A DNA stretch of 64,000 nucleotides, from assembly GCA_036172245.1 (NCBI GenBank), contig JAYWIR010000020.1, positions 930,001-994,000 of the forward strand, read 5' to 3'. This document shows positions 1 to 64,000 of the stretch, one piece after another. Source of the stretch: Raillietiella orientalis. Its lineage: Eukaryota. The first letter of the stretch is position 1. Each line of letters starts with the position of its first letter. The position numbers were made by a program, and so were the translations under genes. The notes below the pieces were generated by a model. It was not told the DNA's origin and did no database searches. It was given only the letters and a program-made list of their open reading frames with translations.

Positions 1-1423
1 CATTGTCAAAGAATTTGACTTCCATATAAGGGACTGACAGGTAAATGCAGATCCAAGTACAAAAGATGAAATCAATGGACAAGATGGCAATTTTTTTTTT
101 TTTTTTCAATTTTTTAAAATGCATTCTACTACAGACCAGTTGGAAAAGTCCAAAAAATATTCTGTGTCAAGATAGCGAAATGTATTCAAATATTTTTATT
201 ATTAACTGAATAAATTTTACATTCAATTGTTTTCTAGCCATTATGGTTGTGTAATGGGTCTCAGATTTCGGCTTCCTGATGTTTCGTTTTAAATGAAGAA
301 TGCTTTAATCCCACGAGAAATAGTATCCCATAGCTTTCGGAACCCTAAAAGAACGTCAGAGAGCAATACTGGTGTAGAAAAAAGTTGCTCGGTGGATGCC
401 AGTGAAGGGTAACTGCAGAAGCTCGCGGTTCAAGGAAGCATACATAAAAAGAACAAGATGAGAAAGGAGTAGGATTTGCAAGCATTATCAAGCACAGTGG
501 CTTGAGGGTGCGGGTCATACCCAGCAGATCCTTCTGGAAAAGTAGAGTAGGGTGTGAGAAAGGCGACAGGAGTCTCAAAAAGGGTGATCGTAGTGCATGG
601 GCTCATTAGCTTAGATTATCTTTGAAGTGACGGTGATGGTGGACTTGGTATCTTGAACGAAGAAACCATTTACTTAGGTACTTGGATTGCTTTCTAGGGT
701 AAAATTTGCTAACCTGACCTGAACTTTCCTCAAGTTGAGTGAAGTTCAATTCCAAAAGCAGAAATCAGTACAAAATTCTCATTCTCCAATACTAATAAGA
801 GGACAAAAATCATCCATGTTCATCTATTTGCCTTATAAAAACTTCGATTCGCTACTCTCAGCCGTTACTTTCATAAAAGGATTTGAATTCGAGCTACCTA
901 ATCCGATTCAAACCGATTTTACACACACAATCAAGAACTCGCTCCACGTTATTACTAATCGTTTAAAAAAGGAAGCGAAACTTATTCATTGCCATCGAGT
1001 TCATCTTTAGTTTCATGGCTAATGTGAAGCACCCATTATCAGCTCATGTTTCACACTGAGGTGTAATCCAGGGATAGGGATGAAAGGAGGAACGAATGGT
1101 TTAATTGCTCAGAATCAGGAGAATGATTCCCGCAAGAGGATAGCTTTTTTGCAAATCCCTCCGAATGCAAGGACAGCTTTGTGCACTGTTAGTCTGGCTA
1201 TGAAAATCGTCCCAGTCCCAGAAAGCCCAGTCCCTGATACCTAGAAATAGAATGTTCCAGGCTAAAGATTAAGTGCAGGCATGACTCATGGACTTCTGAG
1301 ATACTTTCAATGTAGTTGAAGTCAAACCAAAGTGAAAAATTCATATCTTAAACGTGCCCCCCGGAAGGATCATTAGCCTTTAACGTTCGATGTTCCTGCT
1401 CATAAAGTCAAACGTCACCTGTT

Positions 1424-2173
1424 TACGATGGAAATCCTTCTTCGCTTTCAGCTTTTTTTGGGGGGGTTCGCTGAGTACTTCAAGAACCAGCGTCCCACTC
1501 AGCTCTTTGAGACTGTTCCCCTCCCCACCCGAGGGCACGTGTGTTAATTCTTCAAGATACCGGGGAGGGACCGCCTCTCAAGCCTGGGGAGGCATCCCCG
1601 AAGGGAGCCTCCCAACCCTGGTTGTCTCCGACGGGAATCGGAAGGGAATCCTCCACTTCTTTACTCTCTCCGGAGGGACCCCCGAAGGGGTCCGCTCCAT
1701 GTTTTCTTCTCCGAAGGGAACCCGCAAGGGAACTGCTCCTGTTTACTCCCTTGAAGAGAACCCCGAAGGGATGCTTCCGAAATTCAGAAGGGCTCTCCCC
1801 GAAGAAAGCGGCACGCTTCTCTGGAACTCTAGAGATGTGGCGACACACCTACTCTACGGAGGGTCCCCCTCAAAGGGGAGTCCTCTCCTATGCACAACCG
1901 GAGGGGAACTCCCACTCCTTGATTCCTGGAAGGGACCCAGAGGTCAACTTCCATTGTTTGGGACCTCGTCGGGGGCATGCAGTTTGAACCACTACTGGGC
2001 GCGCCGCCCCCGGAAGTAGGCCGAACAGCGTTATCTCGCGGGTCCCGGACTCGAACCCACGATGCGCACAAACTGTTTGCGTCGATTCTTGCCGAGTATT
2101 CGAGCTCGCAACGCCGAGTGCCACACGCGGAGACCACCGTAACCACATAACCACATGGCCTCCGATGCGGGCC
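1424..2173 (-). mobile_element. tRNA-headed SINE-like element, copy 1, with internal hairpin array
   Basis: Minus strand starts GGCCCGCATCGGAGGCCATGTGGTTATGTGGTTACGGTGG (A-box-like, with an 8-bp duplication) and has B-box-like GGGTTCGAGTCC and GGTTCAAAC. Body 1580-1940 is a ~40-bp array of ccgaaggg/ccggaggg units. A-rich 3' end. Aligns by eye with the copies at 22.6, 29.1 and 45 kb. Confidence 0.8.
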
Positions 2174-5100
2174 ATGAGATCGGTGCAATCACTTGAAATT
2201 CGGCATAATGAAAGACGATCCTCTGAATTAATGCAGTCTCTTTTCTCAGCCAAGAAGGTACAGAATATGCAGTATATTTCTATGGAAAAATGGATCAGCG
2301 AGTTCCCGAAGGCAAAAACACATAAAAATTGAGTGGACAAAGAGATCTTTGATTTTTTTTTGTGTGATGCTGCGTTTGGTCTATATGGAAATGCCGTTCA
2401 ATTGAATGATAGCACTCCTTTTTGAGAGTTTCGGTTAAATGATGCATCTGCTGGTAGGTCAGATTACAGTTAAAACATACACCGGAGAGCATTGTAGAAA
2501 TTGTTGGTCAAGAGTGCCTTGAAAAGGGGATGGAATTACTAGACGCCATTCATGGAGCAAAACAAGTGCTTAAGCTTATTACGGTTATCAGATTATGAAA
2601 GAAAACATCTCTATCAAATGGGTAGGAGGAATTCTGAGGATACATTTTAGGAGACCAATCAAGCTAACACACTTGAATCAAACGATCTACCATGGTGATT
2701 TAGACACTGAAAATACTGAACAGCTTTCAGATGCCGACAGACTAAACCGGTCCGAGGAATCTTCATTTGTATTGATATTATTAGAAGCAAACGAGAAAGT
2801 AGAAAACTGAATCTCTTTCGGGACGCTGCCTATGTACGCAAGAGGCTGAAGTATTGATTAATCACTTCATAGCTTTTATCGAGAACAAGCTCGAGAGATT
2901 ATGGCAAAGGAACGAAGGCTGTGACGAAGTCAGCAAGAGACTGCTTTGTGGTTTTTCGGTGTGTACCTGCACCGTTCCGTCCCCCATGGCAACCACTAAG
3001 GCACACATCCAGAACATGAGACGCACCTGATGTTCCAGTCAAAATCCTTAACGCATAGCAAGGCTTTGGAAAGGCCCATTTAAGCAGCTTTCGAATCGTT
3101 CTGCTGCTGTTCCCTCAGGTGCTCATTGAAATTGTGCCCAATTCAGTTTTGTCTAATTCACATTTAAATTCATAAGCCGCTATATCACATGATATCTTTC
3201 CAGATAAGGGAGTTGAGATTTCGGTTCTACCGATGGGAACCTTTCAACCAGGAAACCACAGCCTTTAATGAAGGAACGTGAAGTTATGAGTCTCGACTTT
3301 TTATCATCAAAAGTTTGTCCGCTGAACAGTAAACGGATCAGAAATGGGATTTTCTCACGTTCAATTCATGGGATTTTTTTTCTTACACCGTGACTGGGAG
3401 AAAAATTCCACCCGGAGCAAGCTCGTGGCACATGCTCATGTAACTTTTTTGTTTTTTCCCAATAACTGTACTGACCATCAAACACATGGTCGCTAACATA
3501 TGCTTGTTTGTGACTTTTGTGTTCTTTCATAACAAGAACCCTCAGTAAAAGGTAATGCTTTCCCTTAGGGTAATGAGTTGACTCTTCCGTCAAGAAGTCT
3601 CTAACGAGACGAGAATGAGTGAAAAGGTTGGTTCAGCAAACCGCAGAGAAAACATGTTTCATTAGCGTGCAAGAGGAAAAAAAACTGAGAATTTTTTTGA
3701 AGTGCGATTTCCACGACCAAAGAATCTGACACCAGGATACTAAAGATTGGTATACAGTTATGCACGCACTTACCAGCCAAGATTATCCAGTAGAAGGAAT
3801 TTCAAAAATTCATCTAAAGGCTGGAGAACTGAGGCTGGAGCGAAATCTGTCACTCCTTGCAAGACACTCACAGTCCACTTTTTCATTTGTACTTGCTTCA
3901 AGAGTGTCTAATGGTTACGTCCAGAAAGGAGACCATTCCACATATGCATCACACGTTGCCCGCAACTTTGAAGATCTGATTCCGAAGCACCAAAACCTTA
4001 AGAGCGAATACAGCCTTTTAATGAGTAGTGTACATGTCTAGACGGTTGAGGCGCTTAATCTGATTTTGCAACTTTTATATGGAAAGGATAAAAGCTGTAA
4101 GGCGCTTAACCTGAAACTTTTGTTCTCTGCATAGAAGTTGAGAAATCTGGAACTTGAGGGCTGCAGTGACTATCAAGCATAAAGGGATGGACAACATCAA
4201 TGGTGAACATTTTTCATGAGCTTAAGGATGCTTTTGATTAAAGTGGAACGTGAAGTTGCGCGGTATCCAGAGTTGCTTAGCTACAATTAGGTTACGACTC
4301 TTGAAACGCTTCCGGTATCTGCTAGCGCTGCTTCTAGGCCACTCGAAGATGGACTCGAACGACAAACGCACTTGAAGCAGCATTTTGCGCAGTCCGCTAA
4401 GAAGATGAAAAGTGATCATGCATTCATAGTAGTGCCTGATTCATTCAGTTAAGTACTCTGAGTCTCAACCAGTTTCGAGGATTCGGAGACAGTGATACGG
4501 AGTACAGACAGTGATGCAATTTGCTATGGGTATGCGAAATGGTTGAGCAAACAGCCAAGCACGGAAAGGATTTTTCGATCTGCGGAACAAACGAGATAAT
4601 CAGTAAATAAGAAGGCTGTTTAGCATATGAATTCTCCACGGATACTGCCTATCACCTCCATCGAGTGCTTTCTATGATGAGCTGCAGATGGAACCATGAT
4701 GGAACTACGACACATCTCTGAACTGATAACAAAGTTCCTATGTCTGCCTAGTCTCACAAGGCGAAGAGTGATGGCTGTCTTGAAAAAGTGGAGTTTGTGC
4801 CTCACGTGCAGGTAGAGAAACCATACCAAAACAAGAAAATATGTGCTTTTCAACAGGTGTAGATAACCAAGAGAGTAAGCTAAAGGTCTCGTGAAAAATT
4901 GCTAGGTGGATCGGAACAGTTTCTCATGATTCCTAGAAATGGTTCATATTACGATTCGAAAAATATTCTAAGCGTTTAGGTTTAAGACTCCATTCTGAAA
5001 CTGTACACGAGCGGTTCTAACCTATAGCAGGGCCTCAAGGATCCTTACTATAAATGTGCGGCAATCACACTTTGTTTAAAAAAATGTACTGTGGGTCACA

Positions 5101-5559
5101 ATTATACTCACACGGAATGAAACTTCATCCATTTAAAGTTTATAATACCTTTCAGATTACTTTTCTTAATGATATGTAAATGTCCTCTCATTTCATTGGC
5201 GTAACTACGAAATTCTTGGGTTGGCACTACAGGAGATGAGCTGAAATGAGAATGGATGAAAGAGACAGCAGAAAAAAAAAAAAATTCCTTCATTAAGAAA
5301 CAATCACAGATCATGAAAATAAGAATTATAGAGGGGAAGCAAAAAGATTAAAACTCTAAATAAAACTTCAGTAACGAGCTGTGCCGAACTTCACCAGCGA
5401 AATCTGTGTCCTGTAATGACGTGACTCTCCATGTTGCATTTTTTTATGTCTCAACAGATTCAGTGCAGCAGATCAAATTAAGTGCACGTCTTTTCCTTTA
5501 ACTTCTATGAAGAAACTTCTTGAGTCTAAGAAGAATTGAATTTTTGATGGCATATCCCG

Positions 5560-6170
5560 CAAGTTCCCTTCCATCCTATCCCTACTATTTGATGTTCCAG
5601 GAAGAACTATCCGCACAGATTTTCAATATTACCTGGAAATCCGAGAGGAAGTCAGTTCGCGAATTCTCGAAACAGAATGGGTGAATCTCCTCTTACTTTT
5701 TTCACACGCTTCTATACCTATGGCTCTTTCCAAAACCAGCTGCCTGTTCAATGCTAGATCCCTTCTTACAAGAAGCTCTTTTTATAACGGAATCATTCAC
5801 GATGGATTTTCACTGCTTACTTTCATATACGTGAGAATTGCTGGACTTACATCAGCGAGCTTCATAGCAAGGGATTTCAAAACATATCTTTCTGACCATG
5901 CAAAATTCCGAGGACCACGACTGACCCACGGCTGTCCATCTCTGCTGTACCGTGGAGAGTAACGCCCGACTGAGGTCCTGAGCAGAACTTCCTCGCTGAT
6001 TTCACCAGTGAGCCAGCTTTGCAGAATTGCCTGGCTATTTTTCTGGCCCATCAGTAAGTAGGTTCCTTCTAATCCAAAGCAAATAAAATAAAACTCCAAA
6101 ACGATGAGACCGTTCAAATAAAACAGGATGCACTTTCATAATGTACAGAGCTGCCAGAATCCACTATACT
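5560..6170 (+). mobile_element. Degenerate Ty3/Gypsy-type integrase (rve) remnant
   Basis: Motifs in the expected order across frameshifts: VPFHPIPT-DVPGRTIRTDF, ASFIARDFKTYLSDH...THGCPS..RGE (cf. F.S..F...L...GI.H....YHP...G..ER), FIMYRAA. Confidence 0.45.
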
Positions 6171-9100
6171 AAATCATGGATTTGTGCAGCTGCAGAGCTA
6201 CCGAGTCTTGGATGATAGTTGGTTGAATACCACAGTAGGATCGGCAATTCTATATCTTTTGTGAAATAGATTCTTATCATTTAAGATACAGTAATACTTT
6301 TGATCACACTCAGAGTGTTTTCAGATTGTTGTATTGTGGTATCGGCTATCAGCTATTCTTTCATTCGTGTGGTACTCTATCAATAACAACTACTGCACAT
6401 CTCGACTCTCGAAAGACATTGGGAAACTCTTCTGGTTAGAATTTAAAGGTGGAGAGATGAAGTCTGCATCTGTGAGTAAACTTAAAGTAAAAGTAAAAGA
6501 TACAAAGAGTTCCTTAATGCGGATGTCAAAGGTATGGCAATTCTTGTATCTTCAAACTAAGCTTTGAACATTGTCTCAAAACATCATCATTAACTATTCA
6601 AGTGAATAGTAAACCCATCCGGTGAAACTGCATTTTCGATGAGTAACAGTCACTCTCCTTCCCTCAAAGGGCTTACTCTGGTTTACTTCTAGGTTGACTC
6701 GTTTGTACATTTATTGAATGTTTGTCCTCCACTGGATTAGAAAATTAGATCATCTCGGAAGAAGAGTCCACCCACACGTAACACATAATCATTGCTGAAT
6801 CATGAACACTAACGCATATTGATTTTTATTTTAGTGTTTTCCAGAATACTCTGAAAATGAAAAAGCATGACAAGGAGAGATGTGAGATGCAGAGAGATGA
6901 TGTAGCTCAGAGTGCCTTTGCTCTGGAATAGATTTCAATTTTTTTTTTTTTTATGCGGATTTTTCACATGCTCTAGAACTCGAAAAAATCCAATCTATTT
7001 CTAAAACCAGAATTTTGCAAATTTTTTCTCCTGCAGATTGTAGTATGCTGTTGTACTACTCTCAAAATTCTCTGACTATTAATCAATTGGTAGTAAAGAA
7101 AAGGGGAAAATTTAATGAAGCTATCTGCCGTTTCAAGTCGAAGAGATACACATCAGTAGTGCACAGGAACACTTGCCTGGTTTCATCCAATAACAAGGCA
7201 TGCTGAAGACTCCTCTGTAAACTTGGCTTCTGTTATATTATGGAGGGTCTTTTTTGGTTTTACTGGTAACTAAAAAGGAGGCTTTTTATACCTCTGTTTA
7301 CCTTCTTATCCTGCGTGGCTTGTACGGCACACATGATGCTCATCATTTCGAGGTGCGAGGGTGCACCTCAGATGCTTTTGAAATAATAGTAGCTGTTCGT
7401 TTCCTTGCTTCTTAGACCAGAAGTAAACAAGGTTCGCAGGAAGAAAAAAACCCATTTGAACCGACTTGTTTCACGACTTTAGTGGAAATTTGTGTTTGCT
7501 TCCCTATTGTATTCGTGCCACTGCTTAATCGCCCTAATACATGATCTATTGTAAGCTCTTATCTTATTTGATGTGGGATTTAACATGTATGTCCTCGTGC
7601 GAGACACCCAATACGGAACATACAACCCAACTCAAGCTAGGAGGCTTTCTAAGCAGTGGCCTCAATTAGATATATGCATGCTTAACTGCAATAGTACTCA
7701 TATATCAGTACAATAGCTGACAAAGGGAAGTCGTTAAGGAAAGTGATTTTCAGTTTATCCTGCTGCTGATTTATCAGTGAATTCTGTAATTAACTCTTCG
7801 CATTCTGATCTGTGCATAATCGAGTAGCTTTGAGATAGGCTAGTTTTTACTTCAGCTTTACTCATTCGTTCCCTCATCATTACTATAGACTGAAAGCGCT
7901 CTCCCAGAACTTCTTTGTTTCGGAAATGCTTAAGATGGTCTCCTAGAAAGTGATGTAGCATACATACATTCTTGTTCCTCCTCTATTTGATATTAAACAG
8001 CTGCGGCATTTTGACTGTGCTAAGGTAGCATAATAATTAGCTATTTAATTGGTAGCGTGAATGAAAGATTGTATTGAGCAAAACTGTCTTAATGACTGTG
8101 GTATTGTTTTTCTTAGTGATGCAGGGCAGAATAGGAGTTAGTGGGGTTGTGGAATCTACAGATGGCATTCAAGGAGTAACTCGGTTTTCTGATAAGACCG
8201 AGATGACAAATCTCACCCTTTGCCAAGGGTGCCAAATGTTTCCGACAACAGTGTTGCCGTAATGGAGAGATCGACACTACGGTGCAACTTTCAAGTCCAG
8301 TCACTCTCCGACCACATTGAAGCAGTCTACCTTAACTCTATCATCACTCCACGTTTCGTCACCAGTGCCTGTAGCTTCATAGCCTCCGAATAAAGTTGCA
8401 TTCCAGCTCTATGATACTTTCACCATTTCCAGTATGGGTACGTATTTTTTAAAACTGCTGATGCCAATTGAGAAACGTTCCTAAAGACTTCAGGCTACCT
8501 TTTGGAGGGATGACGTCATTGCGTGATCGCGTGACTTCTAATATATCTTTATATGCTTGAGGCTGGACGGATTTGTGTCTCTGTGTCATGTGGAAAGGAC
8601 TGCTGTCAGTGTGTGAAGTTTGTTTCTGGATTGGATGGACCAAGTCATTAATCAAACTGGCGCTGATATTTCAAGACTGCACACGCACATGAGCAAATTA
8701 AGAATGGATAGCAATAACGTTTTAATACATGCTCCTCTGTATCCAATGATGAGATCCGGTGCTCCTTGTTTATGCAGACAGCACAGTCCAAGCCACGCTA
8801 AACAAACCTGCAGCTGGTGAAGTTTCTCAACAACTAAGTTTTACACTTCTCATAGTCCCACATGTCGCAGCTTCCGATAATATCCTGTGATATGATGCAA
8901 ATTTTTCGTGGTTTATCTCGTGGCTGTTTTCCTCTTTCTTATCTATTTTCCCATCCAAGGAATGCATTTTATGCTCAGACAAGTACTGCATATCTATAAG
9001 CGGTAGATGTGCACTGACATCTTGTTCTGTGTGTTTATATGCCACATCCCATTTGTTTTCTCCAAGTGCGCTATTTTGTTCTTTATTTCATCAACAGATT

Positions 9101-10699
9101 GGATTGCATGCGTAAACCGCATGTTTGTTCTTTGTTCTCCCAAATTTCCAGTCGGATTCCAGCATGTGAAGGAAAACATGCTTACGACAACCGAAAAGAC
9201 TGTCCATCCCTTCAGTAGAACCAACGGAAAATGTTTGCTGCATTCGACTGAATAAATGAAATTACAAACAGGAGGATTGAAACTGGATCGTTTGTACATC
9301 GACACTTGATGAATTCGAAGGATGTTACGTGAAATCTTCCGCGGACCACATTCTGCAGACTCACATCATGCTTTGATATTCTGCATTTCCTGTTCAGCAT
9401 AAGATTTTATAGATACACAAAGTCACTTGATGGTAACGGTTTAGCATACTGTTGGAAAAATGATCAATGATGATTGCGTGTGTTCCTGCTTGCATATTGT
9501 CTTCTTTCTACTGTGATGACAACATGCATGAGGTCTGAACTTCCATTTTGGTTCACTATAAAGAGTTGATGACCCTGTTAATCTACTGGTCAGTTGCTCG
9601 GCACGAATGCTTTCCATAAACATCATTGTCATTTTTTTTTTTTTTAAACTAATACTTTTTTCTTCTCGTGTCATAAACAAAATGAAATCTGATTTCCGAA
9701 AATATTAACACTGAAAAGAGTCATCAATTCAAGAGACTGGCAATGCTTATTCAGCTTCCAATAGAAATTTATGTGAAAAAGACTTCGATTAAGAAACTAG
9801 ATTTGCAATGAGAGAAGCAATGCCTGCAGAGAATTGAGTATGATTGGGTACTTGAAAGGCACTCTGCTTGTTGATTTTGAACTGTAAGAGAACCCGTTAC
9901 CTTGGTTTCAGTTTGCGAAGCAGTTAAACGGCTCAATCACATTCCTGCTGCGAAGCAACACGATCACCATCACTTCCTAAGATTGCACTATAGAATTTCC
10001 GTCTAGAAATGCCCGCAATGCTTTCTGAGTAAGTAATCCCAAAGAAAAACACCTCCCCCCCCAAAAAAACATATTTGTTCAATTTGTTGTTCAGTAACCG
10101 TAGTTGGAAGCTTTAATTATCTTGTACGGTTCCCGAAGATAATTAACTTTATCGGGAAAAGTGTGTATAGCCGGAAGTGCGAAAGTTTCAGAGCTTTCAT
10201 CGTGAGGTGTACATTCTTTTCAAAAACTCTCTATGTATTTCACTGCTGTTATTTTCAATAAATTAAATTTTCGAAGTACTACAAAGGATAACGATCGAGA
10301 ACAATTCCCTGCGGGCATTGCTTCACTCATTACAAATCTAGTTTCTTTATGAACCTGGTAAGAACAAAATGATTTGTAACTCTACATGGAGCCACGCTTC
10401 AGTTCCTCTTAAGTACATCACATGCTTCTTTCTCATTGATTCCCGGTAGGAAAATAGAAATCAAATATTTCTCGTTTCTTCGGGCTTATTATTAATCGCT
10501 GACACAAGAATAATGTCGACCTGATGAACTCACTTCGTCCTTTTTATCCTGAAACTACTAGCTTCTTGTTTTCCCATTACTCATTCTCTTCCTAATGAAT
10601 CGAAGTCTTTTTCTTTCCCCATAGACGCTGTCATGTAAGTGGGAATACGAAACTTCAATCTTTCGAAGCGGGATACAGTTCCGTATGTCAGGGAGGTTG

Positions 10700-11470
10700 A
10701 CAGCTAGGGAACGTTTCCTTAACGTTGTGTCTCTTTGGGTCTAAGGATTGTGGAGTGGTTTCATGTAAACCTACGAAAAACTCAAAACCAGACTTGAAAA
10801 TTTGGATTTCCAAGAAAAGCCCCTCGGCTCGGAGAGGACGGGCAGGGTCATCGACACCGAATGAGTGGGCTGAAGACAGAATACAAGATGAGCTGGAGGA
10901 TATGCATAAGTACGAGTTTGTTTCCAAGTTTGGAAATTCTTGGAACTTGGGGCATTCGTATGTTGACTTCTCCTTCTCCTTCAACAACTCATTGCCTGCA
11001 GTAGCTGCAGGAGTGAAGCGATCTACTTCAAGGCAAGTCATTCATGCAAAAATTAGCGATAGTCATAGCTACTGCAGACATGCATGTCAGTTCAGAGAAG
11101 AGAGCGCGAAATAGAGGCAGCATCCCAGGATGAACGAGCATTGCAGGTTCGGTTTGTTTTTAATGAAGAAAAGTTTCCTTGTACTGTAATGTAGTCTTTT
11201 CCCAGAGCGCCAAGAACAAATCGACAATGGAGGATCCCCTATCGAAGATGTCTAAAACAGGAGTTCCAATGTCATTCACCTGTTCTCGGCCAGTCCTGGA
11301 GGTAGGGCCAGACGCTGCGCCCTTTGGATGCTCAGCAGGAGGAGACTCACGAGAAGCATTGGTGGTTTTAACCAAGTGGTCTCCCTCAGGTAGAGAACAC
11401 GCGCATAAACGAACGACGATCCTTTCAAGAACCAGGTTCCCCTTCGAGTCTGGGGTTTCGACTTGCAAGG
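10700..11470 (-). mobile_element. DIRS-like retrotransposon fragment (MT-like domain)
   Basis: Minus strand LDIFDRGSSIVDLFLA (cf. DLFA motif) followed by WKQTRTYAYPPAHLV at ~10885-10930 (cf. W......YAFPP of the DIRS methyltransferase-like domain). Confidence 0.5.
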
Positions 11471-11699
11471 GGCTTAACGAATCTTCCCGCGAGTCGTTGT
11501 GATTCGCGAAAGGATGGAATCACTCCTGTTTCGGTGTTGAGAATGGAAATCAGAGCTCATTGTCATCTGTACCGTGAATTCAACGCATTCGCCCTCAGGG
11601 AGGAAGCGAACTGGGAAGGAGCAGAGAATCATCTAGTTATGTGGTACTCAGACGCAGGATGAACTCGTTCTCATCCGTGAACAGACGTTCTCTTCCCTC

Positions 11700-14300
11700 T
11701 CATTTTGCAGTGCTCCAATTTCCAAGGTAGTTTCACAAACCTCTTCAGAAGGTCTTTTCACGCATGATGAGGCCCGCAGCTCGTTGTCAGGAGGCTACAG
11801 CGCCCTGGCAGCACGCTGTGTTCGAGCCTTGCGCGCGTTTTCCTTCCTCAACTTTCCTGATGGAGTGAAAAGCCAAATTTTCCACAAAATAAATAGATAA
11901 ATGGATAAAAAGGCAGAGACGGTGGAATAATGAGCAGTTCACAGTCCTTTCGCCGATGAGCCGGAGACTCTGATACCTGAAAGGATGCTCGACCTTGTGA
12001 CCGAAGGAGGCAACGTACCTCGACTTGCAATGGAGAAGGCAGGAAGATGCGGAATGAAAACTTACAAGAGAGCTCTAAACTACGGGAGGGGCAACTGGTT
12101 GGCCACTCTCGAGACTGGATTCAAGGTGCAGATGCGAGAGCGTTCCAAGGCACTATACAGGTCAATCGGGATGACCCCAGACGGCTCGAACAAAACGTAC
12201 GAACATACCAAAACAAATGAGAATCTTTCTGAATCCTCTCGACGGCAACTGCTCGTGTAGAGAGCAGGCTGCTGGCTTTTTTCCCCAAAAAACATGAAAG
12301 AGGGAAAAGGAGGCAGCGGCATGGTGGCCGGTTGGATAGTTTGGGTATGATGTCGAAGTTTCGCTCAGTGAAAGAGCACTCTTCGATCGGAGAAGACCTT
12401 TGTACTGGAGTGGCTCGCTCCACAGGTTCTCCGAGACTAGGAGGACATGGCTGGGCCTCTCCTCTCGCATCCTGAAACTTCCGTGTGGAGTCGTGGTTGG
12501 ATGGTGACCTTTGAAGTGGACGAGTGCGTCTGGAAGTACTTCCAAGAAGGAAACTGTCAGTTTCTCGTCTAGCTGGTGAAAGTTCATTGCTAGTAATACT
12601 CAAAAGGTCGGATGAGAGGACAAAAAAAAAATCCACATTCTAAGGGAAGATGATGAGCTGTTCCTGGTCAGGAGGAAGCCCGTGGAAACGCTGGCGGTGA
12701 CCCTCAGCGACGCCAACGTGCAAATAGATCTCAAGAGCTGGGTGTGAAGCGGACGAATCGAACCGCCCGGTGGCTGGTTTTCTCCGGGGTTCCCCCCAGG
12801 GCAGCTGGTACTCACCAAAGCAGAAGCAGAACCGAGTCTCATTCGGTAAAGCGAATCATCAGAAGTCTCGAGGTCAAAGTGACCTCGACAAATTCTCAGA
12901 CTTCTATGGGCGAGAAGTCTGACTTTCTTGAATGCGGAAGCTAGGAGTGTCGGATCTATAAGGTCAGTTTTGGTGACTCCAACTGTGTCCCAAGATTCAT
13001 AACGGCGACGCTCATCGGATCCGGTGGAAGCGTTGGTTAGCTGCAAGGAACAGCAGGGTGGTAGCCACGGTGGCTGTAATTCGCTCAGATGTGTGTAATG
13101 ACACCCGCTGGAGCAACCGACTCTAAAAATGGAAGGTACTCCAGCATCGAGCCAGCACCTCCGGTACAAAGCCATTCCTGTCCTCATGACCTCGATCATC
13201 GTCGGACGTGATGTTCCTCATGTTCCCACGAGTATCAGGATCGCGATGATTGTGAGCAAAGGGATCCAGGAGCGAGCTCGCTTGGAGTCTGCTTTGGAGC
13301 AGATCTCGATAGTAGTGGGAGATATTCCATCGAGATCCTGGGGGTACGACGTGAAGGTCTCCGCGTTAACAGCCTTCGAGCATGGTCCCCGGAGGAGCTG
13401 AAATGAAGAAAAGAGCGATCCCTAAACAAACAAAAACACACGAAAAGAGAACCTCTGGGATGAGTTAATTGCCAGGAGCCATTCCGATCACTGCTGTTTT
13501 CCGTCCTTACAACGAAGCGAGCTCTCCAGCCGCTCGCTTCGCCGATTCCTAAAGCTCGTGACCCGATCGGGGAGAGTCGATGCCACCGTCGAGAGCAGCG
13601 ATGCGTTCCTTCTGAGTAAAAAGGACAGAAACGGGAATTGTTCTGGGTGCACTGACCTCAGAATCTTCCCCTGCTATCCGAAACTTTGCCATAAACACTA
13701 TGCATCGCGCTTCAACACGATCGACCGAGATGTCATGATGAGGAGCAAGTGAATTCGTCAAATCTTTAATCCATCTGCGGTGGTAGGGAGGGTCACGTAT
13801 ACCTCCATCTATTAATAGCCTGATGCAGTGATCTGCCTACCTAGGAGTGACCTGGTTAATATGGATATATATCTGCTCATTGAGAAGAAGAATTCGAGGC
13901 GGTCCAATGAGCTGTAATAACACCATTTCTGCTTTTGGAGTTGTCGATTTGGTGGTTCCCAGTTTGCTAGGAAGTCTGAAGACAGTTCCGGGACGAGGAA
14001 AATGGATGACTTTCCATTTCCGATCTTTGAAGAAGGGTTGGTACATAAATGGTGCTCCCCTCTCTCGATCCAAATATTCTAGAACTGGAACCCGTTGCTG
14101 AAACATCCAAGGTTTTCTCGGTGGATGCCACCACGCTCGCGCCACCGTGCCTGTCTCATTTGTGCAAGACTTTTGTTTTCCACTTGATGAGGATCCGGAT
14201 GCAGTTTGGACTCTGTAAAATCTCTAACCAGAATATGTTTTCCTGGTCTGTTCTAATCAGTTTACTGTTCGTCGTTTGTCATCGTGGCTCACGGACACTT
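11700..14300 (-). mobile_element. Decayed DIRS-like element, RT-RNaseH-MT-YR order
   Basis: Minus strand, in order: SSIFLVP (~14000) and YIHI (~13865) for RT; LTNASTG (~13030, cf. TDAS..G) and NPGENQ (~12790, cf. HIPG..N) for RNase H; QRAAGLIMREKTF (~11770, cf. YR C-terminal AAGW...TF). Many stops and frameshifts. Confidence 0.5.
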
Positions 14301-16502
14301 CTTTGGAGCGCGGAATTTTTCCAAATTGTCAGTCTGTTTTGTGAGAGTGGCCAGACCGATGCCGTTGGTTTTCCGGTTCTCATTTCCTCTCATGTGATCG
14401 AGCACGATCCAACTCTCCAAGTATCCATCATGAGGATTACCATTTTCAATTTCGAATGACGGCCTCTTCTCTCGGTTGCACAATAGTGTCCATTGGTTTG
14501 CCTCGCCGACGCTTCCATGTTTGAAGCATCAGAGAACTGGTAGCCGCTGCTCCATACTTCCATCAGCTGCAAAGCAGCATAAATGAATGGAAGATTAGCA
14601 AGCGCATTCTTCTTCGTTTGATCTTTCGGCTGTGTGGATCTTTCGGAGACGGCTCGATTTATTTGCTTTTATTCGGTGGATCCAGGAATGAAGGCTTCGA
14701 AGGTATTCCCAGCTTGAGTATGCGATTTCTCGCTGATCTCTGGAGACGAGGAAATCTTTGAATGAATCACTCGAGCTTCTCGTCATCCTTCTTCCTTGAA
14801 ACACAAACAACGAACTCTGGTGCACCGTCTTGGACATGACAAGGTCCCACCGGATTCGGGGATTCCTCTTTCGTGGGAGGTTCTCCCTTACCACAAAACA
14901 AACATCGTCAGCGACGTTCACTGTGCTGCTGGGATCTGCTGCCTCATGATCCCCATCCCAGCACTTGTTTCTCCTACAGTGATTTCACCGCAATTTGCTT
15001 CCCATTTCCCACTTTTTCCTGTTTCCCACTGCTCAGTGCACTGCCTTCCGTGGACATTTCTTTTCGTGCATCGTTTCATCCACTCCCAACTCCAACGTGG
15101 CGTGAATTTCCTCCACGTGTATTCACGCGTCAAGACACGCTGAGGCTGAAGTGAGTCTGATAAGATGTCACATCACTATCAATCAGTTTGTGAGGCAACA
15201 ACAGTGCTGAATTAATCAATTATAACTTCGTTCCACAGATTTTTTGTTCTTGGCGACGAAACTGGTTCTTGCTCTTTAATTTCGTCATCACTTTCCTCCA
15301 CTCCCTCCCCCACCAAGCTAATGCTTTTTTTTTTTCCTGACGATATGAGTTTCATTGTATTCACGTGATATTAGTTTGTATCCAGAATCATATCCAGTAT
15401 TATTGGTGAATCAAAAACATCAGAAATTCGCGGTTGCTATGGCGGCAAAACTACTCCATTACGTGCATCGTAATGGAATAGTTTTGCCGCCATAGCAACC
15501 GCGAATTCATAATTGTGCATACGTGATTTGCAACCGTGTGCATGCATAACTCTCAATCTTGATTTCGGAATAATTAAACCAAAATTCTGACCGTTTTTCT
15601 TCGAAGCAAAATAATCGGGAGAAGCTAGAAGTCCATTCCGCAAGAACTGCTACCACTGGAGATGAGATTCCCTTTTCTATAAACAAAGTTTTTGGTCAGT
15701 GGGGTTCCATGAGCAGCACCTGTAGCCACAAGAAAATTTGCAAGGTGGCTGGATCAATCATCCTTCAAGAAATGCCCGTGTGTTATTTCACAGCTGCTGC
15801 TCATAAAAGATGATTGGCAGTGTTCGTGCTAGTGGTCACAACTGCTCTAAACGCCCGGTCCAAGAGTACTTTCAGCGGGTGCGCGTTGAACAGCACAGAC
15901 CAACGTTTTCGAAGCATCATTGGCTGACAGAAAGTATTAAGATTACTAGCTACTAGTTCACGTGTGATTGCAAACCGGAGTTGGTCAACGATTCCAAGAC
16001 GTTAAGTCCCCAAATCGTTTCGTTTTGCGCTTGTGGACAGTATTGCCTTTTGCTCAGAGAAGCCTCGGGACACATTGCAAGACCTCTTCAATGAGAAAAG
16101 AAAAATAAGCCATTTGAATATTAGACATCGGTAGAATAGGAAATGCTGAAGTTGGTAAGCAAAAGCATGCAACTATTGGATGTTTTTCTTTACACAAAGA
16201 AAAGGTAGCTCGCAGCTGTTTCATTTGTTTTCTGCTCAGATGCCATTCGCGAGACGAAACTGGAGATCACAAGCAACTCATTCTTTGAATTTTCAGAAAT
16301 AACCGAAGCATTTCTTGAGAGTACATGCAAATCAGTTGTACAGAGATTCTAACAAATCACCGCATGGCAGCACTGATGAAGGGAACCAGTTGTCCATGCT
16401 CTATGTAAAACAACATACATTATGAAGGAAAACAAATAAGGAGTGCAGCCATTGCTTCCTGAATGCAAGATGGCGGCAGATATGCAAACAATTTCCGAGT
16501 GC

Positions 16503-16532
16503 AAAAAAGAAAGAAAAGAAAAGAAAAGAAAA
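16503..16532. repeat. (AAAAG)n-type microsatellite
   Basis: aaaaaagaaagaaaagaaaagaaaagaaaa. Confidence 0.9.
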
Positions 16533-16999
16533 GGCGCTCACTGAATTTCAGAGTTTTTCAGAGAGCTTTGGGATGTTAAAGAGAAGTTTCAAAGAACAAG
16601 GAGGAGTTACCTGGCATCAAGCTAGCGAAATCAATCGACTGCAAGCAGCACGTTTAGTGCTAAGCCAACAAAAGCACAGGAAAATGATAGGACGACATCT
16701 GAAGAAGGGAAGATCTCGAAATTGCATTCTTTGAGCTAACACGAATGCAGGAAGCAGAGATAATCAGCTTCGAGGGATCACCTTGCGGATAAATAGGGGA
16801 ACGGCTTTCCGTTATTTCTTTGACTCCAGAGTATGTGCTTTCCTGATGAAAAGCAAGTGCAAAGGAATTCTGAGGATTTGATGACCCTGTGAGGTAATTG
16901 CGGTCCACTTGCGAAACTTCTCTCGAAGTCTGATTCATCCCTTGAAACGCGATAAGTACCGTATCCATGCCAAATTACATGAAGCTCACTTTTCAAGAA

Positions 17000-17950
17000 A
17001 CAAACATTCGCATTTTCGAAAGGTGCATTTTCAGCCGGAGAAAACTGTTCCACGAGACCAGCCTTACAGACGATGAGACTTCAAACTTTGATTCTAACTG
17101 AGCGAAGGCATTCATCATGAAGCGGCTGCCCCCTCGCTTCCGAGAGGAGTGGCTTGATGGGCAGCAGTCATTGAAGATTCAAATATCAGATCAATCTGAT
17201 CATATTGATCAGATCAATCAATCTGCATTTTCCCTCGTAATTAAGCAAGATGAGTCCTCTGGACATCAAAGTGCTTTCGCAATCCACGCCCTTTATCTCG
17301 TCTTCTGGCAGAAAGACTTTTTCGAATGAGAGATGCAGATTTCAGATCTGGAGCGAATCGCCTTCACCCGAAATAGAAAGAGAATAAATGGACCATCTAA
17401 GAATGAATAAGGCTTCCTGAAGCTGCATCAGATGTGGCGCACATTCGCAAAATGCCCTGTTCCGAAAAGGAGTCCTTCCGAAGTCAGCAGCCATTTGAGT
17501 ACCATCCGTTTCGAAGAATCACAAAACGTCTGTGACGGCTATCCTAGTTTTCCAAATTTTTATTTGCATGGATGCTATCGATGCTATCCAGAGTGAATTC
17601 CCAATTTCATGAACCAGTTGCCATTCCAGGCGCGATATTTTCCTTGCACTTACGTATTTACTTCAGATGGAATTCATTGAGGTAAGTCCTTGCATCATCT
17701 ATAGAAATCTTGCCCGCGAGAGTCGTTATCTTTATTTGCCGAGGATTCCAGATCATCTCAGTGAAGTGAAAGAATTTGTGACCATTTTTAAGAATCTGCA
17801 CGGTAAAGACACACTGAGTCATCATTAATTCTGCAGAGAACGCGGATCGGACGTTCATGTGAGAGATGTCAGCTTCGGATGCTAGCTTTCCTGACGAGGT
17901 CTCCAGAACTAAAAGTCCTTTGATGAGTAGTGAAGCTTCGATGAATTATG
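17000..17950 (+). mobile_element. hAT (Charlie/Buster-like) transposase remnant
   Basis: QINQSAFSLVIKQDESSG (~17210-17265, cf. F.LQLDESTD), CMDAIDAI (17565, cf. CTDGA.AM) and CIIYRNLA (17691, cf. HCIIHR.AL), colinear. Confidence 0.5.
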
Positions 17951-19399
17951 AAGATGTGAAAACTATCTGTCAGGTTCTATTGTTCTCATTCAGCAGCTGT
18001 TTGTAGAACAGAATGCAGAGTAACTCGAACTCAGGTGGTTCGAAGATCTAAAAGAGGCCTATGTAATGAGAACGCTTTAAAGTTGAAAAGTGCGGTGCTG
18101 CTGAACTGTCTGAACTCCCAGGCGGCGGAATTTTACGCAGAGAGTTTCGAAAAGCTTCTTCACGGGATCAAAAGTGTTTGAATGCAAAGATGCCCTTTGG
18201 TGTAGAACCATCCTTCTGAAGTCCAACATTTTCCTTTGATCCTAAATGCTTCTTCACTGAACGATGACAGTCCTTGTCCTTTTTTCCGCAACCAAACAAC
18301 TTTGGTATGAGCTATGAAGGGAACAAGAACAGTCAGACGAGCTCCTAGTAGCAGGTAATAGGCTGGGTGGTAATCATCCGGACAGAGCATTTACAACATA
18401 TGTAATTATCTGGAATCTGCATGAAAATCGCATTTCATTTTCATTTGGTTGTTGTCAGAGAGACTGTTGTTAACGTTGCTTCTCAGAAGTATAATATCCC
18501 ACCCAATGGAACGTTCTAAGCAAAGACACAGAGTTCCCAAATTCAGCACGTGGAGTTGAATCTGTTGCGATCGCGAAAAGCAAAAATTCACACGGTTAAG
18601 GTGATTTGGTGGGTGAACAATGTGGCCACAACTGGGGAATATATCTGGGAAGAATATTTTAGCAGTATCTGAAAAGATATCCGTTTACGTGTTCGGCTGA
18701 CAGTGATTACGTCAAGACAAAAGAACGAAAATGAAACAGTCAACAGGAGGTAGCAATAGGAAACGAAGTTTTTGCAGTCCCGGTTAGATGGACCTCCCGC
18801 AGTTCGCTTCCTAGTAGCTGAAATTTTGTGTTCTTCCAATTTGCTGCCTATAGTGCCAGAGGAATAACAGTTGCCAAGGCTGCAATTCTTTTCGAGCACT
18901 TCGCGGGAAAGCATGGAGAGAGTTCACCGAGCTCTTTGATCTTCCCTAGTTCACACAACAGTTTGGAGGATACCTTCCAACACTTGAGCACAGGCCAAGA
19001 ATCCGTGGACAGTCCACTCGAAGATTATAAGTTTTTATGCAAACTGAGTTTCACGGAGGATTCCAAGAAGTCAAAACTTATCTGGAAGCTGTCTCGTCTC
19101 GAGTCACGCTACGAAACGTACGAACTGCTATCGGAAGATGGAAGGAGCTCATTGCTTATCCGAAAAAAGGGGAATTTTTCCGTCATGTGCCTCCCTTCCC
19201 GAAAGAGAAATTCGCAACGACACTCCGCTTTGACGAAAGGGACCTTGACTGGAGACGAGAAGTAAGTCATGAGCTCCCGTACTACTGCTGAAGCTGCAGC
19301 CCATTTCGAAGCCACAGCTCTGAGCAAAAGGGTGGATGAAACATGAAAGAAAAATTTCCGCAGGCTGACGACCCCATCGAAGGAAGAGAGTTTCCCAGA

Positions 19400-20420
19400 T
19401 TTTCCGCTCATGTGGAATTTATTAGTTTAGAGGGGAAGCTGCATCCTCTCATCATGGCTTCTGCTGATTGAGACGAATCCCGTTCCGCCTCTGGTGCTTC
19501 TCTGTGCCCGTCACTCGCTCTCGGCCGGAAGCTCCAGTTCGGTCGGTCATCTTTCGCAAGGACCGTCCACGTCGCCACCGGGCCCGGAAGCACCTGGCAG
19601 AGGCGTTCGCGACAGGGAAACAAGTCTCCCTCCGACGCCATCCGTATCTGAGGTGTTTTCTCAACTGCTTCATGGTGCCATCACCCCCGAAACATCATCT
19701 GCACTGACGGGAGCGCTGCAAAATCGCCTTTCTCGACGACGTCCTCTGAAACCGGCCGCGTGCATGCATCCGTGCAACCATCTCTTCGGGTGCTGCCTGA
19801 GGTTAGTTCTCAGGAACACCCACCCAATCTTCTTTCCCGACCACCGCGAGTCTCCGCTGGTGACCAAGGCTCGGAAAGAGGAAAGTGCCGTTGTGCGTCG
19901 TGTTCGTGAGAATGGAGGAAAGGGATGGCCTCTCCCGAGATGAGAAGGACCACGTGAACCGCGACCACCTTCTGCCACGGTACAGCGCGAAGCCAAAGGG
20001 GCGTCCGGGACAATTGTTCGGGGTGAATGCGGGCTCTGCTGGCCTCCCCGGAGACGATCTCTGCTCCGCAGGCACGGTTCGCGCTGACTGGATGGCCCGC
20101 AAGGTGCGTCCGGTACGTGTCCCGGCCGCGCTGTGTGTTGGGACACACCGATCCAGGCGTTCTGCACGAGTGCGAGGTTGTCTGAGCACCTGGTGGTTCC
20201 TCGGGTCGCGCACTGCCAGGGGTCGCACCTCGACGGATGCTCGCATCGACTCCTCTGCTGGAGAAAGGAGCAGCCGTTCGCAGTCCTTGCTCTCCGTTCT
20301 TCTCCCTTCTGCTTCTCCTTCCAGCATTGTCTCCGAGTTCTCACAAGGGTGGGAGGCGTCGATCATGATGAATCGACTCTTTGTTCTGGACCATCCTGCA
20401 GATAGTGGCGTAACCACTAG
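19400..20420 (-). mobile_element. L1/Tx1-like LINE ORF2 C-terminal fragment
   Basis: GC-rich block. Minus strand VTPLSAGW (cf. P...GG.G), SRTPLWL and GDLFPCRERL (zf-RVT-like start). Resembles the minus-strand fragments at 49.6-51.2 kb. Confidence 0.4.
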
Positions 20421-21689
20421 TCCATAGAAGGCATAGGGAAAGATAAGAAAAGCATCGAAAACAATTAACTTTTGTAGCTGTCAGTCATACCTGTTGAGTA
20501 CTTTATGACGTGTTGAGCATGCTGCTGTTTACCATCATTCGTAGTTTACTCTTCTGCTTTGGATAAAAATCGGGCAGCAGCTGAATCGCTCGAATTCTGA
20601 CTGCCATTGCTGCTTCTGTGCGGATTCTGAAGGGTGAATTCTAGAGGCTCTCTGGAGGCGTTGGGGGTATGGTTGCACACGTCGAATAAAGGAGACTCCT
20701 TTGAAATGAGAGCTGTGAACGAGGTGCGGTGATCCCCATGCGGACGGCATTACACAGACGAAGTTTCAAAGTTGGACATCCTGGAATGCTGCGGCAAGCT
20801 CTCAGGCACGGCTGCTCCTCGTAAAAGTACTGGACCTGCGAAGACGGAAGGATGCTCATTCGATTGCGTCAGATTGACACTCGAAGTTCAAGTAAATCAG
20901 CAGCAGTATCCATCAAGACCAGAAATTTGCGAAAGCTGCAGAAGAAGCTCATGGAGAAGTCCGATAGTAACCGAGTTAATAATAAACAGGATTGTGGATG
21001 CAACAGCAGCTGTTTTTGCGCGACTTTACAAATTTGTTTGTGGAATTAGCGCGAGAAGATTTGCTCTAGTAAAGTGTTGGCTGCTAAACTGCATATCAAT
21101 TACTACTCTGCTACCATGCAGCATCCATCCACGACGATATGAGTCACTTCATCTGAGCGATTTTTTCCGTTTGACCGGTGAACTGCATCAAAGATTTGAT
21201 GATCTCCGAAATCCATGGAGCGAAAATTTGCGCTCGTTTATTTGCGTCATGAATTCTAGCCATCACATCCCAAAATTCCAATTCGAATTATTGCATAATA
21301 AATAATAACTTATCCACGAATTCTTTGTTTTCTTAATTTTCTTGATTTCTGTATGTTTGCATGCACTGATTGGCTATTTTTAATTTGCAGATTCCCAAGA
21401 TGAAGATTATCCTGTGTGAGCAGCATGTTCCTTACGCCATGATAGCCTTCAGAAATAAACTACGGTTAAGCTAAACAGGAAAGAATTCGTTTCCAAATTT
21501 TTGAACTCTCCATCTAAGACTCGTAACTTGCATGTAATGACTTTCTTGTCAAAAGTGAGTTTTGAAATGATAGAAAGGTTCGAGTCGAATCGATATAATA
21601 GCTAAACTCACCAAGAAGCAATTAAGAAAATGAATAATGCATCACAAAAGAAGGGATACTCAAATCAGAAACCCTAGAGTGTAAAATTG

Positions 21690-22320
21690 GACTCTCCAGT
21701 TGAGTGGCTTCCTGATCGTTAGCGCAAATTCCTTAAATTGGCCTTGGAAGCAGCACAACCTAAACCTACAGTTAGCGAAGTTGCTGTGAGAAAGGAAAGT
21801 GAAGCTGCAGTCGAAAGGGAAAGCGGCAGTGCATCGGGGAAGATCAAGTGACCAGAACTGGAGGAGAACTCTTACATGACCAAGCACACGGGGAACAAGA
21901 AATTTTCGAAACTCCCTTCATAGGGTGACGATAGGTAACGAACACTTTCTAAGAATGGGGCCTGCAGTAGCAATCTTTGGCATGAAAACACGCAAAGGAC
22001 AGTTTTGTGTTTGGAAGCTTTTGCAAAGCAACGAGCAAGGTGCAAGAACTTTTAGAAGAATGGACATCAAGGAAATAGCAGGAAACTCCTGTTTGCTATC
22101 TGTTTGAATTTCACGTTTGAAGGGCACGAATCTCGTGGAATCAGAAAACGAGTCACAACAGGCATTAGCCGAAACTACCAAGACGTGAGCAATTTGTACA
22201 AACAAGAAATCATGTACGATGTAAGGCAAAAGGAACCATGAATAAATGCCCAACGAAACAGCCAGGCAAATTTCAGCTTCCAAATAGAATGAACAATTTG
22301 GCAAGGTCTTTCTCCATTTA
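21690..22320 (+). mobile_element. Ty3/Gypsy gag/protease remnant
   Basis: GLPDR*RKFL...VAVRKESEAA, then a degenerate zinc knuckle RARCKNF*KNGH, then FSFQI at the approximate position of the protease DTG region. Confidence 0.3.
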
Positions 22321-22588
22321 CGATGACGATTTTCAATGAGAATATTGGAAATTCCAAGTACAGAACATCCTCACCGACAATCCAATGAGGATTCTAATCG
22401 GGCAAAATTGGATTCTTCACTTTTATTCAGATTGTCGACTGCGCTACAGAATTCTAAAGTAGGGAAACACTTTTCCCCTACCTCCATTGAAAGAAAAAAA
22501 AAAACCTCTGAGAATGAACTTGTCGTTTTTTTTCCCACAAATTTTTTGTTTGAGGTTCGTTTTGTAGAATTCAAATCGCGTTTGGGAA

Positions 22589-23372
22589 GCCCGCGCCGGA
22601 GGCCGTGTGGTTACGGTGGTCTCCGCGCATGGCACCATGCGCCGTGGGTTCGAATGCTCCGAAGGAATCGACGCAGTGCGTCGTGGGTTCCGAGTTCACC
22701 CCACAAGATGACGCTGGTTGGTCTGCATTTATTCGGGTGCGGCACTGCTAGCGGTTAAAACCGGATGTCCTCCCCCAATGAGGGCCGGGACAAATGGGAG
22801 TCGACCTCCGGGTCCTTCCAGGAATCACGGAGTGGGAGCTCCCCTCCGGTTGTGAAGGAGCGGATCCCCATTCTGGGGGGACCTTCCGCATCGTACTGAT
22901 GGAGTAGGTGTGTCGCCACCACCGCTCCAGAGAGTGCAGAGAAGCGAGCCGATCCCTGCGGGAAGCTGCGTCCTTCTGAATTTCGGAAGAGTCCCTCTTG
23001 GGTTCACTTCCGAGGAGCAAAAACAGGAGCGGATCCTTGCGGGGGATCCCTCCGGAGAAAAAATTCCAGGATCGGATCCTTTCGGGTTCCCTTCAGAGAA
23101 GAAAGAATGGAGCGAACCTCCCGGGGGTCCTCCGGAGAGAATAAGGAAGGAGGATTCCCTTCTGGATTTCCCTTCGGAGACAACCAGGGTGGAGGTGTTT
23201 TCCATTTCCGGGGATCCCTCACCAGGCGTGAGAGGAATGAACTCCGAGTTCTTCCTGGATTCAAAGGGCGGACCCTTCTCAGGGTTACCCCCTATCTTAA
23301 AGAATTACCCGCCCTCGGATGGAGTGGAACCGTGTCGAAGAACTGCGAAGACAGAAAAGAAGGATTTCCATC
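22589..23372 (+). mobile_element. tRNA-headed SINE-like element, copy 2 (best-preserved head)
   Basis: A-box-like GGCCGTGTGGTTACGGTG at 22601 (cf. tRNA-Ser/Leu GGCCGAGTGGTTAAGGCG). B-box-like GGTTCGAAT 22647, GGTTCCGAGT 22686 and GGTTAAAACC 22753. Hairpin array ~22950-23260. Ends AAGAAGGATTTCCATC as in copy 1. Confidence 0.8.
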
Positions 23373-23894
23373 ATCCAAGGTTTGGTAAAGCTCTGTATGT
23401 TCAATTTAGGAAGAACGCACATGTTCCGTTACTGTGCTCTCTTGAAAGGGATCCCTTATCTGGAGAAAGTCTGAAGAGCGAGTTGAAAAAAAGAGATGCT
23501 GTGAAGGTTGTTTGAGCACCACAGCAATAGTGAATCCGGGGACTCGATGTGAAGGCAATGTAGGCTGGTGGGGAGATTCCAGAGTGTGGCATAGCATCGA
23601 CGGATGTTTCTGCGATCCTGATTCACACGACGAAGATTCGAATACTTTCGTGAATACCTTGCACACGCATGACGCTCGAGATGGAGAGGCGAGGACAATA
23701 TATATCTGGAACGCACTTTTTCTCTTCTCGGCAAAATCGTACTCTAGATATGCTCGCAGATGAAAACTGCGTGACCTCAGTTGCATAGTTCCTTAGCTAT
23801 ACTTCAGACAAAAGCACGCATGTAGCGTTTTGTTTTGAAATCACGCGCTTCTAGATAGTAGATATGTTCGTTGTGTCCTCCATTACCTCCATCA

Positions 23895-24110
23895 CTATTA
23901 TAATCAAAATCAGGAATAAAATTAATATAAACATATAATGAATAAATAATGTATATAAATATTTTCATGTTACATAATAATATTAGAATTGTGCTAAATT
24001 TTTACTAAAATATATTAAGATTAATTAATTAATTAAAACTAATAAATTAATATTAATTAATTAATTTATATTAAAAGTTATAAAGCACAAAATATTTTAA
24101 CTCCAAATTA
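23895..24110. repeat. AT-rich low-complexity tract
   Basis: Almost exclusively A/T, with ttaa/aatt runs. Confidence 0.85.
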
Positions 24111-24149
24111 TTTCAGAACTCTCGGCCGCCAAGTCATTCTAGCCATGAA

Positions 24150-25800
24150 CAGTCTTTTAGAGATTCCAATCCAGTATGATCTGGGATTTTGTTCCCCAAA
24201 GGGATAAAGTTTCCAAAATGAAACCAGACATAATTTTGCTTCAGAAACTCATATCATTGGACGTAATGATGAGATCTTTAAGACAACATAAGTCATGACT
24301 GAAAGGGAATGCAGCGATGGTGGGGGGTCTCCGTTGTTGCAACGAGCTGTATTTAAGACTAAGGTTTTTCAATGTCTAGTTTTTCAAAACTTCCACAGCT
24401 GAACCCTGAACAAGTCCTGAATCCCTTCTCACGTGACTCAGAATGAAGAAATCTTATGATTCTGAGAGTCATCAGGGCTGCTGAAGTGGAGTCATCGACT
24501 CTTTGAAGTAATCCAGCTCATAGGTTGAGTTTCACGGACAGAAGGCAGTAAATACTCAGCCATCCCCTTTCAAGTACTTCCAAGAGAGAGGAATCATCCA
24601 TCTGGCTAGAATTTGCTCCAGAGAAACAATCGAGAAATCGCATTCTGCTTCTAACGATCAAGAAAGCGACCCAGCCAATTTTTGTAACCAAACTGGTCGA
24701 GTTCTACTTTATGCTCATGGGTTTTCACGTCATTGGCTTCTGACTACAAAGATTAGGAAGGGGTGAGTTGGGGTACGCATGCATTCTTTTCTTTTACAGA
24801 ACCAGGGTTTGCCATGCTAGGGATCGAAGAATACGCTCGATATCTCCTCAGGACACACGTCCATACTCCTCGGGGCTAAGAAAATATTTAGTTCTTATGT
24901 TCTGAGATACCAAACAAGAGTTAATAGAAAGCGAAAAAGAGATTTTAAAGATCCATCCTTGAAATACTATCTTCTCTCATATGCTTCATCAGATGAGAAG
25001 AGACGATCCAAAATAGAGAAAAAGAGAGTGCCAGTCCGAGTGGCCATTTTCCTGGAAGTCATGAGAGGTGATTGAACGCCTACATTGATCTCGTAAGCTA
25101 TGAGGGACAATTGATCACGATGTACTTATATTTATCAAACATATCCCCAGGTTGAGAAAACAATGTATTGGCGGCCGTCGGCAGAGACACTCATGAAAAT
25201 GTCCCGGACATTTTTTTAGCTTGAGATCAGTTCCTTCTTCCGCACTTGCTATGTAGGGTTCCATTAAGCGTTTCAAACGTTACGATGTTCTTGGGATCAA
25301 TGATGCCTAATGAATCCTATCTGATTTCTCGACAGAGGATGGTTCGCTGGGACTGAACTCCTGAAAATCCTAATCAGATTGATTTCGTTCATCCATGTAC
25401 AGTTCATAAGATGAAGGTAAAAGGGTCATCTTCCATATCTTCAGTATGACCAAAGCTGGGGTGGACTGTCATTGTGTTTAAGCATAAACGCGCTGCCAAG
25501 TTACTTTTAGTATTTATTTATCTAGACCCGTTGATTTGAGATATTTCAACTCCATTTCCAGTAAGAATTCCAGATTGCTTATGATTTTCTGGATACATCC
25601 CTATACTCTTCAACAGGGAAGAATAGTTCTTGTGGATCTAACAAACTCTGGAGAGTTTGCCTGTCATCGGTAGCTGGTAGCGTTCGAGGTGGCAAGCAGA
25701 ATCTTAAGCTGAGAAAATCCAAGTAATATCATAAAATAAGGACGTTCGACTTAGAAATCCTCTGAATCCTTGGATTATTGATCCCTCGATCGTTTCGAGA
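24150..25800 (-). mobile_element. Highly decayed DIRS-like RT/RNaseH/MT remnant
   Basis: Minus strand LYMDE (~25395, cf. YLDD), SLGIID (~25300), NPGSVKEKNA (~24800), ELDQFGYKNWLGRFL (~24660-24705, cf. DLFA...N.KL.RF) and VFTAFCP (~24545, cf. YAFPP), colinear. Confidence 0.35.
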
Positions 25801-26263
25801 AGCGTGAGGAAAGATTCTGCCATGCATAAGATGGCAGCTGTATCTCCTGCCATTCGGCAGAAGAAACACGCTTATCTTAGTAGTTCAAAAGTCCATCTTC
25901 TCAAATATGCTCCTGGGAAAATGATAGCTGATCTACGCAATTTCTCACTGGACAACTCAGTGGACAGGTATCATTCCACGATCTCTCAGTGCTCTCATCT
26001 TACCTGCAATACAGTATGCTTATATGGTAATCATTTTTTATGCCCATTATTGCTTTTCCTTGTCATAATGAAACGAAATCACTGAGCTTAAGGAAGCAGC
26101 ATTGACCATTGAGGCTTCAGGTTGGAATCCAGAAACACGAGTGCTTTTCAGCTTTGAAAACACAAATGAGTTGTTTTGAAGCAAACTGCCAGAATCTCTG
26201 GATCAACAACTATTCCCTATGAAGAGTTATCAATGCGAAGACAAACTGGTTGCTGTCTCTTCA

Positions 26264-26464
26264 TTAGCATACTGTTTCTTCGCGAATCATCATTCCGTGG
26301 GCCGTCTTCATTGAGGAAATTTCTCTTGGTGCCATGAGCAGCCAAATCTTTCCTGACCATCTTGTTTCATCCACAAGGCTGAAGAAGCGAACTTTTTCAA
26401 TCTTCTCAATGAATGCTGTCCCGAGGTCACCGGGGAGAAATTTTTGTCCAAAAGTAGGTCTCAA
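26264..26464 (-). mobile_element. hAT (ZMYM1/DUF4371-like) transposase fragment
   Basis: AFIEKIEKVRFFSLVDETRWSGKIWL resembles the first catalytic Asp motif FFS+..DE+.D.S.K.QL. Confidence 0.4.
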
Positions 26465-27497
26465 TAAAACACTTTAAAGTTTGTGACGGAATGATCGCCT
26501 CAAACTCACAGTTCGAGTTCATCCTGAGGCGTTCTTTGTTCATTTCTGAAGTCATGTGCTCCTTCCAGTATCTTTGAAAAGAGCTTCTGCTTCTCTTTGC
26601 ATTAGAGAGGGACGGGCCCCTTCCCTAAACAACCTCAATCCATAGCAAGAAAAGTGCTTCCTCCTCTTTCGCCCTTCTTGTTCACCTTTTGCTATCAACG
26701 TATTCCTCTCCTGAAATATCCTGGTCGTCGAGAAGTGCAAGCTTAACTTCTTCTGTAATTGCTATTCTTCGTGAAGCTCCCTCGTTTCCAGTAAGTTTCA
26801 CTGGCACCAATTTCCTTCTTTATTACGAGCCTCATCATTCACAGGCAGTATTGCAGTCTGGAAGTTGATCTGCGACACTTTTCCTTTCGCCTCATAAAGA
26901 GGAGTCGTAGAAGTCGTCTCCAAATTTCTTGCCTGCCCGCCAGTGCCTATCCTCCACCATATGGGAAATTCTTAGACTCACGATGATTCAATATTGCAGT
27001 CCTGCAATCGGTCATCAAGACTCTCACTCATCGCTGAGTTAACGTGAGTTTTCCCTGGCAGCCATTCCTCACTCGTTTAGAGTGATCCTATTAAAGGATA
27101 AAGTGATCCTATTAACAAAGATAAAGGCACGAGAGAAAGAAGAGGATGGTCTCTCTGAAGATAGGGAGAAGAGAAAAAGGGTTCATCCTTGGGTAAGAGA
27201 CTCTCTTTCTCCTTAGTTCTAATGATTCAAGAAACGCCTTCCACAAAGTTGCTTGTCATCTGTTGATTTTTGCATTTTGCTTCTCCCTCTTCTCAAAATG
27301 AGAGTTTTGCGAGGATGTCTTGAATGGCTCGCATTCGTTTGTTGCGATGTAGCCTCATGGTTACACCAACGAATATCTCAAGTGGCGCGACGATTGTCCT
27401 CCTCCCTTGTACCCCCCCCCCCCCCCTGCCAACGTCATCACCGGCTCCTCCCCTCCCGGAGTTCCGGAACGCCCAGGAGGGACTCTCCTCTCCCTGC

Positions 27498-27740
27498 CTG
27501 ACCGTGGTCCTCGACCGCAAGTGGATCTCGCGGTACGACTTCAGCCTGAGATAGGACGAGGACGGCCGCGTGGTCGTCAGCACCGTCCACGCGCGTAACC
27601 CGGCGAACCGCGACCGCAGCCTGAGGAGTCGGTGACGTCATCCTGCAGTTGAACGAGCAGGACGTCAGCCGGAAGAGGGTGGACCTGCTGCGGAAGACCA
27701 GTGTCCATGAGAAGGCGCTCCTCCACGTCCACGGCTGTGC
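27498..27740 (+). pseudogene. Disabled PDZ-domain coding fragment
   Basis: LTVVLDRKWISRYDFSLR*DEDGRVVVSTVHARNPANRDRSL/VGDVILQLNEQDVSRKRVDLLRKT matches the PDZ pattern (PA.RDG.L.VGD.IL..N..DV). In-frame TAG at 27552-27554, one-base frameshift near 27625, strongly G/C-ending codons. Confidence 0.8.
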
Positions 27741-28559
27741 GCCAGCCGGAATTCCAGTCGTCCCCTGGGGGGAAGAGAGGGAGAAATACAAGGGCAGCAA
27801 CGGTCTTCCAACGAATATCTAGGGCTGCCAGGTTTCCAATGAGGCTTGCTACAGATTCACCCATGTAGACGTGCCACTCGAATTTTGCTCTGGCACCACG
27901 ACTCGGCGTCGGAATGTGAGGAAATTTTTTTACGCGGAGCTCAGACGGGTCCAGGGTAAAGACCACTTTCGCCTTTTGTTAATCAAAATGTAAGCATATG
28001 ACCCTTAGCAGGCATGCCTGAAGCCATGGTGTGTGCTTCAGTGGAAGAGACGGTTTTGCTGGAAACGTCTAGCCCTAAGGGAAAATCTGATGAGATGAAA
28101 AAAAAATTTGCGCGCGTTTGGAAAATTTCACCTGGTCATTGGAAGTGCGAAAGAATTGAAGCAACAAATTTTCTGCCTTTTTCCGATGACTTTTCGAGGA
28201 TTTGCCGCAATTCTGATCATTTCGGATTTATCATTGTGCACTTTCAGAGCAAATCTCGTCAGAACCTCCAGTTATTGAGGATAGATGATCTTCCAAGTGA
28301 AGCTTGTTTCCATAAGAATAAAAGAATCGATTATTCATTAATAAGCTTTGCATAATGAATCTTGGTGAGCAATCTCGGTGAAATTGGATCGGTGATACTT
28401 TGTACTCAGGACCCTTCAGGACGAATGGAAGAAGCAGCTTCAGGATTTGAAACAGCCATTTTGATTATAAGTCGGAATAAAAGTACAGAACTTAATCTTT
28501 TATATATGGCCACTAGCGACATCATGGGAAGATCGTTATTATCGTCCCAGGATGATTCT

Positions 28560-29078
28560 CAAACGGTTATGCCCGGCTACCACTCACAATGAAGAGAGGT
28601 GCGCAGGCCGACGAGGTCCACTTCGGCAGAGTAGGGGAAAGGAAAAAACAAACAAACAAGGCAGGGTAGGGGAAATTTTGCACAGGGAGAGGGGGTGGAG
28701 GAGATCGAGAAAGGGATCATGGTACTCTTCCCGGAGTCCTCTGCATACTGTTCAGGATGCTGGCAAGTTCCGTTCGTGTCTCGTCCAAGTGGGGACATCT
28801 CGAGGCTGTCCTCAGACAGATCCGCGCCCAGTGGATGGCGTCCTTGCCATTTCGGCCTCTTCCTCTGGCGTTTCAGGACGCCGCCATCCCGTAAACACAG
28901 CAGAGAGCTGCTAGGGATGCGGCCGACGGCAGAGCGGCATGGGCGAAGAGGCATTTGAAAATGCCCACGGGGCCTCCCACCAGGGTCTCTAGGATCGCTG
29001 CGAGACGATCCCAGAGGGGTCGGAGGGCAGCACAGTCCAACAGCAGGTGCGGGAGGGTCTCCCTCTTCCCGCACCTAT
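28560..29078 (-). mobile_element. L1/Tx1-like LINE 3' end (zf-RVT region + 3' UTR)
   Basis: 29021-29076 is close to 50834-50890 (ggagggcagcacagtc...gcaggtgcggga...cccgcacct). Minus strand has TGATCCCTTTC and the 3' UTR motif ctgccgaagtggacctcgtc. Confidence 0.6.
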
Positions 29079-29114
29079 AGCACTTCGTCCTAGAATAATG
29101 AAAATCCCTTTAGA

Positions 29115-29584
29115 TTCTTCTTTTTCGCTGCTTTCCTTTCAGCTTTGTTTTTTTTTTTTTTCCGGGTTTTGTTTTGGTTCGCTCAGTACCCAAAGAACCG
29201 TTCGCCTCCTTGGGAGAGGCTCACAAAGCTCTTTACCATTGTCCACGTTACCCGAGGGTAGGCATTACTCTTCAAGATAGGGAACACCTGGAAAGGGACC
29301 ACCCTATGAATCCAGGAAGGCTCCGGAGGAAGGAGTCCTTTCCTCTCTTACGCTTGGTTGTGAACCCTGAAAGGGGAACCACTTTCTTGTTCTCTCCAGG
29401 AGGAACCCCTGGAAAGGATCTGCTCCTGGTTACCTCCTTTGAAGAGAGCCCTGAAAGGACGCTTCTCAATTTCTCAGAAGAGCTCGAAACCCATGGCGCA
29501 CCCCGCATTCCGAGGGTCTCTCCTTTCCCGGGCGGGATCCCAGCCCGCGACGCTCGTTGTCGCGTTGCCGCCGACGTGTGCACT
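29115..29584 (-). mobile_element. tRNA-headed SINE-like element, copy 3 (internally deleted)
   Basis: Head remnant cccgcgacgctcgttgtcgcgttgccgcc matches copy 4 (45691-45719). Hairpin array 29285-29480 with cctgaaagg loops. Tail ggttcgctcagtac..aagaacc next to a T run on the plus strand. Confidence 0.75.
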
Positions 29585-30049
29585 TATTCTTCGTAAGCTC
29601 CTTCGGTGATCAGTCCTTCAGATGACCCTTTAGTGAGCTTAAATTAAAGCAACCTTCCTCCTGAATAAATACATGTGAGTGTGTGTGCATATGTCTAGAA
29701 TCCACATCGCTTTGTGTTCACATTTCACTCTCATAGAAGATCAGATTCCGTTAAACGTGACTGTTCTCCAGATCTCGGTGCAAACCGATGTATACCCAAA
29801 AAGTCCATAGGAAAAGAGAGCCCTACTTACTTACGTCTGCGAGATTCATAAACTGAAAGGCGGACACGTGTTCCAAACCATTCCAGCGGCGACCCTTGAG
29901 GAAACACCTATGAAGATCTCATCCCGATAACCAATTTGTCGAACGATTTCTCACGTCATTAAGCAACATTCAAATTGTCCGAATTGAGTGTTTTCAATCG
30001 CTCAATCCTCCATCCGAGGCATCGTTTTTTATGCCTCCTTCACGTTTGT

Positions 30050-30578
30050 TGATCTTTCAGCCTGAAAAAAATTCCCGCTCGCTTCACACAGCGCTTCGCT
30101 GTGGCCTTCCCACTCCCGATGGGCAACGGCAGAGAGGAGTTTCGCGGTGCCTCTTCGTGCACGACTCGACGTCGCCTGCAGCTTCCCTTGCTGCCTTGTG
30201 ATGCTTTCGTTCGATCGAGAAGCCGCGCCGAAAGAGTAGAACGGTGAGGTCATCCCAATTGTCCGCTCCTTCGCGAGAAAGACGACACGATGGCCACATC
30301 TCTGCCAACAAAAGGAGAAGTCTCCAAGATCCTCCAGAGGATGCTGAGGACGCCAGGAAGAAATCTGTGATCCCTTCCCTTTATCCCTCCCCCACCCCTC
30401 CTGTGCGGATCTCATCGGGGAGCTGCTCTCGAGAAGCAGAGCCTCCGAGGCGTTTCCCTTCTACGTGGTGCTGTGAAGCCACTACGAAGAAAGACATTTT
30501 ATATTTTATGTGGCTGTTTTTTTTTGTAAATATTTTTTTTATAATAAACGCCCCGGCGTGACTCGGTAAAATAAAAAA
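30050..30578 (+). mobile_element. L1/Tx1-like LINE 3' end with A-rich tail
   Basis: gaggacgcc...TGATCCCTTCCC at ~30345-30380 as in the 50.5 kb copy. Ends ATAATAAACGCCCCGGCGTGACTCGGT followed by aaaataaaaaa. Confidence 0.65.
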
Positions 30579-31669
30579 TTCACACCAGCAGTCTTTAAGT
30601 CAAAACGAATGATAGAAGAGTGTCTATCGCGCTTATCATGGCGCACATGTTTGTGTGCACTACTGAAGCATTGCTGAAACTCTAGTTGCAGAGATACTGC
30701 TTTCTACAACTGGACTGAGACGAATCCAGAAGAGTAACCAAATATGCTCCTTCAATTCTAACGATTTTCAGTGCAGGAAAATCATCACCAAGCTTTTGGA
30801 AAATTTTTTTTTGCATGGTGGAATGGTGGAATATGGGAGCAAGTCCGAGCTGCTCTGAGAGTCTTACGAAGGCCAATGCATTTTCCATGTAGGCCTCTTA
30901 GTAGAGGAGAGAAACGAATTTAGGATCGTCTGGAAGGGATTTCGTTCCTCTGTGAAGAAGACTACGAATATCTGCTCCAAAAAGCATTGCACGCTTTATT
31001 CTTTTTCAGAGCGTCGAAACTCCAGCCCTGTCGCTATCTTTTCAGCCTCTATGTGTGGTACACATGCTTGCTGGAGGATTTTCAAGAGCGACGTCCATCC
31101 CTGCCAGACTTTCCTCTGGAGTCATCGTCATTATCATGCCTCTTTGCTGTAAGTAAGCTCATGCTCATTGATTTTTGTTCTGCCAAAGGAAAATCATTTT
31201 TTCCTTCCATGAGTTCACACGTCAAATGTTTGTAGTTGGTCTTTTCTTCCAATGAATGAAAAGAATAGAGGTAAGGACGTAACTGTACTTTTCTCATGTA
31301 GCAGGTCTTTCCACGCACCATCAGCTTTATTTAGCATTCGAGGTCTTATCTTCTTGTGAATTTCCTGTGACCAAATGCGTGAATAATTTAGTGAAATGCG
31401 TATAAGCGATAAATTCTAAAGAAATGTGAAGGGTAAAGGGATAGTAAGATACAGGAACAGTATCTTGAAAGCGTTCAGTATCTTGAATAGAATGAGAATA
31501 TGAAAGATACACGACATAAGAAATGTATGATATATTTAATACGTTCTAATGATCTATATGACTCGTTATAACTCATGAATCCCTTAAAGGTACCTTAGAT
31601 TTTACAACGAAATCCAAGTCTGTTCGCTCTAATGGTTCCATAATTTCATAAATGAACGTTATTATCCTT

Positions 31670-32760
31670 CAAAAGATAGATACTCTGCACATCAATTTTT
31701 GCAACAATATCAGGGGAAGCAGCACAAGAGCATCATCACTTAATGGACCATGTTTGAAAGAAAATATTGTATGCATTACTATAAGCTGTGCCATCTTTAT
31801 GTACGAATCCAGACATGAAGATGGCTGAACATATGGGTTATTTGGTCCTAAACTTTTCACCCATGAAGAATCCTGCATTTTAGACTTTCCAGAAAGGAAG
31901 TTTGCAAGGCTCGTCCGTTGTTTTCAGCACAATACTTGCTAGAGGCACAACATTGTGGCATACTGTATCTGTGGTAACCACGTTTCGAGACACGACGACC
32001 TGCCGTGGTCATCTCCTAGACACCTGACTTCAGATGCAGTGCATTCTGAGATTCGATTTCAAAACAATAAACACGGTTCCTCTGCGAAAATTTGCTTGCA
32101 TCTTCCCACGGAGAAGATCCTCGATGTTGTACGGTGCAAAGGTAGCTTAACGGAAAACAAAAACAAAACCTCTTCTCATGTATATCGGCGTGAGAAAGGC
32201 TTTGAAATTGGTGTGTAACAAAAATATGCACCTGAAACAGCGGAAGCAGAAATGGACACACCAACACGGGCACTCTGTTGTGCATGGGAGATTCTGAGGA
32301 CTCAACTTGCCCTTGAAGTCCAGACAGGAGGTTCTCACTCAGAACAGGAAGAAAAACAGGGAGAGTATCGTGCTTTCAAGCAGCTTCATTGCAGCCTTCA
32401 AGTAGCCTTCCGATCATAGCCGATGAAGAGAAACTGTCCTTCCACGAAAGAGAATGAAAAATCATGAAGAAGTTTCACATTTCGTTGAGGTTGCAGGTTT
32501 GCAATGCGGGCCAGATATTTACGACCCAGGAAGAAATGTGTACAGGAAGACAGTGGGAAACCAAGAATCGAAATCTCTTTTGTCCTTTCAATTCATGTAA
32601 CTGTTCTTTCGAGATTCCATAACTCGATGTTTGGCGTTTTACATGTTGGGCAGTTCCCTGTTTCCCAGGAATCGAAGAATGCATCAGAAAATTTTCAGCT
32701 TCTAGATGTCTTTCAGTCATCATTTGATCTCAAAGGCAGAGTCCTGATATCCAATTTCGG
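31670..32760 (-). mobile_element. piggyBac (PGBD-like) transposase remnant
   Basis: Minus strand, in order: MMTERHLEAENFLMH (cf. M.R.RF....LHF), CLDFKGKLS (cf. M+.FKGR), CHNVVPLAS (cf. W.DN..V.LAS), YVQPSSCLDSYIKM (cf. QP.++..YN..MGGVD). Confidence 0.5.
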
Positions 32761-33219
32761 AAAGCCTATATTTCTTTCTATTGAGGTCTAAGCTGAGAGC
32801 TTCTTCCAAGCTTTGCATTCTTTCATCAGTTAGCCACCTCTCCCTAAGGATGAGAGAAACGGTAGCATCATCTTGTGATCTCTCATTCGCAAATCATCAC
32901 CCAGGACTGGTTCATTCGAAATCGAAAGCACATTCTAGAAATAGGCACATCACCAGGCAAATCTGTTTTTTTTTTTTTTTTACTAGAGATCTCTCGTAAA
33001 GCTTCTGATAGGTACAGAAATAAACTTCACCACAAGAACGTCGGTGCCTTTTCTCTGCGATAGCGATGAACTCCTAACGAGTCGGACTGTAAATACTTCT
33101 AAAGAAAACCACAACTGGTGAATAAATGACTGGGAGAGACTCTTTCGGACTGGAAAACGAATTAACACACTTGCAGAAAGTGCCTGAGACTTCATGGTCA
33201 TTCGGTGAACCAAAATGAA

Positions 33220-34100
33220 CTTCCAGAATCTCCCAGAGTGATCTGGGATGGAACTAGATGAGGAGTCTCTCAGGTACAGGACTCATCTTACCAGAATTCG
33301 GATTGATGTGCCGGGAAAGAGAAATTCAGGGATTTGTGACCTCTGGTGTTCTCACAAGAGAGCAAGAAATCTGAGCTCTTGCTAGAAAAGACTGAGGCAC
33401 ATCCTGAGGACTAGGTGGACTTTTTTCTGTGCCTATCATGAAGGAATCTTGCGTCTCGGTGTGAAAAAGTCTAAACTGCCATCCTCTCTCTCTAGAATGG
33501 CCACTGCTCCTCTTTCACCCGGTAGGGAACCACTGCTCTTCCTGCAGCCCTGATTCAAAACTGCTTGCCTTAGAAAACAAGGAGGGATCAGTCCCCAAAA
33601 TCGTGATCGTGTGGCGGGAGGATGACTCTCACAGAAGAGTTGGAATCGAAACTTACTGGGCCCAACTTGAATGGCAGGAAAGCTCGGATGTTTGTGTTTA
33701 TAGACGGAGAACATGGCAACCAGAGAAATAGAATGAAGGGACAGAAAGCTTAGAGCCATATCCTCGTGGCACACAGAGATTTCCACCGTAGCTTTCCAGA
33801 ACCGCGATCAAAGGAAGTTTCTTCTTTGAAGGAAACAAGGGGGTCTAGGAATGAACAAAAAAGAGAGAAATCGGCAACTCCTCTTCAGTGATGCTTAGGG
33901 ATGGATGTGATCTAAGCTGATACTTCCAGGCGGATGCCCAGTCCTGCTACGCAGAGCACCGGGAAAGCACCGTCCCCATCTATTATCGATATACATCCCA
34001 GGATGCTCCTCGCAGGTGATCTAACAAAGAGAGACCAGAAAGTATGGAATTCCTGAGGTCATTTTGGATCCGGAAATCGCCCGACATGGGTTGAAGCGCA
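33220..34100 (+). mobile_element. Very decayed L1-like RT remnant
   Basis: LPSSLSRMATAPL (~33480, cf. LP.S.R.A.+.L+.K), DFH.AF-like (~33780) and QG.CP.SP-like ccaggcggatgcccagtcct (~33926). Confidence 0.3.
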
Positions 34101-36299
34101 GGCACGTTACGAGTTTTAGGATGCTCATCACGAAAGCTGATTGGATGCTCTTTGGATAGGAGAAAGGGGGACAAGAGGAAAAGGAAAGAAAATGGAAGAC
34201 AGAAAGATGAAGAAGAAACCAGGAAAGAAAGAAGGGGTTGAAGTAAAAAGGGAAGGCAGTCTCCGAATTATCTCACACCGAAATGGCTTTAGTGAATTCG
34301 AAAAAAGTGACAGATTTTGTTCTGGAAGTCAGCTTTCAGGAAGTGAAATAGTCTTCTCATCCTTCGTGGAAGAGATAGCTGTTCTTCAACTGTCGTAGGA
34401 ATAAGCCAGCAGTGACCCAAATGGCTACGACGCTTGTAACCTTTGTCGTTCTCTTTGCAGACTCGTAGCAATCGTTCCATTGATGCTGGGCTGCGGCCGC
34501 ACATCCGAACTGAGCAGTAAACTATCTTCCACTAGTTGCATGTACTTGTACATGATCTATGCAATCCCAAGGTTGGTCACAAAAAACAACCTATCTATTT
34601 TTACAAAACGTCACCTTAGGAGTCTGCAGTGTCCGTCTCTGCGGTGGATTTGGTGTCCAAGACGTATATCAACCAACTGCCTGACTCTTCTGTGTCATAA
34701 ACTAAAGCGTTCTCGATTCTGTTTGGTTTGCCTCACTATAATAAAGATTTGTCATTCGTACCCGAACTATGCATTCTATTGGTTAATCGGTGCACATTGC
34801 TTTTGGACGGCTGGCTTTCTCATTTGATTCCTCCTGTGGATGATTGCAAGGGCTCCATAGGAAGCGAGGACGAAACGCAGATCTCTGCTTTGCAGCTGAA
34901 AAACGGAGACAAGAGAACACAACGTTTGATTTGCAGGCAATCCGAGGAGGTCGCCCGTTTCCTTCTCAAGGAATTTTGATGGAAAAAGCCCTTGGCTCGG
35001 CTTCGTGCGACTACTTCCCGGATCAATTCTCCAGTCAAAGACGGAATTTTTCACTCAGGAGGTCTCTGTGATCCCTGTGATCAATCACGGTGGGTACAGC
35101 GTGAACACACCATTATTCCGTGATCTTTAGAGCCATCTCTGTTCGTTCACGTTCGTGTAACAAAACAGTTCCATTGAATTACACTGCACAAGATATGGAA
35201 ACTCTGGTATTAACCCCAGGACTGCAAACTGCAAACAGGCTCTAGATCACTGACGGTGTGGAAAAGCTTTCAAGATTAATGGTGTTCGCTGCCGTGAACC
35301 GAAGGCGTATTCGGATGCTTTTGCAATGTTAATTTACCCTAATGTGTCGAGGTACTTCCTTCCCAGAAACTCTGATCGTTGGCTAAGATATTTAAACTGA
35401 TGGTTCCATTTGCATTTTCTAAAAATAAATTTTTTGAATTTTGCCGATGCTACACGGTCGCGAACCGGCGCTACCAAGTTATCTCTTCATCCAGCATGAG
35501 AATGAATGGTGGCGGCTGAATAGCGAGTCATTTTAAAAAAGGAGCCAAGGGTACAGAAGAGGAGAGAAAAAAAAAAAAAAAAAACCGAGAGGTTCTTGTT
35601 TGTTTAAGGATATTTTGTTCAAGAATGTGAGTTATAGGACTAATGCTCATTTTTCACTCGGATGAATTAATGAATGCTGCTCCAAACAGAATCTGTTTGA
35701 AGGTTATTAATGAACTCTTTCGCGATCCAATAGATAGCAAACTCAGGCAAACTCAAACAGGGTTTTTAAATAACCAAACATTTTTGCGATGCAGAAGGGC
35801 AATCATTTAGTCAGGCGAGGGCAAAGCACATGTGCTCACTGCATCTGTTCATCGTGCGCATATTTCAAACAATTTTGAAAAATGCACACTTTTAGCCCTT
35901 CTGAAGAACAGACAAAAAAACGAAATCGCTACAACCAGAGCGATTACGTGCCGCGGATTCCCCTTGGAAAGTGCAGATGACAGGAAGCTAGTTTTTATAG
36001 ACTCCAGAATTCCCTTTGCCCCACTCGGTTTTTCCTGCTTTCGAGACACGAAGCACGCGGGACCAAATAGAAGTGCAAATCAGAAGCAGAGTTCTTTTGG
36101 GTTAATGCAAGAGGAAACGTAGAGTGAAAAGTCTTTCAGGGGTCTCCGGTTTGGAATGCTGTTTGATGAAGTTTCCGAAAGTTCTTGAAGGTGGGCAACT
36201 AGTTGGTAGACTAGAGTACATATAGGTGCAGGAGCCACGGAGCTATTTGTGTTAGAAACTGGACGTTTCTTCGTGATCCACCTTCACCAGTGCCGAATC

Positions 36300-37050
36300 T
36301 TTGATTCGTGATCTGCGACCATCCTTTCGTGATCTTTATTTCTTCGAAAGCGCTTTAAAATATCGGTGACTAATAATTCAACTATCTGCTATTTCCTTAT
36401 ATATCTCCTATTTCCTATCTCCACCTGCAGGAAACTTAAGGAGAGTACTTGTCCGATCAAAGTTCAATAGTTGCACTTCCCGTGAAGAATTAGTCTGCCT
36501 GAATATTGCACACCTTTGTCCATACCATGTGTGGTTTTTAGCTGCAAAAGCAGATCTCAAGAGTGGAGGATATTTTGGGCACACAGAAGAAAGTGGTACA
36601 ACACAGGAGGTCATCTCTTCACATGAGCGCATCAGCATCATATGAAAGAGCCATCTCTTCCGATGATGATTGAAGGTGGAGTATCCTCCTAAGCAAAACT
36701 CAACCACAATAACTACAAACATGTAAGATAAATTCGCTCTCTCCAGAGATGGCACGTTGTGGATCTCTAGCGAATGAAATTGCGTTTCGCAAACAGATTT
36801 TCCCTCCGCAGATTCTCAGGAAGAATGGACTTCTCAGCAAACATGCTTTTTTCTTTGTGTTTTTCTGTTTCAGGAGTTCCTTGTGACCCGGAACTGTCGA
36901 CGTTCGCTCATCACCTGCGCACGCTTCTTTCCTGCATTGCACGCCTGCTTGTATATCTTTCGCAGCAGACCAGGGATAAAAAAACGAACAATTCCATGAA
37001 CGTAGATCCGCAGTTGCCAAGGCATCCAGGAGAGCTTTGACTTTTGCATT
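36300..37050 (-). mobile_element. Ty3/Gypsy-type integrase remnant (zinc-binding + rve)
   Basis: FFYPWSAAKDIQAGVQCRKEAC (cf. FYWP...D+...V..C..C), NLSYMFVVIVVEF and MDKGVQYS (~36510, cf. SD.G.QF.S). Confidence 0.5.
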
Positions 37051-40000
37051 TTTGCATCCCTTGCGGAAATCCGATTTGTAAGACTTGCAAGAGCCTGCTT
37101 CTTTTTTTCTCAGAATTTTTGAAAGGCTACGCCGGAAGCGCTGTGGGAAACCGCCTTGTGTTAATGCTCCAAGGATGAGAAAGTTGCCTTGGAAGCCGCA
37201 AGTATGGCTTCGTCAGCTTCTTCAGAACGATCGGCCTCGAGTGGCAGCTGGAGAGTTTCTTTCAAGGCGGTTTCTGCTGGTTCGAAAAACCATTTCGACG
37301 AGTACAGTGCATCATGATGAGATGTCGCCGAGGAAAACGGGCTAGGCGGAGTTCTTTAAATGTAACTGACCATGAGCTCTCTTACCTCGATGATAAGTCC
37401 AATCTGGATAATAGGAACTCTATCATTCATGGGAATGAATATGTGCTGGAAGCACCTATAAGAAAAGCATTAGTGTTCCTGCATTTGATAATCTGCAGCG
37501 ATCATTCATCTGCAAAGAGATACTGTCTGGGAAACAAGCAGCACTTTCACTTCCCACGCAGCTGAAGTATATCACTGCTTCAAGCTCAGAGATAAAAACT
37601 GCGGCTCTCGTGCTTTCGCAAAAGCTTAAACCGCTTCATTTTCAGTGGAGTTCTGCTGCAGAGTTCCGGTTATCGACAGTTATCGTTATCAAGGGGAACA
37701 GGAAGAAGAGGTCTTCAAATGATCTGGTTTCCACAGGAACAAGAGGAGTTTCCTATTCTCTTGAAGCTGTGTAGCATCTTGCGTGTGGGAAAAACTGTGT
37801 TGCCATTGCACAGCGAAACGGGAAGGAGCCGGAACTTGAACTCAGTTTCTGGTCAGCTTGCTCAGAAAGCAATGATAAGAAGACCTGAAATGATATAGGC
37901 CTGGAATAAGCATACCTATGATGTAGCTAAAGTTCATTTACTCGTCCCTTCTTCCTTCGGCCTCCTTCCTCAACGCAAAACCCTCCCATTTCCACTGAAC
38001 CGAACTTCTGTTTTCGTTTGTGGGGTCGTGAAAGTAATTCAGACATATAAAAGCAATCGGTTTACACTCTTTGGCTGATCTTCCGCTTCCATAGTGACTG
38101 TTCTCTTAATTACTTCAGGGCGCTTTCCTCAGGCATGGAAGATAATTCGTTGGTTGTAATTGAAATTTGTTTCGTTCTTTGCTGACAGAATGCGAGCTCC
38201 ATTTCCTCCCGAGCAGTTTACCACTTCGAAAGGCTCGGTCAAGTGAAAGCATAGCATGGACGCGACGAGCAGACTTGGCCGATGAATTTTCCTGCCCCTG
38301 GTCCTTTTTTTCGATTTTCCAGGAAGATGCGCAACACTCGAGAGTTCTTGTCGAAAGCATGCCAGTACCTTTGAAGGCCTGCTGCACAATTATAAGGCAC
38401 AATGCATCACGTGGTGGTCTGTGGTATGACCGTTTGCCATCCTAAACGACTGCAAACACACAGGTCTGAAGACCACTTCGTTCTGAAGTGGACTTCAAGT
38501 GATTTTACCAGAGGGGCACTTTGAGAAGTTTTCCATTGGATGACTCTATCCTTTTTCGGCCCCATTTTCGATCCTCCCTCCTTTCGGCTCTTTTTAGAGC
38601 AATGATTTCATCTGAAAATCATCATTTCACCTTTTACCATGGTGCACCTCAAGAGGCAAAAGGTTTCTTTGGTGAGTTGGGAAAACATCTAAAGAATAGC
38701 AGCGTATTGAAGAAGTGTCAATGTGAGCCAAAGCAATAGATAAGGATGTCTCAGATTGAACTACCTGACTCCGATGAAGTAAACAGAATGCTCAACAAAT
38801 CAAAAATCCGGAGCAAGCACTCCCAAACACCTTTCGGAAAACAAGGAAAGTGTTGCAAATGTACAGGAGTCATGCATCCTCTGTTTTTTCAAAGTATGGC
38901 AGCAGTCTCATTGAAGAGAATAACGACAGAAAGAAAACCTTACTGCTTTTCCTCAAGGATATTTGCGTTGACATAGTTCCGGAATCCCATTTTCTGAAGC
39001 CATGCATGGAAATGTTTTTTTTTTTTCATCAATGCATGCTGATGCAACGGAAACAGTGTTCTTGAATTGCAAAGTTATCAATTTGAGAATTTCTTTCCCA
39101 CTGTATCATCATTACATTGCATTTTTCACACTGTCTGCATGTTTTTTATATTGGTAGAAGTATTTACCAAGATCCCGCTCTCATTTTTATTTCTGCCTTA
39201 TTGACCAATGTCACTCTAGCAGATTGCGTCCACCTTTAAAATTACATCGTAACTATTTCATGGAAGCCTACAGGCTAAATTTTCCATATTGCTCGGGAAG
39301 GAAGTATCATTAAAGCGATCATTCACATTCTTCCAGATCAGCCTTCAAACCAAGGTGGAGCATAAGGTGCTGGCACTCCTTGTTTCTATCGTGATCTGCT
39401 GATGCCCGAAAACGTGAATTGAGCTGCATCCGCAGACGATGGCGGTGCTGCAGGGTCCCCTAATTTGCAACTTCCACCTGTTGTTCCGAAGGTAGGAGGA
39501 ACCTCGTTACTCTCCTTGGAATTCCTCGATCCCGTTTCCATTCCATGAAATCGATTTCCACAAACTGTTGCAGCGACAGCACGTATCAAAACACACATCT
39601 GCTCCCCATTTCGTTGCGTTCATTGCAACGGAATGAGGAGGAAGGGGAGATCTAAAAACAGTAGTATTTTTGCCGTGTCAGAAGATTTCAAAGCTGAAAG
39701 GTTTAAGACTTTCATTATTATTGTCTTTTTTTTGGCTTCCTTCTCCATAGCCCTGGGTACAAAGCTCAAGAACTGGGTTTATGAGATCGTGGCCCTAATT
39801 TTCTAATTTCAGCAATGCTATTGGCAACGATCCACATTACTGAAACGACTTGATTCTTGATGTTGTCAATACACTTGGCATGCTGCTCCCCTTTTGACGA
39901 ATCGCATAAAAACATCGTATTTGCACCATCCTCCCAAAGAAACGAATGGCTTCCCTCGGATGTCTCTGAAAAACAAAGCGGTCAGTGCGATGCTGGAAAA

Positions 40001-40251
40001 AGTATCTTTGATGGAATTCCACTTTTTCACGAGATGAGGGGAAGTGGGGGAAGATCTCAATGGGGGTTTCAAAGAAGATTAGCAAAGTTGAGCTTCCCCC
40101 TGGTGAATAACTCAAGTCCGGCATGACCTCGTCTTAACCTCTGACGAACTGATTCAAACTTTTCGTGCTAGCATGACATGTGAGCATCTAATCTAATGCA
40201 ACCCTCCGTCGACAAGTTTGGGATGTTCCTGGGATTCACCGGGACTGCAGT

Positions 40252-40287
40252 ACTGAAACTGCAAACACTGCAAACACTGCAAACACT
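40252..40287. repeat. Short tandem repeat (ACTGCAAAC)x3
   Basis: actgaaactgcaaacactgcaaacactgcaaacac. Confidence 0.85.
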
Positions 40288-41649
40288 TCAGTTTCTCATC
40301 CCTTTTCTGCGTGGAGCATCCTCGCACTCTGCATCCTCGGTTCAGTTACACGAATGACCGAAGTCATCAAAGCAGATTTTTCATGATTTTGAATTAAAAA
40401 GGAAGGTCTACAATTTAACTACCCATTCCAGAATTCCTTTGGGGAAAGGAAGTGAAATGCTTAAATTTCACGTTCGGAAAGGGAAAGGCTGATTCACCTA
40501 TCTGCATCAGTTTATCACTTAGAGGGGAAGACGTATAAAATGTGTAAGAAAGACGATAGTAACATGCTCTGGTATTCGATTGCAATGAATAACATGCATG
40601 CATTGAATGGTGTACATATTTAATTGGATATTGTTCGTTTAGGAAGTTCAGAACACAAATTCAATTAATATAATTGTTACATTACGTGAGGAAGTAAATG
40701 TAAAGTATACTCGTAATTCATAAGTGCCCTAAAAGCACGGGGTATTCTATGTATACATGTATATATACATAGAATATGTATATATATATACATGTATAAT
40801 AATGTGTGAATGTGATGTAAATGGACAATATGCAGAATGTTTATGAGGGATGAGAGATTGATTTTTTGTTTTCAGAATATCTGAGCATCCACGGTGAGAG
40901 CGACCACTATGCCTAGAAAGAGGTGATGGCAAGGGAAACTGAGCATGAATTCTTCTAAGCATGGCTCCATTTTCTATGCTAAGGAAGATCCACGTAAAAG
41001 ATTAGTCGACGAGTGGATTGCTCCATAATATCCACGCATAGTATTCGAAGTATTTATTCATGTATGTAATGTTATCTAATGTATCATATACAGTGTGCTA
41101 CGTGACACTCAAGTTGACTTTGCAGTTCGTTGTAAAATAAATCACTTAATATCTATCATTTGCTGATCTCTATCTAAATGTTGGGTTTTGATTCGATTCA
41201 AAGAATAGATAGATGATTTCTAGACTTCCATTCGCATTATTCATGGAAGGTGTGCGAGAAAAATAAGACTGACTTTCATTAATTGAAAAGAGCATGAAAT
41301 AATACGTATTATCACATTTGGTACAGTTATATAGTGTAACACGAATACACTATTTAATAAATCACAATAATAGAACAATACGTATGGATAATGTTGATAT
41401 TTTATTGGTTAAATGAGTATTTCTTAAAAAGGGTGCTGTTACAGTTCAAATCTTCCTGAAACTCATCCAAGGATCACGGGATAATAACGAGACATTTCTT
41501 ACTATTAATCATCTTTATCGATGCTTTCCTGGAGATATTCTTACCTTTATTTTCTCAAGCTCCCCTCCATCCTCCTCCCAATCATCGTTTCCACTCATCT
41601 AAGCAAGGCTCAAAAAAATCCAGAAGGTCATTCTTGGGTTTTCTTGAAC

Positions 41650-43260
41650 CTAAGTGAGGCATGGAGCATGCAATTACTCATCCTCCCTCTGTCCAAGCTC
41701 CTACACACGCAGTGGTACTTTCTTCTCAGGATGAAGCATCGTTTCCCCATCCGGGTGCCCGGTCCAAGCGCTAATCGCTTGCCGATTCTGAGCAGGACGG
41801 CCTCTCGAAGGGGTGTGCTCCTGGAAGTGCAGCATCATTTCACAAGGAGCTTCTCAACAAGATGATTAATGACGATGACGAGCTATTTGCTTGGAAAGGG
41901 GAGCGTGCGAAGCGCACAAACCTGACGATTCCAGAAGTCGCGGGACGCACGCGGGCGGAGCCGCGTCTTGAAGAGGAGCTCTCTTCGACGCTTTCAACCG
42001 GCTCCTCAACGGTTGTGCTTCAGCGGCCGGGAGCGATCCTCTAGCTCCATCTTCCAGCTGGAGGATTCGCTGCCCGCATCGTGGAAGGCGTCTGCCGCCT
42101 TTCGCGCCTCGATCAGTCACGGCGCTTCTGCGGCCGCGTGTCCATCCGGAGCTCGACGGGTCTTCTCCACCTCAACCGACCCTTCGACTTGGAGGCAGGG
42201 ATGCTTGGGCTGCACGCGAGAGACCCAGCCGGGTGGAAATCGAGCCAGCTAGATCGTATCCGTGACGGGAACAGCGTCCTTTTGGGCCCGTCAGGCCCGC
42301 GAGCTCCCTGCTCAGGGTGACCTCGGGTGAAGCAGCGTGGCCTGAAAGCAGGGACCTCGCGAAAGCCGCAAGGCCGAGTCCCGGGAAAGCGTCTCTGCTC
42401 CACCGATCTTCCTGGAAGAGACGAGGTCCTTTGCAGGAATCCGCCTTCTCGAGAACCTTCGTTGGTGATCGTCACGAGAGGAAATGCCCTCGAGCGACTG
42501 GATGCGAGCGGAAGAGGGGAACTACCTCACATCCGCACCAAGGCCGTTCCATTCCGCCTCCTATCCGGAGCACGGGTCCATCGGCATGCATGACGCCAGC
42601 TCCTTGGCAAATGCTGTGCCCTCCACGGATGGGACCCGGCGGAAACACGGAGTTACGGGCGAAGCGCGTCCCAGAAGGGAGCCGTGGAGAGCTAAGGGAC
42701 CGATCTGCAGGATTTCGAGCGGAAACGGGGCTCCAGAAAAGCCGCTTCTGGAGCAAAGCTGGCGGCAATGCAGCTTTGCTCCAGAAGTGGCAGGAACCGA
42801 TCCCGCGAGGCGATCTCTTTGCCCTGGGAGAAATCCTCATCTCCGGCCGACACGATGTTCTCTCCAAAAGACGTCTGGGAGGATTACGTTCAGAAGCTCT
42901 AGCTGTAAGGGAATGTCAAGGTCGGATCAAAAAAGTCAGAGATCAGCTGACGCAAATTTTTTTTTTTTAGACAGCAAGCCATGCCTTCGCACATCTCCTG
43001 GGAAAAGGCAGACCTTTTCCCTAGAGATGATTACTCAGTCCTGCAAGGGAGTGGGTGAGCTGGAGGAGGGTTGCACCATGAAAGAACGCTCAGGACTGGG
43101 ATGGTTTTCCTCTCCCCTTTATGCCTACCTCATCTCCCGGCAGCCCGCCGAAAAGTCGGCGCTCGGCGCTTCTTGGCTCGACTAACTCCCTGGTTTCTCG
43201 GGCTAGCCCTTCTCTTCCCACCACATGACCCTCATTGCGATCGCTCGCTGCCCATGTAGA
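41650..43260 (+). mobile_element. L1/Tx1-like LINE ORF2 3' portion
   Basis: HTQWYFLL, LFAWKGERAKRTNLTIPEVAG (cf. F.W.G.......L..P...GG) and degenerate zf-RVT ICRI...E......QCSFA at ~42700-42790. Confidence 0.45.
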
Positions 43261-43299
43261 CCTGCCTGAAGAACGTCAGCCTACAGAGGCGAAGTTGAC

Positions 43300-46200
43300 T
43301 CAGGGAGTCCTTGGAAAGAGTTCACTCACTGCCTCCTGCGGGAGTTTTGCTTTGCCCGGAAGAAGAAACTTCCTCCTCTCTGGGAGGAGGACGACGCTCT
43401 CCCCGACGTGAGTGGCGGCCGCTTGCGGATCCTCTCTGCCTGTTCCGCTTTTCGCTTTCGCCGTCTCACTCCCCTCCCCTTCTCCCTATCAGCGCCCTTC
43501 CAGTCATCGTGGCTCAGGTTCTTCGCCCCTTCAGCAGGGGAATGCCCTTCGAGAGGCTGCTCCCTAGCCAGTGGGAGGGGAAGGCGCCCCATGCTGCGGC
43601 AGAAGCCGCGCCGCCACCAGCCAGGAGACAGCCCCGATGGGAATGGTGGAGCGCCCGGTGAGGACTGGCAGGGAATGGCGTTCTCTCCAGGACGACAGAG
43701 CAAGGGTGGGAAGGAACACGAAAGCGCCTTCTCGTCGCCATCGATTCTCGCTCAGCAGGAGGAGGACTCCTTCCCCCTGTGGGTCTGCAATTGCCCGTAG
43801 GTCCCGGTCGTTGCGCTGCGGTAAGCTGAGGCGCGTCTGAATTTTACGCCTCCCGACCGACAGGAGCGTCCAGCGGAGGCAGGGAGGGGCAAGCGGGCCG
43901 AGCCCTCTGAAAGGATCTTCGGAGTCTCCGGTGGAAGCTCTACCTCCGGTGTCCACCTCTGGAGAGAGATGTGGAGGTGCGGATTCCTTCCCTCGAGAAA
44001 GGTCACCGACTGCGCTGCAGGGGCTGCGAACTAGATGAGGAGGACCCTCCAGGCCTCCTCGTTGCCAGGGAAACTGGGACGGGATCCTCGAAGGCGGAAG
44101 GAATCTTCCGAAATTCTCGATGGACTCCTGGGGATCCCAGGCTTTTCCCACTGGACTCCTTGACGCTTTCGCTGCTCTGCCAGATGCAAGTTGCCTTCTT
44201 GCTGGTTCTCCGTAGATCCCCCTCGAGTGCCAACGATTACAGGGCTGCACCGTGAGAGCTCCTGGAGGGGGCGTCCCAGAAAAGGGCGTCCTGCCCTCTC
44301 GAAGATGTCCCCCTGCACTCGCAAAGCAAGCTGCTAACCTCTTGGCCCCCACCGGTCACCTCCTCCTCGTCCGCTACGTACGAACAGCAGCGGGGGAAGG
44401 GAGGAGAAGGAAGATGGGGATGCAGGAACAGCTCCCTTCGAAGCACTGGGGGCTCCTTCGCCACCTCCGTCGCTCTTGAGTGGGAGCTGGTGCGGTGAAG
44501 TACCTCCGACCGATGGACTACTCAAAAGGGATGGTCAGGTAAATCGTGGGAAAGCTTGAGACCCCAGTGGTAACAGCATCCCTTCCTTTCCCCCCTCCCC
44601 ATTCCCGATGCACGGGAGGCGCTTTCCCCGCGTGTCCTGTCATGCTCTCGGGAGGCGCTTCTGCGACGGCGCGACGTGCTCCGGACGTTTTCAGAGGACG
44701 GCTAGGATCGTCTTACTGGGCGGCAGCAGGCTCTTCCTGATGAAGCAGGCTGCCGCGCCAGAACTGATGCTCCTCCAGTCCGGGACACCGCACTTTGGCA
44801 ACGGAAAGCAGGACGCCCTGATGGCTCGGCGCCGGAAGCAGCGCTGAGCGCCAGATCCTCGAAAGGGGGTCTCCTCTCGCCCTAGGCGGGGAAGCAGACC
44901 TATTTCTATTGACCTAGTTCGATAGAAACTCTTTCGGGTTCCTCTGCGTTTGCTGCCGTCTCTGCAGCTCTTTTCTTTCTTTCTATTTTTCGGCTCGCTG
45001 AGTGCTGAAGAACCTCCCACCTCCCTGAGAGTTCCCTCAGAGGGGACTCACCAAGCACTTCAATGCTGTTCTCAAGTCACCCGACGGTGCGTGTGAGGGA
45101 TCGAGGAGTGCTTCGAGTAGAGGGTGACCCCAGGTGAATCCAGGAAGGCTCTGGAGGAAGGAGTCCGTTCCTCTCATGCTTGGTAGAGAACCCCGAAGAG
45201 ATCATCCTCTTCCTTTTTCTCTCTGGAGGGACGCCGGAAGGGATCCGTTCGGGAATTTCTTCTCCGGAGTGCACCCGGAAAGGAACGGCTCCCGTTTTCC
45301 TCCTCTGAAGGGAACCCCGAAGGGGCTCTTCCGAATTTTCTCTGCAGGGCGCTCCCCGGAGGGAGTGCGCTTCTTGGCACTCTGGAGAGGTGCTGAACCA
45401 CCAGCTCCATGCTTCGAGATGGGGAGATCTCCCCATTTGGGGAAGCAGGCGGCTCCGTTTCACAATTGGAGGGGAGTCCCGAGGGACTCCTTGATTCCTG
45501 GAAGAACTCCGGAGAGGAAGCCAACTTCCAATTCCGGCACTCATGGAGGGGGCATCCGGTTCCTGGATTCCTCCAGTGCTGCCACACCCAAAGCCCATGG
45601 ATGAATCCGCGTCATGCTGCGGCGGAGAACTGGAAACTCACGACGCACCTTTCGTTCTCAGCTTCGCTCTTTCTCCAGGTGGGATTCGAACCCGCGACGC
45701 TCGTCGCCGCGTTGCCGCCAACGCGGGAGGCAGCGGGAGTTCGGGCGGCACTCGGGCCCGTGCACGACGTGAACAGACACTGAGCGGCTCGTCTCGGTAG
45801 AGTCTCCCTTGGGGACGCGATCTCCGGCCCGAGGAAGTGGGTGCGCCATCCTGGCTGTGGCGCCGGGCGTCTCTCTGGGAAGGGTATGGCGGGAATTTCC
45901 CGAGCCTACCGGAAGGAGCTGCCCGGCTGCTCGGTGTGAGGAGGGCCTCTGCTCGGTCAAACTGACCCGCTGCGGGAAAGGAGGTGGTGGGGGTTCTTCC
46001 TGCGCGCAGTAGAAGGAGGATCCCCCTCTCTTCCAGACGCGTCCCCAGAATGAGCTCTCTCGGCCCTCGCGGCAGCTGCCGTCATCTTGCGCCGCCGCAT
46101 CTGCGTCAGCAAGGCGCTCAAGGAGCCACGTTTGTAGTGAAGAGTGAAGCCGCCATATGCCTCCTTCGCCTGCCCGTTTCCGTGCTTCATAGATCTGGAA

Positions 46201-47900
46201 GACGAGAGCTCGTGATTTCAGCAACGGGGAAGGGAGGTCCGCCTCGCTCGCGGGGTACGGAGATCGGGGTCCTGAAGAACAGAAGCTTGGAGAATCCTTC
46301 CACATGCTTTACTGACTTTTGTATTCTTCTCTGCTTCCATTCCATCTATCTGTGACTGCAGAGGTCGGCCCCAACAGACCCAACCGCACATCGCCTCTTT
46401 CGTTCCACTAGGGATTAGGGCTCTCTTTCCTCCTCGGGATATTTGTGATTTGTCCGCCTCATGGCAATCCAATAAACATCCCTTCTGCTGGGAGGGCTGT
46501 CTGGAGCGTCTTGGTGTCCCTGCGGAGATAAGCGTGGCTTCAGGGTTTTTCTTCGAGACGGCGACCTCGGTGCAAGACAATGGTTTTCGCCTTCCGGCGC
46601 TTTTGGGTTTCACCACGAACCCGCGAGAGTGTCCGCAGGTAGAGAGTCTGCCATTCGCTGCCGGCGGATGATTCCCTGGTAATCTCTCCAGGACGAAGGA
46701 GGCAAGAGAGAATCTTTCCCTGCTGCCTCCCTTTCCTTCATTGCCTCGTGGGTGGCGGAAGGAGACGGGAGATGAGAGGGGAAGTGGGGAACTTGCACCT
46801 TTACTGAGACTGGCTCCTTTTGTCTCCTGGTAGGCACTTCCTGCTCCGGGAGTACCTGCGGCGATTGTTCTAGGACTCCGACCACCTTCCGCGCTCCTCG
46901 AGCAGCGTGGATCCGTCCGCGTCTTCATCAAGAAATGAGCAAGTGGCCTTCAGCCTGTGGCGAGGAGAGGAGGACGCTGCAGCCACCGTTGCCGATGGAA
47001 ACCCCGCAGCGGGACCACCACCGATCTCGAAAAAGCGGGGCAGTCGGACGGTCCTTCCTCATTCTGAGAAGCGGAAGAACCCGGGACGCGTTCCGTGGAC
47101 TCTTCCGCACCGACCCTCATGCATCCTGGAAGAAATCTTTCCCCTGAGGTGCCTCCTCCCACGATCATCTGGATTCCTCCTAGGTCGACACAGTCCTCTC
47201 GCGAATGGGCTTCCTTTTCAGAGAACGAGGACGGGTGCTCTGCTGCGTATCCTTCCTGCTCAATGTTCTCCCCGAGCGCGAATACGGAGGACGTCCCGGA
47301 AGATGCGAGAAGGAAGCGAAGTCACCCCGTTGCCAGGCACGGCATCCTTCGGAGCTCTCTCTCGACAGGAACCTTCTGGGTGCGCGAAAGTCACCTTTCG
47401 GAGATGCGAAAAAGGACCTCGACATTCCCCGCTCCACAGTGTGACTCCTTGCCTCTCCCTGCTTCGAGCAGAAGACCTCTGCCTCCGCCGGAGGGTTTTA
47501 ACTTGAAGCCACCCTGGCCTGGTCCCAGCAATAACCCCTTCCCCTTTCCAAGAGTGAAAAAACTAAGCCCTCCAAGGAGAGTAGAGGTCCATACAGCTGC
47601 GAAAGAGGAGCCCGGTGGCTGCTAAGGTCGAGGGCTTCCAGAATGGTTCCCAAGAGGAATCGGAGCATTTGGATGCTGGCGTTGTCCTCGGGAAGGGGGA
47701 AGGACAAGCCAATCTTCAAGGTCATTCCCTTCGTACGTATGCAAGTACAGTGGGAAGTGCCCAGCTATGCAAAATGCGATCTCTGGTGCGGGGGTGTAGG
47801 ACGTGGAGGCTGCGCGAGTTTTGCCTCCAAGACTCCGCACACAAACAAATCTTGACGCCTTCTTCCTTCTTCCCTCGTGCGGGGATCAAAGGCGGATCCT
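43300..47900 (+). mobile_element. Decayed DIRS-like element (RT-RNaseH-MT-YR), interrupted by SINE copy 4
   Basis: RAPDVF (~44675, cf. RT LPFGL..AP.VF), ISATGKGGPPRS (~46220, RNase H), DICDLSASWQSNKHPF (~46440) and MVFAFRRF (~46580) for MT, VSFLLNVL (~47250, YR box I) and QGHSLRTYAST (~47715-47750, YR HxxR). Confidence 0.65.
44940..45759 (-). mobile_element. tRNA-headed SINE-like element, copy 4
   Basis: Minus strand B-box GCGGGTTCGAATCCCACC (plus 45677-45695). Shared blocks tgcgtcgtg, aaccggatg and cttccaggaatcaaggag. Array 45140-45520. Tail ctcgctgagtgc..aagaacc beside a T-rich run. Confidence 0.8.
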
Positions 47901-47949
47901 CCACATCCGTTCGAAGGACCGTCTCCCTCGTTTGAACGGGGAAGACCAG

Positions 47950-49100
47950 GGTCCCTCCAACGGGAGTCCGGCGGAGGTTTAGGTCGGGAGTTCGCAGTCC
48001 TCGGTGGTGCTAAGAGTTCCGCCACCTGGGACTGCCGTAAGCGCCCGAAATTCAAGCCACAGAATTCCGCAGACGGGTACCTGTCCAGCGGATTCTCCGG
48101 ATCTCGTTTAGCCCAACCCCTGAGAGGAATTTGCATCTGCGCCGTCTATCACGAAAGACTCCCTGCGAAGTCCTCTCGTTCATGCCATCGTACCTTCCCG
48201 TATCGCCGAAGAAGGAACGGCTCGTTGCAGCAGGAAGCAATAAACGAGCTAAAAATACCAGGGAGCATATGGAGCCCCGCGCGAACGGGAACCTTCACAT
48301 CCACGTGGGAGCATCCCCATCCAGGGGTCCAATCAGCGTGGGCGAGTGTGCACTCGAATCTCCACTGCAGGAACAACAAAAATCATTCGATGCGTCAGCG
48401 CCGGAATCTCGCGGGATCTCCTGACTGGCAGAAAAGCCCGATTTATCCCTGCGAGCTTCCAGCATCACTGAAGCTAGCCGGATCCTGCAACCGCTCTCTC
48501 CTCCCGCACTACGAGTGGGTACGAAATGAGTGGGCTTCCTTCCCACAGTGGCCAAGACCTTACCCTGGCACCAAAGCAGTGACCGCATCCGCGCACCACT
48601 CACTCCCTACCACTGCTGTGCTCTGCTCCCCCGAGAATCTCCGGAAAATCCTGCATCCTCCGGGTTCTGCAATCCCCTTTGCGAGCTTACCCGAGTATAT
48701 AGCAGAAACACTAACGGCGATGGGCAATGGCAAGTGCCTTGGAGAGGGAGGGAGCTGGACCGAAAAAACACTTCATTCCCCATTCCAGCTGCAGAGCATG
48801 CAGCTCTGGTCCCGGGATCGAGAGGCTTTGCTTCCCGTCCTTCCTCTCTTGCAAGGAAAGCGACCAGTGGAAACGACAAATTCGTCTACTTTCATGCCTT
48901 TCCCGGAGAAAACAGCGCCTTTTTCCAACGAGGAAAAGCGATCGAATGAAAAGAGTCCCCACCGAGGAGAGCACACGTCACTCCAGCAGTAATCAAACTT
49001 CTTCCGAGCCAAAACAAGAAGAAAAAGAAGCCAGTTTCGAGGTCCGGTAGTCGTAGATTCGCTTCGACACCTCGCAGCTGGGAGGGGAGAGGGGGAGGAA
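47950..49100 (-). mobile_element. Tyrosine recombinase remnant (DIRS/Ngaro/Crypton-like)
   Basis: Minus strand PRNWLLFLLVL (~49030) and SFR-like agtctttcgt (~48155), then FLSGVGLNEIRRIRW (~48085-48130, cf. A...G+...I...GRW). Confidence 0.35.
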
Positions 49101-49169
49101 GCTTCCGGGAACGCGACGACGTTGCTGGTCGTACACTTGCTCACGCCGAAGGCCAAACATCGCTTGATC

Positions 49170-50330
49170 ATCAGCCGGGTGTGCCGGGGTGTTTATTTCA
49201 TTGAAAATGAAGAATCACAATCTCTGTGGTTGGACTGGCGGTCCAGCCACGTGCAATTTAGCGGGAGCCTGCCGAGTTACCAGTACGCAGACAAACGAGT
49301 TCCTCCGCGGCAACGGAGGGGAGGGGCAACAAAAAGAAAAAGAAACAAAAAATAAAAATCAAATAAATAAATTTGGTAGGGTGCGGGAAAGGATCAGGGT
49401 CACCTGGGGGCGTTCCTTTGCACCATTTGGAGGATGCCGGAAAGCTCTTGCCGCATGCTGTTGTTCTTCAGGTGGGGCCATCTTGTTTTCATCTCATGAA
49501 TCGGACGGCAAAGTGGATGGCATCCCTCTCGCTCGGTCCCCGACTTGCGTCGCTCTAGGCAGTAACGATCTCTCTTAGGCAGCAGAGTTCTGCTAGCAAG
49601 GCTGCCGGCCGAAGAACGCCGTGTACCCAGAGGAATCTTACAGTGTCTTGGAGTTGCTGCTGGGGGTTCGTGGGGCCGCGGCAAAGCGTTCCCAGAGGGA
49701 GGGCAACACAGGTGCCTCAAACGGGTGCGGGAGGGATTCACGCTTCCCGAACCTGGCACACTTCGGTTTTACACCGCCTCGTGTCCAGTGATGCTGGCGG
49801 GGGTTGCACGGGAGGTCCCAGTGCAACAGCATCGACGCCACCTCCTGCCACTTTAAAGAGAGGGTGTGGGTTGCAACGTCGTCTGGTGGAGCGCTCTTCT
49901 TAGCTCCCAGTGGACGTCGGCGGCGGGTCGCGCGGTTCTGCGTTCCGTTCTTTCCGATCACCACACCACAGGTACCGCATTCCCCGGGGCAGTCGGCGGT
50001 AAGCGCCTTCCGGTCATCTGGCGACCGGGGAAGGAGAAACGCAACGGCGACGCTGATGTCGAAGAGGGTTCGTGCGAGTCGCTATTCTCCGAGGTCAGAG
50101 AATGGAGACTTGGTGCTCAGTAGGGAAGCTCACTCAACCCCTGTCCACACCGTCGTCTGCGTGTCGTGTGCGTCGTCTGTGTCTGTCGCTTTCGGTGCCC
50201 GAGGGGACTTCCGGATGTGATGTCGAGTCCGGCACGACCGGTGCAATCGGCTTCCGGGCAGGAGGGAGAGCTCAGTTGCGCGAAACTGCCTTGCTTAGCC
50301 ATTTTTCTGCGGCATCCGAGGAATTGGTTC
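49170..50330 (-). mobile_element. 5'-truncated L1/Tx1-like LINE (zf-RVT + 3' UTR)
   Basis: LLHWDLPCNPR...KCARFGKRESLPHPF..LPSLWERF (zf-RVT). 3' end AATAAACACCCCGGCACACCCGG on the minus strand. Homologous to 50700-51000. Confidence 0.7.
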
Positions 50331-52450
50331 AACACCCGGTAACGCCGGGGCGTTTATTATAAAAATACACATGTTGGCCCTACATCGTCCGAAAATGTTC
50401 GCAACCTGCCGAGTAACCGGCAGGCAGACCGGCGAGTGGCGAGGTTCGCCTCGGCAGCAAAAGGGGAAGGAGGAAACAAAAAGAAAAATCAATAAGAATC
50501 AATAATAAAAAAAAAGACTCTAGGGGGCAGGGGAAGGGATCACCGGGTGCTGTAGGGCGTCCTCTCCATCCTTTCCATGATGCCGGTAAGTTCCATCTGA
50601 GCATGGCCATCTAGCTGCTGTCCGCAGGAAGCGCAGGGCGAAGCAGACGGCGTCCCTAGGGCGCCGTCTTCCTCTCGCGTAGTTCCAGGCCGCCACAATC
50701 CCATGTAGGCAGCAAAGAGCTGCTAGGTATGCTCCAGGAGAAAGGATATCACGCACGAAGAGGCGCTTTATCACGTCTCTGGGATTGTCCGTCGGTGCAC
50801 CAAGGGCCGTTGCGTAACACAACCACAGGGGCCGGAGGGCAGCACAGTCTACACAAGCAGGTGCGGGACGGATTCCCGTTCCCCGCACCTGCAACCGTTG
50901 TGGTCCACAGCCCCCGAGTCCAGTGAGACCAGCGCGCGTTGCACGGGAGATCCCAGTGCAACAGCAGAAGTGCCGACTCCTGACAGTTCAGGGGGGGACC
51001 TGGTTGTTCTTCTGCCATGAAAGTCACTCAAGGTCTTCCTGTGGTATTTTCAGGAGCTCACTCCAGCGCCATAGTCCTTTCGATGGACACTTGGGGTCGT
51101 AGCGTCCGTGATCTGGCCCGTGGTCCAACCAACCATCGAATTCCTTCGTTCTTACACCGATCTCTCATTGGACCTCCCATTTGACCGGCTGGTTACTGCT
51201 CAAGTGCTCCCTGAGGGAGGGCAGTGCCGCGTCTAGGGAGGTTCTTTGAGCCCGCGCACACGTGGTGGACTGCGCGCTGACGTTCTGCAGCGAGCGGTTG
51301 CAGGAGTGCGGCAGTCGGTGCTGCATCTCTGAGCTTCGTTGTTGTTGGCCCATGAGCGAACGGTTTCCTGCAACCGGGCGCTACCGTTCGCGGGCAGGCA
51401 TAAGATCCAGTTGTTGGTCCTGGTCAGCTTGGCCACTCGCTGGAGCTCCAGTCCGCATCTGGACACGTTGCTCCTGTGCCGCCGTGGCAGGAACAAATAC
51501 AGTTCCGAGTAGCCAGCGGCTCTCTTGACCAGTTATCATGTGGGCTGGAACCAATTCGTTCTCCAAAGCTTCATCACTATGGCGAGTGTCCTCCACCGGA
51601 GTTTCAGCTCCAGCCACTCCATCGTCAGCAGGGCGGAGCCTCCGTTGCGACGCGGAGTGCACAAGTCCTTTAGGCGGACTCAGGACCTCCTTGTGCTCCA
51701 CAGAGCGATTTTCAGGAGGTACTTCTCTTCGGGGGGCAAACAAAAAGCAGGAGGAAGAAGAGGAGGAACACAAACGCGTTCCACTCCGCGGCCCGTTCCG
51801 GCAAGAGAAACTTGCCATCCCAGATCGGGCTGATCGCCGACTCTGCCTTCTGGACGAACCTGGACCACGCCTCTGTCGGAAATTAGTCCCTTAACAATAC
51901 ACTGAGGTACTTAAAGTGCAGAACCATGGGATCTCCAAGAGGATCCAGTCTTGCTGCCTTGCCCAAGCCGAACCGACTGCTACCATGGACGATTTCGCCT
52001 CCATGCCTGTCCCACGACTGAGCAGCTCGAGAAATCTTACAAGTGCCAATGCCTAGTGGGACATGGGGACCAGCAGCAGAAGACCGTCTGCATACGCTGA
52101 CACGGCAGGTGTGCCTGGGCACGCGCGTCTCAGGAGAGCCAAAGTCTCCCTGTACTTCCTCAGCACCGACTCGAAGTAGGTGTTGATGAGAAAGGGCTCA
52201 GGCTGTTCCCCTGCCGTATCCCGCGGCGCACCAGCATATCGTAAACGTTTTCTTCTCTGAAAGAAATGTGTAGCGCGTCGCGCCAGCAGGAGTGCAGAAA
52301 GGCCGTTAGAGAGACCGGAAAGCCCATGCATTCCAAATGCTCCAGAAGAAGCTCCTGGTCGGCGCAGTCGAATGCTTTTCGCAAGTCGACTGCGACCGCA
52401 AGGGCTCCCACTCCCAAGGAACTGGTGCTCTCTTGGATTGGCTCACGCTG
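50330..52450 (-). mobile_element. 5'-truncated L1/Tx1-like LINE, RT core to 3' UTR
   Basis: VDLRKAFD, RGIRQGNSLSP, SAYADG (YADD), FKYLSVLL, KIALWSTRRS, ILCLPANG, LLHWDLPCNAR, CRCGERESVPHLL, then 3' UTR ending ATAATAAACGCCCCGGCGTTACCGGG. Confidence 0.9.
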
Positions 52451-54131
52451 GTGAATTTCACTGGATGCTGGGCTCTCGGAAATCTCTCAGACTGGAAACG
52501 CTGAAGGCGTGCAATTGCCGGTAGCACGACCGGGAAAGAATGTTGGTTCATGGATGATTGTGATGAATCATGGAAATTCCCAAGATCTGCTCTCAACATC
52601 AGTGGCAAAGAGTAGCTGCTAAGAGTAGCAGGAGGAAAATATGCTTGATCCTTGGCCCAAATATTGGCTCGCGCTCAGCGACAATTTGATTTTATGCAAA
52701 AGTAAAGTGTCTCTCTGATGAAAATCGTGTATTTTACGATTGGTTTGGACTTATTTAATTTTATCTGTTCATTTTAAATTTGCTGACTTCCGACGATTTC
52801 ATCCTGATTTGAATTCTGAAACAAATGAAACGTGAAAATTTAACGGAGAAGCAAAAAAGTTACGCTGCATCTGATGTTTTAGATCTCCATAAAATAAAGG
52901 AAAAGCTGGGTTGAATGCTGGAACGAGAAGACGGAAAAGAATTGGCCCAAAAGTGCTTTGAATTTCTTCCTACGGAATCACATTCAACGGGGTGGGAAAA
53001 TGTGGGCATCTTTAATCACTAGATGTAATGGAAGTTATGCGAAGCACTTTAGTAAGAATTTAGTTGATTCGTATTTGTTTCATTCTAGAAGCAATTTATC
53101 GAGAGAACGAGATGAATTGAGATGAGTTGAAAATTTTTCAGTCCACGTGGCTGGTGTGGCTAAAGATTTCTTGCATGACTGCTTGTTGATCTGAGAACAG
53201 GGAAACCTTACCCATCATACAGTTGAATCCACGTAGGCAATTCAACAGCTTTCGTTTCCAGGATAGATGCATCTGTTAGTGGGAATGATTGGGCTTTGCT
53301 TTCGAAAGGGAATACACATGGAAAATGGGGAAATACTTGGAGCTTTTTTTTTTTGGTTTTCCGAAAAGCAGGAACTTCGATCCAGAAAGGAATTGGAATC
53401 AGTGAAATTCTGCTTGTTCGTTGATTTTTTCAGAACAGCCGTAAGATATGTGAATGATAATACAAACTGTATTTTCTGCTACCATTGCGAAAATCTGTCA
53501 TATTAGGATTACAAGTTCGAACCTTTTTTAATGGTGGTTTTAAGATACTCTCATTCCTGAAGGCACGGCAGTTCGTTGGGAGTAGCTCCCTGAAGATTTT
53601 GCTACTTAAAGGCATTTATTTCAGAGCTTTGGATTCAGAAGTGCAAACAAACAAACAAAAAAAGAAAAATTGGAAGGAAAGTAGAGGTTTCGATTTAACA
53701 CCATTCTCCCACATTCTCCATTGATTGAGTCTTGTCTCAATTGATGTTTCTTGTGCAATCAGTGTACACAGTGCCGTCTCTGTTCTCATTTTTTTTTCAA
53801 GACATCAAATGTATTCCAAAGTTAAAGGATAAAATGCACTTAGCATTTTCTCTTACTACTTCTGTGGATACCCGTAGTTCACCTTAATTCATTTAGACAT
53901 CCATCTGAGCATTCATTTAATTCACTGATTGGATGGCCAAAGGTGGATTACAGAATCAGCAAAAATTATTAATACTATTTAGACAGACCACCAATAGTTT
54001 GAATATAGCCGAGCCAATAGCCTACGTAAAGAAGGGGTCACCTGTTCAGGTTTTTAATTTCGAGAAAAATCATGCTGATCCTGAATTGAATTCATTCCCA
54101 GGTAAAACTCCACCGGCATAAATTCTGGGAA

Positions 54132-54202
54132 AATTATCCAGACGTGATCCACACATGAAGCACTCTCTGAATGCTTCATGTGTGGATCACGTCTGGATAA
54201 TT
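54132..54202. repeat. Perfect inverted repeat, 31-bp arms, 9-nt spacer
   Basis: aattatccagacgtgatccacacatgaagca-ctctctgaa-tgcttcatgtgtggatcacgtctggataatt. Confidence 0.97.
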
Positions 54203-56399
54203 GTATTGGAAAACAACCCTTTTTATAGTATATATTTGAGTGGCAGAGACAATTCGGTTCACCTTTGGAAAGTTCCGTTTCTCCAAAGTTTCCAGCTTCC
54301 TTTTTCCTCCTTCAGTGGTTGACTAAAGCGTTTGCACCGACTGATTTTCACCCTTCCAGAGTGTGCACTGTGAGGAATTGCAAATGAAAAAGGATTCAGC
54401 TTATTAGAAAATAAGGATTGACTGCTTCTCGTTTCTGGAAAGACTTCATGGTATGATATTTGATATTGCCGGCTCGTTTCGAGGGACTACCATCTCTCGT
54501 AGGAGAATGTGCTCAGAAATTCCTGCTCTTGCTGATTTTATGTGGGGAAAGGAAAGTCTGCTGCTGGCAGAACAGCTCACAAAAATAGAGGTGTTTTTTG
54601 AACTTTGATGTGCTACCAGCTAAGCCCGAACGACATGAGAAACCACCGTCTGATTTCTCCCTCCATTTGATTATCCGAGTTGATTATTCTACGTGTGAGT
54701 TAAATTTATTAACGCCGAATATTAGTGCATTTAATCTGATGTGATTACCAACTACTGAATGGATGCGAAGCAAAGAGTAAACTGATACCCACTTGCTATA
54801 AAAGCCAAGTCGAATTTGGATTACCTTTCCAAGTTATTATTACAAAGTTATGAGATAAAAGGAAATCCAACGAGAAAGGTAGCGGAAGCAGTGTTCTAGT
54901 TTCCTTCTCTTTTTTCTCTTCTGAAGGAGTGTAAACCAAATAAACCCTTAAAAAGTAGAGAGACATTCGTTTTTGGTGGACTCACATCAAAACATACACG
55001 TAACTACAAGAAAGCTGTCATTGAAGGGCAGGAGTATTTATCAGTTTAAATCTAAACTTTTCACTTCATGCAGAATCATTGAGGATGCTTGGTGGGAGGA
55101 GTTTTCGCAATCTTTGGGAGGTCATCGTTAGGCGTGAAGGGGATGCGGAAATCCTTGAAGGGGGACCGTCTCAGTTGGGTTGGCAAGTGGAGAAGCACAA
55201 AAACAGCTATGTCTTAATTAACCTGGAATTCCCATGAAGATCCCGAAACACGGAAGCGTTCACACAGACCGCAAGCGACCAAGCAATTGATAATATGAAT
55301 CAACCCCCTTCGTCCTGCCTCCGCTCTTCATCAAGGGATTCAAGTAATAGGGGTCACCTTAAATGAAATAACAAGATGCCTCTCTGGAAACTTCAGTACG
55401 CTTTAATTAACACCACTTTAATTAAAATGGTGTCGACAGTTTACTTTTGACTTCTCACAGAAGTCAGGAGTCCATTCATGCTTCTTCCTTGGTATAAACT
55501 CGAGTTCACCGGACGAGCACAGAAACAACGCGTATTTTGCTTATCGAGTTGGCTCCTCTGCGTGCTGGTTTCCTTCGAAATATCCGTCCATCTACATCTT
55601 GGTGTGAAAAGTCATCTGACCACGTTGTTACAATCGAGGCGTTCGTACTGGTCCTTGCCCAAGGACACGAAACACTGCTAAGAATTGGGATGCGTGCTGT
55701 AGCTCAATCGCCAATAATTTACGGACATCGGACTAAAGCAAGCATCCTCCATCTCTTATAGCTCTTACAATCGTTAAGAAATCTTTAATACAGTGACATC
55801 AATATTTACTGATTGACCAGTTCTTACAAGATTCATTACTCATCCATTATTATACCTCACAACAGAATGCAAAAACTTCTCATTCTGGATAGCCCAAGAC
55901 GATCATTTATTTTAATGAGAATGAACAAATGCAAGTTACAACAAAAAGAGAAGTATCAGAAAATAAAGGGTCCGAAATTCACTGGGAAAGTAACCAGGGA
56001 AGGAGGAGAGGCCAAGAAATGAATAGACTAATAAATAAGTTGTGGAGCGGAGAGACCTCACGGCCAAGATAATGATTCCTCAGGGTCTGTGCTTGCCAAG
56101 TTACATCAGGGTTTCAGTTCAACAGAAAGAAAAAAAAAATAAACACACGGAATGGGAGCTGAGTTCCTCCTAGAATCCTACAGAAGGAGGAGAGCTGTCG
56201 TCCGACTTGCTGTTTGTCCAGGAAGAGAGAGGTTCCAGGAGAAGAGAAGAGGATAATAGATGAATAATGAGAAGGGTGGGAATGTTTTTTCAAGTTTCAA
56301 TCCTTCTGGCCTTCGGTGCTCACATGATGTGGACGGTTGCTTCCTGCGGGAGACCGGTGAAGTCAGCTTTCCGTCCTCCCCCGTAGCATGAAGACGTTC

Positions 56400-57150
56400 T
56401 GACCGGCCTCTACCGGAGTAGTTCCCTCGCAGCGCAGACTCTTCCCATACCGCAGATGTAGCACGAGATTGTGGCTACCGCGAACGGCGAAAGTTCATCC
56501 TGGAGGAGGAAATTCCTCGCGAATTTCTCTTGGGTGTCACCGGGGCTGAAGAGAGTCTTGTCTTACCGTGCGTCCTCATCCCGAACGAAAAGCACCGTCA
56601 TCTGTTACACGCAGACGGGGGACACGGAGCTCTCCAAGCACAACTGTGGACAGACGACCTTGAAACCCACGTGGGTGAACCCGTGCTTCCTCCTATTCTT
56701 CTGGAAGTTCAGTGATCCTCCTCCGGCAGCAGCTCGTCTTGAGCTGGGATTTCCCGCGCAACCCATGCCGGCACCCATTGAACAAGAGGGAACACGGGGT
56801 TCTGTACTGGGTCAAATGCAGAGCGATTGGGTCATCCATGGGCCTGCTTTTGGACTGCGCGTTCCTCCGCAGTGGATGGCAACAGATGAAACTAGTCGTT
56901 GCCATCCCAGCTGCACAGAAGCTGCCTGGGGACTTCCTTCGACAGCTTCCGTGTCTCAAGGATTCTTGACCTCCAGGCTTTTGGCAGTGCTGTGCTGCAC
57001 CCACGCAGAAATTGCGAGTGAGGTAGAGCGGCTGCAGCGCCGAAGGACAGTCATTCTCTTTATCCCATCCGTGACGAGCAGGGTATCCGGATGGCCTCAC
57101 CTCCGCCGCGAAATCAAGGAGGACACTGATCGGGATGCTGGGAGACTGTA
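56400..57150 (-). mobile_element. Possible LINE ORF1/gag-like remnant with zinc knuckle
   Basis: GC-rich block. Minus strand ISCYICGMGRVCA (~56430-56470) resembles a degenerate CX2CX4HX4C. Confidence 0.25.
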
Positions 57151-57242
57151 AGAAAGATGCAAGGCAGAAACACGGTGACTCCTCCTCAATTTCCCGAAGA
57201 AGGTAAAGATTTGAGCCCGGCAATTCCCCGCACCGTGTGCGT

Positions 57243-57700
57243 GTATTTTATTTATTTATATATTTTATTGAACCTCTCCTTACTAAGCGCGTTTTCCTCT
57301 TAGCCACCGACCTGCCCGTCGGCAATCGTACTTTCAAGGCAAGTCAATTAATCCAGAATGAGCAAACGATCCGGCATGACCGGGTTCGAAACACGACGGT
57401 GGACCGCCGCCGCATGGGGCAAGCCCAACATGCCCACCCAGCGCTTTGCATTTTTGTGGGCCGCTTTAGGAGGGGATGGCCATGGGCATGAGAGCAAATG
57501 AAGTGCTGCCGCTTGTCAAGTCCCTGGTTGCACCGCGGCCAGTGTTCCAATCGTCCTTCTGTACCAATTGCCAAGTTTACGTCATCTCGTCGTACTTCGG
57601 GTGAAGGCGATGGCGAAAGGCTCTTTCGTCCGGTGCCCGGGCTCCTTCAGCCTGGTTAACGCTGCTGCTCTCAGTAGGAAGAAGAGGGGTCAGCGAGAGG
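57243..57700 (-). mobile_element. Non-coding retroelement-like 3' segment with A-rich tail and hammerhead-like motif
   Basis: Minus strand ends AATAAAATATATAAATAAATAAAATA. Contains CTGAAGGAG-CCCGGGCACCGGA-CGAAAG and the hairpin CCGAC-gggcag-GTCGG. Confidence 0.35.
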
Positions 57701-59049
57701 TCAGCTTGCAAAACCTAAAATCCACTTAACAACTCCTCCTTTCACCCCAGTGAAATCGAGGAACCATCCCGTTTTCTCCACTTCCACTTCTGATCAAAAG
57801 CACAGAGTATTTCAAGAGCGTTTTTGCACGGACCCTCTGTAATATGGAAGTGGCCAACTGTAATGCGAACTCGATAATACCCGTGGGCGCATTATGGGGT
57901 TCGGTTTGGGTATGCTCATCCCGAGACTAAAGGGACACTTGAAATGGAACTCTTCGTGCGATTTCAAATTGTTCCTCAAAGTGAAGGAGCTCACTGGAAG
58001 AACTTTGCCTCTTCTCTGTTCCCAGTATTACCAGAGCTTGCATTCCGAGCTTCATGCGGAAACTTGTTTTGAAACTCCACAGAGATTCTTGAGAGAAAAA
58101 AGTGCTCGTGGAAGATATTCCAACTAGCATAAATTCCGAAAATCTCGTCTTCATCTCCAAGTTTCAACAGGTAGTCTTGGAGTAGGGCAAAAAACTTCGA
58201 GGTCGTTGTCTAGGATTCAGCGAACATTACGTTTCCAAGTCATACTTAGGGAATGCTGATGAGGATAATAGGCTTCTCAGCACATTGGTTGCACTATGAA
58301 TCTTGACATTTCGAGTGAACATTTCCTTCCACTTACGAAAAAGAAACAGGTAGGTGTTAATGCAAGGAATCTTTTTTTCTGGCTTAGCATTTCCTTGGTA
58401 AGCATGCGACGTTAGTCAATCTGTTTCTATCTTGAACATGAAATGACAGGGCATGGTTCTTTCATCCCAGAAGGGTATTGTCATTGCAATATGAAATCGC
58501 ATGAATGAGCATCGTTTCCTTGGTAGTAAATTTCTGAACTCGAGCATCTGTCATCATAGGTTCAAAATAGAATTTTTTAAATAAATAATATTAACATTAT
58601 TAGATGGATTTTACATCGACGAACTACATGAAGTATGGACCTGAAATACAGATGCAGTTTTTAGCAACGAATTCTTGATTCTTTTGCTGTTTTCCAAAAC
58701 ATCAATAATGAAATGGATGACAGTGACCACATGAGTGATGTGAGAAACCATACCAAGTGTAAAATGTGCATCTCACGAGAAGCATCTTCAAAAGAGAAAA
58801 GAAATCCTACTGTTTGCAAAATTTTTACCGAATAATTCCGGTAATCAATCTGAAGGCCGTGTTTCAGCAGCTGCAGTTTGTTTCATTCATAATCTTGTTT
58901 CCACATGTATTCAACATAAATCTTTTCAGAGTCCATGCAGTTATCTTTAGAAAATGCAATGCGCACTCGTGTGCGGCGTACGGAACATTCTCAGTTGCAG
59001 GAAGTTATGGAGACATCAAAGTCGCAGTAACTTGAAGATTTTTGCACCT

Positions 59050-59640
59050 CTTCTAGTCTAAGAACAGATAATTACCAGTCTGGGAATAGATAAGTGCTCC
59101 TGATTTATGACGCGATGCTTTCAAAGAGTGGTGGAGTTGTTCTGTCCGTTTCTTTTTGCAGGAAGTCGCCGAATCGATAAAGGTATTTCTGGTGCTATTT
59201 CAAATCACAGTTACGAAATGAGCTCAATTCGCCGTTACCCCTTTGCATCCACTTGCATGGGTTTCCTGGCTGATTTTGCGACAGAGGAAGAGTATTTCAT
59301 CAGCCCTGATCTCTCATGATGTTCATGCTGTACATCTGTACACACCCGAATTCTCATTGTGGTACTGCCACAAAGATCCTTCGTCAAATGCTTATTTTCT
59401 TTGAAACCGTCCCGTACAGAGTAATTCAAATTAATGAGAACACCCCAGTTCATGTAATGGCAACTATTCATAGCGACAGATTGTATAGTCTTGCCTATTT
59501 GTCCCTTTAAATGTCTCCTGGACGGCTGCAGACACAATCACCCGTAGCAAACACTCATGTCTTGAGAATATCTCTCGACTATAAGATTCCACGTGAATGC
59601 ATGCAGTGCTATCTTCTCTCGGAAAATTAGAAAGCAAACA
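59050..59640 (-). mobile_element. Possible ISL2EU/Harbinger-like transposase remnant
   Basis: NFPREDSTACIHVE, ERSGLMKY...MQVDAKG and KKRTEQL...ASRHK loosely follow the DDE_Tnp_4 motif order. Confidence 0.22.
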
Positions 59641-60549
59641 GACGCAGTTTCTCTGCCAGGACCTCATTCAGTCTCTATCCTTTCTTGCGCAGCATCCGGC
59701 AATCTTATTGACAGCGGCCGGGTTCATTTTTGAAATTGAGTTCACTTCGTGCTGAGAAAAAAAAAAATGGAAACAGGCAGACTGTAGAAGAGCAAAACCC
59801 AGCGGAATGAAATAAAAAAAAAAGCTTCTCGATATTTCGATCTTGCACACGAGCAAACGTGTACATAAAAGTGTGTTTTTTTTTCTCTCTTGAACCTAAG
59901 GGCGGACTTGGAGATGAAAATAGCCATGAGTACACTGATAAAAGGAACAAGGAAGCTCAGGTACGGGAGCGGATAGTTGTTTGTAAATAAACAAAATTAG
60001 ACGTATGGGTCAAAATTAGCGGTGGATGTCAGTGTACGATGAGTACAAGGCATGTTCAAGTGCAGGAAACAAGAGAACACTCGGGAATTCAGTCCTTGCT
60101 CGCTGATGTTCGACGAAGCTATCGTCCTTGTTAACATGAACTTCTTGCCACAAAACGATTGCATCGTTCTGGGCTGCGTGACGCTTGTGGTGCTGCTGAT
60201 GCCATGGTAACCTTCAGCTGAGAGCCTAGTTAACCGGGAAGCCCCTTCGAATGAATCGAGCAGCAGTCTCGTCACCCTGTAGACAAGAAACACAGCTGAC
60301 AGAACAGCAGAGGGCTTTCAAAACTTCATGAGTACTGCAGCCTCATCAAAAGTAGCCAATGAAGATTGCCTGAACGGACTTCCCCACACACAATGGAGTG
60401 GATTGCAAAATATTAAATAAGTTACTGAATAATAGTAGAGTTTCTCTGTTCTTCTAACGTTGGAAACCACTAAACATTTCGAATTTCCGATTGCTTCTTG
60501 TGTTCTTATGGAACAGTAAGGGCTTGCATTTCTTAAGATCTTCTTAACC

Positions 60550-61215
60550 CTTGAAATCTTCCAAACTGTTATGTTGATATTTTACTCATCCTACATTTTA
60601 TTCTTTAGTTTTCGAAACTACTTTTTTTGATCTGTATTTTCGACTTAGAATACTGATGAGTTTGTAAAGAGGAACCTTGCAAACACAAGCACATATCCCA
60701 TTTGCTATCGCAACTCGAATTGCTCCCGTTCACACAAAAGGACATCCATTTTTCCGGATATTCCTCTTCCTCTAGTTTTTGGCTTCCCTTCCTCATCTTC
60801 TCTTATGGGAGCAAACTCCACGTTTCTACTTCCGTGGATTTCTCTCCTTCGCTCTGTTGCCGATCCTTTTAAGAGGAACCATAAAAGCTGGATGGCCAGT
60901 TTCATCAAAAAACAACAACTACCATTAATAATAATTGTGGTCAAATTTTATGGCACATCAAGTTACCCCTTCCCTCATCCTGCTATTGTCCGGATTATTT
61001 TTCCTCTTATTACGTTAGTATATCTGCCTCACGAATGGCAAAGAATTGGCCTTTCATTTTTAGCTATGCTGATATTAGATTTTCAGTTTTTAATTATAGA
61101 GCATCCAGGTTCTTCCTCAAACTCTTGTAATACTTCGAGATTTTGCCAGATTCCTCACGAATGATTCTCAGCTGCATAGACCGAGTGTATATCCTGAACC
61201 GGGCACATCCTTGAA
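60550..61215 (-). mobile_element. Tyrosine recombinase N-terminal remnant A
   Basis: KISKYYKSL, LPFVRQIY, LDVP, then LMKLAIQLLWFLLKGSATERRREIH (cf. box I L..K..LL.L.SA.R..E+H). Confidence 0.45.
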
Positions 61216-61449
61216 CCAGGTACACCTCGTATCAGTCTGGATCTACATTGGCTAGTTGTCTGCATTATAGTTTAAAGCACTTGAAAATGACCCATGCAAG
61301 CATAGCTGCTGCTTTAAGCAACGGTGCAGTCAGTTTTTTCCCATTGCTACAGCTGATAATTGGTTACAAGATCGAAACTTCACACGAAAGTATGACCAGA
61401 AATGAAGGTGACGTTATCCTCTGTTTAGGTGAAAGAGGATGGACGAAAG

Positions 61450-63900
61450 ATTCTAGAATTCAAAGAATTCCGTTCTCCAGTTCAGATGGAGTCAAGAGGA
61501 GTCGAAGTCTGCTGCTGCTGCCAGTTTTCGTTCCGTGCTTTGCTATATTGAAAGGCCAAGAATCCGTGGGAAAGAACTCTTTAACCGTTTCGACCGACTG
61601 CCTTCGAAAAGAACCAGCGAACATGCGAACGTCAACCTCAGCAATCTGCGTACATGATTTCATCCGTCTTTTCACTTCACTGGAACATCTAATTCTATTT
61701 CTCGTGGCTGAGTGCTGATTGCATGGCCTGAATTCTCGCCTTTGCTTCCGGAGCTGCACTTTGGGCAAAAATGGTATTTATTGTGTGCGCTCTCGATGGA
61801 ACATACGTTTCTCTTTTTTTCAACCTCATTCATGATCTTCATCGGATGTACAAGCCTGCACATTTCTGTCTTTTCCCAGTTTGTATTATCAATTTTAGTA
61901 CGTGTGCAGCCTAAGAGCTTCTCCTATCAAGATAGGGTGGAAGGTCCACGAAATATGCCCAGCGAATAAGCACGACCTTCCTCCTGCTCTTATCCTTGCT
62001 AACAGGACTTATCTAGTCCGTTGTTGATTCCGCTGTACATTTGAAAAGATCTCGAAAGATGGGAGATTACTTCTGCTAGATTTCTGTTAGATATCTATCA
62101 CCATTTTATTACAAGCAATAAGCATGTTTAACAGAACATTTGCTAGAGGGAATACTGCAATGAATCCCTGTATTACAAAGCAGTATGGTAGATTCCACTC
62201 CTCTTCCCCTCTTAAACCCCAAGGTGTTACTGATTGTAATGCGAGAGCTTGAGGAATCTGCACTTTTTGGGTATTCCTTCTTAAGAAGAACAAAGTAATT
62301 CACTGAGTTGATAAACTTGAGCAAAGTAATAGTCTGTCTGCCACAATGGAAAAATCTGCCGAAACAAGAAGTAGACTTTTCCGATGCTCAGTGAAGGTTC
62401 CTTGCTTTGGAATTATCAATGCTATGTTTCAGATGATTGCATCTTTGCGACATTTGGATTCATCTCAGCCCGTCGAAGGCTGTCTCATTCTTGGGAGCTG
62501 AGAAAGTCAATTAAAGATGTTTATAAGGACCTTACGAAGATCTCAACAGCTCGAGGTTTAACGGCATCTTCATATTACTGAACTTTATGAGGTCCCAAGC
62601 ACTTTCTCTAAAGCTCTAAGTTTTAATGGCAGTTAGAAACCGTTCTGTCTCTTAATACTCTGCCAAACCTCGAAGTGGGCTATTTTTGAGGATTTTACGC
62701 TCATTAGGTTTGTTTACAAACTATATCTTTCAGATGAAGATTTCTAATAATAATTCTGTTCAATTGTACTTGAGTTGCTCTTTTTTTGGATGCCTTTGAG
62801 TTGCTCTCTTTTTCCTTTTGCTGGTGTATGTCGACACACATACTAGGATCTGTTTTATGTGATTTTGTCTCTTTGTATGTAAGAAAGTTACTGCTTTTAC
62901 AAGAATAAAAAAAGCTGACTTCACTTAGCTGGAAAAAGAGATATTTCAGTTTTTTGGTTTGTCCAATAGAGATACAGACAAATGAGGGTAATTAGAAAGA
63001 AATGTTCTAGTAACTTCGATTTCCGAAATGTGCTTCTTCGCTCTCTTAAACCTTCATCTCTGAAGGAGGCATCCCTGATTTCATCTCAGATTCACAGATT
63101 TGCATAGAGAGGAAACATGAAAATAGTTAGTACATATGTTGCCATTTTTAAAGAGGATCGTGATAAAAGACATTTTGCCCCTTAATTCGGAATTTGATTT
63201 ATTGTAAATTCCTTCATCTCTGGAACCTTCCCAACGGGTGCGTTGTCTTCTCATTGCATCGTATTTCATCTTGCAATGTTTTCCTGTCAACTGATTTTAG
63301 AAGGAGAAAAATTTTAGAAAGCACTTTTTGAAATGGGTGCAACTAGGAATTTCAGCTTGATTTGAAGTGATATTTTATCTTTTTATTCAACATTGCTATT
63401 CTTGCTTGGTTCTCACCTTGTTTTGGTGGTCTTGTTATCATTTTGAAACGCATTCTTGCTTATGGATTCTGGACTCACCATGAAGATACGGATTTTCGCC
63501 AAAAAAAAAAAAAAAACACATTTGCAAAAAACAGGTAGTGCTGTTTTGATCGTGGAAATGAAGCTTTGTATTTTTGAAATCCAATGAATTCAAACACATG
63601 CAGCTTTGATGTTCTTCGACAGGAAGACTTCGAGTCACACCGCCATGTCACATTAGGATGCCAATGGAAACGGTCAATTTCATCACCATCAGGGATTAGT
63701 GAGATAAACTTCCGCAAACTCTTGTAATACTTCGAGATTTTGCCAGATTCCTCACGAATGATTCTCAGCTGCAGGGACCGAGTGTATATCCTGAACCGGG
63801 CACATCCTTGAATTTGAAAATTTGATTTGAAAATTTCCTCTAGTTGGATTCGTGTGTGTTCTCCTAAATGTTTCATTAGCTTTCACACGACTATCAATAA
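61450..63900 (-). mobile_element. Tyrosine recombinase remnant B (DIRS-like), probably carrying an internal insertion
   Basis: KYYKSLRKFISLIPDGDEIDRFHWHPNV (~63650-63740, cf. DG..+G.HP.V), TLFFLRRNTQKVQIPQAL (~62245-62297, cf. LL.L.+.QR.Q.+..L) and MKSCTQIAEVDVRMFAGSFRR...NIAKHG (~61530-61665, cf. AG+D...F.AHS.R). Confidence 0.5.
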
Positions 63901-64000
63901 TAGTCAAAGACTTCGTTCTCAGTTTCCATCCCTTCGTTGCATTCCAGGATCAGAAACTTTTGCAGAACTTTATTCAGAAAGATAATTTTGGGTTATATTT

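What the first reader, a model, noticed from the sequence alone, without database searches (positions are those of the whole stretch)
22589..23372. Candidate new non-coding mobile family: tRNA-derived head with multiple B boxes fused to a tandem mini-hairpin array (4 copies in 64 kb)
Seen: four diverged but alignable copies (1424-2173 -, 22589-23372 +, 29115-29584 -, 44940-45759 -) with a common layout of tRNA-like head, conserved linker (cttccaggaatca(a/c)ggag in copies 1, 2 and 4), hairpin array and A-rich tail. Known: tRNA-derived SINEs carry A and B boxes for Pol III, are typically a few hundred bp long and borrow a LINE RT. Inference: at ~750-820 bp, with a structured repetitive body that I cannot match to the CORE, Deu, V or Meta domains as I recall them, this may be an undescribed abundant Pol III structured-RNA retroelement.
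Basis: partly seen in the sequence, partly recalled or inferred. Interest (0 to 1): 0.7.

Follow-up and report, generated by a model that had tools for sequence, protein, structure and literature searches.

The report
Long SINE that may prime itself
This is one copy of an abundant, unusually long non-coding jumping element of the SINE type; its RNA ends in a hairpin that most copies lack, and a few copies carry a back-to-front scrap of that hairpin, which suggests the RNA can start its own reverse transcription instead of relying on a cut in the chromosome.

Summary
The family is real: thousands of copies and at least three subfamilies (about 740, 790 and 1,065 nt). It has a weak tRNA-Ser-like head, two B-box-like motifs and about ten ~41-nt hairpin units. 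This scan already noted it as a SINE in other windows of this genome, and also noted LINEs homing into it.

New here is its 3' end. The full element ends in a 46-nt hairpin, a T run and poly(A). Full copies have target-site duplications (TSDs; 7 of 9). Most other copies stop 0-4 nt before the hairpin and lack TSDs (3 of 42 have one). In 5 of 115 tails the stop is followed at once by the reverse complement of the hairpin's 3' arm (0.06 expected). That is the junction predicted if the RNA's 3' end folds back and primes its own cDNA. Window copy 3 is a full copy split by a LINE inserted in its tail.

Verdict: a new SINE-like family. Self-priming is likely for some copies and plausible as the main route. 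Pol III transcription, the partner enzyme and selection on the hairpins are not shown.

The parts
22589..23376 (+). Copy 2 (subfamily A): complete head, stops at the foot of the terminal hairpin, no poly(A)
   Evidence: 94% identical to the 788-nt consensus of 30 loci; ends
22589..22660 (+). tRNA-Ser-like head; A-box-like motif 22600-22610, first B-box-like motif 22648-22657
   Evidence: Consensus A vs own-genome tRNA-Ser(GCT): 41 of 64 columns (counted by hand), score 34 vs shuffle maximum 27; box consensus recalled
22676..22700 (+). Duplicated T-arm-like segment with second B-box-like motif (22687-22695)
   Evidence: Read
22815..22832 (+). Conserved linker
   Evidence: Found in copies 1, 2 and 4
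22857..23300 (+). Body: about ten degenerate ~41-nt units, each a GC hairpin plus purine-rich spacer; unit number differs between subfamilies
   Evidence: TRF period 41 in copy 1; unit folds and z -3.5; A/B/C alignment
23340..23376 (+). A-rich stretch and small tail hairpin (23361-23376), ending CATCATCC
   Evidence: Fold of full tails shows this 5-bp stem directly before the terminal hairpin; 288 exact matches to the 17-nt tail motif genome-wide
23377..23380 (+). AAGG: possible 4-nt inverted remnant of the RNA's 3' end (could be chance)
   Evidence: four nucleotides alone are weak
23380..23391 (+). Possible degenerate TSD, partner at 22580-22590
   Evidence: Score 6.5, below my threshold of 8; judged by eye
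1425..2173 (-). Copy 1 (subfamily B): stops before the terminal hairpin, no TSD
   Evidence: 94% identical to consensus B; ends
29087..29581 (-). Copy 3, 5' part: old copy lacking the linker region
28557..29086 (-). 5'-truncated L1/Tx1-like LINE inserted in sense into the tail of copy 3; duplication 29099-29087 / 28556-28544 (10 of 13 identical)
   Evidence: CxxC...HLLxxC translation; tblastx to LINE loci down to E 8e-26; junctions
28497..28556 (-). Copy 3, 3' part: decayed terminal hairpin (28549-28508) and A-rich end
   Evidence: 79% over 48 nt to the end of consensus C, E 3e-8
44905..45728 (-). Copy 4: old copy (about 72% to A and B), ends within the first arm of the terminal hairpin

Best explanation
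It is a long tRNA-related SINE family with two main routes into the genome. Its RNA (inferred: Pol III, ending at the T run) carries a 3'-terminal hairpin whose last bases pair right next to the tail motif CATCATCC. Route 1 (shown by signature): the RNA gains poly(A) and is copied by ordinary target-primed reverse transcription, giving full copies with poly(A) and A-starting TSDs. Route 2 (inferred): the free 3' end of the hairpin primes reverse transcription on its own or a second RNA, so the cDNA starts at the foot of the hairpin. The cDNA is then joined to chromosomal DNA, mostly without a TSD. Usually the RNA primer is lost; sometimes part of it is copied and appears as an inverted scrap of the hairpin. 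Route-2 copies lack the hairpin and T run, so they are probably poor source genes (inferred). A minor third route, internal target priming, gives copies cut further upstream, with TSDs. The body array most likely arose by tandem duplication of one palindromic unit; no role for it is shown. The enzyme is probably one of the genome's non-LTR reverse transcriptases; which one is unknown.
For: End positions: of the first 30 listed tail loci (29 distinct places), 12 stop within 0-4 nt of CATCRTCC, 4 stop inside the hairpin and 13 carry it whole. Genome-wide, 73 of 288 exact tails continue into the hairpin without a mismatch. TSD score >=8: 7 of 9 full copies (mismatched-pair control 14%; one is only an A run) against 3 of 42 foot-stopped copies (control 1.2%), and 8 of 13 young internally truncated copies. 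Inverted remnant directly after the tail in 5 of 115 distinct tails, background 0.0005 per site: L161 10 nt, L284 13 nt, L205 22 nt, L239 about 30 nt, L157 the whole hairpin. Two of the five came from 49 loci fetched after the idea was formed; there, remnants >=5 nt were 3 of 40 (control 0.7%, p 0.003). In L205 the remnant has subfamily A's own loop, and an 8-bp repeat flanks copy plus remnant together; L284 has a 7-bp repeat with one mismatch. In both, neither outer junction is an RNA 3' end, which target priming requires. Folding puts the 3' end paired beside the stop site (z -4.0, -1.9, -1.6, -3.5 for four tails, -1.1 for decayed copy 3). Precedent: 3' stem-loops self-prime cDNA, and U3 pseudogenes were attributed to this (PMC4027162, passages).
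Against: Clear remnants are rare (5 of 115), so they show the route exists, not that it made most foot-stopped copies. In the later-fetched set, short remnants were not significant (>=3 nt 7 of 40, p 0.05; >=4 nt 3 of 40, p 0.09). No locus has two identical arms; L156/L157 arms are 66% alike, so that case must be priming in trans. The terminal hairpin shows no covariation beyond column shuffles (score 0.123 vs 0.122; 3 double-sided changes vs 2.1). A LINE inserts at the same tail site, so a nuclease acts there and could shape these ends. No RNA data. The 42-copy class includes a few misassigned rows (L026, L027, L156, L169).
Confidence: 0.55

Rival explanations
1. Foot-stopped copies come from target-primed reverse transcription by a second, stringent-type enzyme that binds the tail and starts internally, just after the small tail hairpin, leaving no or short TSDs. 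The inverted remnants are rare by-products (template jumps onto an RNA 3' end).
For: Many LINE ends in the fetched loci stop a few bases after AATAAA plus a small GC hairpin, with no poly(A), a layout like the SINE's tail. A second RT lineage is present (L185-L190). Insertions without duplication are known (PMC4494074, passage), as is internal initiation by a Penelope-like RT (PMC11167929, part 1 of 4 read).
Against: No LINE with this tail was found in 50 RT loci. The hairpin-ended LINE in copy 3 did make a duplication. Internally primed copies here and in mammals mostly have TSDs (PMC4476161 passage: 70-100%). It does not predict remnants in register with the hairpin foot.
Confidence: 0.3
2. 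All copies inserted full-length, and the hairpin was lost later at DNA level after cutting by the LINE nuclease that targets the tail; inverted remnants and tail-to-tail pairs arose when a nicked genomic tail served as primer.
For: LINE ends directly precede the tail's last bases plus hairpin in 6 of 20 hairpin loci (5 distinct), in copy 3 and in L122. Five tail-to-tail pairs lack the hairpin (L129, L132, L135, L150, L170). The tail contains the palindrome CCTAGG.
Against: Foot-stopped copies show no leftover poly(A) or distal hairpin in their flanks. No hairpin lies beyond the far heads of L129, L132 or L135, and no poly(A) beyond the head of L205. No such pair was flagged among the 49 later loci.
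Confidence: 0.1
3. The copies are pseudogenes of a functional cellular RNA whose hairpin array is a multivalent protein scaffold.
For: Body folds better than shuffles in subfamilies A and C; head stem keeps pairing across A, B and C by eye.
Against: Several subfamilies 70-78% alike, each with its own unit number; best copies are scattered at 85-95% with no conserved source locus seen; subfamily B folds no better than shuffles; no Rfam match; a tandem palindrome folds well without selection.
Confidence: 0.05

Closest known systems
tRNA-related SINEs as defined by SINEBase (PMC3531059, part 1 of 5 read)
   Same: Interspersed, non-coding, head-body-tail, over 100 copies, tRNA-like head, body with a degenerate repeated motif (that paper cites CHRS as a case)
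   Different: Long (subfamily C about 1,065 nt); tRNA match borderline; a terminal hairpin beyond the A-rich stretch that many copies lack
Self-primed U3 pseudogenes (Bernstein, Mount, Weiner 1983) and BC1 self-priming (Shen, Brosius, Deininger 1997); seen only as citations in PMC4027162, PMC1687206 and PMC3820591
   Same: An RNA 3' end primes its own reverse transcription and leaves 3'-truncated copies
   Different: Here it is a high-copy SINE with a dedicated terminal hairpin, and genomic copies keep inverted primer remnants; I could not read the originals
Tailless retropseudogenes and 3'-truncated snRNA pseudogenes (PMC5322556, PMC4476161; passages)
   Same: Complete 5' end, 3' truncation at preferred sites, no poly(A); matches the internally truncated copies here
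   Different: Those are flanked by TSDs (required by the screen in the first paper, 70-100% in the second); foot-stopped copies here mostly are not (3 of 42)
Tx1-clade LINEs that target other repeats (Tx1L in Tx1D; Tx1-Mar in Mariner-N4_AMi; PMC4494074, passages)
   Same: LINE pieces sit repeatedly at fixed sites of one repeat, in sense at one site and antisense at another
   Different: The target is a SINE, and one site is the SINE's own tail; clade assignment here rests on Pfam domains and recall, not on a tree

Membership tests
SINE (SINEBase criteria) | Short (<1 kb) interspersed repeat | tested here: met
   A 788 nt and B 740 nt to the usual end; C about 1,065 nt is slightly over; copies on many contigs
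SINE (SINEBase criteria) | At least 100 copies | tested here: met
   288 exact tail matches; 3,536 first-look candidates, 40 scored
SINE (SINEBase criteria) | >=60% identity to a tRNA over >=60 nt | tested here: inconclusive
   A: 41 of 64 columns (58 nt of the element) to tRNA-Ser(GCT), above 200 shuffles; B: no tRNA above its shuffle maximum; C not tested. Only 9 Ser/Leu loci, picked by a pattern resembling the head, were compared
SINE (SINEBase criteria) | Non-autonomous, non-coding | tested here: met
   0 of 6 overlapping frames hit Pfam; sharp ends
SINE (SINEBase criteria) | Transcribed by Pol III | not testable with these tools
   No TTTT in consensus A, B or C before the end, but only about one is expected by chance
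SINE (SINEBase criteria) | Mobilised by a partner LINE RT | tested here: inconclusive
   Poly(A) plus TSD in full copies; no shared tail with 50 RT loci
CORE, Deu, V, Ceph, Meta SINE superfamilies | Shared central domain | not testable with these tools
   No domain sequences available; SINEBase supplement unreadable
Tailless retropseudogenes | 3' truncation flanked by an 8-35 nt TSD | tested here: not met
   Foot-stopped copies 3 of 42; met by internally truncated copies, 8 of 13
Ribozyme-bearing retroelements (HDV-like, hammerhead) | Self-cleaving ribozyme fold | tested here: not met
   No Rfam ribozyme hit at permissive thresholds on copy 2 or five full loci; by eye the tail lacks the helices that follow P1 (topology recalled)
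Helitron/Helentron | Fixed CTRR-type 3' end, no TSD, no poly(A) | tested here: not met
   Ends vary, and poly(A) and TSDs occur; defining features recalled

The most novel reading that the evidence does not exclude
A SINE whose commonest route of spread is not target-primed: a dedicated 3' hairpin primes free cDNA, which integrates head-first or by end joining, so most offspring lose the hairpin and terminator and only the poly(A) route renews source genes. The same tail is also the homing site of a LINE.
Probability: 0.4. Interest if true: 0.75.

Novelty: new variant of a known kind. Interest (0 to 1): 0.55.

Why it matters
Self-priming of SINE RNA has been proposed for a long time (cited for Alu and BC1 in PMC3820591), but SINE insertion is normally explained by target priming. 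This family offers genomic junctions that record the primer, two insertion signatures from one RNA for comparison, and a simple in vitro test. If only the SINE reading holds, it is an ordinary, if long, new repeat family.

Tried and rejected
RNA runs: none was listed; no conclusion drawn, and read laying was not used.

Partner LINE: no shared tail in 30 + 20 RT loci. These are dominated by a few families out of 3,358 candidates, so this is not absence. I first read the LINE ends that precede the hairpin as a partner's tail. I dropped that because in both cases where the upstream side was held (copy 3, L122) the SINE lies upstream and its tail bases are duplicated. The other five distinct loci were not checked upstream.

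Ribozyme and Helitron readings: rejected (membership table).

In-place inversion of the hairpin loop: rejected; it would keep TA and poly(A), whereas remnants begin with AA and have no poly(A).

Twin priming (as described in PMC4476161): rejected for L205 and L284; it needs an RNA 3' end or priming point next to a flank.

Hairpin covariation: negative; many of the 50 rows were selected by a hairpin pattern, and copies decay neutrally.

BLASTP of window frame 49403-49768 to L060 ORF2: not significant. The head of L239 was not in the stretch fetched.

Dedup by first 30 nt merges identical full tails, so full copies are under-counted there. One search stopped after 23 of 24 rows; I dropped 10 of the 23 (4 reach the tail, 4 old with unresolved ends, 2 secondary fragments), and it has no shuffled control. 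Among 12 further hairpin loci, heads were found in 6; of the 4 with a whole hairpin, 2 scored >=8.

Paper searches for a self-priming SINE or this family (listings and abstract starts only) showed no such description; subscription papers are not covered.

Full report
Observation. The four copies exist and align. A search of the window's genome (G000, 210 Mb) with copy 2 gave 3,536 first-look candidates; the 40 scored were near full length, and apart from the query's own locus 85-95% identical. Copy 1 heads a second subfamily of about 30 copies at 81-92%. Copy 4's best relatives, apart from one identical duplicate, are 68-78%. A third, longer subfamily came from tail loci (14 copies). Sixteen 10-kb stretches that I picked at round positions on large contigs held 8 matching fragments, which suggests roughly ten thousand fragments genome-wide (rough). 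The host's SSU rRNA looks arthropod-like to me (my reading, not tested).

Anatomy. All three subfamilies start sharply at GCCCGCG. The head of A matches the genome's own tRNA-Ser(GCT) at 41 of 64 columns, above shuffles; B does not exceed shuffles. There are two B-box-like motifs. The body has about ten ~41-nt hairpin units whose number differs between subfamilies. Folding exceeds shuffles for A and C but not B. That is expected of a duplicated palindrome and does not show selection. No Rfam or Pfam match was found.

The real 3' end. Most BLAST-selected copies end at CATCATCC or CATCGT. Loci picked by the 17-nt tail motif show that the element continues with a 46-nt hairpin, a T run and poly(A). 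Of 29 distinct first-listed places, 13 have the whole hairpin, 4 stop inside it and 12 stop within 0-4 nt of the tail motif. Genome-wide, 73 of 288 exact tails continue with an unmutated TAGRCC; this under-counts hairpin-bearing copies because mutated ones fail the pattern. Folding gives a small tail stem directly followed by the terminal stem, with the RNA's last bases paired beside the stop site.

Insertion signatures. Full copies have A-starting TSDs in 7 of 9 cases (control 14%; one is only an A run); foot-stopped copies in 3 of 42 (control 1.2%). In a further set, 2 of 4 full copies with a visible head passed. Young copies truncated further upstream have TSDs in 8 of 13, often overlapping the element's end. 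These resemble tailless retropseudogenes (PMC5322556, passages). The foot-stopped class therefore differs from both others.

Primer remnants. In 5 of 115 distinct tails, the stop is followed within one base by the reverse complement of the hairpin's 3' arm, for 10, 13, 22 and about 30 nt, and once the whole hairpin (0.06 expected). Two of these came from 49 loci fetched after I had formed the idea and chosen only for lacking an exact TAGRCC. In L205 the remnant carries subfamily A's own loop and an 8-bp repeat flanks copy plus remnant; in L284 a 7-bp near-repeat does. The outer junctions there are the element's head and a cut inside the hairpin. Neither is an RNA 3' end, so target priming cannot have started these insertions. 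The simplest account is a cDNA covalently joined to the RNA's 3' end and later copied through the join. Self-priming by 3' stem-loops is documented in cDNA synthesis and was proposed for U3 pseudogenes (PMC4027162, passages).

Limits. Remnants are rare, and short ones are not significant in the later set. No locus has two identical arms, and the hairpin shows no covariation. Shown: the end classes and the junctions. Inferred: Pol III origin, the priming event, the route of integration, and that self-priming made most foot-stopped copies. I put self-priming at about 0.8 for the remnant-bearing copies and 0.55 as the main source of the class. Internal initiation by another RT is the main rival (0.3).

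LINEs in the SINE. Copy 3 is a full copy interrupted in its tail by a 5'-truncated LINE with a 13-bp duplication (10 identical). L122 shows the same arrangement, and its insert matches the C-terminus of an endonuclease-RT ORF (E 1e-4). The same LINE end precedes the hairpin in 6 of 20 hairpin loci. Antisense LINE ends lie near position 140-160 of the SINE in L072, L100 and L123 and L084. Earlier notes of this scan reported a SINE-targeting LINE. Known parallels are Tx1L and Tx1-Mar (PMC4494074, passages).

Comparison and verdict. It works like a SINE and meets the SINEBase criteria I could test, with the tRNA criterion borderline and subfamily C slightly over 1 kb. Repeat libraries could not be searched, and the SINEBase supplement, which may bear on novelty, was unreadable. 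Earlier agents reached the SINE reading in other windows of this genome. No note holding all the self-priming search words was found. I rate it a new variant of a known kind, interest 0.55.

Noticed in passing
window 12501-13381 (+): Decayed LSU rRNA fragment (Rfam RF02543, 137 bits); 14 further SSU fragments lie scattered in the genome, suggesting frequent retrocopying of cellular RNAs.
   Followed up: no
window 49264-49871 and 50403-51244: Two old LINE 3' pieces (sense on the minus strand) ending in AATAAA plus a small GC hairpin without poly(A); another such end is at about 30542 (+).
   Followed up: partly
L129, L132, L135, L150, L170, L156/L157: Tail-to-tail pairs joined at the tail motif, often between different subfamilies; none flagged in 49 later loci.
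   Followed up: partly
L140, L156, L158, L193: LINE ends followed by SINE-body sequence near position 600-720, a possible third landing site.
   Followed up: no
L185-L190: A second RT lineage, partly in tandem near a contig end, unlike the main L1/Tx1-like family; it reads to me like a restriction-endonuclease-type (NeSL/R4-like) LINE, from recall and untested. Candidate enzyme for copies without TSD.
   Followed up: no
L278: A full copy followed directly by the head of another copy (head-to-tail dimer).
   Followed up: no
L230: A retrocopy consisting only of the terminal hairpin plus poly(A).
   Followed up: no
window 19546-20391, 48791-51450, 44930-45760, 61112-61215/63709-63812: Near-identical duplicates nearby on the same contig (98.7%, 99.2%, 100%, 97%): recent segmental duplication or retained haplotypes.
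   Followed up: no
G000 C1: 14 of 29 exact tails on contig C1 keep the hairpin start, against 59 of 259 elsewhere; unexplained.
   Followed up: no
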